Assembly: GCA_965202785.1 (NCBI GenBank)
Contig: OZ241855.1
Location: forward strand, 1,056,001-1,120,000
From: Thermodesulfobacteriota bacterium
GTDB lineage: Bacteria > Desulfobacterota_D > UBA1144 > Nemesobacterales > Nemesobacteraceae
Direction of reading: 5' to 3'
Length of the DNA stretch: 64,000 nucleotides
Shown: positions 1-64,000 of the stretch, piece after piece
How positions within the stretch are numbered: position 1 is the stretch's first letter
Layout of the letters: every line of letters starts with the position of its first letter
The notes under the pieces: generated by a model
What the model was told of the DNA's origin: nothing
The model's input: the letters and a program-made list of their open reading frames with translations, nothing else
The model's database searches: none
Translations under genes and position numbers: made by a program

Positions 1-1
1 G

Positions 2-622
2 CGGGGGGAGACCGCTTCGGGACGGCTTCCCGAGGAATACCGGATCCGCGACGCGCTTGGGTGTACGGGTTTTCGGAAAATAAAGATAGATGAAACCAAG
101 TCTCAGGTTTTTCTCGAGGGAGACTGCGTCAGACTCGATTTCGGCGCTATAGGAAAGGGCTACGCGGTTGACGAGATGGTAAAGATAGCCAGACAGAACG
201 GAATCACGAGAGGACTTGTGAATTTCGGGGGAAACATATACGCGATGGATCCTCCCGCAGGCAGAAAATTCTGGGACGTGGGGGTAAGAAAACCCGGCGG
301 CGGCAGTGAAATCATCTCAAAGATTGATCTTGTGAACAAGGGTGTCGCGACTTCGGGGGATTACGAGCGCTACTTTGAGCACTCGGGGAAAAGATACTCC
401 CATATAATAGATCCCAGAACGGGTTGGCCTGCCGAGGACGTGACTTCCGTCGTTGCCGTTTCGAGAAGCGCTACGGAAGCCGATGTTTTCTCAACCGCCG
501 TCTCGGTTCTTGGTCCGCGCGGCGCCCGGATGTTTGCCCAGAGAAATAAGTCCCTGGGTTTTCTGGTCGTTGGGAAAAGCGGGAAGAAAAAATCCTGCTT
601 CGGGTCTTATGCGTGCCGCTAG
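2..622 (+). CDS. apbE: FAD:protein FMN transferase ApbE, 5'-truncated by window edge
   Basis: Frame open from nt 2: LDFGAIGKGYAVD, NFGGNI, VATSGDYERY, YSHIIDPRTG, ADVFSTA. Confidence 0.93.
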   Translation, partial: RGETASGRLPEEYRIRDALGCTGFRKIKIDETKSQVFLEGDCVRLDFGAIGKGYAVDEMVKIARQNGITRGLVNFGGNIYAMDPPAGRKFWDVGVRKPGGGSEIISKIDLVNKGVATSGDYERYFEHSGKRYSHIIDPRTGWPAEDVTSVVAVSRSATEADVFSTAVSVLGPRGARMFAQRNKSLGFLVVGKSGKKKSCFGSYACR

Positions 623-632
623 TGTGCCGGGG

Positions 633-1130
633 TTATTGAGGCGGCTTTGGATACTCGGGCTTTTTCCTGTAGAGGTAATACGTTACGAAAATGATCAGGT
701 AAAGAAGAGATATCTGAAGGACGATGAAAGAACCGATTTTAACATAGGCGAATTCGGCGCTTACGTATCTTACGAGCCAGCCGCCGGCTATATCAAGAAA
801 CGCTGAGCCGTACGACGCTATTATGACGAGGAGCTTTTCGGCGGAGCTTCTGTTCGTAAAAAGAAAAAGATGGTTAAGTGTCACCAGTAAAATGGCCATT
901 GAGAAAAAATGGAAATGGGCTTCCTCAAGCAGCCCAAAATAGCTTCTCGGAGGCCTGAAACTCTCCTCGGATCCCCTGTAGTACTCAACCACGCTATCAA
1001 AGCTGAATCCTATCTTCAGAAAAAACAGCAGGTTGGTTAGCCACAAAAAGAGAAAGAAGATCGTCGTGAGCAAGACGATGAGTTTCAACAGGTCGTTTTT
1101 TCTTATGTCCGCTGAAATGAAAAACTTCAT
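633..1130 (-). CDS. Uncharacterised ~4-TM membrane protein with membrane His residues
   Basis: Hydrophobic segments; LEEAHFHFFSMAILLVTLNHL; last gene of the porin/FMN-binding run. Confidence 0.7.
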   Translation of the reverse strand: MKFFISADIRKNDLLKLIVLLTTIFFLFLWLTNLLFFLKIGFSFDSVVEYYRGSEESFRPPRSYFGLLEEAHFHFFSMAILLVTLNHLFLFTNRSSAEKLLVIIASYGSAFLDIAGGWLVRYVSAEFAYVKIGSFIVLQISLLYLIIFVTYYLYRKKPEYPKPPQ

Positions 1131-1150
1131 TTTTTCTCCCAGATGGATAA

Positions 1151-1702
1151 TTAGGAATCAGCCGGAATGCCGAACGTGACTCTGTAAACGGCGAGAACCC
1201 TTCTCGTAGCTTGCGAAAAAGATACCGTACTTATCGTGGCTCCGGTAATGTTGGGAACTCCTTTTCCTACCTTCATTCTGTCCATCTTGGTTTTTTCCAG
1301 GAACAAGTTTATCCATTTTCCGCTCGGCATGTAATCTGTGGGTTCGAAAAATGCGAGAGTTTCGGCGTGGCGAAGCGTCCCGTCAGGATTTATTACGAAC
1401 ATTACGGTTTCGGTAAGTGTTCGAAGGGGGTGGGTGTCGATGACGGCGTAGCCCGTCTCCTTCCCGCCGGATTTTGCTATGTAGAAAGTGTAAAGCCTTG
1501 AATCTACCTCGACCTTTGCCATTGCGCGTACTCTCTCGGCTTGGGGTTGGGTGAGGAAAACGTGTCTCTTTTCTATTTCTTCTGCTTCGGGGAAAACAAG
1601 TTCAAGCGCCTTGCCCTTGGTAAGAAAGACCTTGGCGGAGGCATCTCCGGCACCATGCAGAAAAAACACAAGCGTTATCAAGATAAGGATTTTCGTATTC
1701 AT
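1151..1702 (-). CDS. Exported FMN-binding (RnfG/NqrC-like) flavinylation-target protein
   Basis: Signal peptide; ITGATIS matches the [S/T]GA[S/T] FMNylation motif; next to apbE. Confidence 0.85.
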   Translation of the reverse strand: MNTKILILITLVFFLHGAGDASAKVFLTKGKALELVFPEAEEIEKRHVFLTQPQAERVRAMAKVEVDSRLYTFYIAKSGGKETGYAVIDTHPLRTLTETVMFVINPDGTLRHAETLAFFEPTDYMPSGKWINLFLEKTKMDRMKVGKGVPNITGATISTVSFSQATRRVLAVYRVTFGIPADS

Positions 1703-1761
1703 GATGAAAGAAGGGCAACATTCTATCTGAATATTGCCCTTTTGAAGAGAGAGAAAGAGAG

Positions 1762-1806
1762 AGAAAAAAAAGAAGCATAAACCCGCGCCCGTTTATCGCG
1801 GATTTA
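1762..1806 (-). terminator. Possible intrinsic terminator/attenuator after the porin gene
   Basis: Minus strand TAAATCCGCG-N9-CGCGGGTTTA followed by a T-rich tract. Confidence 0.4.
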
Positions 1807-1817
1807 AGTCCTATATC

Positions 1818-3131
1818 CTAAAACACATATCCAAGCCCGAAATTGAACTGGTCCGTCGCTTCATCCGCCTCGTTATCAAGCTTCTGATACTCGGCTTTTA
1901 CGACTACGTTTGGAATCGGCTTGTAATTTACCCCGATAGTGTACTGGGTCCTTTCATTCGCTGGGTTTCTTTCATACCCGGCGGGAACCTCTTTCTGGGT
2001 ATCAAATTTTTCATACCGGAAAAAAGGCGCCAGATACTCCATGTACTTGCTTCCGGAGTTAAGCGCGGAGAAAATGTTATATGCTCCCAGAACATACCAG
2101 CCGGACTGTTCCTCCCCGACGGATTTGTTGCCTTCATACTCATTAAGTTGGTTTATAAGTGCGACGTCATCCAGCATGGTCCAGACTGACAGAGCTCTCA
2201 GATCCAACCCCGCATACTGAAACTGCGCGTCAACTTCGTACATTTGGAAGAGGCCGTCTATCGTCTGGCCGTTAACTTTTTCGTCCTGTCCCGTGTTGCC
2301 GTAGAATACGGACCCGCCGACTTTCAGCCCTGGAATAGGGTCGTACTCAAGCCTTCCGACAAAAGCTATGTCGTCGAATCTTGCCCTGTTTCCCTTGATC
2401 CGAAGACTTCTGTTGTCCGATGCCTTGAATCCCCGAGCATCGGCGCTCGACATTGCATAGGCCCTGTAAGAAAGCTCCCCGGCGCTGCCCAGATCAAACG
2501 TTCCGTGTGCCCCGGCTCCGGACTCTCTCCATGTACTCGGAATTATCCGCCTCTCCACCTCGGGTCTACCCACTCCGTAAAACGTCGTCGGCTCGTGAAT
2601 CTCGTTTACGATTCCGAAAGGAGTCAGGAGGAGTCCGGCTCTCAGATTGAATTCATCGCTTATAAGAAAATCAATCAGTGCAAACTCAACCGATGCCGAC
2701 CCCGCTTTTCCATCCTTATTGCTTCCCGTTGTACCGTGCTCGAATTCTATTTCCGAGTTGAAAACTATGTGGTCGTTGTACTTGTAGCCGTTATAGAGAA
2801 CCAGTCTCAGGGTATCCACTATGTCGTGCCCATCCTCTTTTACATTTCCTATAAGCAACTCACCATACCCTCCGAACGATACTCCTTGGTCAACCCTGTA
2901 GACTTTTGACGCTGCGGGGGCCACCCCGAATTCCGTCTCATAGACCGGAGGTTCCGTTACCGAAGCAGACTTTATGGATTCTATCTCATCCGCCAGAACC
3001 TTTATCTGCTCCTCAAGCCTTTTTATCTTTTCCTCCGAAGCTGTGCCCGCTAGGGAAATCTGCGTGCCTGCGAGTGAAAAAATCAGGAAAAAGACAAAAA
3101 GCATTTTCCACCTTTTTGTATAATTAACCAT
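1818..3131 (-). CDS. Outer-membrane porin (OprO/OprP-like beta-barrel) with N-terminal coiled coil
   Basis: Signal peptide, coiled coil, FNSEIEFEH, amphipathic strands, C-terminal YVF. Confidence 0.8.
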   Translation of the reverse strand: MVNYTKRWKMLFVFFLIFSLAGTQISLAGTASEEKIKRLEEQIKVLADEIESIKSASVTEPPVYETEFGVAPAASKVYRVDQGVSFGGYGELLIGNVKEDGHDIVDTLRLVLYNGYKYNDHIVFNSEIEFEHGTTGSNKDGKAGSASVEFALIDFLISDEFNLRAGLLLTPFGIVNEIHEPTTFYGVGRPEVERRIIPSTWRESGAGAHGTFDLGSAGELSYRAYAMSSADARGFKASDNRSLRIKGNRARFDDIAFVGRLEYDPIPGLKVGGSVFYGNTGQDEKVNGQTIDGLFQMYEVDAQFQYAGLDLRALSVWTMLDDVALINQLNEYEGNKSVGEEQSGWYVLGAYNIFSALNSGSKYMEYLAPFFRYEKFDTQKEVPAGYERNPANERTQYTIGVNYKPIPNVVVKAEYQKLDNEADEATDQFNFGLGYVF

Positions 3132-3337
3132 CTCTTGACATCCTCCTTTTGCGACCTGTTAGGGTTGCGCAATTAGTAGATATTCTGGATATTTAATATC
3201 CATGATGCATGATTAATAACATCCTGGAGTGATGATGTCAAGAATTTTTTAAAAAATATCTGCAAACAAGAAAATCGGCGGAATTACCCGTCCGATTTTC
3301 TTTCCGGAACTGTGTATAAAGGCGAAAATGACGACGA

Positions 3338-3375
3338 TGAGAATTATTGACAATAAAGGTCTAGAATGGTAAAAA
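3338..3375 (+). promoter_or_regulatory. Sigma70 promoter (TTGACA-N17-TAAAAA) overlapped by a Fur-box-like sequence
   Basis: TGAGAATTATTGACA at 3338-3352 resembles 7-1-7 TGATAAT-N-ATTATCA; upstream of an iron permease. Confidence 0.5.
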
Positions 3376-3417
3376 GTACCTTCCCTGATCCCCAAGATGG
3401 GGAGATATCTGCGGACT

Positions 3418-5352
3418 ATGCTTAAAAAAAGTTTCTTCTGTTTATCAGTTCTCATATTTTTTCTTTTTCCTGCGCTTTCTTCTGCCGCAGAGATAGATAG
3501 GGTTCTCTCTCTTGTTGACTACATCGGAGGAGATTACGCAAACGCCGTAGAAGAAGGGAAAATCATAAACGAATTTGAGTATCAGGAAATGCTGGACTTT
3601 TCTTCTGCCGTGATCGATTTGTGGGAGAAGATTCCTGAGAAAAAGATAGAAACCACAGATTTTTCCGAAAAATTTGCTCGCCTGCACTCAATTGTAGTAT
3701 CCAAGGGGCCCACCTCCGAGGTGGAAAGTCTTGCAAATGAATTGAAGGAGCGGATTATTTCTGCCTATGATATCAAGCCTTACCCGGCGAATATACCGGA
3801 TTACCAAAGCGGGAAAGAACTTTACGTAAGGAACTGCTCCTCCTGTCACGGGCTCTCGGGAAGGCCGGACGATGCCTTCTCCAAGAGTCTCAACCCTCCT
3901 CCCACGGATTTCACAGACCCTGACATAAATCTCGGGCTTTCACCTTTTAAAGTTTACAATACCACCACTTTCGGGATTGAAGGTACCGCCATGACCTCGT
4001 TCGAAAAGGTGCTTGACGAAAAACAGAAGTGGGATGTGGCGTTTTACGTTCTCTCTCTCGGGTATCCAGGCATTCCCTCAGGCGGAGGTACTTCTGGACT
4101 TTCCACGGAGAATATTCCCCATGATGTAAGAAAACTTGAAAATCTTGCCCTAGCCAGCAATGCGGAGATTCTTCTTAACGCCGGGGCGGGAGGCAGTAAC
4201 GAAGATGTTCTCTTCTATCTTAGAACTGCTTACCTTCGAGACGGAATTGCCGGAGGCGCCTCCGAAGCTATAGACCATACCATCAGGAAGCTTGCGGAAG
4301 CGATCGATCTTTACGAGGCCGGCAGAAAAGATGAAGCATTCAGGGAGGCTCTCGACGGTTACTTGGGAGGATTTCAGAAAATTGAACCCGCTTTGGTTTC
4401 GAAAAAAAGATCGCTTGTTCTTGAGGTTGAGAAGAAAATGGGATTTTTTAGGTCATTAGTGATGTCCGACCGGGACTCCTCCGAGCTTCATGATCTGAAA
4501 GCTAGCATAGAGGAGGATCTTCGCGAGTCGGAACGCATCCTGCAAGGTGGCTCATCGCTCGGCAAATATCTGAGTTTTGTCAATTCTTTTGCCATAATAC
4601 TCAGAGAAGCGCTTGAAGCTCTGCTGATAATCGCGGCCATTATCGCCGCTTTAGCGCATTCAGGTAACCGCGGGATGATCAGGTACGTTCACTACGGGTG
4701 GGTGCTTGCCATCTTTGCGGGACTGGCGACGTGGGTTGCGGCAAGAACCATAATAGATATCTCGGGGGCCAGGAGGGAGATTGTGGAAGGAGTGACCTCT
4801 CTTCTGGCAGCAGTGATCCTTTTTTACGTAAGTTACTGGCTTATCTCAAAGGCGGACGTAAAAAAATGGAAGGAATACGTCCGCTCGAAGACCCAAGGCG
4901 CGCTTACCCGAAGAAGCGGACTTACTCTTGCTTTCGTTTCGTTTCTTGCCGTCTACAGGGAAGCTTTCGAGACAATGCTTTTTTACCAGGCACTTTTCTA
5001 CCAGACCGCTTCATCCACGCCACACGTGATCTATGGACTTGTTGCGGGGGTGGCGGTCGTGTTCGTAATAGCTTTTCTTATGTATAGGTTTACCCTCAGG
5101 ATCCCTCTTAAATACTTCTTTTCCTTCACGAGCGTTTTCCTCTACCTGCTCTGTTTCATACTTCTCGGCAAGGGAATACTTGAACTCCAGGAGGCAGGAA
5201 TTATTTCCTCAACTACGGCGGATTTCATTCCTTACATGGATACTCTCGGGATATATCCTTCTTATGAGACCGCGATCCCCCAAGCTGTTCTTCTTCTGCT
5301 TGCCTTTTCGTTGTTCGCACGAAATTACGTATACCGGGAAAAACATCTGTAA
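3418..5352 (+). CDS. Cytochrome c / FTR1 family iron permease (alternative start 3397)
   Basis: CSSCH haem c motif; two REXXE motifs (REALE, REAFE) in the C-terminal multi-TM domain. Confidence 0.92.
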   Translation: MLKKSFFCLSVLIFFLFPALSSAAEIDRVLSLVDYIGGDYANAVEEGKIINEFEYQEMLDFSSAVIDLWEKIPEKKIETTDFSEKFARLHSIVVSKGPTSEVESLANELKERIISAYDIKPYPANIPDYQSGKELYVRNCSSCHGLSGRPDDAFSKSLNPPPTDFTDPDINLGLSPFKVYNTTTFGIEGTAMTSFEKVLDEKQKWDVAFYVLSLGYPGIPSGGGTSGLSTENIPHDVRKLENLALASNAEILLNAGAGGSNEDVLFYLRTAYLRDGIAGGASEAIDHTIRKLAEAIDLYEAGRKDEAFREALDGYLGGFQKIEPALVSKKRSLVLEVEKKMGFFRSLVMSDRDSSELHDLKASIEEDLRESERILQGGSSLGKYLSFVNSFAIILREALEALLIIAAIIAALAHSGNRGMIRYVHYGWVLAIFAGLATWVAARTIIDISGARREIVEGVTSLLAAVILFYVSYWLISKADVKKWKEYVRSKTQGALTRRSGLTLAFVSFLAVYREAFETMLFYQALFYQTASSTPHVIYGLVAGVAVVFVIAFLMYRFTLRIPLKYFFSFTSVFLYLLCFILLGKGILELQEAGIISSTTADFIPYMDTLGIYPSYETAIPQAVLLLLAFSLFARNYVYREKHL

Positions 5353-5508
5353 CCTGCTAGCGACACTCAAAACGTGACTTGCAAAAAGTGTGGTGTTGGG
5401 TTTTTAGCTTCGGGTTTAAAAATCCACTTTGGTTTACGGGGGATACTGGAATTTTGCGAATAATGATATATTGTTACCTGAATTCTTTGCCGAGGGGTTT
5501 TAGACTAA

Positions 5509-6816
5509 ATGAAGATAGATATTGAGGATATTGACAGCACCAGAAAAAAGATAAGGGTTTCCCTTTCCTCCGAACAGGTTGCGGAAAAGAGAAATTCCGT
5601 GTTCCGCGATGTTATGGGAGGAGTGAGCGTCAAGGGGTTTAGAAAGGGAAAAGTCCCCCGCCACGTGGTCGAGTCCATGTATGGAAAGGAGGTCGATCAG
5701 GAAACCGCATCTAGCCTTGTCTCGGAAACTTTGTCCGAAGCCCTTGCGCAGCGCTCGCTTTTGCCGGTGACGCGCCCCGACATTACGGAGATGGGTGAGG
5801 TGAAAACCGGAGAGGAGTTTGCTTATTCGGCTGAATTCGAGGTGATTCCCGATTTTGAACTTTCCGACTACACCTCAATTCCGGTGAAGAAAACCGTCCG
5901 CCAGGTGACCGAGGATGATATAGACGCCGAGGTGCAGAAACTCAGGGAAAGGTCCGCGCAGTCAAGGCTTGTCGAGGAAGAGCGCCCTGCAAAGGAAGGC
6001 GATTATGTTTTTGTAGATTACAGCGGCGCGTTTGAGGACGGGGAGACCATAGACGATCTTAACAGGCAGAACGTAAGATTCTTGCTGGGCGAAGAGCAGT
6101 TTGCTCCTGAGTTCGAAGAGAACCTGCTTGGGAAGAAAGCGGACGAGGAAGCTCAATTCTCGGTTTCCTACCCGGAAGATTTCCTAATATCCGAAGCCGC
6201 AGGGAAAACCGTCAGTTTCACCGTCAAGGTAAATGAGATTCACGACAGGATTCTGCCCGAGGCGGACGATGATTTCGCGAAGGATTTCGAAGTCGAAGGC
6301 ATCTCTGAGTTGCGAGAAGCCATAAACGAGCAGCTTGAGCGTCTTCATGAAGACGAACAGCTCTCATCAATGAGGGATCAGATAGTCGACGACCTTCTCT
6401 CGAAAAACCAGTTCGATGTTCCTCGGTCGCTGCTTGAAAAGGAGGAGGAGAGCCTTAAAGCGAGATTTCTCTCCGACATGCAGAGAAGCGGAGTCGCGGA
6501 GCCCGAGGTCGGGGAGGACGTAGCGCCGAAATTCACTGAGAAGGCCGCCGAGAGCGTCAGGACGTCCATAATTCTCGGTCGCATCGCTCAGAAGGAGGAT
6601 GTGAGAGTTACCCGCAAGCAGTTAAACGAACACATAGACCGCCTTGCCGCTTCATACAATCTTCCCCCCGATCAGGTACACAAGGCTTATGAACAGCCGG
6701 GGACTATGGAGCATCTGGAATCCCAGATCAAAACCCGAGGAGTCTTGGATCTTCTTCTGGAGCGGGCCCAGATTGAGGAAGTGGAGCCCGAATCCGCGCA
6801 GATTGACAAGGAATAA
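5509..6816 (+). CDS. tig: Trigger factor
   Basis: GFRKGKVP motif, FKBP-like middle domain, precedes clpP-clpX. Confidence 0.96.
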
Positions 6817-6832
6817 CCCGCTTAGTTATAAT
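6803..6832 (+). promoter_or_regulatory. Consensus sigma70 promoter for clpP-clpX
   Basis: TTGACA(6803)-N18-TATAAT(6827). Confidence 0.7.
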
Positions 6833-6839
6833 CGGGTTG

Positions 6840-7442
6840 ATGATAACCGATTTCATACCTTACGTTATTGAGCGCACGAGCAGGGGTGATCAGGGCTACG
6901 ATATTTTCTCGAGGCTCCTTAAGGACAGGATTGTCTTTATAGGTTCCGATATAAATGACGCGGTAGCCAACGTCGTAATCGCCCAGCTCCTTTTTCTTGA
7001 ATCCGAGAACCCCGAGACGCCTATTTACCTCTACATAAATTCCCCCGGAGGACACGTCACCTCCGGTCTTGCAATCTACGACACAATACAGTACGTGAAG
7101 CCTGAAGTCTCTACCATATGCATCGGGCAGGCGGTCAGCATGGCCGCAGTTCTTCTGGCAAGCGGCGCGCCGGGCAAAAGGTATGCGCTGCCTCACTCGA
7201 GGGTGATGATTCACCAGGTGCTCGGAGGTGTTTCCGGGCAGGCAAGCGACATAGAAATACACGCAAAGGAGATTGTCAGGGTGAAAAAGCAGCTCAACTC
7301 CATACTTGAGAAGCACACCGGGCAGACTCTTGAGAAGATAGTGAGCGATACGGACAGAGACTTTTTCATGACCGCTCAGGATTCTATCAATTACGGTATA
7401 GTGGATGCCATAATTACCGAAAGGGAGGAGGCGACCGGATGA
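6840..7442 (+). CDS. clpP: ATP-dependent Clp protease proteolytic subunit (ORF track start TTG 6837)
   Basis: [18 protein letters not shown], catalytic Ser in QAVSMA, MIHQ, DRDFFM. Confidence 0.97.
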
Positions 7443-8731
7443 GTCCTAAAAAAAGCAGAGAAGAAACGAAGCACTACTGCTCTTTCTGCGGGAAGAATCA
7501 GGAAGAGATTAACAAGCTCATAGCGGGCCACGGCGTCTATATCTGTGATGAGTGCATAGATCTCTGCAACCAGATCATAGCGGAAGAAAGGACCAAGGAC
7601 AGCGCTTTTCCGAAACCGAAGAAATCCTTTCCGACTCCACAGCAGATGAAGTCCTTTCTTGACGGATACATAATAGGTCAGGAAAACGCCAAGAAGGTAC
7701 TTTCCGTCGCTGTCTACAATCACTACAAGCGGATGCAGTTTAACGAATCCGGCAGGAGAAGAAGCGACAAAGTGGAAGTGGAGAAAAGCAACATACTTCT
7801 CATAGGCCCCACGGGTTCTGGAAAAACCTTGCTTGCCCAGACGCTGGCCAAGATTCTCGACGTTCCTTTCACCATAGTGGACGCTACCTGCTATACGGAA
7901 GCTGGCTATGTGGGCGAGGACGTTGAAAACATGATAGTGAGCCTGCTTCAGGCGGCAAACTACGATGTCGAAAAAGCTTCCCGTGGAGGCATTATCTATA
8001 TAGACGAGATAGACAAGCTTACGCGCAAATCGAGCGACAGTCCCTCGATCACGAGGGATGTGTCGGGAGAGGGTGTGCAGCAGGCGTTGCTCAAGATAAT
8101 GGAAGGGACTCTGGCAAATGTTCCTCCCAAGGGGGGAAGGAAGCATCCACAGCAGGAATTTACTCAAGTGGACACCACGAACATCCTTTTCATATGCGGT
8201 GGTGCTTTCTGCGGTCTTGAGGATATTATCCGTGCGAGAATCGGAGAAAAGTCCATCGGCTTCGGGGCTAAATTGTCAAACAGGGCTGCTGAGGACGAAA
8301 GCAATTTTCTCAACAAGGTCCAGCCTGAGGACCTCGTCCAGTTCGGACTGATTCCCGAATTCGTCGGTAGGGTTCCAATTATCGCCAGTCTGAGTGAACT
8401 TACCGAAGAGCAGTTGGTAGAAATTCTGACTGAACCCAAAAACGCCATCGTGAAGCAGTTTGAGAAGATGATGGAAATTGAGAAGGTGCAGTTGGAGATA
8501 ACAGAAGATGCGAGAAAAGCCATTGCCAGAGAAGCCGTCTTGAGAAATACTGGGGCCAGGGGGCTTCGTGCCATCATAGAATCGATTATGCTTGAAGTTT
8601 TCTATGAAGTGCCTTCGCTGCAGGGGGTAACGCGCTGCGTCATTGACGAGAGCGTTATAGCCGGGCGGAACGATCCCAAGTTTTATTTTGAGAAATCGGA
8701 TGAAGAAGACCAGAAGCTGCTGGGAACCTAG
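7439..8731 (+). CDS. clpX: ATP-dependent Clp protease ATP-binding subunit
   Basis: CSFCGK/CDEC zinc finger, [15 protein letters not shown] loop. Confidence 0.98.
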
Positions 8732-8808
8732 AAGATTTCTTGCGAGCGGAGGTTCCTCTGCGCCTGCATATCAGGGGATGCCCTCGGAAACCGCGAATCC
8801 CAAAGCCG

Positions 8809-9057
8809 ATGATTGACAAGGAACTGCTTGAAATTCTCGTGTGTCCTGAGACCGGACAACCTCTTGAAGAGGCCGGTCGGGAGCTCCTTGCGCGGCTTAA
8901 CGAACTTGTTGAGATCGGAACTCTCGTTGACAGGTCGGGAGAGCGGGTTTCCGAAAAGATCGAAGGGGGTCTTATCTGCCGCGGGGGGAAGTATCTCTAC
9001 CCCGTAAGGGAAAACATACCGATTCTTCTGATCGAAAGTTCCATCCCCGCAGCTTGA
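8809..9057 (+). CDS. Trm112 family protein
   Basis: MIDKELLEILVCPETGQPL...YPVRENIPILL. Confidence 0.8.
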   Translation: MIDKELLEILVCPETGQPLEEAGRELLARLNELVEIGTLVDRSGERVSEKIEGGLICRGGKYLYPVRENIPILLIESSIPAA

Positions 9058-9206
9058 TTTTGCCTGCGCGGAGAAGCATGCCCGTACGTTTGCTACGACC
9101 GGGCGTTTCATGCCACACTGTAAGTTCCATTATCCAATAATCTCTAATGACTTCGATTTTTCGCATGATATTATGTTATAATTTCTGACAAAAGGGGGGC
9201 ATCGAA

Positions 9207-11561
9207 ATGATTAAAAGAAAATTCCAGTCCACAGTGAAGGAGTTTTTGTGCCTGCTTCTTGCAGGTGTGTTCCTGGCATCGCTCGGCGGCGGTGACGCAT
9301 CTGCACAGGACGATGACGCGGCTGTACAGGATGTGTTCGGGGTAAGCGGCGTATTTCTCAAAAAAATCACGGTCACCGCCCGAAAACGAGAAGAGCTGAT
9401 TCAGAACGTTCCTCTATCGATCACCCATTTCAGTTCGGAAAAGATTGAAGCTTTAAAGGTAGACGACCTTGAAAGTCTCGCAGTGCAGATGCCCAATGTG
9501 GCACTTGACGATGCCGTCTCGGGAATGGCGCTTGCCAACTTCTCCATCCGCGGTGTTGGAATAAACAACTCCATAGCGTCTATTGATCCGACCGTGGGAG
9601 TGTTTGTCGACGGCGTGTATCAAGGGCAGATAAGCACCGTTTTGTTTGATACCTTCGATATTGAAAGCATAGAGGTGCTGAGGGGACCGCAGGGAACCCT
9701 TTTCGGGCGGAATGTCACAGGGGGTGCCATACTGATTAAAACAAAAAAACCGGGAGACACCCTTGAGATGTCCGTTCGCACCTCGTTTGAAGGAGGGGGA
9801 GAGAGCCTTAACAGCTATTACATGGCCACAGTCGGAGGCCCGATTAGCGAGACCGTCGGCGCGAAGATAAGCGTGTACACAAATCAGGATAACGGCTGGT
9901 TTAAGAATCTCCACACGGGCAAGGCTTTCGGAGAGAACGACACACGAATGGTACGATCGGTGATTACGTGGGATCCGACGGATGATGTAAGCCTTGTTCT
10001 GCGCTACCGGCACGAAACTTCGGAAAGCGATGGTACCGCGGCACAGAACTGGCGCGACTTTGATCTCAATAGTCACGATTTCAGCATCGACGGGGAAGGC
10101 TTCAGGGAACATAGAAATCACTTTGTCTCCGCTCAGGCGGACTGGGATGTGGATTTCGGAAATGGCACAATAACCAACATATTCGGTTTTTACGACGCGG
10201 ACGGGACCGCTTTAATAGATGTCGATTCTTCACCGCAAAGCATTTTGCATATCCGTGGATGGACCCCCTACCGCCAGTGGAGCAACGAACTGCGCTACGT
10301 GGGCAGATTCTTAGAGAAACTCCACGTGACGACCGGTTTTTATTACTTTACGAGCGAGGTAAATTATCATGACCGCCGTTACCTGCTTGGAAGTCATATT
10401 GACAGACTTATTGCGGAGGGAAGACTGCCCGCCGGATCGTACTATATCCAAGACGTGGGAGGGAATTATTACGTCGATACGCTGGGGGCGTTTCTCTCTT
10501 TTGATTACGATCTTACGGATCGGATAATGCTCATCGCGGGCACCCGCTACAGCTATGACAAGAGGAAAGCTGAGACAGCCTCCGGCTTTAACAATACAAG
10601 TGGCGCCGTGATCCCAACAATAGAAATGCCATGCAACGTTGCGGTTGGACCCGCATGCCAGTTTGATTTCACCGACGAGGAGACCTGGCACAGCTGGTCG
10701 CCCAAGCTCGGCGCCGTCTACTATATGGGCGGCGGAGCGGACTTTGAAGTGAACATTTACGGGCACTGGACCAGAGGATTCCGCTCTGGAGGCTATAATC
10801 TGCGAAACACCTATCCCCCAACAACTGTGATACCCGGGATACCTGTGGAGCTCCCGGGACCGTATGACGAAGAAAAGATCGATACCTTCGAGGCGGGATT
10901 CAAGATGTCAACAAACATAGGAATCCTGAACGGCGCGGTTTTCTATAACCTGATCGATAATGTGCAGAGGGTGATAACCCTTCCTTCCGACTTTGGCGGC
11001 ATAGCACAGGAGATTCGCAACACTGCGGACGTAGAAGCCTTCGGCTTTGAACTTGACGGACTGGTCGCCGTTACCGATAAGCTTTTTCTTTTGGGTTCCG
11101 TTGGATATGTAGATCCCGAGTACACCAAAGTAAAATATGACCTTAATATAGACGGCACTCTTGACCAAGAAGACCTAGATTTAAAGCTTCCCCGGGCCGC
11201 GAATTTGACTTGGAGCCTCGGTGCGACCCATGACACCGGACTTGCCAACTGGGCGAAGATAACTTCAAGGGTAAGCTACTCGTATCGAGGCAAATCATAC
11301 CTTACGGATGACAACAAGGGATATACTCCCGAACAGAAAATTGTTGACGCCGGAATTGACATCGCCCCAATGGACGGAGGGTTTTCAGTTGGATTTTACG
11401 GAAAGAACCTTCTTAACAAAGTCAAACACGGAAGCTATGTTGAGCTTCCCGAAACCATAGAAACTATAGTGTTGCCAAGCGCGCCTGTGGGAGGTGCATT
11501 CGTGCCGATCTCCAGGGGCAGAACCTTCGGTGTGCAGCTAACCTACCGATACAGGTCATAG
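9207..11561 (+). CDS. TonB-dependent receptor
   Basis: ITVTARKREE, IEVLRGPQGTLFGRN plug motif, long beta-barrel, GKNLLN. Confidence 0.93.
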   Translation: MIKRKFQSTVKEFLCLLLAGVFLASLGGGDASAQDDDAAVQDVFGVSGVFLKKITVTARKREELIQNVPLSITHFSSEKIEALKVDDLESLAVQMPNVALDDAVSGMALANFSIRGVGINNSIASIDPTVGVFVDGVYQGQISTVLFDTFDIESIEVLRGPQGTLFGRNVTGGAILIKTKKPGDTLEMSVRTSFEGGGESLNSYYMATVGGPISETVGAKISVYTNQDNGWFKNLHTGKAFGENDTRMVRSVITWDPTDDVSLVLRYRHETSESDGTAAQNWRDFDLNSHDFSIDGEGFREHRNHFVSAQADWDVDFGNGTITNIFGFYDADGTALIDVDSSPQSILHIRGWTPYRQWSNELRYVGRFLEKLHVTTGFYYFTSEVNYHDRRYLLGSHIDRLIAEGRLPAGSYYIQDVGGNYYVDTLGAFLSFDYDLTDRIMLIAGTRYSYDKRKAETASGFNNTSGAVIPTIEMPCNVAVGPACQFDFTDEETWHSWSPKLGAVYYMGGGADFEVNIYGHWTRGFRSGGYNLRNTYPPTTVIPGIPVELPGPYDEEKIDTFEAGFKMSTNIGILNGAVFYNLIDNVQRVITLPSDFGGIAQEIRNTADVEAFGFELDGLVAVTDKLFLLGSVGYVDPEYTKVKYDLNIDGTLDQEDLDLKLPRAANLTWSLGATHDTGLANWAKITSRVSYSYRGKSYLTDDNKGYTPEQKIVDAGIDIAPMDGGFSVGFYGKNLLNKVKHGSYVELPETIETIVLPSAPVGGAFVPISRGRTFGVQLTYRYRS

Positions 11562-11682
11562 AAAAAAAGGCATACACATGTACAGTGGCTGCGTTTTCTA
11601 AGGCAGGCAGAGAGAGACTCGCAGGACCTGGATCAATTACGGGGCAAGAACCGCGGCTGTTTCGGGGTGGATTCCCGTGCAG

Positions 11683-12474
11683 CTAGTCTTTTCCGAGAAA
11701 ACCGAGTACGGCTTTATCCACCTCGGCTTGGCACTCTCTCCAGAATCCGTGGCCGACGTCCGCAAATGCCTTTTCAACCGCGTTCGGTATAAGTTCCACG
11801 AGCTTTTTCGATCTACTTGGAGGCGTGACGATGTCCCGCTCTCCGTACATGACCAAGGTTTTCGCGGAGATCTTACCGAGTTGGGCTAATACGTCGTGGT
11901 TCTCGCACGCGTAGCTTTGGTTTCTGTATCCGGCGGCCGCATCGGGGTCAACGGGAACTTCCTTGATTCTGCTTATTAAGGAGTCGTAGTTCTCTTCGAT
12001 GTATTTCCTTCGGTATCCGAGAAAAAGCGCAAAAACCCATCCTGCCCCGGGTCCCGCTTTATCCACTATGTCCCTTGCGGTTCTGATAAGCAGGTTTCCG
12101 ACCTCGTCCCTGTGCCCCGAGGAGCATCCCATAACGAGCCTGTTCACCTTCTCGGGGTATTTTATACCCAGCCACTGGCATATCATTCCACCCATTGATT
12201 TTCCAACGAAGTGGGCTTTGTCTATCCCGAGAAAGTCCAAGAGTCCCGCGGCGTCATCCGCCATCTGCTCCATTGTATAGGGATAATCGGGTTTCTCGGA
12301 ACGGCCCGAGCCCCTGTTGTCGAGCACTATCACGCGGAAATGTTCCGAGTAGATTGGAACCTGTACATCCCAGCTATCAAGACTGCTTCCAAGACCGTGA
12401 ATGAGCACGAGAGGATCTCCCTTTCCGTACTCTTTGTAATAAAGATTTATTCCATTTGTCTTTGCGTATGGCAT
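11683..12474 (-). CDS. Alpha/beta-fold hydrolase
   Basis: LIHGLG, DNRGSGRS, GKSMGG nucleophile elbow, C-terminal GH; start reassigned to MPYAKTNG. Confidence 0.9.
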   Translation of the reverse strand: MPYAKTNGINLYYKEYGKGDPLVLIHGLGSSLDSWDVQVPIYSEHFRVIVLDNRGSGRSEKPDYPYTMEQMADDAAGLLDFLGIDKAHFVGKSMGGMICQWLGIKYPEKVNRLVMGCSSGHRDEVGNLLIRTARDIVDKAGPGAGWVFALFLGYRRKYIEENYDSLISRIKEVPVDPDAAAGYRNQSYACENHDVLAQLGKISAKTLVMYGERDIVTPPSRSKKLVELIPNAVEKAFADVGHGFWRECQAEVDKAVLGFLGKD

Positions 12475-12497
12475 ACCAGGTCTGACCCGAGGTTTAA

Positions 12498-12944
12498 CTA
12501 GTTTCTGCTCAGAAGGTACTCTTCCAGTATTACTGTAGCAGCCATCTTGTCTATTACCGTTTTTCGCTTCTTTCTTCCCATGCCGGCTTCTATCAGTGTT
12601 TGCTCCGCGGTCTTGGTGGAAAAGCTCTCGTCCCAGTATTTCACCGAAAGCCCCAGAGAATCTCGAATGCGTTCGGAGAATTTCTTTATGCCTTTTGCCC
12701 TGTTTCCGAGAGAACCGTCCTGGTTGTAGGGTATCCCAACGAGGATTTCGCAAGGAGAATATCGCTCTATTATATCGCGAAGCTGCGCGAGGTCTTTTTT
12801 CTCGTTCTCCCGACTTATGGTACAGACGCCGTTTGCCGTGATCCCCAGCTCGTCGCTTACGGCAACCCCTATCGTCTTGGTTCCTATGTCAAGCGAGATT
12901 ATCCTCCCCGAAATCCTGTCTTGCTTTTCAGCCGGTGTTTTCAT
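12498..12944 (-). CDS. yqgF: YqgF/RuvX pre-16S rRNA nuclease
   Basis: LDIGTKTIGVAVSD, WDESFST, DKMAATVILE. Confidence 0.93.
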   Translation of the reverse strand: MKTPAEKQDRISGRIISLDIGTKTIGVAVSDELGITANGVCTISRENEKKDLAQLRDIIERYSPCEILVGIPYNQDGSLGNRAKGIKKFSERIRDSLGLSVKYWDESFSTKTAEQTLIEAGMGRKKRKTVIDKMAATVILEEYLLSRN

Positions 12945-14151
12945 CGGGCTCCAGTTTCTCTATGACTGCCGCTCCTATGCTGTCTCCCCATACGTTTATG
13001 GTGGTGCGAAACCTGTCCAAAAACCAGTCAATTGCGAGTATTATACCTACGCCCTCTATGGGGAGCCCGACGGCCTGCAACACAAGCACCATGGTTACGA
13101 GCCCGGCTTCCGGTATGCCTGCGGCTCCTATGGCCGCCAGAGTGGCGGTGAGAAAAACCACGACGAGTTCACCTCCCCCGAGGTGTATTCCGTAGCTCTG
13201 AGCGATGAATATTACGGCGACAGATTCGTAAAGAGCTGTTCCGTCCATGTTGACTGTGGCTCCGAGGGGCAGAACGAATTTTGAGATTTTTGGCGAAACT
13301 TTGGCGTTTTCCGTCACGTTGGTGATGGTAAGTGGAAGGGTGGCTGAGGATGAGGCGGTTGAAAAGGCTGTGAGAAGCGTTTCGCTCAGGTCTTTGAAGT
13401 AAGTAACCGGGTTTCTCCCGGATAATGCCCGCAACAGCAGCGGGAGAACCACGAACCCGTGGATAAGCAGTCCCAAAAGAACGCAGAACACATATTTGCC
13501 CAGCTGCATTGCGAGCCTCAGCACTTCATCCCCGCCGCCTGCTTCTCCGATTTTCCCGGCTATGAGGCCGAAGATGCCTATCGGAGTCAATGCGATTATC
13601 CAGTGGACTACTTTCATAATGGCCTTGTCCATGGATTCAAACAGGTCTAAAACCACTTGCTTTTCTTTGTTCAGTCTCCCAAACGCTATTCCGAAGAGAA
13701 GAGACGCGATTATGATTGGAAGAATTTGGAATTCGTATGCGGACTTGAAAAGATTCGGCGTTGATATCTGCCGCAGGATGTCGGTTACTTTGAATCCTTC
13801 CTTGCTTTTTACTACCTCGGGCATCGTTCCCTTGAGTATCTCGCTACCGTCTCCGGGCTGCACCATTGTGACTACCGCTATTCCGATTGAAACGGCTATC
13901 GCCGTGGTTACCGCATAGTAGGCGATGGTTTTAAGCCCAAGAGAACCCAGATTGCCGACTTTCATTATGCTTAGCGTGATCGAGACTATTATGAGGGGAA
14001 GCACAATCATCTTGAGGGCATTTAGGAAAAGCTCTCCGATAATTTGGGTTCCCGCACCGAATTCAGGGAAAAACGAACCCACAGCGCCACCCAGTAAAAC
14101 GCCCGCGATTATTCCCAGAACCAATCTGTTTTTTGATATGAAGGATTCCAT
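12928..14151 (-). CDS. Dicarboxylate/amino acid:cation symporter (DAACS)
   Basis: FSTASSSATLP, LPLGATVNMDG, DRFRTTINVWGD. Confidence 0.95.
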   Translation of the reverse strand: MESFISKNRLVLGIIAGVLLGGAVGSFFPEFGAGTQIIGELFLNALKMIVLPLIIVSITLSIMKVGNLGSLGLKTIAYYAVTTAIAVSIGIAVVTMVQPGDGSEILKGTMPEVVKSKEGFKVTDILRQISTPNLFKSAYEFQILPIIIASLLFGIAFGRLNKEKQVVLDLFESMDKAIMKVVHWIIALTPIGIFGLIAGKIGEAGGGDEVLRLAMQLGKYVFCVLLGLLIHGFVVLPLLLRALSGRNPVTYFKDLSETLLTAFSTASSSATLPLTITNVTENAKVSPKISKFVLPLGATVNMDGTALYESVAVIFIAQSYGIHLGGGELVVVFLTATLAAIGAAGIPEAGLVTMVLVLQAVGLPIEGVGIILAIDWFLDRFRTTINVWGDSIGAAVIEKLEPDENTG

Positions 14152-14223
14152 GGATGTTGACTCTTTTTCTTCCTAAGTTAGGTTAAGTAACCATATAGGT
14201 TTTTTTTGTAAAGCCTGCCGGGA

Positions 14224-14628
14224 GTGAAAATGAATTTCCTGCCAAAAAAGTATCACGCCGTGCTTTTGTGCCTGCTTGCAATTGTTTTTTCTTCGGGTTG
14301 CGTGCTCGTGGTGGGTGGCGTGGTCGGCGGCGGTACCGCGGCTTATCTCAAGGGAGTTCTAAAGAGCAAGGAGCCCACCTCGTTTGATAAGGTCTGGTTC
14401 GCGGTGGTGGAAGTGGTGGAACAGCAGGAGTTTGAGGTAACCAAAAAAGAAAGCAAGGTGGGCAAGGCGCTTGTCGAAGCCAAACTTCGCGATCAGGATA
14501 AAATGGTCTATATAACCGTCAAGTACGACAAGCCCGAGATAACCGATCTGATTGTCCGCGTGGGCATCTGGGGAGATGAGGAAGAATCAAGGCGTATACT
14601 CAAGCTTATTCACGAAAAACTCTATTGA
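14224..14628 (+). CDS. Lipoprotein, DUF3568-like
   Basis: Lipobox FSSGC, glycine-rich segment, VRVGIWGDEE. Confidence 0.7.
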   Translation: MKMNFLPKKYHAVLLCLLAIVFSSGCVLVVGGVVGGGTAAYLKGVLKSKEPTSFDKVWFAVVEVVEQQEFEVTKKESKVGKALVEAKLRDQDKMVYITVKYDKPEITDLIVRVGIWGDEEESRRILKLIHEKLY

Positions 14629-14695
14629 ACAACAGAAACGATCTCCCTGACATCCTACCTCAGGGAAGGGGTCTGCGGCCTGATGGTGTGCGATC

Positions 14696-15049
14696 ATGAA
14701 AGAAGACTCCCGGATCAATTATGTCGAGTTGCCCGCGGAGGACTTCACTAAGGCCAAGGCGTTTTACGGTGACGTGTTTGGCTGGACCTTCCAGGACTAC
14801 GGCAACTGCTACTGCGCCTTCAATGACGGTAGCATGGACGGCGGGTTCTACCACTCCCCGTTGCGGTCCGACAGCAGTCAGGGCGCTGCGCTGGTGGTGC
14901 TTTACGCGGAAGATCTGGAAGCCACGCTGGAACGCATCACTGCCGCCGGGGGCGAACTCTGCAAGCCGATATTTTCCTTCCCCGGCGGGCGACGGTTTCA
15001 TTTTCTAGATCCCAACCGCAATGAACTGGCGGTCTGGAGCGACCGCTAG
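14696..15049 (+). CDS. VOC/glyoxalase family protein
   Basis: INYVELPA, FYGDVFGW, FPGGRRFHFLDP. Confidence 0.9.
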   Translation: MKEDSRINYVELPAEDFTKAKAFYGDVFGWTFQDYGNCYCAFNDGSMDGGFYHSPLRSDSSQGAALVVLYAEDLEATLERITAAGGELCKPIFSFPGGRRFHFLDPNRNELAVWSDR

Positions 15050-15063
15050 AAAGTGGTTTCCCC

Positions 15064-16005
15064 TTAGTCTTTCCCGAGATTTTCGTAAAGCTCCATTTCA
15101 ATATCAAGTTCCGTTCTGATTCCCGCTTCGTTAAGCTTTGCGTTTGCCTCCCCTATCGTTCTGCACCCGTAGACCGCTTGTGCGGGTCGTGACACCTTTT
15201 CATAAACCACCCGGGGATTTACGTAGAAAGTTACTGTGGAACTTATATCGAGTTCGACTTTTCTTCTGCCGTCTCTTATTGAAGTGGTGCTGAAAGCTCC
15301 TTTTGCGTATTCAACGGGTCCCCTGCTCGCCTCGGTGGGTATTATGTTTATTGCCTTTTCCATTAATTCCAGTGTGGTTGCAGATATGCCCCAGCTCCCG
15401 AGAATTCCATTGTTCCGTGCTATGATGCCGAATGACCTCTCAAGTTCTTCTTTGGAGAGCTCTCCGTCGCTTCCAAAGCCGAATACTCCCATTACGGTAG
15501 GCATCCGGAAACTCTGTCTGTAAAGCGCCGCGGTCATTATAGCGTCGGCAAGCGGACTCATGAGTCCCTTTTCGTTTCCGAATCCAAGCACGTCTCCACC
15601 GACGTCTATTCCCACCACCAGATCTGCGCCGAGTTTTTCGGCGGCATCCGTTATTCCCTCAAAAACCTTCTCCGGACCGTAACTTATATCGACGAGAAGA
15701 GTTTCCTCTCCCAGAACTTCGGCCATGCCTGCTTCGGCGAACCTTGCTCCACCTCGGGTCGTGGAATCTTTGTTGCATCTCCAGACCACGTCATTTATCT
15801 CACAGACATTGTGTGATTCTTCAAGTTTTCTGGGTCCCGGATCGGGGTCTATTGTGAAGCGTTCCCAGCTAAGTCCTCCAAGAACGCATTGCGTTCCGTT
15901 TATCTCGAGCAGGTTTGCCGTCGGAAGGGTTCCGACTATATCGCCTCCTCCTCCTATTCCGAGCAGAATAGCTTTTTTCGAATTTCTAAGAATTTTCTCA
16001 AGCAT
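15064..16005 (-). CDS. DUF1152-like protein
   Basis: GIGGGGD, DVGGDVL, SPLADA, GFGSDGEL. Confidence 0.8.
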   Translation of the reverse strand: MLEKILRNSKKAILLGIGGGGDIVGTLPTANLLEINGTQCVLGGLSWERFTIDPDPGPRKLEESHNVCEINDVVWRCNKDSTTRGGARFAEAGMAEVLGEETLLVDISYGPEKVFEGITDAAEKLGADLVVGIDVGGDVLGFGNEKGLMSPLADAIMTAALYRQSFRMPTVMGVFGFGSDGELSKEELERSFGIIARNNGILGSWGISATTLELMEKAINIIPTEASRGPVEYAKGAFSTTSIRDGRRKVELDISSTVTFYVNPRVVYEKVSRPAQAVYGCRTIGEANAKLNEAGIRTELDIEMELYENLGKD

Positions 16006-16146
16006 GCTGATTTATCCGTGGCGATGATTATTAATATCCGTTCTGGCGCGATGATCAAGACGGCTTCCCCGAGTGATGAGTGTTCCTGGGTCTTTATGGA
16101 ATATCGATTTCCGGCTATATTAATTCCCTCGGTTCTGCGGCTTCTT

Positions 16147-17190
16147 ATGAAGAAGATAATAAATGGCTGGAAACACTTAAAAGGGGTGCACTGCGGTTCC
16201 GCGGCACTGAGAGATATATGCCTCTACTACGGACACGATTTCTCGGAGCAGATGTGTTTCGGGCTGGGAGCCGGGCTCGGTTTTTATTACTCCTGTGAAG
16301 AGGGAATGAACCCGAGCAGGATTATACAGCCTCGCGGTCCCCTGATGGAAATTAATTTCCTGAAAAGTTTCGGTGTCGATGTCACCGATTGGAAGTACGA
16401 GGACGACAACAAGCGGGCCTCGGATGACCTCAGGGAGTTTATTGACATGGACGTTCCGGTGTTGATACAGGCCGATATCTGCTACCTTGAATACTTTGAC
16501 TCCAAGACCCATTTCCCCGGACACATAATAGCGGTATGCGGATACGACGACTCCGAATCCGTTTTTTACGTGGCAGACAATTCATTTGAAGATCTCCAGA
16601 CTGTCTCTTTTGAAAACATGGCGAAAGCGAGAAGCTCAAAAGCAAGTCCGTATCCCCTTTCCAACAACTGTGTTGAAGTGAGGTTTCTTGAAGACGGCTT
16701 CGATGCCGAGGAGGTGATTTTCGGTGCCGTGAGAAAAAACGCCGAGATGATGCTTGAAGGCAGGACCACTCTAAGAGGGACTTCAGGTGTTGAGATTATA
16801 AGGAAATGGGCCCAGGATCTTCCTGGCTGGAGGGATCTTGCTGACTGGAAGTGGACCTCGAGGTTTACTTACCAGGTCATATGCAGAAGAGGGGTCTGCG
16901 GTGCTGCTTTCAGGTGGTTTTACAGGGATTTCCTCGAGGAAGTCTCCCCGGTGCTTTCCCCTTTTTACGGGGCGGGCCTTCCCGACGAGATGAACAGTAT
17001 CGGTCAGAAGTGGTACGACATGGGAATGCTTTTCAAGGAAATAAGCGAGAGCGCTTCGTGCGGAGGAGGGTTCGAGCGGGCCTCGGAACTTGCTTTTGAT
17101 ATATATGGTCTTGAAAAGCGGTATTTTTGTTCCGTGCTTGAAAACTTCCCCGTTTTATCCGCGGCGGGGCAGATGAATCGGAGCGGGTGA
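16147..17190 (+). CDS. BtrH-N / DUF4872 papain-like peptidase-fold protein
   Basis: GVHCGSAALR, FGLGAGLGF, HFPGHII..GYD; start reassigned to MKKIING. Confidence 0.8.
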   Translation: MKKIINGWKHLKGVHCGSAALRDICLYYGHDFSEQMCFGLGAGLGFYYSCEEGMNPSRIIQPRGPLMEINFLKSFGVDVTDWKYEDDNKRASDDLREFIDMDVPVLIQADICYLEYFDSKTHFPGHIIAVCGYDDSESVFYVADNSFEDLQTVSFENMAKARSSKASPYPLSNNCVEVRFLEDGFDAEEVIFGAVRKNAEMMLEGRTTLRGTSGVEIIRKWAQDLPGWRDLADWKWTSRFTYQVICRRGVCGAAFRWFYRDFLEEVSPVLSPFYGAGLPDEMNSIGQKWYDMGMLFKEISESASCGGGFERASELAFDIYGLEKRYFCSVLENFPVLSAAGQMNRSG

Positions 17191-17337
17191 GCGTTGCACA
17201 GGCATTTGAAAAACCTCTGTACGATATCGCTTGAGAATTTTGAGTTTCCAGAAAGTTGCGGTTTTGCAATAATGGGGATATTGCCAAAAAAATAAGGTAA
17301 TCTATTAAATTACGTAAAATTAATTTAGGAATTTACT

Positions 17338-18285
17338 ATGCTTTTGTTTGTTTTAAGAAAGTATGTTTGGGTCGTAAACATCTTGCTGATAGTTGCCATC
17401 GCGTACTCGGTTTCGGTCACGATCAACAACGGCCTGCGCGACAAGATAGAGTCCGACAAGGGAGGCCTGACAGGCGAACACCTCTACAAGGAGAAGTACG
17501 GACGGGTTAAGATTCCCTATCGTTCAAGAGAGTACTACGACTCTATACTGAGGACGAACCTGTTTGGGACGGGCGGCTATGCCGGACAGATAGAGACGGG
17601 CAATTTCTCGGAAGTCTTCGAGGGGGAAATTACCCCGAAAACTTCCCTCAAGCTTGAACTTCTTGGAACTTTCATACTCAAAAGCCGCGCTAATTCTGTA
17701 GCTAACAAGAGCATCGCCGTGATAAAGAATATGGAAAATAGCAAAATAAAGGGTTATTCTGAAGGGCAATTAGTTGATCTTGTAACATCCGAAAAAGTTG
17801 AGGTAGTAAAAATAGACGACTGCGAAGTAACTATACGAAGAGCTGAAGGTCCCGAATTGATTACCTGCGGAAACGAGCTTGAATCCGTTTTTGCAAAAAG
17901 CCCCGTGAGTTCTCCAGCAAGGAACAAAACGTCTGTTAAGTCAAAAAAGCCGTCGGCTTCAGGGGTCAGCAAGGTCAGCGAGGGCTTGTACCAGATAGAG
18001 AGAGTGATGTTTGAAGAACTGCTCGCTGAACCCAGCAGTTTAATAACCGAGGCTAGGATTGTGCCGCGCGATGACGGCATCAAGATCTTCGGAGTGAAAA
18101 GCCGGGGCGTGTTTTATAAAATGGGTCTTAGAAACGGGGATATAGTTCACCAGATAAATGAAGTTGCTTTAAACGACGTGCAGAACGCTCTTTCGCTTTT
18201 TACCGACTTGAAGGGCCAGAGTGAGTTTACCGTTGATTTCACGAGAAAAGGTAAAAGAAAGAGCAACCGTTACACGGTTTACTAG
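17338..18285 (+). CDS. gspC: Type II secretion protein C
   Basis: N-terminal TM, LKLELLGT, C-terminal PDZ (GLRNGD); first gene of the gsp operon. Confidence 0.85.
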   Translation: MLLFVLRKYVWVVNILLIVAIAYSVSVTINNGLRDKIESDKGGLTGEHLYKEKYGRVKIPYRSREYYDSILRTNLFGTGGYAGQIETGNFSEVFEGEITPKTSLKLELLGTFILKSRANSVANKSIAVIKNMENSKIKGYSEGQLVDLVTSEKVEVVKIDDCEVTIRRAEGPELITCGNELESVFAKSPVSSPARNKTSVKSKKPSASGVSKVSEGLYQIERVMFEELLAEPSSLITEARIVPRDDGIKIFGVKSRGVFYKMGLRNGDIVHQINEVALNDVQNALSLFTDLKGQSEFTVDFTRKGKRKSNRYTVY

Positions 18286-18327
18286 GCCTAATACGAAAAA
18301 TTCAGTTTCTTAAGGTTAAAACAGATT

Positions 18328-20826
18328 ATGAGATACTTTCTGAATAAAAATCTTTTCCCAGTTTTGTCGGCGGTCCTCGTTTTTTCCGCTTCCGTTCTCT
18401 GTCCCCAGCTGGCTCCTGCGGAGAAGTCCGAGCCGCTTCCGGATCTTACGAGGGCTAAGGTTGTTGTCGCCCCGGGCACAAGGCTTAAAAAAGCGAACGG
18501 GGAGGATTCACCCGCAAAACCCGCTGATATTGCCGAGGAAGCCACGGAGTTGCTGGCCGAGGATGCCGCAAAGGACCCGGGCAAGCAAGACTTAAGGCCT
18601 CTCGGAAAAGATGCGGTGAAAGTTTCTGGCAGCGAGACCCTGAAAGACTTGGTCGAGGACCCCGGCCTGCCGCTCGATTTAGCGGATAAAGAAGTTGCAG
18701 CCGAAGTTGAGAGAGCTCCTGAGCCGGAGACGAAGAAGCCTGAGGAAACAGTTGCGGTCTCAGACGATGAAATTCTCGGTGAAGAGGGTGAGGAAATTTC
18801 CGAGGACGAGGGGATGGTCAACCTTCGCTCCAACATGACCCTTAATGAGATGGTAAAGACCATAAGCGAGATCACCTCCGAAGTTTATCTCCTGAGTGAC
18901 AAGATCAGGGACAAGAACGTGACGATCATAACTCCCGAGGGCGGTTTCGAGAAAGAAAATGCGTTTAGAATTTTTGAAATACTGCTTGATATGAACGGCT
19001 ATTCGGTCATAAGTGCGGAGGGGGTCAACAAGGTCGTCCCCAAAAAGGGGATAAAGTCAGAGAGCATACCGTTAAGGCTGGATTTCGACCCCGGAGAATC
19101 TTCCCAGAAGTACGTGATGAAGCTGATAAAGCTTAAGAGCGTAAAAGCCAAAGGAGTTTCCAACATCCTTCGGGCTCTGGTTAGCAAGGATGGGTTTATG
19201 AAGGCTCACCAACCGTCCAATACCCTAGTGGTGGTTGATAATGAGCAGAACGTGAACAAGATAGCCGAAGTGATTGCGAATCTTGATTACGAGAAGAAAA
19301 TAGAGTTCATCAAAGTGCAAAACACAAGCTCGGCCAACGTTATTTTCAAGCTGCTTGAGATATTCAACCCTAAAAGTGCCAAGGCCAAGCCGTCAAAGAG
19401 CAAGAATGACGGTCTCATATCCGGAAGTTCTGAGCTCTTAGGGTTTAAAGTGATAAACGACGAGAGGACAAATTCCATAATAGTGATTGCCGACCCGAGG
19501 GATCTTCCCCTGATAAAGGAGACGATTGCTGTTTTGGACATCAAGAGCGAGCACGCGGAACAGGACGTTTACGTTATACCAGTTAAAAACGCCGACGCTG
19601 AGCAGATAATCGAAGTTCTGGGAAATCTGTTCGCGGAGGGGAAAGGGGGTGCAGTGTCTTCAGTTTCCCACCGGGACCAAACGCGGCAATCCGGCAGAAC
19701 CGGCCAGGCTTCAAGCCGTCTCGGAGAGGGGAAAGCGGGGGACGGCAGCGGAAATGTCGGTGGTCTGGGTTCCCAGGGCGGAAACATCCAGAGGGGAGGG
19801 AACGAGCAGACCGGCGCTTCCGTCATAGTGTCTTCGGACGATGGGCTCAAGATAACTTCGGACCCGGCGACAAACTCCATCATAGTTGTCGGTTCTCTCA
19901 CGCAGTACAGAATGGTCAAGCAGATAGTGGACAAGCTTGACGTAAGGAGAAGGCAGGTGTTTGTGGAAGCCGCCATACTCGAGGTGGGCCTTGATAACCT
20001 TAACGCGCTGGGAACCAATTTTGGTCTCGGCGTTACAATCGAGGGCGACAACCTCGGTTTCGTCGGACAGCAGCTGCCGGGCATCCCAAGCCTTCTTGGA
20101 GTTGCGGCCGATCCCACAATTGCAACGACTTCCATAGGCAGTCTTTCGGGGCTTTTCCTCGGAGTAGTGGGAGAGGAAGTTGACCCCGACGGTTCGGGTC
20201 CGCTTCCGTCTCTTCCTTCGTTCTCCGCGGTGTTTCAGGCGCTGAGTTCCGTGACCGACGTCAACGTTCTTTCAACCCCGAGCATTATTACAACCGACAA
20301 CGAACCGGCCGAGATAGTGGTGGCTGACATAATACCGTTTCCGATGGGTAGCACCGTGGGAACAAGCGGCGTGACAGTTCAGACAATCGAGAGATTGCCG
20401 GTAGGAATAAGGCTCAGCATCACTCCTCAGATAAGCGAAGGAGAGTACCTTAACCTTGACATAGTGACCGAGGTTTCCTCTACCCGGGAGGCCCCCGCGG
20501 GGCTTAACACCGCCCAGTTCGGCATTGCGACTACAACGAGAAGCGCCGATTCGTCGGTTATAGTCAAAAATGGGCAGACCCTCGTTATAGGCGGGCTGGT
20601 TCAGGACAGAGAAGAGGTGCTTCACAACAAAACACCTCTGCTCGGAGATATTCCGCTGCTTGGAAACCTGTTCAGGTTCAAGCGCAATCAGAGCAGGAAG
20701 CTTAACCTGATGATACTTCTTACCCCGCGGATAGTTGAGACGGAAAGCGACATGAAGCAGTTGCTTATGGATTACCAGAAAAGAAAGACCTTGCTTCATA
20801 GAAGGGATCTGAATACGCTTGAGTAG
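18328..20826 (+). CDS. gspD: Type II secretion secretin D
   Basis: N-domain repeats, QVFVEAAILEV, secretin C-domain (PLLGDIPLLGNLF). Confidence 0.95.
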   Translation: MRYFLNKNLFPVLSAVLVFSASVLCPQLAPAEKSEPLPDLTRAKVVVAPGTRLKKANGEDSPAKPADIAEEATELLAEDAAKDPGKQDLRPLGKDAVKVSGSETLKDLVEDPGLPLDLADKEVAAEVERAPEPETKKPEETVAVSDDEILGEEGEEISEDEGMVNLRSNMTLNEMVKTISEITSEVYLLSDKIRDKNVTIITPEGGFEKENAFRIFEILLDMNGYSVISAEGVNKVVPKKGIKSESIPLRLDFDPGESSQKYVMKLIKLKSVKAKGVSNILRALVSKDGFMKAHQPSNTLVVVDNEQNVNKIAEVIANLDYEKKIEFIKVQNTSSANVIFKLLEIFNPKSAKAKPSKSKNDGLISGSSELLGFKVINDERTNSIIVIADPRDLPLIKETIAVLDIKSEHAEQDVYVIPVKNADAEQIIEVLGNLFAEGKGGAVSSVSHRDQTRQSGRTGQASSRLGEGKAGDGSGNVGGLGSQGGNIQRGGNEQTGASVIVSSDDGLKITSDPATNSIIVVGSLTQYRMVKQIVDKLDVRRRQVFVEAAILEVGLDNLNALGTNFGLGVTIEGDNLGFVGQQLPGIPSLLGVAADPTIATTSIGSLSGLFLGVVGEEVDPDGSGPLPSLPSFSAVFQALSSVTDVNVLSTPSIITTDNEPAEIVVADIIPFPMGSTVGTSGVTVQTIERLPVGIRLSITPQISEGEYLNLDIVTEVSSTREAPAGLNTAQFGIATTTRSADSSVIVKNGQTLVIGGLVQDREEVLHNKTPLLGDIPLLGNLFRFKRNQSRKLNLMILLTPRIVETESDMKQLLMDYQKRKTLLHRRDLNTLE

Positions 20827-20841
20827 GGAAATTTTTAGAAA

Positions 20842-22524
20842 ATGAAGGTCCTTGACGAAATAATAGGCAGGCGTTACCCCGAGGTTATGGGGAGAATTGA
20901 AGAGCTTAAAGGGAAAAACGGTCGGAACACAGAAGACATACTGCTCAAAACTGACATACTCAAAGACTCCCCGGCTCTAGATGTTCTTTCCGAATTTTAC
21001 GGAGTCGACAAAATCGAATCAATTCCCGAAGACGATATAGATTATGAACTGATAAAACAGTTTCCGATCAGCTTCGCAAAGAGATTCAGAATACTCCCCA
21101 TAAACAAGAACAATGGAACGCTCAAAGTCGTATTCGCTCCGCCTCAGGAACTCTACGCCCTTGACGAGGTCCGCTCCCGCTTTAACTGCTCGCTTGAAAC
21201 TTACATTACTCTGGAGGGTGTGCTGACTGACAGCATTAACAGGGTTTACGAGCAGGGCAAAGACGTTGTATCGGAGGATATAAACGAAGGTTCGGGACTT
21301 TCCGATATGGAGTTTACCGAGCCCCAGGATCTGATTGAGGCCGAAGATGAAGCCCCGATCATAAAATTCATAAACACGCTTCTTTTTCAGGCGGTAAGGG
21401 AGCACGCAAGCGATATTCACATAGAGTGTTTCGAAAAAGAAGTGCTGGTACGGTTCAGAAAGGACGGCATTTTGCACGACGTGACGAAAGTTCCGAAGAC
21501 GGTGCAGTCTTCGGTGATCTCGCGTGTGAAGATCATGTCTGAACTTGATATAGCCGAAAGAAGAAAGCCTCAGGACGGAAGCATAAGGCTGAAGATCGGA
21601 GGAAGGGATATTGACGTAAGGGTTTCGACGGTTCCCACCTCATGGGGAGAGAGTGTGGTCATGAGGCTGCTTTACAGGTCTTCGGTGTTGATGAGCTTCG
21701 AGCAGCTGGGCCTTGAAGGAAAAAAACTCGAAACGGTGGAGTCCCTTATCAAACGTCCTCACGGGATCATTCTCGTCACGGGGCCCACGGGAAGCGGAAA
21801 GACAACAAGCCTCTATGCAGCCCTGCAGAGAATCAACCTTCCCGACAAGAAGATAATCACTATAGAAGACCCGGTTGAATACCAGATACAGGGAATTAAC
21901 CAGATCCAAGTCAACACCAAGGTCGATCTTACGTTCGCAAACGGACTTCGCTCGATGCTCAGGCAGGATCCCGACGTTATCCTAGTCGGAGAGATAAGGG
22001 ACAGGGAAACCGCCGATATTTCCATGAACGCTTCACTCACTGGGCATCTAGTATTTTCCACGCTGCATACCAATGATTCGGTAAGCGCCGTGACTAGACT
22101 CGCCGATATGGGAGTGGAGTCCTTTCTTATAGCTTCTACTCTCTCGGCGGTCATAGCTCAGAGACTTGTCAGGATTCTTTGCACGCGGTGCAGAGAACAG
22201 TACATGCCGATTGATGAGGGAATCGGCCGTATAGGACTTACTCGCGAGGCCTGTCCGGAAGGAGGGATATACAGAGCCAAGGGATGCCCGGAGTGCATGG
22301 AGACGGGGTTTTCGGGAAGAATAGCGATTTTTGAGATACTGATTATCGATGACGAACTTAAAAACACTATTCTAACACACCCGGATTCTTCGACGCTTAA
22401 GGAAAAGGCCCTGAGAAACGGACTCATTACCCTTAGAATGGACGGTGCCGACAAAGTCGCAAAGGGCATAACGTCAATTGACGAAGTACTCAGGGTTACG
22501 GAAGAGGAACTGGCGGAGAGCTAG
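20842..22524 (+). CDS. gspE: Type II secretion ATPase E
   Basis: [30 protein letters not shown], tetra-Cys. Confidence 0.96.
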   Translation: MKVLDEIIGRRYPEVMGRIEELKGKNGRNTEDILLKTDILKDSPALDVLSEFYGVDKIESIPEDDIDYELIKQFPISFAKRFRILPINKNNGTLKVVFAPPQELYALDEVRSRFNCSLETYITLEGVLTDSINRVYEQGKDVVSEDINEGSGLSDMEFTEPQDLIEAEDEAPIIKFINTLLFQAVREHASDIHIECFEKEVLVRFRKDGILHDVTKVPKTVQSSVISRVKIMSELDIAERRKPQDGSIRLKIGGRDIDVRVSTVPTSWGESVVMRLLYRSSVLMSFEQLGLEGKKLETVESLIKRPHGIILVTGPTGSGKTTSLYAALQRINLPDKKIITIEDPVEYQIQGINQIQVNTKVDLTFANGLRSMLRQDPDVILVGEIRDRETADISMNASLTGHLVFSTLHTNDSVSAVTRLADMGVESFLIASTLSAVIAQRLVRILCTRCREQYMPIDEGIGRIGLTREACPEGGIYRAKGCPECMETGFSGRIAIFEILIIDDELKNTILTHPDSSTLKEKALRNGLITLRMDGADKVAKGITSIDEVLRVTEEELAES

Positions 22525-22555
22525 ACCGCAGTTATCTTTAACATCGGTATTTCAA

Positions 22556-23764
22556 ATGCCTGTTTATAACTATAAAGCCATTAACGACAAGGGTGAATCG
22601 GTAAAGGGCGTTATCAGCGCGGAATCGGTCAAGACCGCAAGCGACAGGCTCAGAAAAGGCGGTATCTATCTTTCCTCTATAAAGGAGGCGAGTGGGTCTC
22701 GCCGCTCGTCGGTGAGCCTTCCGTGGAACAGGGTGAGCATTTCGGAACTTGCCGTTATGACAAGGCAGTTCTCAACGCTGATTTCGTCAGGTCTTCCTCT
22801 TGAGACCTCACTTGTGGCCCTCTACGAGCAGACCGATGACCAGAAGCTCAAGGGAATTCTCTCTCAGGTGCGGAGCCGGGTGAGTGAAGGCAGTTCTCTT
22901 CACGCCGCACTTGAGGAGCACGAAGGAGCTTTCTCTGATCTGTACGTGAGCATGGTTCGTGCCGGCGAAGCTAGCGGCACTCTTGATGTGGTGCTCGACC
23001 GTCTTGCAGATTTCCTTGAAAAGCAGCTGGAGCTGACTTCGAAGATCAGGGGTGCCATGATATATCCGGCGATAATGTTTGTCGTTGGACTCGGGGTGCT
23101 GGTTTTCATGATGACTTTCGTAATTCCCAAGGTCGCCGATATATTCGAGGCCAGCAACAAGGCTTTGCCGTTTGTTACCGTAATGCTTATAGGTGCAAGT
23201 GATTTTCTCAGGGAGAATTTCGTCCTTCTGCTGGTTTTCTTGGCCGTCGTATTATTTTTTGGACACAGGTATGTAAAAACTCCTTCCGGAAAGAAGGTCT
23301 ACGACAGATTTTCCCTGAGGATTCCAGTGTTCGGGAAAATGTCTTCGAAGGTAATGATTTCCCGTTTCACAAGAACGCTTGCCACGCTACTTTCAAGTGG
23401 CATTCCTCTTCTTGAATCCATCAGGGTGAGTGAATCGGTTATGGGAAACAGTCTTTATGTTGACAATATAAGGGATGTTCGGGTCAAGGTTGCGGAGGGA
23501 GCGGCTTTTGGAGGCTGCCTTGGACAGACCGGGATTTTTCCTCCACTAATGGTGAGAATGGTGTCTGTGGGCGAGGAGGCGGGTAAAATGGAAATCATGC
23601 TGTCGAAAGTGGCCGATATGTATGATACCGAGGTCGACGGCATGCTCGCCACGCTGACTTCCCTTCTTGAACCGGTAATGATACTGATTATGGGCGTCGT
23701 GATGGGTTTTATAGTTTTTGCTATACTTTTACCTGTATTGAATCTAACTTCTGTAATAAGCTGA
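22556..23764 (+). CDS. gspF: Type II secretion inner-membrane protein F
   Basis: MPVYNYKA, GEASGTLD, AMIYP, LLEP. Confidence 0.95.
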   Translation: MPVYNYKAINDKGESVKGVISAESVKTASDRLRKGGIYLSSIKEASGSRRSSVSLPWNRVSISELAVMTRQFSTLISSGLPLETSLVALYEQTDDQKLKGILSQVRSRVSEGSSLHAALEEHEGAFSDLYVSMVRAGEASGTLDVVLDRLADFLEKQLELTSKIRGAMIYPAIMFVVGLGVLVFMMTFVIPKVADIFEASNKALPFVTVMLIGASDFLRENFVLLLVFLAVVLFFGHRYVKTPSGKKVYDRFSLRIPVFGKMSSKVMISRFTRTLATLLSSGIPLLESIRVSESVMGNSLYVDNIRDVRVKVAEGAAFGGCLGQTGIFPPLMVRMVSVGEEAGKMEIMLSKVADMYDTEVDGMLATLTSLLEPVMILIMGVVMGFIVFAILLPVLNLTSVIS

Positions 23765-23782
23765 ACAGGGAGGTAGAGAAAA

Positions 23783-24202
23783 ATGAGATCCCAGATGGGG
23801 TTTACTCTGATTGAAATTATGGTGGTCGTGCTTATCATAGCGGGGCTTGCCTACATAGTGGGAACGAACGTGATAGGTCAGGGGGAGAGGGCAAAGGAAA
23901 AACAGGCCATGATTCAGATTAAGCAGTTTGAGCAGGCGCTCCAGCTGTTTAAGTTTGATAACGGTTTTTATCCTGAAACCCAACAGGGGTTACGCGTTCT
24001 GGTCGAACCGGTAACGGTGGGCAGGGAGGCCAAGAGGTGGAGACGCTATCTTGAATCCGCGAGCGTGCCACTTGATCCTTGGGGGAACGAGTTTGTGTAT
24101 TTCGGGGTCGACCAGACTGAGGACGGATTGTATTATATAAGGTCTAACGGTCCGGATGGGATAGGGAATTCAGACGATGATCTGTCCAGCAGAGACAGAT
24201 GA
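23783..24202 (+). CDS. gspG: Major pseudopilin G
   Basis: G|FTLIE prepilin site, DNGFYP..QGL, DPWG. Confidence 0.95.
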   Translation: MRSQMGFTLIEIMVVVLIIAGLAYIVGTNVIGQGERAKEKQAMIQIKQFEQALQLFKFDNGFYPETQQGLRVLVEPVTVGREAKRWRRYLESASVPLDPWGNEFVYFGVDQTEDGLYYIRSNGPDGIGNSDDDLSSRDR

Positions 24203-24732
24203 GAAGAAAATCCTCTGGTTTTACCTTAATTGAACTCCTTGTGGTCGTTTTTCTGCTCGGAGCTTTTTTCTCCGTAGCGATGCCCAGAGTCCTCAAAACG
24301 AGTGACATGAACCTTCGCAGTGCTTCAAGAGGGCTTGTCACTACGATAAGGCATATTTACAGCAAAGCCATTTTTGAAAAACGGATATACAAGCTTTCTT
24401 TCGATATCGATACCGGAGAATACTGGGCAGAATTTCTTGAGGAAAACCAGTTCCGCTTGGAAGAGGGCTCCGCATCTGGATTCAGGAAGCTTCCCAGCGG
24501 GGTTTTTTTCAGCGATATACAGACGGAGAGAACCCAAGGAAAGATTGGTTCCGGAAGAGATGCATTTATACTTTTTCTGCCGACCGGGATTGTTGACTCG
24601 GCGGTTATTCACCTGCGAACTGATGAGGACAATTTTTTCACGCTCTCCACAAACCCCTACACCGGGGCCACTAAAGTTTTTGATGAGTACGTCGAATTTA
24701 ACAGCCGGTTTCAGAACCTGGCGGAACGTTAG
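24199..24732 (+). CDS. gspH: Minor pseudopilin H
   Basis: G|FTLIELLVV; operon position. Confidence 0.8.
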   Translation: MRRKSSGFTLIELLVVVFLLGAFFSVAMPRVLKTSDMNLRSASRGLVTTIRHIYSKAIFEKRIYKLSFDIDTGEYWAEFLEENQFRLEEGSASGFRKLPSGVFFSDIQTERTQGKIGSGRDAFILFLPTGIVDSAVIHLRTDEDNFFTLSTNPYTGATKVFDEYVEFNSRFQNLAER

Positions 24733-24744
24733 GGAGAGGACTGT

Positions 24745-25119
24745 ATGAGGGCCTCGAAAAACAGCATTTGCGGATTTACGTTGCTCGAAGTCATGGTTGC
24801 CGTGGGGTTGCTTGCCTTCGCGATGGTGTCAATCCTCAGCATTGTAGGTCACAATATAAATCTTGCCACAAGGTCCACCAACTACCTGATAGCCACAAGT
24901 CTGGCCGACGACATAGCTTCACGGATCGACGCTGAAGGGGTCCCGTCGGACTCGGAAAGAAGCGGGAAATTTGAAAATTATCCCGGTTTTGAGTGGTATC
25001 TCACAGTTTCCCCTTACAATTTAACCCAATTCGAAGCGAGAATGACCATTGTCAGTGTTCTTATAACTTGGGACGACGGGGAGGAAAGCTATGAAATCAG
25101 CTTCGTCGATTCGGGATGA
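24745..25119 (+). CDS. gspI: Minor pseudopilin I
   Basis: G|FTLLEVMVA; short; operon position. Confidence 0.8.
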   Translation: MRASKNSICGFTLLEVMVAVGLLAFAMVSILSIVGHNINLATRSTNYLIATSLADDIASRIDAEGVPSDSERSGKFENYPGFEWYLTVSPYNLTQFEARMTIVSVLITWDDGEESYEISFVDSG

Positions 25120-25765
25120 TAAAAGCGGTTTCACCCTTATAGAGGTTCTTATCGTCGTTGCCATAACAGTCATCGTGCTCACGATGCTCTACAGTTCCTT
25201 TTCCCAGCTTATAACAGTCAAACGCAGGGTGGAGACGGAAAACGAATTGATCCAGGAAGCAAATACTATCCTGCTTAAGATGCGCCATGACCTAGTGAAT
25301 GCTTTTCCCAGAGGGAATATCAATTCCGAGGTTTCTTCTCCTTTCGCATATAGCTACTTTACCGGGAGGCTCGAAGGAGATAACAGCAGAATAGTATTTA
25401 CCTCTTTTGCGAAGGACCCCACGCATTATTCCACCCAATCCGGCCAGAGCGAGATCTCCTACTATCTGGTTCCGCTCCGTGGCGAGCGCGAAGATATGTT
25501 TGCCCTTATGAGGAAGGATAATTACTGGATCGGAAACGATGAGGCTGGAGCCGCATATCCGATTTCGGAAAGGGTGCTGAGTTTCAGGGTGAATTTCCTT
25601 TCCGAACGGTCCCCGGCTTCGGCTAACGAGCAAGAGGTGTGGGAGTGGAATTCGTCAGTAATGCGGGGATTTCCAAAAGCGGTTCAGGTCCAGATTATTC
25701 TTTTGGGAGTCGGGGATCAGGAGGAGGCCTATTCCATGATTGTTGCTATACCGGTGGCTGATTGA
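25091..25765 (+). CDS. gspJ: Minor pseudopilin J
   Basis: G|FTLIEVLI; WNS...PKAVQV; operon position. Confidence 0.8.
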   Translation: MKSASSIRDDKSGFTLIEVLIVVAITVIVLTMLYSSFSQLITVKRRVETENELIQEANTILLKMRHDLVNAFPRGNINSEVSSPFAYSYFTGRLEGDNSRIVFTSFAKDPTHYSTQSGQSEISYYLVPLRGEREDMFALMRKDNYWIGNDEAGAAYPISERVLSFRVNFLSERSPASANEQEVWEWNSSVMRGFPKAVQVQIILLGVGDQEEAYSMIVAIPVAD

Positions 25766-26857
25766 ATGCGCAGGGCAGATCCGAAAACAAAGCAGAGGGG
25801 AATAGTACTTGTTATCGTTGTCATAACGATTGCAATACTTTCCACAATCGTGATTGATTTCATATACTCGACCCGCGTGAGCTACGAAATTTCCGCGAAC
25901 AGTTCAAGCGATGTTCAGGCAAGACATATTGCGAAATCGGGGGTGAGAGTCGTGCGAGGGGTGCTGAGAAAGAAAACGCCAGAGGACCTACCCTTACTGC
26001 AGGGAATACTTGCACAGGCAATAAGCTCAAAAAACGGTTCCGGCGGCTGGAAGCTTTCCATCACCTCTTTTCCCATCGGAGAAGGAAACATATCTCTTCA
26101 AGTTGTAGACGAGAGATCGAAAGTCAATCTCAATGCTCTTGTGGACCAGAGATCTGGACGGGTGGATTTTCAGGTCCGAACGCAGCTAAATGAACTTTTC
26201 CGCTTTCTCGGGGTTGAGACGGAGAAAGCCGATCTCTTCGTGGCAAGTCTAGTGAACTGGCTTGACGGGGCGGCGCCGGGTAGCGGAAACGATCAGGACC
26301 CCGATGGAGCCGGTGGGAACTATTACGCAGGACTTGAGAATCCTTATTATATTAAGGACGGACCGCTTGACAGTGTTGAGGAAATTAGGATGATTGAGGG
26401 GATGGATAAGGATTTCTTTTTCCAAGTCAAAGACTATCTAACCGTATATCCTAAAGACAAGAAGGTGAATTTCAGCACTGCTTCAAAGACAGTGATAATG
26501 GCTACCATTAAGGCTGCGGGGGTCTCGGTCAACGAGAGGCAGAACGATCCCCGGGAAATAAAAGACAGCGTAGTCGGGAGAATGGCCGACGAGATAATCC
26601 TTCGCAGGAGTACCAAGAGAGTCATATCTGCCAGCGAGACCACGAAAATCTTAAAGGGAGTGGATTCCAGTCTAAAGATAAGCTCCGGTATTTCGGGAGT
26701 GGTTCTTAAGGGCGGAAAAAGCGATGTCTATACTGCTATTTCCACGGGTATAGTGGGAGAGCAAATTCCTGTTACAAGACAGGTTCAGGCTGTTATCCGT
26801 AAAGATCTGAAAAAGAAAAATTCGTATCCTACCGTGGCGTCTTGGAGAGAAAGATAA
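25766..26857 (+). CDS. gspK: Minor pseudopilin K
   Basis: QRG|IVLV, DERSKVNLN, DSVEEIRMIEG. Confidence 0.9.
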   Translation: MRRADPKTKQRGIVLVIVVITIAILSTIVIDFIYSTRVSYEISANSSSDVQARHIAKSGVRVVRGVLRKKTPEDLPLLQGILAQAISSKNGSGGWKLSITSFPIGEGNISLQVVDERSKVNLNALVDQRSGRVDFQVRTQLNELFRFLGVETEKADLFVASLVNWLDGAAPGSGNDQDPDGAGGNYYAGLENPYYIKDGPLDSVEEIRMIEGMDKDFFFQVKDYLTVYPKDKKVNFSTASKTVIMATIKAAGVSVNERQNDPREIKDSVVGRMADEIILRRSTKRVISASETTKILKGVDSSLKISSGISGVVLKGGKSDVYTAISTGIVGEQIPVTRQVQAVIRKDLKKKNSYPTVASWRER

Positions 26858-26859
26858 GA

Positions 26860-26944
26860 GCCGAAGTGGCGGAATAGGCAGACGCGCAGGATTCAGGATC
26901 CTGTGGGCATTGCGCCCGTGGGGGTTCGACTCCCCCCTTCGGCA
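26860..26944 (+). tRNA. tRNA-Leu(CAG), CCA not encoded
   Basis: GCCGAAG acceptor stem, anticodon arm CAGGA-TTCAGGA-TCCTG, long variable arm, GGTTCGACTCC. Confidence 0.95.
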
Positions 26945-26950
26945 GAGCAT

Positions 26951-26990
26951 AAAAAAAGGGGTGCCTTTTCGAAGGACACCCCTTTTTTCT
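26951..26990. terminator. Bidirectional intrinsic terminator between tRNA-Leu and glnA
   Basis: A7-GGGGTG..CCTT-TTCG-AAGG..CACCCC-T6. Confidence 0.85.
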
Positions 26991-27007
26991 ATCAGCTTTT
27001 TTCTTGC

Positions 27008-28453
27008 TTATACGTCGTAATAAAGCATGAACTCATACGGTACGGGTCTCAACCTGATCGGGTTGATTTCGTTTTCCGTTTTGTAGTCAATCCATGTCTC
27101 GATTACGTCCTCTGTGAACACTCCCCCTTTGAGCAGAAACTCGTGGTCGTCTTCAAGGGCTTTGATGGCCTCCTCAAGTGAACCTGGTACGGAGGGGATA
27201 TCACTTAGCTCCTCTGGTCCCAATGCGTAGATATCCTTGTCCAGAGGGTCTCCCGGCTTGATCTTGTTTTCGATTCCGTCAAGTCCTGCCATCAGCAAAG
27301 CGGAAAACGTCAGGTAACCGTTGCATGAGGGATCCGGGAACCTGGTCTCTATTCTCTTTGCCTTGGGGCTGGGAGAATACATGGGGATCCTTACCGCTGC
27401 GCTTCTGTTCCTCGCCGAATAAGCGAGGTTAACAGGAGCTTCAAACCCGGGAACGAGTCTTCTGTATGAATTCGTTATCGGATTGCTAAATGCGCATATG
27501 GCTCTCGCATGCTTCAATACTCCGCCTACATAATGCATCGCGAGGTCACTCAGTCCTGCATACCCTTTTCCCGCGAAAAGAGGCTTGTTTTTTTTCCACA
27601 AAGACTGATGAATATGCATTCCGGAACCGTTGTCGTCAAAGACGGGCTTTGGCATGAAAGTGGCCGTTTTCCCGTGTTCCCGGGCAACGTTTTTTACCAC
27701 ATACTTGTACCATTTCATGTTGTCTCCCATGTCGACCAGTGGAGCGAAACGCATGTCAATCTCAGCCTGCCCCGATGTCGCAACCTCATGGTGATGGGCT
27801 TCAACGGAAATACCAAGGCTTAGAAGCGTGCTTACCATTTCGGAACGTATGTCGTGCATGCTGTCTGAAGGAGGCGTTGGAAAGTAGCCTTCCTTATGTC
27901 TGAGCTTGTGACCGAGATTCGGCTGCTCATCGGCACCGGAATTCCAGATGCCTTCCTCAGAATCTATGAAGTAATATCCGGCGCGCGGGCTCTGGTCGTA
28001 CCTGATATCGTCAAGAATGAAGAATTCCAGTTCCGGACCGAAGTAGGCGGTGTCCGCGACTTTTGTGCCCTGCATGAAGGAAATAGCTTTTCTCGCTATG
28101 TTCCTCGGGTCTCTCGTGTAGGGTTCCCTTGTTATGGGATCCTCGATATTACATATAATGACGAGAGTCTGGGCCTGCATGAAAGGATCGACCTTGCAGG
28201 TGGTGGGATCCGGCATAATGAGCATATCGCTTGTGTTAATCGCCTGCCAGCCCCTGATGCTTGACCCGTCGAAACCAAGGCCGTTTTCAAAAAATGACGT
28301 GTCAACTTCCTCCGCCGGTATGGTGAAGTGTTGCCACATACCTATAAAATCAAGAAACCTGAGATCAACGAACTCAATCTCGTAATCTTTTATAAATTTC
28401 ATTACTTCAGCCGGCTTTTTTGGAAAAGCGGGCTGACCCGACTTAGTAGCCAT
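27008..28453 (-). CDS. glnA: Glutamine synthetase type I
   Basis: [32 protein letters not shown]. Confidence 0.98.
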
Positions 28454-28515
28454 GATTAATAATCCTCCTTAATGCGATTGTTTCCAGAGAAAAGTTTCTT
28501 TGGTGCGAGCGCTAA

Positions 28516-28869
<354 letters not shown>

Positions 28870-28898
28870 CTACGCGTATTATTCAACTACAATAAAGT

Positions 28899-28914
28899 AT
28901 CAAAAAATATACCA
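28899..28914 (-). promoter_or_regulatory. Putative sigma54 promoter of glnB-glnA
   Basis: Minus strand TGGTATATTTTTTGAT vs TGGCACGNNNNTTGCW (GA instead of GC at -12). Confidence 0.55.
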
Positions 28915-29113
28915 TTTCTTTTGTTTCCAAGTGAACTGGTTCTTAAAATAGCGCCATAGAATAACTGTTTCTTTTGAGAAGGGGAAGTTTTTTGTTTTAT
29001 AACTAACTCTTATAATTAAATATTTTTCAGAATCCGAAGCCGCCTCGATTTATATTTTTGTTCGTAAAAAAATCTCCTTTTCTCCTGAATGGCATTTTGG
29101 ATTTTTCCGACGA

Positions 29114-29130
29114 TGCACGTTTATTGTGCA
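29114..29130. promoter_or_regulatory. NtrC-type enhancer site
   Basis: TGCAC-N7-GTGCA about 200 bp upstream of the sigma54-like site; ntrBC nearby. Confidence 0.7.
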
Positions 29131-29200
29131 TAACATCTTAAAATTTAATCACTCCTGCGGAGATGTTGATTTTGAACGTGGTTAATGATATTTTCTCCCA

Positions 29201-29857
29201 ATGACTCACCGAAAACTTGGCTATGAGTTCAAAGATCCCTCTCTGCTTGAAACGGCGCTTACCCACAGTTCATATGCAAACGAGCTCTCATGCCCCAGCA
29301 ACGAGAGACTTGAGTTTCTCGGGGACGCGCTGCTTGGATGCGTGGTTAGCGTGCTGCTTTACGAAAAATACCCTTCATATACAGAGGGAGACCTCTCGAA
29401 AATCAGAAGTCGGGTGGTAAGCGGTGCGAATTTTGCGAAATACGCCGAGATGCTGGGCTTGGGAGAACAGATAAGGCTTGGAAAGGGCGAAGAGAGCACC
29501 GGGGGGAGGGAAAGGGAGTCAAACAACGCAAATGCTTTTGAAGCACTTATAGGGGCGCTGTATCTTGATGCGGGCTACGAGAAAGTTTTCGAGATGGTGT
29601 CTCGACTGTTTCGAGACGCTATTGAGGAAGACGATTTTCCCCGCGACAGCAAGACGCAGCTCCAGGAAGTTTCCCAGAGCGTTTTCGGAAAAACGCCCGA
29701 GTACAGGGTTCTGAGCGAAGAAGGTCCTCAGCATGAAAGGACTTTTACGGTAGAGGTCAGAATTTCTTCCGATCTGGCGGGTACGGGCAAGGGCAGAAGC
29801 AAGAGGCAGTCCGAGCAGTCCGCGGCGCGCGATGCGCTCAGGAAGCTTGGATATTAG
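29201..29857 (+). CDS. rnc: Ribonuclease III
   Basis: NERLEFLGDA, FEALIGALYLD, C-terminal dsRBD. Confidence 0.97.
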   Translation: MTHRKLGYEFKDPSLLETALTHSSYANELSCPSNERLEFLGDALLGCVVSVLLYEKYPSYTEGDLSKIRSRVVSGANFAKYAEMLGLGEQIRLGKGEESTGGRERESNNANAFEALIGALYLDAGYEKVFEMVSRLFRDAIEEDDFPRDSKTQLQEVSQSVFGKTPEYRVLSEEGPQHERTFTVEVRISSDLAGTGKGRSKRQSEQSAARDALRKLGY

Positions 29858-29860
29858 GTT

Positions 29861-31276
29861 TCAATTCTTTTCTATTCCCAGGTCATTTATTTTTTTTGAC
29901 AGGGTGTTTCTGTTTATTCCCAGTATCGCTGCCGCCTGTTTCATGTTTCCGTCAGTTTTTGCGAGAATGGTTTTGATTAACTGTTTTTCAACTTTCCCGA
30001 TTACCTCTTCGTGGACGTTGTGCAGGGACAAGTCCGAATTCTCTACCATCATGCGAACAAGTTCTTCGGTCTTCCTCTCCGCCGTTTCCGTTTCTCCGTA
30101 GCTGGTTTGCGAATCGATGGCTTCTTTTGTCTCCTCACCGCTTATTATGCTGTCGGGAGTTAAAACCAGAAGACGTTTTATAGTGTTTTCAAGTTCTCTT
30201 ACGTTTCCGGGCCAGCTGTGACTTACTAGTAACTGCTCCGCTTCGAGGGAGAGCACCTTTTTCTCGGTGCCGAATTCAGCTGAGTGCTTCTTCAAGAAGT
30301 GTTGAACCAGTTCCTTTATATCCTCTTTTCTTTTCCTGAGAGGGGGCAGGTTTATGCTTATGACGTTTAGCCTGTAAAACAGGTCCTCTCTGAAAGAACC
30401 TTCCGTGACGGCATCTCTTAGGTTTTTATTCGTGCTCGCGATTATTCTAGGGTCAACAGAGACAGGTTTTTCACTGCCTAGCCTATAGATCTGTTTTTCC
30501 TCGATGGCCCTTAAGAGTTTTGACTGCAAGTCGGTTGAAAGTTCCCCTATTTCGTCTATGTGAAGGGTTCCGCCGTCGGCTTCTTCAAATCTTCCTTTCT
30601 TTAAGGCGGTGGCGCCGGTGAAGGCTCCCTTTTCGTATCCGAACAGTTCACTTTCGATGAGTTCCTTGGGGATTGCGGATATATTTACGGATACCAGTCT
30701 TTTCTTTCTTCTCGGACTGTTATAATGGATGGCTCTTGCGATAAGTTCTTTCCCGGTACCGCTTTCTCCTGTTATCAGCACGGTGATGTTTTTGGAGGCG
30801 GTGCGACCGATAAGCTTGTATACGTTCAGCATGTCGGGTGAACTGCCGACTATTTCTTCGAACGAAATACTTTCCTCGGAATCCTGAGACAGCCTTATTT
30901 CTCTCCCGGCCTCATAGTTTTTTATGGCCCGTTCGGCAAAGAGTTTTACCTCTTCTAGGTCAAAGGGCTTGGTCAGATAATCATAGGCGCCGAGCTGTAT
31001 TGAATCTATGGCGTTGCTGACGGTGTTCTGTGCGGTAATGAATATTATGGGCGAGTCGATTTCTCTGTTTCTAAGCTGGGTGAGAACCTCAAACCCGTTC
31101 ATATCCGGCATGTTTATGTCAAGAAGAATCAGGGAGTATGGATCCTCGCATGCTTTTCGGACGGCGTCCTCCCCGTTTTCAGCGCACTCGATTTCAAAGC
31201 CCGATTTCTTAAGGGATGTCTCGAGTATCCACCTGATGTCTTCTTCGTCGTCGGCTATTAAAATACGATTTTTCAT
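29861..31276 (-). CDS. ntrC: Sigma54-dependent response regulator, NtrC-type
   Basis: Receiver domain, GESGTGKE, GAFTGA, WPGNVRELEN, Fis HTH; next to glnA/glnB. Confidence 0.88.
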   Translation of the reverse strand: MKNRILIADDEEDIRWILETSLKKSGFEIECAENGEDAVRKACEDPYSLILLDINMPDMNGFEVLTQLRNREIDSPIIFITAQNTVSNAIDSIQLGAYDYLTKPFDLEEVKLFAERAIKNYEAGREIRLSQDSEESISFEEIVGSSPDMLNVYKLIGRTASKNITVLITGESGTGKELIARAIHYNSPRRKKRLVSVNISAIPKELIESELFGYEKGAFTGATALKKGRFEEADGGTLHIDEIGELSTDLQSKLLRAIEEKQIYRLGSEKPVSVDPRIIASTNKNLRDAVTEGSFREDLFYRLNVISINLPPLRKRKEDIKELVQHFLKKHSAEFGTEKKVLSLEAEQLLVSHSWPGNVRELENTIKRLLVLTPDSIISGEETKEAIDSQTSYGETETAERKTEELVRMMVENSDLSLHNVHEEVIGKVEKQLIKTILAKTDGNMKQAAAILGINRNTLSKKINDLGIEKN

Positions 31277-31339
31277 AATCTGGTTTCTCTAGGTTCCAAG
31301 TTGCGATTGCGTTGTCTGTCCCCAGAGGCTGATAATTCT

Positions 31340-32440
31340 CTAGCTTGCCGGGAGCTGTATCTTGAATTCGGAACCTGTTCCTTCTGCGCTCTCCGCGGTA
31401 ATTATTCCTCCGTATTTGGCTATTACCTGGCTCGATATGAAAAGCCCAAGCCCGCTTCCCTTCCTCTTGCTTGAAAAAAACGGGGTGAATATTTTTTTCA
31501 GGTCTTTTTTCTGTATGCCGCTTCCGTTGTCCTTTACCGATATCATGACGGTGTGTTTATTGCGTATCTTGTAATCCGTCACCCATCTTGTGCTGACCGT
31601 TATCTGCCCGTTGTCCTTGATCGAGCTCACGGCGTTTTGAATGATGTTTATAAACACCTGTTTGAGAGAGTTGTAGTCCCCTGGTATGGGAGGAATGGTA
31701 ATGTCGAGCTTGTGTTTGAATTTTATGTTTTTACGAAGATTCGATTCGAGAAATATTATGTCAATCAGAATCTCGTTTATATCCACCGACATCAGATGCT
31801 GCGTTGATACCGATGAGGGTTTGACGAGCCTGTCGACCAGGTCTTTCAGTCTCTCCACTTCCTTTATTATTATCTTGGAACACCGGTTTTTCTCTGTTTT
31901 TGACAACGTGCCTTTTAGAAGCTGTGCCGCCCCCTTTATGCCGCTTAGAGGATTTCTTATTTCGTGCGCGAGCCCTCTTACCAGGGTTTCGTAATTTTCT
32001 TCGAGGCTGCAGTTTCTGCTGATGATGGACATCATGTTCATTTTTTCAGTGTTTCTTATCTGTATTACGAGTCCGCTCATTTTCCCGTCGTTTCCGTGTA
32101 TGGGAGATGCCGTGCATTCCACGTTGATCGACGAGTCCTTTGATATGCGGAAAAGCAGGTCGTTTTCCTGCACAACCCTTTCCTCGTCCACCGCCCTTGA
32201 GCAGAGGTTGGTTATTTCTTCAGGCAAAAACCTGGAAATATGCTCTCCGACGGTTTTTCGCCTTGAGATATTGAGTATGGTCTCAGAAGGCTCGTTAACG
32301 GAGATTATATTGAGATCCCCGTCGGCTATTATCACTCCCTCGGGAAGGGAATCCAGAAGATTCCTGTAGAACATTAGATGTTTCTGCAGTTCTATATCCG
32401 TAACTATCTTTCTCGCGGTTGCGGTCGCCTGTTCTCTCAT
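31340..32440 (-). CDS. ntrB: PAS sensor histidine kinase, NtrB-type
   Basis: LAHEIRNPLSGIKGAAQLL; start reassigned to ATG 32440, which overlaps the hom stop (ATGA) and has an SD. Confidence 0.88.
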   Translation of the reverse strand: MREQATATARKIVTDIELQKHLMFYRNLLDSLPEGVIIADGDLNIISVNEPSETILNISRRKTVGEHISRFLPEEITNLCSRAVDEERVVQENDLLFRISKDSSINVECTASPIHGNDGKMSGLVIQIRNTEKMNMMSIISRNCSLEENYETLVRGLAHEIRNPLSGIKGAAQLLKGTLSKTEKNRCSKIIIKEVERLKDLVDRLVKPSSVSTQHLMSVDINEILIDIIFLESNLRKNIKFKHKLDITIPPIPGDYNSLKQVFINIIQNAVSSIKDNGQITVSTRWVTDYKIRNKHTVMISVKDNGSGIQKKDLKKIFTPFFSSKRKGSGLGLFISSQVIAKYGGIITAESAEGTGSEFKIQLPAS

Positions 32441-33738
32441 ATCTCCTCTATCCTTATAAAGATCGCGTCGGCAACGGATGTCATGGATTTTTCTATCCTC
32501 CCAAGCGCTTTTCTGAGGCTTTTCTCCACCGACTCGTGGGTCATTATTATGATGGGAACCTCCCCGCCGTTTGTTTCCCTTGTCTGCTGAATTATGGACT
32601 CTATGCTTATTCCGCACTTCCCGAGAATCGTGGTTATTTTCCCGAGCGTGCCCGGCTTGTCCTCGACCTGAAATCTGAGGTAGTAGCGTCCCGAAAGACT
32701 ATCGGTGCCGACAAGAGACCTGTGCCCGGCGTCTTCCGCGTAAAGCATGGGAGGAGCAGGCTGCGAACCATTTTGGGCAGTTTTCGCGATTGAAACCAGA
32801 TCGCCCACAACGGCGCTTGCTGTCGGGAGCATCCCGGCCCCCATTCCATATAGCATCGTCGGACCTACTTTGTCTCCCACGATATGGATTGCGTTAAAAG
32901 CGTCTTTCACATCGGCAAGCTGAGTATTTTTTCTTATAAGGGCCGGATAAACCCCGGCCTGTATGCCCGAGTCGGTTAACTTGGCGATGGCGAGCAGTTT
33001 GATCTTGTAGCCGAGTTGCTCGGCGAAGCTTATATCGGTCGAGGAGATGTTTCTTATCCCTTCGACGTATATGTTCTCGAATTTCGGAAAGAATCCGTAG
33101 GCAAGCATTATCAGGATCGACAGCTTGTGCGCGGCGTCAATGCCGTCTATGTCAAACGAGGGGTCAGCTTCTGCGTATCCCTCTTTCTGGGCGCGCTGCA
33201 GCATTTCGTCAAACCCTTTTTTCTGCTCCGACATGTTGTGGAGTATGTAGTTGCACGTCCCGTTCATTATTCCGTGTATGGACAGAATGTTGTTCGCGAC
33301 ATAGCTTTCGTGCGTCGCCTTGATTATGGGTATTCCCCCTCCGACGCTTGCTTCAAACGCCACGTGAACTCCGTTTGCGGCCGCTTCCCTGAAAATTTCG
33401 CCGCCGTGGTGGGCCAGAAGGGCCTTGTTCGCGGTTACGACGTTTTTTCCGCTCCGTATCGCGGCCAAGACCAGTTCTCGCGCTGCCGTGGTTCCGCCGA
33501 TAAGCTCGATTATTATCGAGATGCTCTCGTCGTCTATGAGCTCGCGAGCGTCGACGGTGAAAAGTTTTTTCGGGATTCTTACCGGGCGTTTTCTCTTTAT
33601 ATCGATATCGGCTACTTTCTTAATCCCGAGCCTTATCCCGGTCCTTTTTTCTATTATGTCTGTGTTTTCGCTTATCGTTTTATAAACTCCGCAACCTATG
33701 GTTCCGGCGCCTATAAGACCTATGTCTACGGAATTCAT
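32437..33738 (-). CDS. hom: Homoserine dehydrogenase with ACT domain
   Basis: GAGTIG, VVTANK, EASVGGGIP, NGTCNYIL, GYAEADP. Confidence 0.96.
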   Translation of the reverse strand: MNSVDIGLIGAGTIGCGVYKTISENTDIIEKRTGIRLGIKKVADIDIKRKRPVRIPKKLFTVDARELIDDESISIIIELIGGTTAARELVLAAIRSGKNVVTANKALLAHHGGEIFREAAANGVHVAFEASVGGGIPIIKATHESYVANNILSIHGIMNGTCNYILHNMSEQKKGFDEMLQRAQKEGYAEADPSFDIDGIDAAHKLSILIMLAYGFFPKFENIYVEGIRNISSTDISFAEQLGYKIKLLAIAKLTDSGIQAGVYPALIRKNTQLADVKDAFNAIHIVGDKVGPTMLYGMGAGMLPTASAVVGDLVSIAKTAQNGSQPAPPMLYAEDAGHRSLVGTDSLSGRYYLRFQVEDKPGTLGKITTILGKCGISIESIIQQTRETNGGEVPIIIMTHESVEKSLRKALGRIEKSMTSVADAIFIRIEEI

Positions 33739-34023
33739 CCGGCAATCTCCTTTTCCCTAACGCGTAAAAATAATGCGTAAAAATAAGATTATACATAATT
33801 CGCTCTACTAATGGCAGAAGGGCCGCTTTCATATAACGCACTCTCCGCGGACCGGAAACTCTTCGGATTGATTTTCTCTCATAATAAATTATAGTACAGA
33901 CTGGTTCTTTTTAACCGACTGGTCGTATCTTTATCGGCGTCACCGCGAAGGAGGAAGGTGGGTGAAGTCCTTAAGCGAAGTTAACGGAATTTGCGGGCGT
34001 TGTGCCCCGTGCCCCGAAAAATC

Positions 34024-34034
34024 GGGGGGGGGGG
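34024..34034 (+). repeat. Poly-G11 tract immediately before the ATG of the giant surface protein
   Basis: c-G11-t-ATG(34036). Confidence 0.9.
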
Positions 34035-34035
34035 T

Positions 34036-37000
34036 ATGAGAACCCGCGGACCGTTTCCGCCGTTTTCTTCCCCGGCCGCATCCTTCGGGGACCGCGGGCG
34101 GCCTGACTCTTCCTACCGGCCCGGGCGGCCGGGTCTTTCGAAATTCTTATCTTTCCCCCCACAGCATTTCGCGGCGGCGCTTCTCGTTCTGCTCGCCCTT
34201 TTTGTGGGCGCGCAGCCTGAAACTGCGCGCGCCCAGTCAAGCGTGCTGGTGAGCAACATCGCTCAGACGGGAGAAGTCGGTATACGTAACGTGGGGAGCG
34301 GCGGAGGCCTTGCCCAGGCTTTCACGACCGGCGACAACGCCGCGGGATACGCCCTGGAAAGCATCCAGGCTGGGGTAATGGCGGCAGAGCACGTAGCCCA
34401 GCTTACAGTAAGCCTCTACTCCGAGAGCTCGGACGTGCCGGGGTCCTCCCTCCAGACCCTGACGAATCCGACCCCGTCTTCGACCGGGGAGCAGACGCTT
34501 GAATTCACGTCGCCCGGGGGAAGGATGCTTGCGGCCAACACGACATATTTCGTGGTCTTCGAATGCGGACACCAAACCTCCTTCTGCGCCAAGATGCGGC
34601 GAACCAGCTCTGACGCGGAAGACGCGGGCGCGGCGTCGGGATGGAGCATAGGCGACGGAGGTCATTCATACAGCGGCACTCGATGGAACTTGTTTACCCA
34701 CGCGATCAGGATCGGGGTGAAGGGCAGCGCTAAGACTGCGGCGGCCAACACCGCGGCCATGGGAACGCCGACGATTTCGGGGACGACGCAGGTGGGAAAA
34801 ACGCTTACGGCGGTTACAACCGGGATTTCAGACACCGACGGGCTGGACACTGTCGCCTGGATGTACCAGTGGATGCGCGTGGACTCGGACGGCACGTCGA
34901 ACCCCGTGAACGTCGGGACTGACTCCGAGACCTATGAGATCCAGTCTGCCGACCTGGGCAAGAGGCTCAAGGTGCGGGTGAGTTTCAGCGACGATGTCGG
35001 CAACCAGGAGACGCTGACCAGCGCCGCGACCGGCACGGTGACGGCACCCGTCCCTGAAATCACCATCGCGCGGCAGGCGGCGTCGGTGACCGAGGGAACC
35101 GCGGCGCGATTCACGGTGAGCGCGTCTCCGGCGCCCGTGGTCAACCTGGACGTGAGCCTTGGCGTCGCCGACGCGGCCGGCCTCGGGGACTTCGTCGCGT
35201 CGGGAGACGAGGGCTCGAAGATGGTTACGATCAGCGCCGGAGCCGCGAGCGCGACCTACAGCGTCCCCACGGTCGGCGACGCCGTGGACGAACCCAACGG
35301 CAGCGTGACGGTCTCTTTAGGTACGGGTACGGGGTACACGCTGGGTACGGCCGCCAGCGCTTCGGTGACTGTGAACGACAACGACGCGGAACCGTCCGTG
35401 AGCGTAACGCGGCCGTCGGTGACTGAGGGGAACATGGGCACGGTGACGCTTGACTTCGTGGTGAGTCTGAGCGGGCTGAGCGCCTATCCCTACCGCTGCA
35501 ACACTCTGGATGAGGACAGCCGGACCACGGCGACGCCCAGCACGGACACCGTGACCGGGGACTACGAGCCGAAGGATGACAATACCCTGTCCTTTCTTAC
35601 ATCCCAGACGCTTACCTTTTCGGTGACGGTGAACGGAGACACCGTGAGCGAGAGGAACGAGAAGGTACTGGTTCGGTGCCGGCGGGGCACCCTGGCCGGC
35701 GTCACGATCTCGGGCACGATCACGGACGACGAACCGATAACGGCGAGCATAACGGCGGGCACTTCCCCGGTAACCGAGGGGACGGCGGCGGAGTTCACGA
35801 TAAAGCTTTCGAAGGGACCGCCTGGCGCGGTCATGGTGAAGTACACGGTAGCGGAGGCTTCAGGCAGCGATTTCGTGGCGACGGTGAATGAAGGGGAAAA
35901 GATGGTTAGCTTCACCGCCGCACCGGGGGACACCAGTCCCCAGAAGACGGTCAACGTCCCCACGGTGAACGACAGGCAGGTAGAGGATCCCGCCGCGGTA
36001 ACGGCGACTCTGGCCGCGGGCACGGGCTACACAGTCGCTTCGGCTCCGAACAACGCCGCTTCCGTAACTGTAAACAGCGAAGACACCAACGCCTCGCCCG
36101 TGATCGGCGGTTCGAGTGCGTTTAGCGTGGATGAGAACGATACCTCCGTGACTAGGATCACCGCCACGGACGCGGATTCGGACGACACGGCAAGGGCGTA
36201 CTCCGTCAGCGGCGGGGCGGACGCGTCGAAGTTCGAGATTTCAAGCTCCGGGGCGCTCGCGTTCAAAACGGCGCCCGACTGGGAGAATCCGACCGACGTT
36301 GCGAGTATGAGTCCCCAGGACGGCGCGGGCAACAACGTGTACGTGGTGACGGTAAGGGTGACGAGCGGGACGGGAGGGCGCTCTCTCTCGACCGACAAGA
36401 CGCTCAAGGTAACGGTGGATGACGTGGATGAGCCGCCGGGGGCGCCGTCGCCGATGATCACGACTTCGACACCGAGAACTCTCGCCGTGGAGTGGACGGC
36501 GCCGACTAACACGGGGCCGGCGATAACGGATTACGGCGTGCGGTACAGGAAAGGGTCAAGCGGCAGTTTCACCGACCATTCCCACAGCGGGACGGGCCTT
36601 ACAACGACTATCACGGGTCTTGATCCGAACTCGAGCTACCAGGTGCAGGTGCGGGCGACCAACGCGGAGGGCAGCAGCGCTTGGGCCTCTGGCCAGGTAA
36701 CGGGCATGACGGCCATGGACCGCCCTCCTGTCCTGACGGTGACGGATACGACACCCTCGGTGGCGGAAAACGAGACTGCCGTGCCGACTACGCTTTCCGC
36801 GGCCGACCCGGACATGGGGGACGGGATAACGGGCTGGAGCCTCGGCGGGGCGGACGCGTCGAAGTTCAGTATCTCAGACTCCGGGGCTCTCACGTTCAGC
36901 CCGGCGCCCGACTACGACAGGCCCGCGGACGTTTCGAGCACGAACCCGCAAAACAATGCGGCCAACAACGAGTACATAGTCACTGTTATCGTGAAAAGCG

Positions 37001-40000
37001 GCGTTACGGGGCGGGAACTCTCCGACAGCGAGACTCTCACGGTGACGGTGACGAACGTGCCCGAGGCGCCGGGAACGCCTTCGCCGACGGTCACGGCCTC
37101 CACCCCCACCACCCTTGATATTGCGTGGGCCAAACCCGCCAACAATGGACCGGAGATCGATGATTACGACGTGAGGTACAAGCTCGCCTCGGCCGACGAC
37201 AGCGCCTTCGTGAACCTTGCGAGCCACGCGGGGACGACCAAGGTGACCACGAGGACGGCGACGATTACGGGTCTTACCCCGAGCATGGAGTACGTGGTGG
37301 AAGTGCGGGCGAGGAACCCGGAGGGGGACGGCGCGTGGGGCTCCGTTACGCGCGCGACGCTTGAGGACAACGCTCCGACCTTCGCCGCCGGAACCCCCAC
37401 GGCATTTACCGTGAATGAGAACGATACCGAGGTGCATGAGTTTGAGGCAAGCGACGGCGACCCCGGGGACATGGTGCTCAGCTACGGGGTCAGCGGGCCT
37501 GACGGGGAGAAGTTCGATATCACTGACCAGGGGGCGCTTACGTTCAAAACGGCGCCCGACTACGAAAATCCGACTGACGATGGGAGGAACAGGGTGTACA
37601 ACGTCACGGTTACGGTGAACAGCGGCGTTACGGGCCGGACGCTCGCCGCGAACCGGCCGATCACCGTCAGGGTGAGGGACGTGGCCGAGGCGCCGGGCGT
37701 TCCGTCGCCGACGGTCACGCAGCGCAGACCCAAGACTCTCACGGTTGCGTGGGATGAGCCCGCGAACACGGGTCCCCCGATAAATGATTACGACGTGCGG
37801 TACAGGAAAGGGAGCGGCGGCGGCTACACCACCCTGACCCACAACGGGACGGCGAGGGAGGCTCTGATCACGGGGCTTGAGAAGGGGACGAGCTACGAGG
37901 TGGAGGTGCGGGCCAGGAGCCTCGAGGGCAGCAGCGACTGGGGTTCCGTGACAGTCGACACGGATGGCTTTGAGATAACGGTGACGGCCGGAGTGGAATC
38001 CCTGGAAGTAAGCTGGCCCGGGGTTACGGGCGGCAATTTCCAGAGGGTAAGGTGGAAGGTGCAAGGCGCGTCAGACCAGACAAGGACTACTGAGATTTTT
38101 TATGACACCACCACCCGTTCCTACACAATCCCCTCCCTGAGTCCTGGCACTGCGTACGAAGTGGAAGTGTCGATCCGCAGAACACCGCCCCTTGTCGTTC
38201 TCGGCGAGGATGTGGCGACGGGGACGCCTCTCTCGCCCCCCGTAGCGGAAAACAACCTGGCCATGGGAACGCCGACGATCACGGGGACCGCGCGGGCCGG
38301 GGAGACGCTTACGGCGGATACCTCAGGGATCATGGACACAGACGGACTTACGCTCGTAAGCTACACGTACCAGTGGCTTCGCGGGGATCCCGGGACATCG
38401 AATCATGCGAACATCTCGGGCGCCTCGGGCTTTCAATACCTGGTAGGGGCCAACGACGTGGGCAAGACGCTCCGTGTTCGCGTAAACTTCACGGACGATC
38501 TCGGAAATCCCGAGACGCTTACAAGCGGTCCGACCGCGACTGTGACTCTCGCGCCCGGGGTGACGGTAGACCCGCCCTCCCTGAACGTGGATGAGGACGG
38601 CGGCATGGGGACTTTCACCGTGGTTCTCAACACGAACCCCGGCGCAAGCGTAACGGTATCCCTCTCTTCCTCCGCCCCGGCGGCGGCACGGGTATCTCAC
38701 TCCCAGCTTATCTTCACCTCCTCTAACTGGAGCAGTCCTCGGACGGTTACCGTGACCGGCGTTGACGACAGCGTCGACAATCCCGGCAACCGGCGCGTAG
38801 CGAAGATTCGGATGACTTACAGCTCGTCAAGCAGTGATTATAGCCAGTCCGCGGTGCAGGACAGGGTGACGGTGAACGTGATTGACGACGAAACCGGCGG
38901 TGGGGGCGGCGGCTCGTCTCCCAACCGCCCGCCGGTCTTCCCGTCAGGTGCCACGGCGCAGACGGCGTATGTGGATCAGGAGTTCATCTACACCGCCCCG
39001 GAGGCGACCGACCCCGATGAGGACCCGATAGACTATGCGGCGGCGCTTCGGGACGGGAGCGCTCTGCCCGGGTGGCTTTCCTTCGACGAAGCGACGCGGA
39101 CATTCTCCGGCACGCCGGAGGCGGGAGACGCTCCCGCCCTTTTTGACATCGAGGTGACGGCCTCTGACGACGGTAGTCCCGCGCTCAGCGCGGCCACCGC
39201 CTTCACCCTTACGGTGGAAGAGTGCAGGGTTTCCGACGTGAGCGGAGAAGACGAGAGCAGCTTGGTGGAATTTGTGGAATGCGCCGCGCGGAGAATCGCG
39301 GCCTCTGACGCTCTGGGGGGGACCCTTGCCCTGCTTGAGCGGTTTCGGGACCCGGAAGGAAACTGGAATGACGGAAGAACCTATCTCGTGTTGCTCACCG
39401 AAGAAGGCGGGGTGTACTTCCACGCGGCCCGGAGGGAGTCTGAAGACCGGGACTGGTCTGCTCTTCCGTGTGCGGAGGGAGGGGGCGTGACTGATATTGA
39501 GGTCGGGGAGGGATGCCCGGTCGGCGGCGGAGGCTACGCTCACCGGTTTTCGGCTTCCCATGTTCCGCTGGCCAACGGAGAGAAGGAGTTTCTGCTGCTG
39601 GGCGGCTTCGGCGGATCTTCTGGAAGGGAAACTCTCTCGGGAGACATAGCAGACCCGTCAACGGAAGCCGGGGATGTGGCGAGCGACGGAGAACTGATGG
39701 AGTTTGTCGAGGACGCTAAAGAGTCTTTAGAGATGGCGATTGGAGATGATGCGGACCCCTCAGGGATTCGGGCGACGCTTCGGGACGGGGAAGGACCGTG
39801 GAAGGCCGGGGAGGTCTACGTCTACATCATGGATGAGGAGACTGGGAGAGTGATATTCGACGGAGGAGACAGGGAGAAGGAACAGACGGAGGCCCTCTAC
39901 AGGCTTGCCGCGCTCGGCAGGGTCGCTCAGTACAGAGAGGGTTCTTCGCTCCTTAGGGGTTACGCCGTCAGGGTGAACGCGGGCGAGGATGAAGCAAGCC

Positions 40001-40236
40001 GCGAGTACGTGGTGGGTTCGGGCTACCTGGGTCCGGGCGGAGGGGGAGAGATGCCGCCGGAAGAAAGACCGCCGGGAGAAGTCGAGGGAGAAGTCGGGGG
40101 AGATGAAAGCGCCGGAGGCGGCTGCGCCGTTGGAGCAGACTCTGGCGGAAGGGTTTTCCCGCTGCTGCTCCTTGGACTCGCGCTTTTTTTCTTGCTGCCC
40201 CTTGGAAGATTCCCGGCGGAAGACGGGGCAGGCTGA
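34036..40236 (+). CDS. Giant surface protein/adhesin (Calx-beta-like, cadherin, FN3, Ig-like repeats; C-terminal GGGC-TM anchor)
   Basis: Extended signal peptide; three cadherin (PDYENP-like)+FN3 (W..P.N.GP.I.DY.VRY) units; LPGWLSFD..TRTFSGTP; GGGCAV + TM tail. ORF track start 33991. Confidence 0.88.
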   Translation: MRTRGPFPPFSSPAASFGDRGRPDSSYRPGRPGLSKFLSFPPQHFAAALLVLLALFVGAQPETARAQSSVLVSNIAQTGEVGIRNVGSGGGLAQAFTTGDNAAGYALESIQAGVMAAEHVAQLTVSLYSESSDVPGSSLQTLTNPTPSSTGEQTLEFTSPGGRMLAANTTYFVVFECGHQTSFCAKMRRTSSDAEDAGAASGWSIGDGGHSYSGTRWNLFTHAIRIGVKGSAKTAAANTAAMGTPTISGTTQVGKTLTAVTTGISDTDGLDTVAWMYQWMRVDSDGTSNPVNVGTDSETYEIQSADLGKRLKVRVSFSDDVGNQETLTSAATGTVTAPVPEITIARQAASVTEGTAARFTVSASPAPVVNLDVSLGVADAAGLGDFVASGDEGSKMVTISAGAASATYSVPTVGDAVDEPNGSVTVSLGTGTGYTLGTAASASVTVNDNDAEPSVSVTRPSVTEGNMGTVTLDFVVSLSGLSAYPYRCNTLDEDSRTTATPSTDTVTGDYEPKDDNTLSFLTSQTLTFSVTVNGDTVSERNEKVLVRCRRGTLAGVTISGTITDDEPITASITAGTSPVTEGTAAEFTIKLSKGPPGAVMVKYTVAEASGSDFVATVNEGEKMVSFTAAPGDTSPQKTVNVPTVNDRQVEDPAAVTATLAAGTGYTVASAPNNAASVTVNSEDTNASPVIGGSSAFSVDENDTSVTRITATDADSDDTARAYSVSGGADASKFEISSSGALAFKTAPDWENPTDVASMSPQDGAGNNVYVVTVRVTSGTGGRSLSTDKTLKVTVDDVDEPPGAPSPMITTSTPRTLAVEWTAPTNTGPAITDYGVRYRKGSSGSFTDHSHSGTGLTTTITGLDPNSSYQVQVRATNAEGSSAWASGQVTGMTAMDRPPVLTVTDTTPSVAENETAVPTTLSAADPDMGDGITGWSLGGADASKFSISDSGALTFSPAPDYDRPADVSSTNPQNNAANNEYIVTVIVKSGVTGRELSDSETLTVTVTNVPEAPGTPSPTVTASTPTTLDIAWAKPANNGPEIDDYDVRYKLASADDSAFVNLASHAGTTKVTTRTATITGLTPSMEYVVEVRARNPEGDGAWGSVTRATLEDNAPTFAAGTPTAFTVNENDTEVHEFEASDGDPGDMVLSYGVSGPDGEKFDITDQGALTFKTAPDYENPTDDGRNRVYNVTVTVNSGVTGRTLAANRPITVRVRDVAEAPGVPSPTVTQRRPKTLTVAWDEPANTGPPINDYDVRYRKGSGGGYTTLTHNGTAREALITGLEKGTSYEVEVRARSLEGSSDWGSVTVDTDGFEITVTAGVESLEVSWPGVTGGNFQRVRWKVQGASDQTRTTEIFYDTTTRSYTIPSLSPGTAYEVEVSIRRTPPLVVLGEDVATGTPLSPPVAENNLAMGTPTITGTARAGETLTADTSGIMDTDGLTLVSYTYQWLRGDPGTSNHANISGASGFQYLVGANDVGKTLRVRVNFTDDLGNPETLTSGPTATVTLAPGVTVDPPSLNVDEDGGMGTFTVVLNTNPGASVTVSLSSSAPAAARVSHSQLIFTSSNWSSPRTVTVTGVDDSVDNPGNRRVAKIRMTYSSSSSDYSQSAVQDRVTVNVIDDETGGGGGGSSPNRPPVFPSGATAQTAYVDQEFIYTAPEATDPDEDPIDYAAALRDGSALPGWLSFDEATRTFSGTPEAGDAPALFDIEVTASDDGSPALSAATAFTLTVEECRVSDVSGEDESSLVEFVECAARRIAASDALGGTLALLERFRDPEGNWNDGRTYLVLLTEEGGVYFHAARRESEDRDWSALPCAEGGGVTDIEVGEGCPVGGGGYAHRFSASHVPLANGEKEFLLLGGFGGSSGRETLSGDIADPSTEAGDVASDGELMEFVEDAKESLEMAIGDDADPSGIRATLRDGEGPWKAGEVYVYIMDEETGRVIFDGGDREKEQTEALYRLAALGRVAQYREGSSLLRGYAVRVNAGEDEASREYVVGSGYLGPGGGGEMPPEERPPGEVEGEVGGDESAGGGCAVGADSGGRVFPLLLLGLALFFLLPLGRFPAEDGAG

Positions 40237-40342
40237 GGCGGCGGACGGAACATACTGGAGAACCGGCCCTTGGAGCGGCACGTCTCCGTGTGCCTTTTCC
40301 ATGCCGCGCAAAAAATCCATGCGCCAGCCTGGCACTGAGGGT

Positions 40343-40370
40343 TTGACAGTCATGTTTCCTGAAATAGACT
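40343..40370 (+). promoter_or_regulatory. Promoter of tRNA-Ala(CGC)
   Basis: TTGACA-N16-TAGACT. Confidence 0.55.
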
Positions 40371-40389
40371 AATTACTCCTGTTTTTCGT

Positions 40390-40466
40390 GGGGCCGTAGC
40401 TCAGACTGGGAGAGCGCATGAATCGCACTCATGAGGTCGCGGGTTCAAATCCCGTCGGCTCCACCA
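40390..40466 (+). tRNA. tRNA-Ala(CGC)
   Basis: GGGGCCG...CGGCTCCACCA with G3:U70; anticodon loop AT-CGC-AC. Confidence 0.95.
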
Positions 40467-40478
40467 CTCTTTCAGGGT

Positions 40479-40507
40479 TTGACATGCGCTCGCCTAGAAA
40501 CTAGATT
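40479..40507 (+). promoter_or_regulatory. Promoter of tRNA-Ala(GGC)
   Basis: TTGACA-N17-TAGATT. Confidence 0.55.
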
Positions 40508-40525
40508 TATAATCCTGTTTTATGC

Positions 40526-40601
40526 GGGGCCGTAGCTCAGCTGGGAGAGCGCATGAATGGCATTCATGAGGTCGCGGGTTCGACTCCCGTCGGCTCCACC
40601 A
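40526..40601 (+). tRNA. tRNA-Ala(GGC)
   Basis: Same cloverleaf; anticodon loop AT-GGC-AT; CCA encoded. Confidence 0.96.
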
Positions 40602-40606
40602 CCCCC

Positions 40607-41731
40607 TCAGGTTATTAACTTGGAATTTGAATATTCCTGCGGAAAAACTATTTTTTTCTCCCCGCCCTGCCACTGGGTTACCAGCATGCGGTGTCCTATC
40701 TGGCGCAGGGTCTTGGGGTCGACGCGGAAATCTCCGTAAAAAGTCATGAACCGGGAGCGCAGGGCTTGGCGCAGAAGCGCCTGTTCGTCCGTTTTGCCTG
40801 TTTTCTCGATGAGTTTCTGAATTATTAGTCCCATGTTGTAGGACTGTGCGGCGGTGTAGTCGGGCGTGTATCCGTAGGCGCGGGCGAACCTGTCTGAAAA
40901 CTCCTCGGGACTCGGGCCGAAATCCGGGGATAAAGAAAGCGTCGGTTCCCACTGGCTTGTCGAGACAAAACCGTCTGCCTCCTGCCCGAGACGTTTTTCA
41001 AACTCGTTTACCGCCGCCGCAAGCGTCGCCACTACCCCGAAGTCAAAGCCTGAGTTCCTTCTTATCCACTTGGCGAGATTTATGTCGTCTTCCATGCCCC
41101 CGCAGCAGAGAACGCAGGAAGCGCCACGGCTTTTTGCGCGGGAGAGTACAGCGGAGAAATCTTCTTTGCCGGAAGGAAAATCATAAACGGCTGCCGAAAT
41201 ACCTAGTGTCTCCGCGCGAAGCAGGGCCCCTTCGCACACAGTTTGGGAGAACCTGCTTCCCTCGAGGCGCAGAACGGAGATCTCCACAGCCTCGGCATAA
41301 CAGCCGTGGATCATATCCACAACCGCCTGGAAGTAAGAAGACGCCCCGGTTATTGCGCTTACCGTTTTGCCTCGGGCGCGAGAAGGAATGTCGTCAAGCG
41401 AACCGCCGTAATTCCACACTACTCTTTGGGCTTTCGCCGCGGTCTCAACGCACGCGAGCGTGAGGCTGCTTGAATACGGCCCCAGCAGTATGTCTGCCCT
41501 GTCTTTTTCTATAAGGCGGAGGGTGTTCTCCTTTGTTTTTTCAGGGATACTCTCGTCATCGTAGAAAACGAGTTCCGGAACCAGGGATTTTCCATCCCGC
41601 GTCTCTATTCCGCCTCTAGCGCGCAGTTCCTCGATAAAAAGTTTTATTCCCCGGAGGCTTTCCCTGCCCTGGATTGCGTGGCGTCCTGAGAGCGTTGCGG
41701 GAAGGCCGATTTTAAAGGGAATCACGTGCAT
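40607..41731 (-). CDS. LivJ/AmiC-like type-1 periplasmic-binding-fold protein, no signal peptide
   Basis: KIG...LSG, YDDES, LLGPYSS, TFYGDFRVD, QWQGG. Confidence 0.82.
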   Translation of the reverse strand: MHVIPFKIGLPATLSGRHAIQGRESLRGIKLFIEELRARGGIETRDGKSLVPELVFYDDESIPEKTKENTLRLIEKDRADILLGPYSSSLTLACVETAAKAQRVVWNYGGSLDDIPSRARGKTVSAITGASSYFQAVVDMIHGCYAEAVEISVLRLEGSRFSQTVCEGALLRAETLGISAAVYDFPSGKEDFSAVLSRAKSRGASCVLCCGGMEDDINLAKWIRRNSGFDFGVVATLAAAVNEFEKRLGQEADGFVSTSQWEPTLSLSPDFGPSPEEFSDRFARAYGYTPDYTAAQSYNMGLIIQKLIEKTGKTDEQALLRQALRSRFMTFYGDFRVDPKTLRQIGHRMLVTQWQGGEKKIVFPQEYSNSKLIT

Positions 41732-41836
41732 TTTCTTTTGCTGCGTTACTCAGGATGCTGCGTTCCATGCCCAACTGCTGCCGCAGGAACAGAAGTTTCG
41801 TGGACTGCTGGTTAAGTCGCCGGGATATCGCGGGCG

Positions 41837-42295
41837 TCATGCTTTGAACAATGCCGCTAAACGAACCGCGGCACCCTCGGAGAACGGGTTGATGAACTCG
41901 ACGCCTCCCAGTCGTCGGCCGTCCTGCATGTCTTCGCTGAGAATCGCGGAACATCCGTTCCGCCGCGCCGCTGCCCAGAGCATCGCGTCCCAGAACGAGA
42001 GCAAGTGTTCATTTACCGCTTCCATGGCGTCGACAAGGGCCGCGTTGTCCGCGCGGATGACTTGGAACACATCCAGCCAATCGAGTACGAAAGCACTCGC
42101 GCGAGACGATTCAAGCAGTTTTTTGCGTGTCGTCACGTGAAAAAACTCGGCCAGCGCCTGAACCGTAAGCAAACAGTCAAGCCGGGCTACGCGTCCGATG
42201 AGTTCCTTTGACCGTTCATGAAGTTCTCCGGCATCGCGGTCAACCGCGTAGACTAAAATGTTGGTATCAACCGAGAAGCGTCCTTTAACGATCAT
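41837..42295 (-). CDS. PIN-domain toxin (VapC-like)
   Basis: VDTNILVYA, LSFWDA, LSEDMQDG. Confidence 0.92.
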   Translation of the reverse strand: MIVKGRFSVDTNILVYAVDRDAGELHERSKELIGRVARLDCLLTVQALAEFFHVTTRKKLLESSRASAFVLDWLDVFQVIRADNAALVDAMEAVNEHLLSFWDAMLWAAARRNGCSAILSEDMQDGRRLGGVEFINPFSEGAAVRLAALFKA

Positions 42296-42530
42296 AGATG
42301 TCTTCCCGCTTTACCTTGAGACCGCCGAGAGAAGCGCCTTCGTCCAATCGTGCCATCATCCTCCGGTAAGCTGATGTCCAGACGGCATCGGCCGCTTTGT
42401 CGGCGGTGTGGGGTACAAGCCTGGCGACCGGGCGACCGCGTCGGGTGATCAGAAAATCCTCTCCGCGCTCAACTTCCTTTACCAGTCTTGAGAACTCCTG
42501 ATTAGCCGTTTTCAGGGAAACGGTGCGCAT
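42285..42530 (-). CDS. Phd/YefM family antitoxin
   Basis: FSRLVKEVERGE..ITRRGRPVARLVP; overlaps toxin start. Confidence 0.92.
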   Translation of the reverse strand: MRTVSLKTANQEFSRLVKEVERGEDFLITRRGRPVARLVPHTADKAADAVWTSAYRRMMARLDEGASLGGLKVKREDIYDR

Positions 42531-42546
42531 TGAATTCCTCCAAATT

Positions 42547-42590
42547 TGTAGTATATACTACATTCTAACGGACATCAATTTTCTCGTCAA
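42547..42590 (-). promoter_or_regulatory. TA promoter with operator palindrome
   Basis: Minus TTGACG-N17-TAGAAT followed by the perfect palindrome TGTAGTATATACTACA (42547-42562). Confidence 0.75.
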
Positions 42591-42819
42591 ACAACGAAAA
42601 GGGTAGATGCAGGAGTAAGAATATCCGGGTTTTTACCCGCTGGAAGCATTATTGCCGTGTCATCTCTTCGGGTGCTGATCAAACGGTGGACAAGGGATAA
42701 AACGGTGGTATATGGCAAGCTGTGCTTTTGTCCGGCGAGGGCCGGCATGGCATAACCTTATAAAAGCGGGGGGAACAATATGGACATTGCCCGTTGTTGT
42801 CGTTTGCGGGGGGTGGAGG

Positions 42820-44013
42820 TCAGAGCAGGGTTTTTACCGCCTCTTCGATTCTGTTTAAGCCTTCTTCTATGTTCTCCATGGATGTCGCGTAGGATATCCT
42901 TAGGTAGTTTTCTTTTCCGAAGGCTATGCCGGGAACGACGGCCACTTTCGCTTTTTCGAGCAGGAATTCGGTAAACGAAACTGATCCGTCGATCTTCTTG
43001 TCTCCGTATGCTTTCCCCACAAAACCGCTTATGCTCGGGAACACGTAGAACGCTCCCATGGGGTCAAAACACGTAAATCCCGGGATTTCATTAAGCCTCT
43101 TTACTATAAAATTCTTTCTTCTCTCAAATTCCCTTGCCCTTTTACCGAGCAGTTCCTGCGGTCCTTTAAGCGCCTCAAGGGCTGCCATCTGCGAGATTGA
43201 TGAGGGGTTTGAAGTTGACTGGCCTTGTAGCTTCGCCATCGCGCTTATCACTCTTTTGTCTCCGGCGGCGTATCCTATGCGCCACCCGGTCATCGAGTAG
43301 GATTTGGATACTCCGTTTACGAGTATAGTGGATTTCTTAGCCTTGTCGCTTAGAGAGCAGACAGATACGTGTTCAGTATCTGCGTAGATTATTTTTTCGT
43401 ATATTTCATCTGAAATTATGATCAGGTCGGCGTCCAGGGCGACTTTTACTATCTCCTCAAGCTCTCCGCGCGGATAAGTGGTCCCCGTTGGATTCGAAGG
43501 ATAGTTAAGAATAAGGGCCCGCGTCCTTTCGTTTATCTCCGCCTGAAGCTGCTCCGGGGTGATTTTGAAAAGCCCTTGTTCGTCTGTGTCCATAATCACC
43601 GGAGTCGCGCCCGTAAGCGCCACCTGGTCGGGATAGGAAACCCAGTAGGGGGCTGGAATTATGACCTCGTCTCCAGGTTCGAAAAGTGCCTGGGTGATGT
43701 TGTATATCGAGTGTTTTGCCCCGCAGGAAACCAGTATTTCGTCCCTTGAGTACTCAAGGCCGTGATCTTTTTTCAAAGACTCCGCTATCGCGTCTTTGAG
43801 CTCGTCGATTCCACCCACGGCGGTGTATTTAGTAAAACCGCTTTTAATCGCGGCCACGCCTTCTTTTTTCACGTTCTCCGGGGTATCGAAATCGGGTTCC
43901 CCCGCTCCGAACCCTATGATGTCGACCCCCTGGGCGCGAAGCGACTTGGCTTTTGCCGTTATGGTCAGGGTCGCCGATGGCTTAAGATTGGTTACTCTTT
44001 CTGTAAGTCTCAC
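42820..44013 (-). CDS. PLP-dependent class I aminotransferase (aspartate aminotransferase-like)
   Basis: GEPDF, PSNPTG, SDEIY, SKSYSMTGWRIG. Confidence 0.93.
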   Translation of the reverse strand: MRLTERVTNLKPSATLTITAKAKSLRAQGVDIIGFGAGEPDFDTPENVKKEGVAAIKSGFTKYTAVGGIDELKDAIAESLKKDHGLEYSRDEILVSCGAKHSIYNITQALFEPGDEVIIPAPYWVSYPDQVALTGATPVIMDTDEQGLFKITPEQLQAEINERTRALILNYPSNPTGTTYPRGELEEIVKVALDADLIIISDEIYEKIIYADTEHVSVCSLSDKAKKSTILVNGVSKSYSMTGWRIGYAAGDKRVISAMAKLQGQSTSNPSSISQMAALEALKGPQELLGKRAREFERRKNFIVKRLNEIPGFTCFDPMGAFYVFPSISGFVGKAYGDKKIDGSVSFTEFLLEKAKVAVVPGIAFGKENYLRISYATSMENIEEGLNRIEEAVKTLL

Positions 44014-44014
44014 T

Positions 44015-44521
44015 TTATTTCTTCCTCCGCTTTTTTGCCGGGCGGAGTTTCTCGATCAGTTTTTCCTCAACCGCAGCCGGCACGAAACCCTTTGCGGAAC
44101 CTCCCAGGGAAATGATTTCCTTTATAAGAGATGAGCTTATGTGAGAGAACTGGCTTTCGGTCACCATAAACAGCGTTTCCACCTCTTCGTTCATAAGCTT
44201 GTTCGCTGTGGCCATCTGAAGTTCGTATTCAAAGTCCGAGTGGCATCTCATTCCGCGCAGTATGGTGTTTGTCTCTTTTTCTCTTATATAGTCGGCCAGC
44301 AGTCCCTCGAAGCTTTCAACCTCGACATTGGGGAAATCCTTGGTCACCTCGGCAATGAGAGACACTCTTTCTTCGGTCGAGAGCGTTGTTTTCTTTGAAG
44401 TATTGTGTCCGACCGAGATTATGATTTTCTCGAATATCCCCGCGGCCCGGGCGATTATGTTAAGGTGCCCGTTTGTGAAAGGGTCAAAGGAACCCGGGTA
44501 AATTACCGTCTTGCCGTTCAA
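44015..44521 (-). CDS. coaD: Pantetheine-phosphate adenylyltransferase
   Basis: YPGSFDPFTNGH, DFEYE, ISSSLIKE. Confidence 0.97.
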   Translation of the reverse strand: MNGKTVIYPGSFDPFTNGHLNIIARAAGIFEKIIISVGHNTSKKTTLSTEERVSLIAEVTKDFPNVEVESFEGLLADYIREKETNTILRGMRCHSDFEYELQMATANKLMNEEVETLFMVTESQFSHISSSLIKEIISLGGSAKGFVPAAVEEKLIEKLRPAKKRRKK

Positions 44522-45066
44522 TCTAGCCTCCTTAGAAAACTTACGGATGTGCCTCCGTATTTTCTGGTTCTCACGTCAAGTCCTTCAGAATTAATAACGT
44601 TTCCAGATGGATGTTCAATAACCATCACTCCTTTCTCTCCAGTGACGCTTCGTATATCGCGGGCAAGCTCATGAGGCCCCGTCTTTTCGTAAAGCTCATA
44701 CGGGGGATCGACGAAAACAAGATCAAACCCGCAATTTTCCGCACTTAACATACTCAATGCTTTTCTGAAATCAAAATTGAGTATCTTTGATTGTTCAGTG
44801 TATCCCAAGGAACGCAGATTCTGGGCGATTATTCCCGCCGTGGCGGGGTTTTTCTCAACGAAGACACAAAATGCGGCTCCCAGACTCAGAGCCTCGATTC
44901 CCAGATTCCCCGAGCCTGAGAAAAGATCAAGCACCCTTGTTCCCGCCACTTCGGGACCCAGTATGTCGAAAATGGATTTTTTTATTTTGGATGTCGTGGG
45001 TCTAAGCGATTTTCCCCTTGGGACCTTCAGTCTTTTTCCCTTGGATTGTCCTGTAAGTACGCGCAT
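44518..45066 (-). CDS. rsmD: 16S rRNA m2G966 methyltransferase
   Basis: LRPT, LDLFSGSG..GIEALS, DPPY; adjacent to coaD. Confidence 0.93.
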   Translation of the reverse strand: MRVLTGQSKGKRLKVPRGKSLRPTTSKIKKSIFDILGPEVAGTRVLDLFSGSGNLGIEALSLGAAFCVFVEKNPATAGIIAQNLRSLGYTEQSKILNFDFRKALSMLSAENCGFDLVFVDPPYELYEKTGPHELARDIRSVTGEKGVMVIEHPSGNVINSEGLDVRTRKYGGTSVSFLRRLD

Positions 45067-45426
45067 GTTGATTATGCCGATTTTCTCGATCAAGCCGGAC
45101 TTGCTCCAGACCCGTAATCAAATTGCAGTATTTATGCATTTTAATTAGCTTCTTGCTTTTTCCCCCTGATTATATCACGAATTACGTCTGTTGAAGTTGA
45201 TAGGCTGATGCGTCTTTACTTAAAACGTTTCAGAACCTTGATGCTCTACTTAAAATTCGGGGTCACTGATCGATCGAACTTGATCGCCGTTTTTTGAAAA
45301 ATGGTATGGGCTGACAGGTAAGGGTTGCTCCTTTGTGAATTTACTCGTTCTCCAAGGCCATGCACGTGCGCATAGGGATCCCTCTATATTTTGTCTCAAG
45401 AACTGTTAACGAGTAGAAACCGGTAT

Positions 45427-46575
45427 TCATTTCTTCCTTTCTAGCCAATTGAGTATTATCTCCTGATGACCGATAATGGGGCTTTCTCCGACAGACGCCG
45501 GGCCAACTTCAAAATAAGGGCTCTGGAGTGATTTCTGCTGCTGCTCGCATGCGTAAACATCTTCAGCGACGAAATCGCCACTGGTCATAGGGTCGTCTTT
45601 GTTCTCTGGATCAGGTTTGTATTTGCCACCAAAACTGCTGGACCAAAACGAGCTGGATCGTAGTGCCTGCTTCCCAAATTCCCAGATCGAAGCACTTGCG
45701 ACCCGAACTCGATTTTCAACCCTAGTAAGGTCCGGAGCGAGCGGCTTTACGATGAATGTTGTCCAAGTACTTTCTGTTTCTGCTAACCCGATGCCGGGAA
45801 ACAACATTGGAACCCACGCACCCGCCTGTTCGCTGGGTATAACTAGCGGGTAAGGTGCGTTAGCCTTAATATCCGTGCCATATCGCTCGGAAAGAGGCTC
45901 CCAGAAGGCGTAGTGAGGACCGACAAACCCGTACTTTGCTTTGGCGTGGTCATACATGCTAAGGGTTCCGGAGTGCAGGTGTGACAGGTGATACACGTCG
46001 ATGTAGTTCTCAACCACAATCTTCCAGTTCGCTTTGATTTCATAGCTGGTGCGCGCATCTTTATACTCAGGAAGTTCTTCTACGGCATGTGGCCCGAGTT
46101 TAGGTTCAAGATCGCCAACCCACTCCGTAATAGATCCGGCATCCGGGTCCGGATGGATAAATATCATGCCTCGCCAGACATCGACGGCAGCTGGCTTAAG
46201 TCCTAGGCATGACTTGTCTATTCCTTCGAATTCCCGTTTTTCATCGGGCACCGAAATAAGGTTGCCATCTAGATCATATGTCCAGTCATGGTACGGACAA
46301 GTCAATACTTTTTTGGTTTTACCGACTGCTCTAATCAGTTGCGTTCCGCGGTGACGACAAATATTATGAAACGCGCGCAGGCGCCGGTCGTGCCCCATTA
46401 CGATAAAAATATTGTTAAGACCGGCTTGCACGGAGATATAATTGCCAGGCTCCGCAACATCCTCAATAAAGCCGGCATATCGCCATGTTTTGGAGAATAT
46501 CTCTTTCTGTTCTCGATCAAACCAGACCTGACTCGTATATGCGGATACAGGTAGCTTGTGCATCATTCTGGTCAT
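45427..46575 (-). CDS. Rieske non-haem iron oxygenase alpha subunit (choline monooxygenase/CntA-like)
   Basis: CRHRG..CPYH Rieske ligands; NWK..ENYIDVYH.SHLH; ED..ACE. Confidence 0.92.
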   Translation of the reverse strand: MTRMMHKLPVSAYTSQVWFDREQKEIFSKTWRYAGFIEDVAEPGNYISVQAGLNNIFIVMGHDRRLRAFHNICRHRGTQLIRAVGKTKKVLTCPYHDWTYDLDGNLISVPDEKREFEGIDKSCLGLKPAAVDVWRGMIFIHPDPDAGSITEWVGDLEPKLGPHAVEELPEYKDARTSYEIKANWKIVVENYIDVYHLSHLHSGTLSMYDHAKAKYGFVGPHYAFWEPLSERYGTDIKANAPYPLVIPSEQAGAWVPMLFPGIGLAETESTWTTFIVKPLAPDLTRVENRVRVASASIWEFGKQALRSSSFWSSSFGGKYKPDPENKDDPMTSGDFVAEDVYACEQQQKSLQSPYFEVGPASVGESPIIGHQEIILNWLERKK

Positions 46576-46594
46576 ATCTGTCCCTCATTTGAAG

Positions 46595-46834
46595 CTAGGA
46601 AAAATCCTCGGCAATCATTATTAGACCTAAAGTCACCCAAGCGATTTGAATGATCCAAAAGAGAAAAGGGTCGGTCTTGCGAGTAACGTAGGTTAGCAGC
46701 AAAGTATTTCCTGAACGGAAACTAGAAATCGTCCAGAACAGGAACAACATTCCCCAGAACAATTGATATCCCAAAGCGGTGGATATCATCAGGATTGCAA
46801 AGGTTACATAGTTTAAGGTGCGTGAATTATTCAT
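46595..46834 (-). CDS. Small membrane protein
   Basis: 79 aa, hydrophobic; overlaps the TetR stop, 19 nt before the Rieske gene. Confidence 0.7.
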   Translation of the reverse strand: MNNSRTLNYVTFAILMISTALGYQLFWGMLFLFWTISSFRSGNTLLLTYVTRKTDPFLFWIIQIAWVTLGLIMIAEDFS

Positions 46835-47429
46835 ATTTCGTTGTTTCCTTTAACGAATTAACAAGCTTCTCCATTGCAAAGCGTGAACGCTGATAGAAGT
46901 TTTTTGAAAAGGACAATGATTCAAGTGACGCTACATTGAAGTAGATAGATACTAACCCGTTTGAAACGGCTTCAATGCTTTTTTTGTCATTTTCGGGATA
47001 TTCGGTCTTGATGAGCTGGCAGAGCGCATGCTCAAATCTTTCAATTGATGATCTAATCCTTTCAGCCAGCTTAGGGTCGTTGGTGCATTTCATCGTTAGC
47101 GCTGCAAAAGCAAGAATAAGTTCTGGGTCGGAATCTTCATGAGGCGTCGTCATAAACTTAATCAATGTTTTTAAGTCACCCTTCTCGGGTAAAGATGTAA
47201 GTAATTGCGAAGTCGCTTCGTCAAACTCACTCAACACATGAGACGTTAACATCTCACTCATCTCAGCCTTGTTGCCGAGGTGATGCCGAATAAGCGATCG
47301 AGAAAGCCCGGCTGTTTTCGCGATAATTTCCAGTGTTGTCCCGTCGAGACCGTACTTAGCGATAGCCGAAACGTAGGCCTTCATCACTTCTGACTGTCGT
47401 TGATCTTTGTTAGACGGTCGTCCGGCCAT
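46827..47429 (-). CDS. TetR family regulator (BetI-like)
   Basis: MAGRPS..GLDGTTLEIIAKTAGLSRSLIRHHLGNK HTH; start reassigned to 47429. Confidence 0.88.
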   Translation of the reverse strand: MAGRPSNKDQRQSEVMKAYVSAIAKYGLDGTTLEIIAKTAGLSRSLIRHHLGNKAEMSEMLTSHVLSEFDEATSQLLTSLPEKGDLKTLIKFMTTPHEDSDPELILAFAALTMKCTNDPKLAERIRSSIERFEHALCQLIKTEYPENDKKSIEAVSNGLVSIYFNVASLESLSFSKNFYQRSRFAMEKLVNSLKETTKYE

Positions 47430-47467
47430 GATTCCTCTGGTTATTGCTCGGGGGGTACAATACATAA

Positions 47468-47505
47468 GCCTGAATATATTGTCAATTATGACAATATATT
47501 CAGGC
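47468..47505. promoter_or_regulatory. Perfect 17-bp inverted repeat, probable TetR operator
   Basis: GCCTGAATATATTGTCA-ATTA-TGACAATATATTCAGGC, 38 nt upstream of the TetR ATG. Confidence 0.75.
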
Positions 47506-47762
47506 CATCTGCCAAAATGTTTGAGCGGGTGGTCGTGCACTGAGCCTCGAAATCTATTCATCGATGTATTTAAGCTCTGTCACATATTGTCGATACGGCA
47601 ATTCAATTACGTCTTTTCACGACTTTCTCTATAACCTGAGCAATTTACCGATAAAGTCCGCGTTTTGTTCTGGAAGACATGGATTTATTCATGTAAAATA
47701 CTGATCTAACCGGTTTATCCTGCAAGTATTCTTTTTCTTTCCTCCGGAGGGTTTTTTCAGGA

Positions 47763-50195
47763 ATGGACACTTCATCCAGAGTGCAGACTGTAAACATTGA
47801 AGATGAGATGAAGGAGTCCTATCTCAGCTACTCAATGAGCGTGATAGTCGGAAGGGCTCTTCCCGACGTACGCGACGGACTCAAGCCCGTTCACAGGAGA
47901 ATTCTCTACGGGATGAACGAGGTCGGAAACGTTTGGAATCGACCCTACAAGAAATCCGCCAGAGTGGTTGGGGACGTCATGGGTAAATACCATCCTCACG
48001 GGGACTCTGCGATCTACGACTCCCTTGTCCGGATGGCCCAGGATTTCTCGATGAGGATTCCGCTTGTCGACGGACAGGGCAACTTCGGTTCCGTTGACGG
48101 GGACAGTCCGGCGGCCATGCGCTACACGGAAGTAAGGCTCTCTAGGATCTCTTCAGAGATGCTTGAGGATCTGGATAAGGAAACAGTCGAGTTTTATCCC
48201 AACTACGACGGGGGAGAACTTGAGCCAAGCGTACTGCCGACCAAGGTGCCCAACCTGCTTCTAAACGGTTCTTCGGGAATCGCGGTGGGCATGGCGACCA
48301 ATATTCCTCCTCATAACTTGGGGGAGCTTCTTGACGCCGTGGTGGCCCAGATACGCGACCCCCAAATCACCGTGGACAGGCTTATTGAAATCATGCCGGG
48401 ACCGGATTTTCCCACGGGGGGATTCGTAAGCGGCAGGGACGACATCCGCACCGCCTACGCCACCGGCCGCGGAATAGTCAGGATGAGGGCCAGGGTTCGC
48501 ATAGAGAAGCAGAAAAAAGGGGACAGGGATGTGATAATCGTCACTGAGCTTCCCTACCAGGTTAACAAGGCGCGGCTGGCCCAGAAAATCGCCGAACTTG
48601 TGAGGGAGGAAAAGATAAAGGGCATTTCCGACATAAGGGATGAATCCGACAGGGAGGGAATAAGGCTTGTTATCGACGTGAAAAGCGGAGAACACGCCCA
48701 GGTGGTTTTAAACCAGCTCTACAAGCATACTCAGATGTACACTTCTTTCGGCATCATAATGCTCGCGCTTGTGAGAAACCAGCCAAAGGTTCTTAGCCTA
48801 AAGGAACTCCTTGCCCACTTCGTAGAGCACAGAAAGGAAGTTATTACCCGCAGAACCCAGTACGAGCTTAGAAAGGCCGAAGAGCGCCTCCATATCCTTG
48901 AAGGGTTCAAGATCGCTCTTGATAACCTCGATGAGATCGTGGAACTCATAAAGGGTTCCGAGAGCCCCGCGGCCGCGAAAGCTGGTCTTGTGCGGACGTT
49001 TGCGCTTTCTGAGCGCCAGGCCCAAGCCATTCTGGAGATGCGTCTTCAGAGACTCACGGCGCTTGAGAGGGACAAGATACTTGAAGAAAGACGAGAGCTT
49101 ATAGCAACCGTGGCGAAGCTTAAGGAGATACTGGGGAGCGAGAAGCTAATACTCGATCTTGCGGTGGAGGAACTCACCGAGCTTAGAGAGAAATTCGGGG
49201 ATGAGAGAAGAACTGAAATTGTCGAGGATGTGGGAGAGATATCTATCGAGGACCTTATAACTGACGAGGAGATGGTGGTTACCACCACCTACGGGGGTTA
49301 CATAAAGAGCATCCCGCTTAGCGTTTACAGGAACCAGAGAAGGGGAGGCAGGGGAAGAACCGGAATGAGCACAAGGGATACCGATTTCGTTAACGACCTG
49401 TTCACGGCGTCAAGACACAACAGCATTCTGTTTTTCTCAAGCTTCGGAAGATGCTACTGGCTTAAGGTTTATCAGGTGCCGGAGTCTTCCCCGGCGGCGC
49501 GCGGAAGAGCCATGGTGAACCTGCTCAACCTTGACAAGGGGGAGAAGGTGGCGGCCGTGCTGCCCGTAAAGGACTTCTCGGACGATGTCTCCATAGTCAT
49601 GGCTACTCGAAACGGAATCGTCAAGAAAACGAAGCTCAAGGCGTATTCAAATCCCCGCGTGGGGGGAATAATCGCCCTTAACATACTCAAGGGAGATGAG
49701 CTTGTGGGGGCAGAGCTTGCGTCTGAAGAAGACGAGGTACTTCTCACGTCAAGGGGCGGGCAGGCGATCAGGTTCAAGGGCACTGACGTAAGGAACATGG
49801 GCAGGGTCTCGACTGGAGTCAAGGGCATAAATCTCAGAAAAGGTGACGAGGTAGTGAGCCTTGAGGTCATAAAGAACCAGAATGCGCAGATACTTACCAT
49901 AACGGAAATGGGCTACGGCAAGCGCACCAGCATCTCCGAGTACAGACTTACGAGGAGAGGAGGAGTGGGGGTAAAGACCGTCAATATAACCGAGAAAAAC
50001 GGAGATGTAGTCGGAGCGTTTCAGGTGGATGACGACACGGAAATCATGATTATAAGCGACCAGGCGGGGAAACTTATAAGAACGAGCGTTTCCGAGATAC
50101 GCAACACGGGGCGGGCCGCCGTTGGGGTAAAAGTCATAAACCTTGAGCCTGACGAACTCGTGGCCGCGGTCGCAAAGGTCGCGGAGGGGGACTGA
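47763..50195 (+). CDS. gyrA: DNA gyrase subunit A
   Basis: [16 protein letters not shown], GyrA box QRRGGRG, C-terminal pinwheel. Confidence 0.98.
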
Positions 50196-50689
50196 TGATA
50201 AAGGAAGTCGAAAATGTGTTCTCCGGTTTTCCGGGTTATAACTGCTTTGCCTGCGCTCCGCACAACGAGTACGGTCTCCGCCTTAAGTTTTTTCATGATC
50301 AGGAAACCGGCGAGGTGTTCACTACCGTCTCTGCCGAAGAGCACTTCTGCGGCTGGCCGGGGATAGTGCACGGGGGAGTGCAGTGCGCCCTTGTCGACGA
50401 GGTTTCTTTCTGGGCAATGTTCAATGAAACCCGTAAGATTGCCCTTACGGCGAGAATAGACATGGTTTATATGAAGAAGGTCCCAAGCGGCACAACGCTT
50501 GACGTGAGAGCCAAGATAAGGGAAATAAGAGGAAGGTGGATCGAGGTCGATTCGGTCATAAAGGATGAGGACGGAACCGAACTGGCAAGCGCCACAGTGA
50601 CCTACGTCTCTCCCCGAAAGGAAGTTCTGCGTGAGATATTCGGCCTCGAGTGCCTGAGCGAAGAATTCCTGCAATACGTGATGGATTAA
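50195..50689 (+). CDS. PaaI/hotdog-fold thioesterase
   Basis: CFACAPHN..GL, GWPGIVHGG...LVDE. Confidence 0.88.
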   Translation: MIKEVENVFSGFPGYNCFACAPHNEYGLRLKFFHDQETGEVFTTVSAEEHFCGWPGIVHGGVQCALVDEVSFWAMFNETRKIALTARIDMVYMKKVPSGTTLDVRAKIREIRGRWIEVDSVIKDEDGTELASATVTYVSPRKEVLREIFGLECLSEEFLQYVMD

Positions 50690-50691
50690 AG

Positions 50692-51297
50692 ATGATAAAA
50701 CTGTATGAACATCCGCTTTCTGGAAACGCTTACAAGGCGAAGCTTCTCCTGCACCAGCTCTCAGTCGAATATGAGGGAGTAACGGTGGACATATTCGCGG
50801 GAGAACATAAGAAGGAGGAATTCTCCGCGCTTAATCCTAACTGCAAGATCCCGGTTCTTGCGGACGGGAATTTCGTCATGTGGGAATCAAACGCGATACT
50901 TTTCTATCTGGCAAAAAAGTTCTCTCCGAACCCCTACCTGTCAGACGATCCGGAGACCTACGGTCGGATTGCGCAGTGGACTTTTTTCGGAAAGACAACT
51001 ATAGATCCAAACTTGGCGCTCGCGAGGTACTTCGCGAAGTTTCTGCCCCCAGACCAGGTGCCGCCGGGGACGATGGAAAAGCTTCACGCGCAGGGAAACG
51101 TAGCGCTCTCAATTCTTGAAGACCACCTTTCCCGAACCGAGTTTCTCTGCGGGAGCTACTCAATAGCCGACATCGCGTGCTATCCCTACACGATGCTTTG
51201 CGGCGAAGGAGGGTTTGACCTCGAGATTTATCCGTCGGTCAGAAGATGGTGCAAGAGCGTCGAGGAAACTCCGAACTTCATTGCTTTTGCCGGTTAG
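50692..51297 (+). CDS. Glutathione S-transferase family protein
   Basis: SGNAYK, LNPNCKIPVL, WESNAIL, SIADIA. Confidence 0.93.
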   Translation: MIKLYEHPLSGNAYKAKLLLHQLSVEYEGVTVDIFAGEHKKEEFSALNPNCKIPVLADGNFVMWESNAILFYLAKKFSPNPYLSDDPETYGRIAQWTFFGKTTIDPNLALARYFAKFLPPDQVPPGTMEKLHAQGNVALSILEDHLSRTEFLCGSYSIADIACYPYTMLCGEGGFDLEIYPSVRRWCKSVEETPNFIAFAG

Positions 51298-51312
51298 TGC
51301 CGGGCGTATTTT

Positions 51313-52050
51313 ATGGAAAAGGAAGTCGAGCTTTTTTTGGAACTGCTGGAGAAGACCCAAGGAGGGGTTGCCTTCACGGGAGCCGGAATAAGCACCGAAT
51401 CCGGAATACCTGACTACCGCTCCCCCGGGACCGGTATGTGGGAGAAAATGGACCAGTCGGTGGTCTCACTTTCCGGGTTTTTGAGAAACCCCGAGAATTA
51501 CTATTCGTACGCCATGGAATCCTATCCTGTGAGAGCGGCTGCCGAACCCAACGCGGGCCATTATGCGCTTGCGCGTCTTGAGAGAAAGGGCTGGCTCAGT
51601 GGCGTTATAACGCAGAACGTGGATGGCCTCCACACAAAGGCGGGTTCTGAGAACGTGTCTGAGCTCCACGGTTCCGTAAGTCGGGTCGTTTGCCTACAGT
51701 GCCGGGAATACTATCCGATGGCTGACACGATGAGCAGGGTTGCCGGAGGGGAAAATCCTCCTCTCTGCCTGCAGTGCGGGGGGATTCTGAAGCCCGACGC
51801 CGTTTTTTTCGGAGAGGCCCTTCCCGAAGAGCCATGGGAGAAATCGATTGATCTCGTTTCAGACTCCGAGGTTCTCATCGTCATGGGCTCTTCACTTCTT
51901 GTCGCCCCGGCAAGCGGACTTCCCCGTCTTGCTCTTTCCAAGGGGGCCGCGCTTGTGATCATAAATCTGATGGAGACTCCTTTTGACGACGAGGCTGATA
52001 TGGTGATCCGCCGGAAAATCGGCGAGTTTTTCGAAGAGACCGGAATATGA
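51313..52050 (+). CDS. cobB: NAD-dependent protein deacylase (sirtuin)
   Basis: TGAGISTESGIPDYR, TQNVDGLH, HGS, two CxxC. Confidence 0.93.
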   Translation: MEKEVELFLELLEKTQGGVAFTGAGISTESGIPDYRSPGTGMWEKMDQSVVSLSGFLRNPENYYSYAMESYPVRAAAEPNAGHYALARLERKGWLSGVITQNVDGLHTKAGSENVSELHGSVSRVVCLQCREYYPMADTMSRVAGGENPPLCLQCGGILKPDAVFFGEALPEEPWEKSIDLVSDSEVLIVMGSSLLVAPASGLPRLALSKGAALVIINLMETPFDDEADMVIRRKIGEFFEETGI

Positions 52051-52068
52051 ACGGAGCAGTGTGGGGAA

Positions 52069-52145
52069 TGGAGCGGGAAACGGGATTCGAACCCGCGACC
52101 TTCTCCTTGGCAAGGAGACGCTCTAGCCAACTGAGCTATTCCCGC
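52069..52145 (-). tRNA. tRNA-Gly(GCC)
   Basis: Reverse complement GCGGGAATAGCTCAG...TTGCCAA...TTCCCGCTCCA. Confidence 0.96.
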
Positions 52146-52230
52146 AATGAAAGTGAACTGAAAACATATCAAGAGCCTCCTTTGTTGTCAAATAGGATGG
52201 ATTTTCGTATTTGGGTACAATAGAACCGCC

Positions 52231-53370
52231 ATGAGTGAGCAGGAGAGAAAAAATCTCATTGAAAAGGTAAAGACCGCCGTCGTCAAGATAGGAAGCAGTG
52301 TGCTTACCCACGACGACGGGTCCCTTAACGAATCCGTTTTTAAGGAGATAGCTAAGCAGGTCTTTAACCTTAAGCAGAGGGGAGTGAGGACAATCATAGT
52401 TTCCTCGGGAGCCATAGCGTCGGGGATGAAGAAACTGGGTCTTTCGAGCAAACCCATAGAGATAGACGTAAAACAGGCGATTTCCGCCTGCGGTCAGACC
52501 GAGCTTATCAGGAATTACGAAGAGGCTTTTTCCGAGTTCGGCCTTAATGTCGCGCAGCTTCTCCTTACCCGTGACGGGTTCTCCGACAGGAAAAGGTTTC
52601 TTAACTCTAGAAAAACCATCCGGCGGCTGCTTGAGATGGAGATAATCCCCGTCATAAACGAAAACGACACGGTTGCTTTTGAGGAGATCATGTTCGGGGA
52701 TAACGACAATCTCGCGGCGCTTGTGATTTCTCTTACGGAGGCGGATATTCTTGTGCTGCTAAGCAACGTGGAGGGGTTCTTCGACAAGGATCCGGCGAAA
52801 GACGAAAACGCCAAGCTGCTTTCCACAATCGCGGAGATAGATTCGAGAATAGAGTCCTTTGCCGGAGACACTTTCGGCAAAACCACTTCCGGGGGAATGA
52901 GAACCAAGGTCCAGGCGGCAAGATCCGCCGCCGCCTTTGGGGTGCCCACCATAATTGCGAACGGGAAAAGAAAAGATTCTCTTCTGAGCATCTTTAGCGG
53001 CCACGAGTACGGAACCGTGATACTTCCGACGAAAGAAAGACTCACAGGAAAAAAACACTGGATTGCCTATACGCTTAAGCCTCAAGGGAAACTTATACTG
53101 GACGAGGGTGCGGCCGATGCTATTACCAAAAAAGGCAGAAGTCTTCTTCCTTCGGGTATAAAGGAAGTTCAGGGGGAATTCGAGATAGGAGAGCTTGTGA
53201 GCTGCTTTAATCCCTCTGAGGTTGAGATATCAAGAGGGCTTTGTTCCTACGGTTCTTCAGAGGTGAGGAAGATTCTCGGAAAGAAATCATCTGAAATAGA
53301 GAAGGTCCTAGGGTACAGATACAGCGACGAGATAATCCATCGAAACGAGATGGTGATACTTTCCAGATGA
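52231..53370 (+). CDS. proB: Glutamate 5-kinase with PUA domain
   Basis: VVKIGSSVL, VSSGA, INENDTV, FGDNDNL, GGMRTK. Confidence 0.96.
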   Translation: MSEQERKNLIEKVKTAVVKIGSSVLTHDDGSLNESVFKEIAKQVFNLKQRGVRTIIVSSGAIASGMKKLGLSSKPIEIDVKQAISACGQTELIRNYEEAFSEFGLNVAQLLLTRDGFSDRKRFLNSRKTIRRLLEMEIIPVINENDTVAFEEIMFGDNDNLAALVISLTEADILVLLSNVEGFFDKDPAKDENAKLLSTIAEIDSRIESFAGDTFGKTTSGGMRTKVQAARSAAAFGVPTIIANGKRKDSLLSIFSGHEYGTVILPTKERLTGKKHWIAYTLKPQGKLILDEGAADAITKKGRSLLPSGIKEVQGEFEIGELVSCFNPSEVEISRGLCSYGSSEVRKILGKKSSEIEKVLGYRYSDEIIHRNEMVILSR

Positions 53371-54368
53371 GTGAGACTCGTGGATTTAACCGTTTCTCAA
53401 AGGGATTAGCGCTTTTTGTTTTCGCTTTGTTGGTTTTGTCTGCCTGGTTTTATTTCCTAGACGGTTTTTCAACTGAGACAAAAATTGTTGACATACCGCA
53501 AGGCCTTGGCCTGTCCGCTATAGCGGAGAAGCTTGAAGGGGAGGGAGTGATAAGAAAAGCTGAGATTCTTTTTCTTTCGGCTTTTTTAAGCGGAACCCAT
53601 CGGAAGCTTAAGTACGGCGAATACGTGTTTTCGGCCGGCGAGGCGCCTTATACTGTTCATAGAAAACTGCGTCGCGGCGAAGTGTCTTTAAGGAAAGTTA
53701 CTTTTCCCGAAGGGATTACTCTTGTGCAGATGGCCGGGATTCTCGATGCCTCGCAGATAGTTTCCCGGGAAGAGTTTCTCGCGCTTGCGGAAAACGGTGA
53801 ATATTCCACGAAAAAACTTGGCGTGGACGTTTCGAGTCTTGAGGGGTTTCTTTTTCCCGACACTTATTTCTTCGCACCTGGTTGCTCCGCGGAAAAGGTA
53901 ATTGAAACGATGCTCGACAGGTTTCGGGAAGCTTGTGTGACGCTTGGTATCGCAAGTATGCAACCCGATATCAAGGAGATTGTGACCGTCGCCTCACTGA
54001 TAGAAAAAGAAACGGCTTTTTCCCCCGAGAGGCCTCTTGTATCCGCCGTAATACGCAACCGGCTTCGCAAAGAGATGAAGCTTGAGTTCGACCCGACGGT
54101 GATTTACGCTCTTGGGGAGAAATTCGACGGCAATATTAGAAAAAAAGATCTGAGTTTTCCTTCTCCCTATAATACCTACGTGGTTTCGGGACTCCCTCCG
54201 GGTCCGATAGCGGCTCCCGGTCTTGATTCAATCCGCGCGGCACTCGAGCCGGCGGATGTTGACTATCTTTACTTCGTTTCAAACGGAGACGGGGTCCATG
54301 TTTTCTCAAGCACATATGGGGACCATCAGAATGCCGTGAAAAGGCTTCTAAAAAAGGAAAAACAGTGA
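53367..54368 (+). CDS. mltG: Endolytic transglycosylase
   Basis: LEGFLFPDTY, ASLIEKE, DPTVIY, SPYNTY..GLPPGPI. Confidence 0.94.
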   Translation: MSETRGFNRFSKGLALFVFALLVLSAWFYFLDGFSTETKIVDIPQGLGLSAIAEKLEGEGVIRKAEILFLSAFLSGTHRKLKYGEYVFSAGEAPYTVHRKLRRGEVSLRKVTFPEGITLVQMAGILDASQIVSREEFLALAENGEYSTKKLGVDVSSLEGFLFPDTYFFAPGCSAEKVIETMLDRFREACVTLGIASMQPDIKEIVTVASLIEKETAFSPERPLVSAVIRNRLRKEMKLEFDPTVIYALGEKFDGNIRKKDLSFPSPYNTYVVSGLPPGPIAAPGLDSIRAALEPADVDYLYFVSNGDGVHVFSSTYGDHQNAVKRLLKKEKQ

Positions 54369-54402
54369 CGTTATGCGTCCGGAGCACCTTTGATCAGGTG
54401 CG

Positions 54403-55554
54403 CTAGAACTCTCCCCTGAACGCCTTTGCGAAGCCGTCATGCTGCGACCTGGCAATCTTTTCCTGCTCGGCCTGCAGGTAAGCCCGGTCCTTTCTCTCTA
54501 TACGTATTATGTCGTCCCGGCCCTTGGATGCCATGAACTGTGTTCCGACCGTTTCCTTTGAGATTATTTCAAGTATTGGCGGGTAGTTTTTCGATCCGAT
54601 GAATATGGAGTGTATGCAGACGCCTATGCTCTTTGCGCGCACTCTCTGCGCTTCGACATTGGGATCGCCGGAAGTTGGAATCCCATCGGTTATAAAGAGT
54701 ATGTGCTTGTTCCTGAGCCCTCTGCCCCGGAACTCCTTAAGGGCTGCTCCCAGCGCTTCTTCGTAGTTGGTATTGCCGGAGCAGTCTGTGCTCTCCGCCA
54801 GCTTTTCTATCCACCTGTAGTCCCTGGTGAAAAAACGGGAGTTCTTCGTGTGTTTTCTTGAACGGTGGTTAAATTCCAGATAGCCGATTCTCATTCTCTT
54901 TTTTCTCGCGAGCTCTATTACTCCCTTTACTACGGATGAAGACCACTCGCTGTAAACTCCCATCATCGAAGTGCTTACATCCCTCAGGATGGCTATTTCT
55001 CCTCCGAGCGTCTCTTTTTCGCGAAGGTGAACCCGTGGCAGCTTGGGAGAGGTGTGCTGTGACCATATAAACGCCTCTACGGGGTCTATATCCTCGACCT
55101 CATCAAAGGTGGACATACGTTTCCATTTCCTGGGGGAACCTCCTGGGTGGGAGGTTTTCTTGGCCATGCTTTTCTGGAAATTGCCCTCAAGGACTCTCAT
55201 GATGCGTTTTATGTTCTCGGCAGTTTCCGTATTTCCCCTTCCAGGGATGACAGTATCGTCGTCTTCTCCGGCCTTGGTGGATTTGCTGCTCATGTATGCG
55301 CGCGCGGATTTGTCCTCTCTTTCCGTGTTTCCGCTGTCCTGGGGATTTCCGGTGGGGTCGCTCGGCACGTCCTGGCCTTCCGGAGGAGCCATTTCGTTCT
55401 GGTTGTCAAGGTTCTGCTTTAGATCCTTGAGCGCGTCGAAGAAGGTTTTCTGGGCCTCGGCAAGCGGATTCTCGGTTTCCTTGTCCGCTTCCTCGTCGGG
55501 GATTTCCCCCTTGGGTTCCTGAGAGAAATCCTGGTCGAATTCCGAATCAGGCAT
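54403..55554 (-). CDS. VWA domain protein; probably the C-terminal part of a frameshift fusion with the upstream AAA+ ATPase
   Basis: MIDAS DVSTSM, GNTN, ITDG; N-terminal acidic/Pro-rich linker. Confidence 0.88.
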   Translation of the reverse strand: MPDSEFDQDFSQEPKGEIPDEEADKETENPLAEAQKTFFDALKDLKQNLDNQNEMAPPEGQDVPSDPTGNPQDSGNTEREDKSARAYMSSKSTKAGEDDDTVIPGRGNTETAENIKRIMRVLEGNFQKSMAKKTSHPGGSPRKWKRMSTFDEVEDIDPVEAFIWSQHTSPKLPRVHLREKETLGGEIAILRDVSTSMMGVYSEWSSSVVKGVIELARKKRMRIGYLEFNHRSRKHTKNSRFFTRDYRWIEKLAESTDCSGNTNYEEALGAALKEFRGRGLRNKHILFITDGIPTSGDPNVEAQRVRAKSIGVCIHSIFIGSKNYPPILEIISKETVGTQFMASKGRDDIIRIERKDRAYLQAEQEKIARSQHDGFAKAFRGEF

Positions 55555-55571
55555 CTGATCCGGGTCCGGGG

Positions 55572-56528
55572 TCAGCTTGTCATCTGGCTTTTTTTTTTAT
55601 CCTGAACTATATTCCGAAGAATATTGTCCATCTGTTCGTAGACGTCGGGGGGAACTCTGAAAGCAGTCATGTATCTTAAGACGTCAAGGTCTTCTTTCGA
55701 GCATACATCCCTTTCGTTAAGAAGAGCGTGGGAGCGGATAAGCTTGAGCGCTTTTACAAAAAACGTCCTGTCTGTAATAAGCGAGTTGGTCTCGTTAAGC
55801 CCGAAGTCCTCGATCATTATGGTTGCGAAATTCGCAAGACCTTCCTGCACATCGGGTGGAATCAGGATTTTTTCAAGGGTTTTGTAGCTTTTGTCGAAAA
55901 GCTTTTTGCTTACCCTTTTCGGTATTTTTTCTTCAAACGGCTTCTCGGCGTAAAGCTCGATGACTTTCTTGGCTTCATCCCATTTTCTACCGTAGGAAAT
56001 TCCAAGGGCTTTCACCTGAAGAATGAACCGATCGAGGTTTGCCGGATCAAGGGGTTCGTTATAGTACTCATCCGCGGTGGGATTGCTTGTCGCTATGGCT
56101 GTCAGAAGGGGAATGGGCTCGCTGAAGAATTTTCTTTCGTTAAGTATTCGAAGAAGTATGTTGAGCGATTCCCCGGGCGCGCGCGATATGTCGTCTAAAA
56201 GGCAGATCTCAGACGTCAGTATGCCGCCCTTTATAATATCCTGCTTTATCCTTTCTCCGAGTTCGGTGTCTTCCTTGATTATGGTCAGGTCCCCGACAAG
56301 TTCCGAGAGCCTGGTGTCTCTGTGAAGCTGGTAGAAAAAGAAGTTAAGCTGGGCTGCCTTGGAAACGATTTCCGAAAGCATAGTCTTCGCCGTACCCGGA
56401 GGACCTTCAATGTAGATGTGTTCTCTTGAGATTATTCCGAGAAGAAGGGCGGTTTTTACCTCGTCGTGTCCGACGACATGCTTATCCATTTCTTCCCGAA
56501 GGGACGCAAAAGGGTTAGCGGGGTTCAT
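55572..56528 (-). CDS. MoxR-family AAA+ ATPase (RavA-like)
   Basis: GPPGTAKT, CLLDDISRA, LNILLRILNER, ATSNP, ANLDRF. Confidence 0.9.
   Translation of the reverse strand: MNPANPFASLREEMDKHVVGHDEVKTALLLGIISREHIYIEGPPGTAKTMLSEIVSKAAQLNFFFYQLHRDTRLSELVGDLTIIKEDTELGERIKQDIIKGGILTSEICLLDDISRAPGESLNILLRILNERKFFSEPIPLLTAIATSNPTADEYYNEPLDPANLDRFILQVKALGISYGRKWDEAKKVIELYAEKPFEEKIPKRVSKKLFDKSYKTLEKILIPPDVQEGLANFATIMIEDFGLNETNSLITDRTFFVKALKLIRSHALLNERDVCSKEDLDVLRYMTAFRVPPDVYEQMDNILRNIVQDKKKSQMTS
55589..55598 (-). other. A10 slippery run linking the AAA+ ORF to the VWA ORF in the -1 frame
   Basis: Minus strand GAT AAA AAA AAA AGC; -1 frame open into the VWA ORF. Confidence 0.7.
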
Positions 56529-56773
56529 TCATCCACTCCTGAAAAAGGCAATGAGCGTTATTATTACATAAAGGGATATTTTTTTCAATCTGTTTCGGTG
56601 TGCACGGGTACTGGAGGTTTTGACGGGCTTGGCGCGAGAAAAGCCACGGGAACGTTTTCACATGGGGCCTCGAGCTGGCGGTTCTTTCCTGAATGCCGCA
56701 CAAGTCGTTAAAAAAGCAAGCACTTTCTAGTGCAAAGCCGAGAGGCTTTCCAGGACAGATGGACGGGAGCCGA

Positions 56774-57604
56774 TCAGAAGTATAAAACCGCTTTTACTGA
56801 AAAACCGGTTTCGCTTCCGTCAAGCGATATGGGGACCTTGACGTTAAAATCCCCAAAAGTTTCCCGGTCTTCTTTTCCGTACTGCGTGTGGCGTACCTCG
56901 CCCCGGATTCCTATCTTGTCCCCGATCATCTTCTCAAGTCCCCCTCCCGCTGTCCACGCATAGAAGGTCTCGTCGTAGGAATTGGTGCCTGAGATAAACT
57001 CTTCAGGATTGGTGCAAATCGCATCGCCGGTCGGGCAGCCGTTATAATCAACATTTAACTCCGCGTCCACGCGGCGCACGCCGCCAAGGGCGTAGATGCC
57101 CGCTCCTGGGCCCAGAAGCGAAACCAGAAACGGGGGGCTTGCGCCGAACATCAACGTTACACCGTAGCTGTTTCCTCTCTCAACGCTCCACTCATCGGGC
57201 CAGGCTTCTCCGTACTGGTTTCGTCCCTCGGACTCTCCGTCTCCGGGAAGTGTTCCGCTTGCCGTGCCGCTGTGGAACTGTCCGTCAATCTCGATGCCTA
57301 AATAGAAGGTGTCGCTTGGATCGAGATTAAGGCGGTAGCCGACAAGAAGCCCGCCGCTAAACCCCGTTTTGCTTGCCGAATCGTCGGTGTTGTAAACTTT
57401 TCCGCTCTTCAGAAAATTGGCCGGCACGTCAGTATTGTCAACGGTCTTCGCGTGTTCTATATTCACGTGTTCAATCCCACCCGAGGCGCCGATATAAAAA
57501 TTGCCGCTTTGTGCAGCCGCATTTCCGGAAACACCGAAAATCATCGCTGCCGCAATCATTAAAATCCAAAAAACTGGCTTCTGATTCTTAAGCGTTCTGT
57601 TCAT
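56774..57604 (-). CDS. Outer-membrane beta-barrel protein (OmpA/Omp25-like 8-stranded)
   Basis: Signal peptide, FYIGASGG, GYR, GGGLE, RGEVR, C-terminal YF. Confidence 0.8.
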   Translation of the reverse strand: MNRTLKNQKPVFWILMIAAAMIFGVSGNAAAQSGNFYIGASGGIEHVNIEHAKTVDNTDVPANFLKSGKVYNTDDSASKTGFSGGLLVGYRLNLDPSDTFYLGIEIDGQFHSGTASGTLPGDGESEGRNQYGEAWPDEWSVERGNSYGVTLMFGASPPFLVSLLGPGAGIYALGGVRRVDAELNVDYNGCPTGDAICTNPEEFISGTNSYDETFYAWTAGGGLEKMIGDKIGIRGEVRHTQYGKEDRETFGDFNVKVPISLDGSETGFSVKAVLYF

Positions 57605-57863
57605 GGTCTTTTCTCCTGATAGTCCTTATTACGAAGTTAAATCCTTATTCCAGAAGGAGTCTGAAGCTCTTCTTGTTCAATATTTATAGCTTGAAGAATA
57701 CACATTGTAAAATGAAGTGGTTGAGGGACTTGGGCGATGGTGCGTACTGCCGTCTCCCAGTGGAAACTCCGCTTGTGGGAAAAGCGGATATTACGGTTAT
57801 AATCTGCCTGCGAAGGCAGTTCTTTGCCGTTTTGCAGATTCTTTATCTCCGGGGCGCGACTTT

Positions 57864-58436
57864 ATGGACGCGGAAAAAATATTTTACGGGATAGATGAAG
57901 TAAAAAAGAGAAAGTCCCCCCGCAGGTTTATCCTGATAGCGGTTGTTTTCGCACTCGGTCTTGGGGCCTTTAAATCCGGGTTCTTCCCCGAGCGGTGGTT
58001 CTGGGAGAGCGACGATATTTCCCGAAAACTGATCGTGAGGAACACTGAATCCCGGTGGATAACCACCAAGAAAGGTTATCTTTTTTTCGTTCGCGGGGAG
58101 ATCATGAACGAAAGCGATGTTCCCGTCAGCCACATAAAGCTCAGGAGCAGTTTTCAGGTATCGGGGCGGACCGTTTACGTTCAGGACTTTTACTCGGGCA
58201 ACACCCTTTCGATGCGGGACCTTAGAAACGCCGACACGGATTATCCTTTTCAGAAATTAAGCAGGAAAGGCGGGGACGACCTCTCGGCGCTTACCGGGAC
58301 AGAGGCCTCGGCCAATTTCAACATAAAGCCCGGCAATACTGTTTTCTTCAACACTTTCTACCTTTCCGTGAACAAGATACTTGGTCTTAAGTATCAGATC
58401 GAGATTATGGATTTCGAGGTGATGTCTGAGGGTTAG
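57864..58436 (+). CDS. Membrane-anchored periplasmic protein (DUF3426-like)
   Basis: Basic residues then TM, FVRGEIMNESD; start reassigned to MDAEK. Confidence 0.6.
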   Translation: MDAEKIFYGIDEVKKRKSPRRFILIAVVFALGLGAFKSGFFPERWFWESDDISRKLIVRNTESRWITTKKGYLFFVRGEIMNESDVPVSHIKLRSSFQVSGRTVYVQDFYSGNTLSMRDLRNADTDYPFQKLSRKGGDDLSALTGTEASANFNIKPGNTVFFNTFYLSVNKILGLKYQIEIMDFEVMSEG

Positions 58437-58606
58437 GGGGAGCCGTTCGGGGCTCCGGCCCTGGCAGTGGTCCCGGGTCGGGCAGCATGCGGGATGGCAA
58501 GATCGGCCTGTGGGTTCCGCCTGCCGGCATCTTTCTATTTATTGGTTGTCAGGCCAAGTCGAAATCCCGGTTGCCTTCATCGCCCTCGACACGCTACCTG
58601 GAATTA

Positions 58607-60838
58607 TCATGCGGAATCCTCCCGGTCGACTGTCTTGTCCTGAGGCACACCTTCGTCCGCCTCAGTCTTTAAGTGCTCGGCAAGCATGTATCGATACAAC
58701 TCGATTGCCAATCCCTGTTCGTGTTTCTCCATCCAACTCCGGGCGTTGGGGGTGAGCAGCATTACGGAGCATAATTCGTCTGCAATTACTGTTGCTTCCG
58801 TGTCAGCTGCCGGATTGGACGGCCAGATCACGTCACCTGGGCCGCACTGGCGGAGTCGCAGACCTGCAGAATCGTAGACGGAGGCACGGCCCGATAACAA
58901 TAGCTGCAAGCCTTCGCTTGAGACATCCGGTCCTGCGATGACATCCTCGGCGGCATAATTCCGGGGGGTCAGCCACGGCCTAAGCGTTTCGATGAGGTCC
59001 TCGAAGCGAACCTGCCGCTCCAGATAGCGTTCAAGGTCATCGACGGTGTGTTCCAACAACGAGGCGTGCTGTTGCTCCATCGTGGTCGCATCCGATTTCC
59101 ACGCGGCGATGATGAGATCCTCGCAGCGCTCCAAGCCGTGGTCGGCGTTCGATTCCAGCCACAACTCCGCAAACACCGAAGGAGTGATGTTCCTCTCCAA
59201 ACTGAACTTCAGTTTCTCTGACAGACCGCTCAAAACCACACGCACCCCCGCTGCGTTTGCCCGCTGGACGAATCGGGCCACCACGCTCACCGCCGAAAAG
59301 TCGAACCCGGAAACGTCGGAGAAGTCAATCATTAGACAGGCAGGCTGTGATGGTCCGTCTAGGGCCTTCCTGAGACGGTTGGCTAAGGTACTGACACTGC
59401 CGAAGAAGATGTATCCCTGAAGCTGGTACGCCTGCACCCGGTCGCCCTCCGCTAGAAGGATGGCACGATCGGGGACCGAGCGGGCCTTGTTACTCCGATG
59501 CTCGCGTGCGGTGAAGTCCGATGCGATGGTATTCACCCGGCTGAGACGCACGGCGAAGAACACTAGGGTGGCCACCGCACCGGTGGCCACGCCCTCGAGC
59601 AGGCCGAAAAAGAGGATGACGGCGAAGATCAAAAGAATGATTGCGTATTCCGGCCCGGGTAGGCGTTCTCGGCTCTTCACCAGCCCTTGGTCCAGCATGC
59701 CGAGACCGGCAAAAACCAGCATGCCACCGACAAACGCGGTTGGCACCAGTTCCAGCATTTTGTCGCCAAACAAAAGCGCACCCCCGATGACGCAGGCTGC
59801 GATTACTCCTGTCAGTCTGGTGGTAGCGCGGAAGAGCTTGCTGCGGAGCGATGCTGGAACAATGACGGTCGCCACCGTCCCCCCGCCGAATCCGGCAACG
59901 ATACTAGCGAGGCCTGTCGCCCGGAACTCGCGGTTCCAGTCCAGATCCTCGTCCACGGCAACCTCGAGTCCGGCGACATTCATGATGACGCAGATCAGGG
60001 CAATTAAGATCAGCGTTATCATGTGCGGTATCTGTCCGACGATCGCAGGCCAATCCACGTGTGCGAAGTCGGCCGGCCACAACACCGGCCATAGGCTCCC
60101 CTTTGCTGTGCTGATAAGAAGCAGTCCCTCCGCCCTGGCCTCGGCGCCGGAAATGCCGAGGGCGGAAAGAGCGAGATGGTACGCAGCGATCGCGAGCAAA
60201 ACGCTTGCCGGCAGGATCACGGGATTTCCCCAACGCCTAATGGCTCCATACAGGATCATCCCATAGGCAAGGCCCGGGAGCCATATCCACAGCACAGTCG
60301 GCTCTAGCAACGCCGTCCCCCGCCAATCCAGATTTGCCCCCATCAGGGACAAGGCTGCCAAGCAGACGGCCCCCCCGATCCCGGCCACAAATCCTCCTGC
60401 CACCGGATATGGGATGAAACGCAGCAGGTTGGCAAGCCGGAACCGACCGACCAGAAGACAGCACATCCCCGTCGCCACGGCGCTGATGATCAGCGCGCAC
60501 GCTGTAGTCACAAAAAGCACCTGGGCATCCGCCTTCATCGTGGCCGCGATGGTTGCCATTACGAATACAAGCACAGGAGAGAGCCCTGCGACTGCACCAC
60601 GGTACCCGCCTGTAAGGGCGATGAGCAAGCACGCGGCGAAGTTTCCGAACAGTATCAGGCCGATGCCTTGGGAGGAATACGGAGCCAACGCTCCGGAGAA
60701 TATGAATGTCCCAAAGGCCGCCTGAACTACCAGCAAACCGAGACCCGAGGTGATCCCGGCCGACAGCGTCGGAAGCGACAGCGAGAACGGGGTCCCGTCG
60801 CTACTTCCTCCCGCAAGGCGCCTGAGAGACAATTTCAT
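58607..60838 (-). CDS. SulP family anion transporter with STAS and cNMP-binding-like domains (ORF track start 60868)
   Basis: RFIPYPVAGGF.AGIG, LQGYIFFGS, DFSAV STAS, D.GLERCED. Confidence 0.88.
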   Translation of the reverse strand: MKLSLRRLAGGSSDGTPFSLSLPTLSAGITSGLGLLVVQAAFGTFIFSGALAPYSSQGIGLILFGNFAACLLIALTGGYRGAVAGLSPVLVFVMATIAATMKADAQVLFVTTACALIISAVATGMCCLLVGRFRLANLLRFIPYPVAGGFVAGIGGAVCLAALSLMGANLDWRGTALLEPTVLWIWLPGLAYGMILYGAIRRWGNPVILPASVLLAIAAYHLALSALGISGAEARAEGLLLISTAKGSLWPVLWPADFAHVDWPAIVGQIPHMITLILIALICVIMNVAGLEVAVDEDLDWNREFRATGLASIVAGFGGGTVATVIVPASLRSKLFRATTRLTGVIAACVIGGALLFGDKMLELVPTAFVGGMLVFAGLGMLDQGLVKSRERLPGPEYAIILLIFAVILFFGLLEGVATGAVATLVFFAVRLSRVNTIASDFTAREHRSNKARSVPDRAILLAEGDRVQAYQLQGYIFFGSVSTLANRLRKALDGPSQPACLMIDFSDVSGFDFSAVSVVARFVQRANAAGVRVVLSGLSEKLKFSLERNITPSVFAELWLESNADHGLERCEDLIIAAWKSDATTMEQQHASLLEHTVDDLERYLERQVRFEDLIETLRPWLTPRNYAAEDVIAGPDVSSEGLQLLLSGRASVYDSAGLRLRQCGPGDVIWPSNPAADTEATVIADELCSVMLLTPNARSWMEKHEQGLAIELYRYMLAEHLKTEADEGVPQDKTVDREDSA

Positions 60839-61495
60839 CCTGCGAACCTCTCGCCCTGACAGCGCCAAGGATGGTCGTTGCGGTCCTGCAGCTTGTGGCG
60901 GTTCGCCACCGGCAAGGCCTTGCTAAACCCGATTCTGCATCCCAAGCCCGTATTGTCAAAATATTTTTCTTCGCCTGAAATTGCTTTCTTCATCTCTCAT
61001 GCCTACCTTGGCAAAGACTAAGAGTTAAATTCGAAAGGCGTTGTTTGGCGCTTTGCCGGGAACTTTGAAAGCAGTCCAACAGGAACTGGACCGGTTGTCA
61101 AGTAAAGAGTAAGTTGTGTCAGGAGGATATGAAACGTTCAGTCCTAACGAGCCATCCCCTGCTACACTGCGGGCTCGAGGAAGCGATACAGGGTTTGGAT
61201 GACTTGTAAATTTAAGCCTATCCCCCTCCTTCCTCATTTTACTTTTGGCTAGTTATAGGAGTAATTGCCATTTGAGAACCCGGTGACTCCGTTGGAATCA
61301 GTGCCGTATTGTGTCTGAATCAAGAAAATCCGGCTGTCGGATTGCCATAATACGGCTAATGCAGTGTCGGCCCCGCTCTTATTACGGAAACCAAACCCCC
61401 AAAATCGTCACAGCGCAAATGCATCTTAAATTGCTTTATTAAGCCGTTTTTAGTAAACTATAGCCCCTTTATAGAAATAATCCGGTGGGTAAGCG

Positions 61496-61873
61496 ATGAA
61501 ATCTACACGAATAAAAATAAGCATAAGTCAAGACGGTTCGCTCTCCAAAGAATCCGTCGAGACCGTTGATTTTCAGTTTCCACTCATTCCGAGGAAGCTT
61601 CTGAAATCCATGGGATTTGAAAAAGTGGATGACACGACTTACGTGGGTATCGTGTCAGTTTTTCTGAACCTTCAGGACAAGGAGCAGGAGATAGAGATTG
61701 AACTAGGGGTGGAGGCTTCCGACGCGAGAAAGAAAATCCTGGATCTTTTCTCCAAGGGTTTTCAGAGTATGAGCGGGAGCGAGGCTCCTGATGCTCAAGC
61801 AAAACCAAGACCCGCCCCGAAAACAAGAAAACCGAGGGCAAGGAAGGTTTCCGCCGCGAAGAAGGCCGGCTAG
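61496..61873 (+). CDS. Hypothetical protein with basic Pro/Ala/Lys tail
   Basis: Host-like codon style; ends 5 nt before guaB. Confidence 0.7.
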
Positions 61874-61878
61874 CTGCT

Positions 61879-63348
61879 ATGCAGGATTTTGTTTTTGAAG
61901 AAGCGCTTACCTTTGACGACGTAATACTATCCCCATGCTACTCCGAAGTTCTGCCGAGCGAAGTTGATGTTTCGGTAAGGCTTACCCGGCGCATAAACCT
62001 TAATATTCCCATACTGAGCGCGGCCATGGATACCGTAACGGAATTCCGCACGTCAATTGCCATGGCACAGGAAGGCGGTATAGGAATAATCCACAGAAAC
62101 CTCTCCATACCGGCACAGGCGGGCGAAGTCGAGAGGGTAAAGAAATACGAAAGCGGAATGATAGTTAATCCACTGACCGTACGTCCCGGAACCCGGGTTA
62201 GCGAAGCCCTAGAGATAATGGTTGAAAACGACATCTCGGGTCTTCCCGTCGTAAAGTCCGATAACACGCTTCACGGAATAATCACTAACAGGGACATAAG
62301 ATTCGAAAAGAACATGGACCTTAAGATCGACAAGGTCATGACTCCCAAAAAGGAGCTTGTTACCGTCAAGGAAGGCACAACTCTTCTTGAAGCCAAGGAA
62401 CTTCTTCACAAGTTCAAGATAGAGAAACTCCCGGTCGTTGATGACAGCTTCAAGCTTCGCGGCCTCATAACCATGAAGGATATAGAGAAGATAGAGAAGT
62501 TTCCCAAGGCATCTAAGGACGCGATGGGAAGGCTTCTCGTGGGAGCCGCGGTCGGGGTTGACAAGCACAGCCAGGAGCGGGTGGACGAACTTGTTGCAGC
62601 AGGTTGTGACGTAATAGTGGTCGATACCGCACACGGACATTCGAAAAGGGTGCTCGACAGCTTGGCCCGTATAAGAAAAAAGTACCCGGATATAGCTCTG
62701 GTGGCCGGCAACATAGCCACCTCCGAAGCGGCCGAGGATCTTATAAAAGTCGGTGCGGATTGTCTCAAAGTGGGGGTCGGTCCCGGATCGATATGCACGA
62801 CGCGCGTGATAGCCGGCATAGGGGTGCCGCAGATAACCGCCATAAGAAAAGTCTGTTCCGTGGCGAAAAAGCACGACATACCCGTAATAGCCGACGGAGG
62901 GATAAAGTACTCGGGGGATATAACAAAGGCACTTGCCGCCGGAGCAGATTCTGTGATGATAGGAAACCTGCTCGCCGGGTCGGACGAAGCCCCTGGGGAG
63001 GTTGTTCTCTATCAGGGGAGAACCTACAAAGTTTACCGCGGCATGGGTTCCATTGAAGCGATGAGGGCCGGGAGCAGGGACCGCTACGCTCAGGATGATG
63101 AGATGATGGAGGCCAAGCTTGTTCCCGAAGGAATAGAGGGAAGGGTTCCTTACAGGGGCAATATAGGGGCCATAATTTACCAGCTTGTCGGGGGACTTCG
63201 CGCGGGAATGGGTTACACCGGTTCCGCGACTCTAAAACAACTTCAGGAAAACGCGAAGTTCGTAAAGATTACCAATGCCGGGCTTCAGGAAAGTCACGTT
63301 CACGATATTGTAATTACCAAGGAATCTCCCAACTACAGGATCGGGTGA
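61879..63348 (+). CDS. guaB: IMP dehydrogenase
   Basis: SAAMDTV, CBS pair, [15 protein letters not shown]. Confidence 0.98.
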
Positions 63349-63444
63349 TAACGGTTTTCTTATCTCGTAAAGTCAGCCTCAGGAAGCGCAGTTTACCTTT
63401 CAGGGTTCTTCGGATTTTATCGCAACGGGGGAGGGGGTCGTAAA

Positions 63445-64000
63445 ATGCGGGAAAAAGTTCTTGTTCTTGATTTCGGTTCCCAGTATACGCAGCTTATCGC
63501 TAGGCGCACGAGGGAACTCGGGGTTTATTCCGAAATAAAACCCTACAACACTGCCACAGACGAAATAAAGAAAGAGCCTCCGGGGGCCATAATACTCTCC
63601 GGGGGGCCCTCAAGCGTCTGGGAGGATGGTTCTCCTAGGGTGGATGGGAAAATACTGTCTTTGGGAATACCGGTTTTGGGTATCTGTTACGGGCTCCAGG
63701 TGCTGGTTTTCCAGCTAGGCGGGGAAGTCGAACGCTCCGAGAAGAGGGAATACGGTCCCGCCGTCTTGAACTCGGTAACGGAAGACCCGCTTTTCTCGGG
63801 CGTGGAGAAGACCTCGGGAGTATGGATGTCTCACGGCGACAGGGTTTTGAGGGTGCCCGAGGGATTTACAGCGATAGCCGATACCGAGAACACGGAGTGC
63901 GCGGCGGTAAGAAACGCGGGCGGAACCATCTACGGGGTGCAATTCCACCCGGAGGTCGTGCATACGGAATTCGGATCCCGGATACTTTCCAATTTCCTTT
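63445..64000 (+). CDS. guaA: GMP synthase, 3'-truncated by window edge
   Basis: Translated by hand: MREKVLVLDFGSQYTQLIARR, LSGGPSSV, GICYGLQ, MSHGD, QFHPEV. Confidence 0.96.
   Translation, partial: MREKVLVLDFGSQYTQLIARRTRELGVYSEIKPYNTATDEIKKEPPGAIILSGGPSSVWEDGSPRVDGKILSLGIPVLGICYGLQVLVFQLGGEVERSEKREYGPAVLNSVTEDPLFSGVEKTSGVWMSHGDRVLRVPEGFTAIADTENTECAAVRNAGGTIYGVQFHPEVVHTEFGSRILSNFL

Follow-up and report, generated by a model that had tools for sequence, protein, structure and literature searches.

MoxR ATPases and the VWA proteins that partner them are widespread, and the assembly and ratio of the two remain poorly understood. The familiar MoxR–VWA pairs (RavA–ViaA, CbbQ–CbbO, NorQ–NorD and CoxD–CoxE) are encoded by separate genes. 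In E. coli, dnaX is decoded with a programmed −1 ribosomal frameshift on A_AAA_AAA, and RNA polymerase slips on runs in the length class of nine A's or more. For magnesium chelatase, the accessible text of Antonov et al. (2013; PMC3711429) gives 10, 40 and 63% frameshifting on poly-A runs of 7, 9 and 11, respectively, in E. coli reporters; the same text describes Thermus thermophilus dnaX, in which transcriptional slippage on A9 yields tau and gamma, as well as two-ORF dnaX genes that carry A10. A preliminary description of the locus studied here knew of no such design in MoxR/VWA pairs. Frameshifted chlD (fs-chlD) genes in genomes that lack a large chelatase subunit are, however, already in print, as the available part of Kuznetsov et al. 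(2022; PMC9227772) states, and the design is therefore less unprecedented than first supposed; what stands is that our literature search found no paper describing such slippage for MoxR/VWA, the published fs-chlD gene lists lying outside the comparison.

The locus belongs to a member of Candidatus Dadabacteria and lies within a 64,000-nucleotide stretch of DNA (the window). Here, one gene most likely yields two nested products, a short ATPase and a long ATPase–linker–VWA fusion, through programmed slippage at an A-run, and this slippage is probably transcriptional. The chlD-type strategy of nested AAA and AAA–VWA products would thereby extend beyond chelatases: across the whole phylum, its streamlined 1-Mb genomes included, and in one or more clades besides, recoding appears to append the adaptor to the ATPase. 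The locus offers a clean system for studying how MoxR–VWA machines are built. Most records call two genes at this site, which flags a systematic annotation error.

Anatomy of the locus and class of its two parts

All features of the locus lie on the minus strand. The upstream ORF (55572–56528; ORF list, translation and profiles) encodes the MoxR-type AAA+ protein of 318 amino acids that would be the short product, with a Walker A motif (GPPGTAKT; 56382–56405), a Walker B motif (LLDDIS; 56184–56201) and an LDRF motif (56025–56036). A Shine–Dalgarno-like AGGAG (56536–56540), read from the sequence, precedes its ATG (56528) by 7 nt, and a promoter-like element (TTGAAA, 17 nt, AATAAT, with TG; 56560–56588) is found approximately 30 nt upstream of the start, as a consensus match only (2 sites found versus 1.7 expected). 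The 3′ end of the ORF reads CAG GAT AAA AAA AAA AGC CAG ATG ACA AGC TGA. Its lysine codons (AAA AAA AAA A-) form the A10 run (55589–55598), and the stop TGA (55572–55574) follows five codons past the Lys run, which leaves the short product with the tail SQMTS. In the −1 frame, a TAA (55597–55599) overlaps the first A's of the run, so that the VWA frame opens exactly there; it then reads KKKPDDKLTPDPDQMPDSEF... and is stop-free to 54403. This open frame (54403–55596), a linker followed by the VWA domain and closed by a TAG (54403–54405), corresponds to the C-terminal 395 residues of a predicted fusion of 708 amino acids (313 + 1 + 11 + 383). The run, the stop five codons on, the open −1 frame and the lengths of 318 and 708 amino acids had all been given in the preliminary description, and the sequence and its reading frames bear them out.

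The ORF list instead places the VWA protein in an ORF of 383 amino acids (54403–55554), the ATG of which (55552–55554) is not conserved and has no good Shine–Dalgarno sequence (upstream, CCGGATCAG). The linker is acidic and Pro-rich (D 19, E 16 and P 13 among 142 residues), in agreement with what had been noted for this ORF. A SEFDQDF motif just past the junction (55525–55545) is kept in most Dadabacteria clades. The VWA domain (54532–54996; VWA, 8.3e-9; VWA_CoxE, 26.2 bits, cut-off 26.4) contains the MIDAS motif DxSxS (DVSTS; 54967–54981), the MIDAS Thr within GNTNY (54763–54777) and a TDG (54682–54693), and its MIDAS residues are invariant in the alignments.

Profile searches of the ATPase ORF returned bpMoxR (73.5 bits, cut-off 27; 1.7e-20), AAA_5 (67.1 bits, cut-off 22; 2.1e-18), AAA_3 (42.9 bits, cut-off 27) and AAA_lid_8 (24.2 bits, cut-off 22.8). 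The closest solved structure by sequence is 2R44 (6.8e-24), RavA scores 2.9e-13, and no chelatase chain occurs at E ≤ 0.001 among the solved-structure matches; Foldseek likewise places 2R44 first (E 3.1e-19; TM-score 0.73 by target length), then RavA. The chelatase AAA profile PF01078 reaches 20.2 bits, under its cut-off of 20.3, and covers profile positions 4–42 of 207 (no more than the Walker A region); none of the NCBIfam chelatase models matches at E ≤ 0.01. On these profile and structure matches, the ATPase is of the MoxR class and not ChlI/ChlD, as had been proposed. It falls outside the RavA equivalog of NCBIfam (NF010054; 46.2 bits versus a cut-off of 681, and 318 versus approximately 498 amino acids). 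The alignments show no variation at K48, T49, D112, D113, N149 and R167 (Walker A, Walker B, sensor-1 Asn and Arg finger). The usual form of Walker B is DE, whereas that of this family reads DD.

Conservation of the run and the start of the VWA protein

The gene was found in 118 of 120 genomes of the phylum. We fetched 116 phylum loci, one of which was cut by a contig end, and an A9–A12 run is present at the junction in all 115 species-representative loci that reach it, as well as in 80/80 loci of a second, overlapping collection; the homologues keep the A-run, in line with the preliminary description. In the 1,643,464-base genome of the window, A10 is the longest single A/T homopolymer (one run of 10, eleven of 9), which, given the same site in 115/115 phylum loci, points to more than chance. 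Relative to the ATPase, the VWA frame is −1 in 94 loci, in frame in 18 and +1 in 3, the last of which (L037, L145 and L193) may be assembly errors. The −1 shift previously described thus holds for the 94 loci, all of which regain the long frame by gaining one A or losing two and have 0-frame tails of only 6–12 residues, but does not describe the site family-wide, as the 18 in-frame loci need no slip for the fusion.

At the protein level, the KKK encoded by the run is nearly invariant in 64 fused homologs. At the junction AAG is never used for it, against 45% of the Lys codons elsewhere in both ORFs (3174 AAA and 2638 AAG; 55% AAA). The start of the run falls in all three codon phases across loci, and synonymous changes are seen in the codons that flank it. 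This codon pattern indicates that selection acts on the nucleotides of the run rather than on its residues. A near-invariant KKK would also be expected of two ordinary genes, with a VWA protein made from its own ATG (55554) and a run that merely codes conserved lysines at the ATPase C terminus. Such an ATG stands 14 codons past the run in 27 of the 35 split loci of the same genus, so that the VWA protein could still initiate by itself in the window's organism. As an account of the locus this is most improbable, given the avoidance of AAG and the situation in other genera, where the ATG is present in 6/62 split loci and the remaining 56 have no start codon in that stretch. Across the 97 split loci, 64 are without ATG, GTG or TTG within 25 codons past the run, in keeping with the earlier view that the VWA product does not come simply from its own ATG. 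Moreover, conservation of the VWA-frame peptide starts with the codon directly behind the run and takes in the segment between run and ATG. In the window, as in most members of its genus, the upstream stop of the VWA frame overlaps the run, and in-frame fusions exist within the same family.

Many of the records are long-read MAGs (all phylum genomes are MAGs, several of them long-read) and related families have in-frame versions, as might be expected if the split were a homopolymer assembly error or a decaying pseudogene and the true gene a single in-frame ORF. Short-read assemblies (NODE_ and k141_ contigs) show this A10 and −1 phase again, as do Logan contigs from independent runs, which makes an error hardly credible, and decay is equally at odds with the strong conservation of both halves (ATPase protein identity of 65–100% across homologues; invariant catalytic and MIDAS residues) and with the retention of the gene in nearly every genome. 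The run is crossed without an indel by DNA contigs of two public runs (X10 and X5) and by one RNA contig (X15), and these independent contigs agree on A10, not A11, as first described. The well-matching X15 carries a plain A10; the public runs were examined as assembled contigs, which drop minor variants and give presence and consensus length only.

Run length also bears on DNA-level phase variation, in which changes at replication would toggle the fusion in subpopulations. Lineages differ in run length (A9–A12), single loci are one A off their clade (L083/L145, L097/L159, L193 and L037), and A12 is seen in an RNA contig from a relative with 91% identity (X16; the RNA contig alone for that sample). 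Contingency loci differ in repeat length among close strains, whereas the MoxR–VWA run does not: it is exactly A10 in 35 of the 36 genomes of the window's genus (87–100% protein identity), the exception being an error-ridden assembly with three in-frame TGA codons in the ATPase, and three independent public runs agree on A10. Toggling of this kind is therefore very unlikely.

Mode of the proposed slippage and lineages without the run

Under slippage of a single gene, standard decoding of the A10 template would give the 318-residue ATPase, terminating right after the last lid-domain helix; modelling of a natural in-frame ortholog puts the KKK where the last AAA+ helix ends, ahead of a low-confidence linker. 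A fraction of expression events would shift frame on the homopolymer, most likely as RNA polymerase adds one A (or drops two), with a smaller share possibly arising from a −1 ribosomal shift on A_AAA_AAA. The shifted events would read into the acidic, flexible linker of approximately 150 residues and the MIDAS-bearing VWA domain, yielding the 708-residue fusion. Sharing the AAA+ module, both products would be able to co-assemble into mixed rings; there, the VWA adaptor would be anchored through the fusion subunits, and the frequency of slippage would determine the ATPase:adaptor ratio.

The preliminary description had allowed for either ribosomal or transcriptional slippage. A purely translational route, with a −1 programmed ribosomal frameshift on A_AAA_AAA and uniform mRNA, agrees with the heptamer in the 0 frame of the window (and in any run of at least nine A's), with the shift of exactly −1 needed in 94/115 loci and with a hairpin of −16.9 kcal/mol downstream in the window. 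This hairpin begins approximately 24 nt past the run, however, and no conserved downstream hairpin was found among 24 representatives in the 60 nt after the run (z-scores of −2.45 to +1.51 against mononucleotide shuffles; no common fold). In addition, a −1 shift cannot yield the fusion from the +1 phase, and the in-frame loci (18), the +1 loci (3) and the A12 RNA contig suit two-way polymerase slippage. We consider the purely translational route unlikely. The run length, the three phases and the lack of a conserved hairpin argue, if indirectly, for transcriptional slippage, which fits better than a classic −1 ribosomal shift.

Beyond the phylum, a second clade of 15 metagenome loci with a GC content of 0.52–0.59 retains an in-frame A10 or A11; elsewhere in these genes 48% of Lys codons are AAA, and stops occur 0 to 6 codons past the run in both other frames. 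A further 23 metagenome loci have no run, and in 17 of them a fusion gene ending in VWA is followed by a stand-alone ATPase gene, which ends at the junction position in the ten examined run-less loci with a complete stand-alone gene. In a tree of 17 of the 115 Dadabacteria loci, 6 of the 15 second-clade loci and 4 of 5 outgroup paralogs (the fifth yielded no sufficiently long match), short branches unite the stand-alone ATPases with the slippery genes, and long branches lead to the AAA domains of the fusions; at its deep forks, this tree is compatible with one or with two origins of the two-gene state. The contrast between slippery-run and duplicated-gene lineages lends support to a requirement for both products.

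We tentatively raise the possibility, which we would not press, that the A-run acts as an adjustable rheostat on the expression of a mixed AAA+ ring. This ring, a hetero-hexamer carrying one or a few MIDAS adaptors on tethers, would be the form in which a housekeeping MoxR chaperone works. If so, each lineage would set the ratio through run length (A9–A12) and frame configuration (−1, in frame or +1), the chaperone would be near-universal in Dadabacteria and recur in other phyla, and loss of the run would have forced a lineage to duplicate the gene.

Genomic context and comparison with known systems

In the window, the locus is accompanied by genes for an OMP beta-barrel protein, an unnamed ORF, MltG/YceG and ProB. 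The convergent proB–mltG pair is syntenic (mltG in 66/80 loci, proB in 65/80). This pair is on the other strand, and the genes upstream of the locus vary. The flanks of 11 metagenome loci revealed no common partner gene. Molybdenum hydroxylase (PF02738) had 0 matches in the window's genome, and its large subunit adjoins only two distant metagenome loci (L235 and L258). The beta-propeller partner of the MoxR–VWA–beta-propeller ternary conflict systems (PF20030 context) is absent among the neighbours, and PADLOC gave no match for the two proteins of the window; a role as a defence system was rejected on the PADLOC result and on the core distribution of the gene (118/120 genomes). A chelatase role was rejected as well, on the MoxR-class profiles, the lack of a matching chelatase model and the lack of CobN/ChlH. 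Where the preliminary description had reported no chelatase large subunit nearby, we found none in the whole genome (PF02514, 0 matches in the 96%-complete, single-contig genome; a control search found the family in 5/14 genomes). Of the traits of ChlD/BchD/CobT medium subunits, the linker and the C-terminal MIDAS VWA domain are found here; a ChlI-like AAA domain and a large subunit are not.

The closest likeness in design is to fs-chlD. As far as the accessible text of the two reports goes (PMC3711429, PMC9227772), fs-chlD genes share with this locus a poly-A run where the AAA+ module ends, mostly in −1 phase, a short product that is the AAA+ module alone and a long product of AAA+, acidic linker and VWA; they have in-frame fused relatives and also relatives with separate small- and medium-subunit genes, and some occur in genomes without chlH/cobN, as here. 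Unlike them, the ATPase here is of the MoxR class (bpMoxR, AAA_5 and AAA_3; structure 2R44) in a genome without CobN/ChlH, and the gene is near-universal in one phylum. In its run-less relatives, the locus resembles ChlI plus ChlD in having a fusion and a stand-alone ATPase, the AAA domain of the fusion being the more diverged copy, but gene order and family differ and there is no large subunit.

The likeness to dnaX, as described in the accessible part of PMC3711429, lies in the 9–10 A's inside an AAA+ gene, in nested long and short products of one complex, and in in-frame and two-ORF configurations across taxa. The AAA+ clade and function differ, and the standard product of Thermus dnaX is the long form, whereas most lineages here need a slip to make it. 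With the MoxR–VWA pairs, the locus shares a MoxR-class ATPase and a VWA/MIDAS adaptor; in those pairs the adaptor is a separate polypeptide, whereas here it is predicted to be covalently nested on a copy of the ATPase.

Organization of the locus and identity of its two halves

On the minus strand of the window, a 318-aa ATPase ORF (55572..56528), which has a promoter-like site upstream (56560–56588) and AGGAG 7 nt 5′ of its ATG, ends ...CAG GAT AAA AAA AAA AGC CAG ATG ACA AGC TGA and contains an A10 run at 55589–55598. In the −1 frame, the run's first A's form part of a TAA (55597–55599); just after it the frame reads KKKPDDKLTPDPDQ-MPDSEF... and meets no stop until the TAG at 54403. Because this frame is open from the run to 54403, an mRNA with one additional A, or else a −1 ribosomal shift, would yield a 708-aa protein, and frame translation reproduced this fusion length given in the preliminary description. 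The 383-aa VWA ORF was also described correctly as lacking a good Shine–Dalgarno sequence, with no ribosome-binding site at its ATG comparable to the AGGAG of the ATPase.

Sequence profiles identify the first ORF as a MoxR-class AAA+ ATPase, in agreement with its initial assignment: it matched the Pfam families bpMoxR (1.7e-20), AAA_5 (2.1e-18), AAA_3 (5.7e-11) and AAA_lid_8, and a profile of 16 orthologs searched against solved structures recovered 2R44 (MoxR; 6.8e-24) and RavA (2.9e-13) and no chelatase chain at E ≤ 0.001. A RavA equivalog identity was ruled out (46 bits; cut-off, 681), as was a ChlI/ChlD-like identity (PF01078 reached 20.2 bits, confined to the Walker A region, and the NCBIfam chelatase models gave no match). 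The usual Walker B motif has a catalytic Glu as its second acidic residue. The motif here (56184–56201, minus strand) reads LLDDIS, and the Asp at this position never varies in the three alignments, which also cover the stand-alone ATPases of two-gene loci. In the VWA domain encoded by the second frame the MIDAS motif is complete, and its residues are invariant in alignments across several phyla. For a natural in-frame ortholog of 709 aa, AlphaFold (64 alignment rows; mean pLDDT 74) predicted a confident AAA+ module with KKK on its last helix (300–318), low-confidence stretches at 317–353 and 378–438 with a helix between them, and a VWA fold at about 470–685; this arrangement would place the slip site exactly at the domain boundary. 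In Foldseek searches 2R44 ranked first (E 3.1e-19) and RavA second.

The genome, a single contig of 1,643,464 bases (96% complete), contains one VWA match in a genome-wide search and one MoxR match to the ATPase query, both at this locus. It encodes no CobN/ChlH, which extends to the whole genome the earlier observation that no chelatase large subunit lies nearby, and no Mo-hydroxylase.

Conservation of the run across Dadabacteria

Orthologs (E ≤ 1e-25) are present in 118/120 species-representative Dadabacteria genomes, including a family with genomes of ~1 Mb, and the slippery ATPase–VWA gene behaves as a core gene of the phylum. After two contig-end fragments were left out, the set comprised 116 loci, one of which (L195) ends short of the junction. 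At the same site, the 115 scored loci all have a run of A9–A12, and the A-run first seen in the window is kept by its homologues; an overlapping collection had it in 80/80. The VWA frame is −1 relative to the ATPase in 94 loci (A10 in 62, A11 in 28 and A9 in 4), in frame in 18 (A9 in 9, A10 in 5, A11 in 3 and A12 in 1) and +1 in 3 (L037 and L193 with A9, L145 with A10), each of the last three being one A short of the norm of its own clade. Within the genus of the window, 35 of 36 genomes (87–100% protein identity) have exactly A10 and the −1 phase, and the flanking codons vary (GAT, GAC or AAT before the run; AGC, ACC, ACT or AGT after it). The G023 assembly of this genus has an in-frame A9 (L040, G023:C6:1-3500, the same as L092); its ATPase is interrupted by three in-frame TGA codons and its linker by another break of frame, and it looks like homopolymer-error-rich sequence, not biology. 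One locus (L097/L159) carries A12 within an A11 clade and is in frame.

In silico, adding one A or removing two opened the long frame in 94/94 loci of −1 phase, in which the unshifted tail is 6–12 residues; where the VWA is in frame (17 clean loci), adding or removing one A led in both cases to termination after 4–28 residues. The VWA-frame peptide is conserved clade by clade, beginning with the first codon past the run. When the 25 codons past the run were scored for ATG, GTG and TTG in split loci (VWA frame out of phase with the ATPase), an ATG was found in 27 of 35 same-genus loci, with none of the three codons in the other 8; among 62 loci of other genera, 6 had an ATG and 56 had none of the three.

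Four lines of evidence (lysine codons, phases, other A-runs and uniqueness in the genome) indicate that the junction run is selected as nucleotides. Lysine codons elsewhere in the two ORFs are mixed (AAA, 3174; AAG, 2638), and A10 is kept even in genomes that strongly prefer AAG (for example, L034, AAA 6 versus AAG 45); the codon position at which the run begins can be any of the three, depending on the clade; any other A-run in these ORFs is at most 8 long; and the junction run is the only A/T homopolymer of 10 in the window's genome.

The same genome has seven G11/C11 homopolymers, each exactly 11 long: a homopolymer scan placed one at 34024–34034 of the window (plus strand) and the others at 13453, 358685, 503938, 1151346, 1338588 and 1579713 of the genome contig (G000:C1). 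In most, the surrounding sequence is AAAAT(C)-G11-T-ATG-AG, with the ATG of a large ORF one base past the end of the G-run (in the window, a 2081-aa ORF, 33991..40236). They may be the poly-G leader of a gene family, or an element of it that is phase-variable or Shine–Dalgarno-like.

Relatives beyond the phylum

Fused homologs with 53–60% identity occur under the record names Tectomicrobia, Entotheonellaceae and Abyssobacteria, and the majority have KKK at the junction; across 64 aligned fused proteins, K310 never varies and the two lysines after it are at least 90% conserved. One fused record (P0097, 751 aa) loses VWA similarity near the domain end and continues into an unrelated coiled-coil-like tail, probably a frameshift or gene-call fusion in the record. 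Among 80 metagenome loci, 57 have a junction run of at least 9 A's. A clade of 15 (GC 0.52–0.59) has an in-frame A10 (one A11) following an Arg codon whose last base is A, with stops in both other frames 0–6 codons after the run and 48% AAA among lysine codons elsewhere in the genes. In the metagenome contig L219, a member of this in-frame clade when set against L197–L211, the run is A12, which puts it out of frame; changes of run length do occur at single loci (L219; L097/L159).

The other 23 loci lack the run. In 13 a fusion gene is followed by a stand-alone ATPase gene, 4 have the same order on contigs that start inside the VWA, 2 show just a fused gene on their short contigs, and 4 are uninformative. 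In ten two-gene loci examined, the complete stand-alone ATPase genes stop at the would-be run position and KKK is absent from the fusion genes at the junction position. A maximum-likelihood tree built from 51 AAA modules, in which deep forks are not resolved, places the stand-alone ATPases on short branches together with the slippery genes; the modules of the two-gene-locus fusions have long branches (0.93 and 3.62). These run-less two-gene loci provide the strongest indirect indication that the short ATPase and the ATPase–VWA fusion would both be needed. In two of them, the stand-alone ATPase is immediately followed by a Mo-hydroxylase large subunit (aldehyde-oxidase/xanthine-dehydrogenase type; PF01315 and PF02738; L235:4384-5739 and L258:4535-5878), recalling the CoxD/CoxE context; the genome of the window lacks this type of enzyme.

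Probable slippage mechanism and comparison with chelatases

Independent contigs assembled from public sequencing runs bear out the A10 reading (DNA contigs X10 and X5; RNA contig X15). A metatranscriptome contig from a ~91%-identical relative (X16) has A12, with two extra bases at window position 55588, which strain variation fits equally; it also has a 3-base insertion at 55401, and A12 occurs in 0/36 genomes of the genus. The long frame may be reached by a −1 ribosomal shift on A_AAA_AAA, yet comparison of the loci favours RNA polymerase slippage, because the run is 9–12 long, because −1, 0 and +1 configurations coexist and because no conserved fold was found downstream of the run in 24 representatives (compared with mononucleotide shuffles). 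A substantial fusion yield by slippage is plausible given the reporter rates of chelatase poly-A sites in PMC3711429 (10, 40 and 63% for 7, 9 and 11 A's).

The ATPase–VWA gene stands alone: its upstream neighbours vary, a convergent proB–mltG pair is syntenic with it, and no defence-system signature was found for it. MoxR–VWA pairs and ChlI/ChlD serve as models for a mixed ring, in which we infer that fusion subunits would tether the MIDAS adaptor. As the preliminary description supposed for MoxR/VWA pairs, no account of slippage or frameshifting in MoxR, AAA+–VWA or Dadabacteria VWA genes was found in the full-text literature, the MoxR-frameshift part among the matches listed, by titles and abstracts. 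Frameshifted chlD genes occur also in genomes without the large subunit, according to PMC9227772. The run-less two-gene relatives repeat the pattern of chlI/chlD in another AAA+ family; the nested-product design is already known for chlD, and the MoxR–VWA case has unusually complete comparative support.
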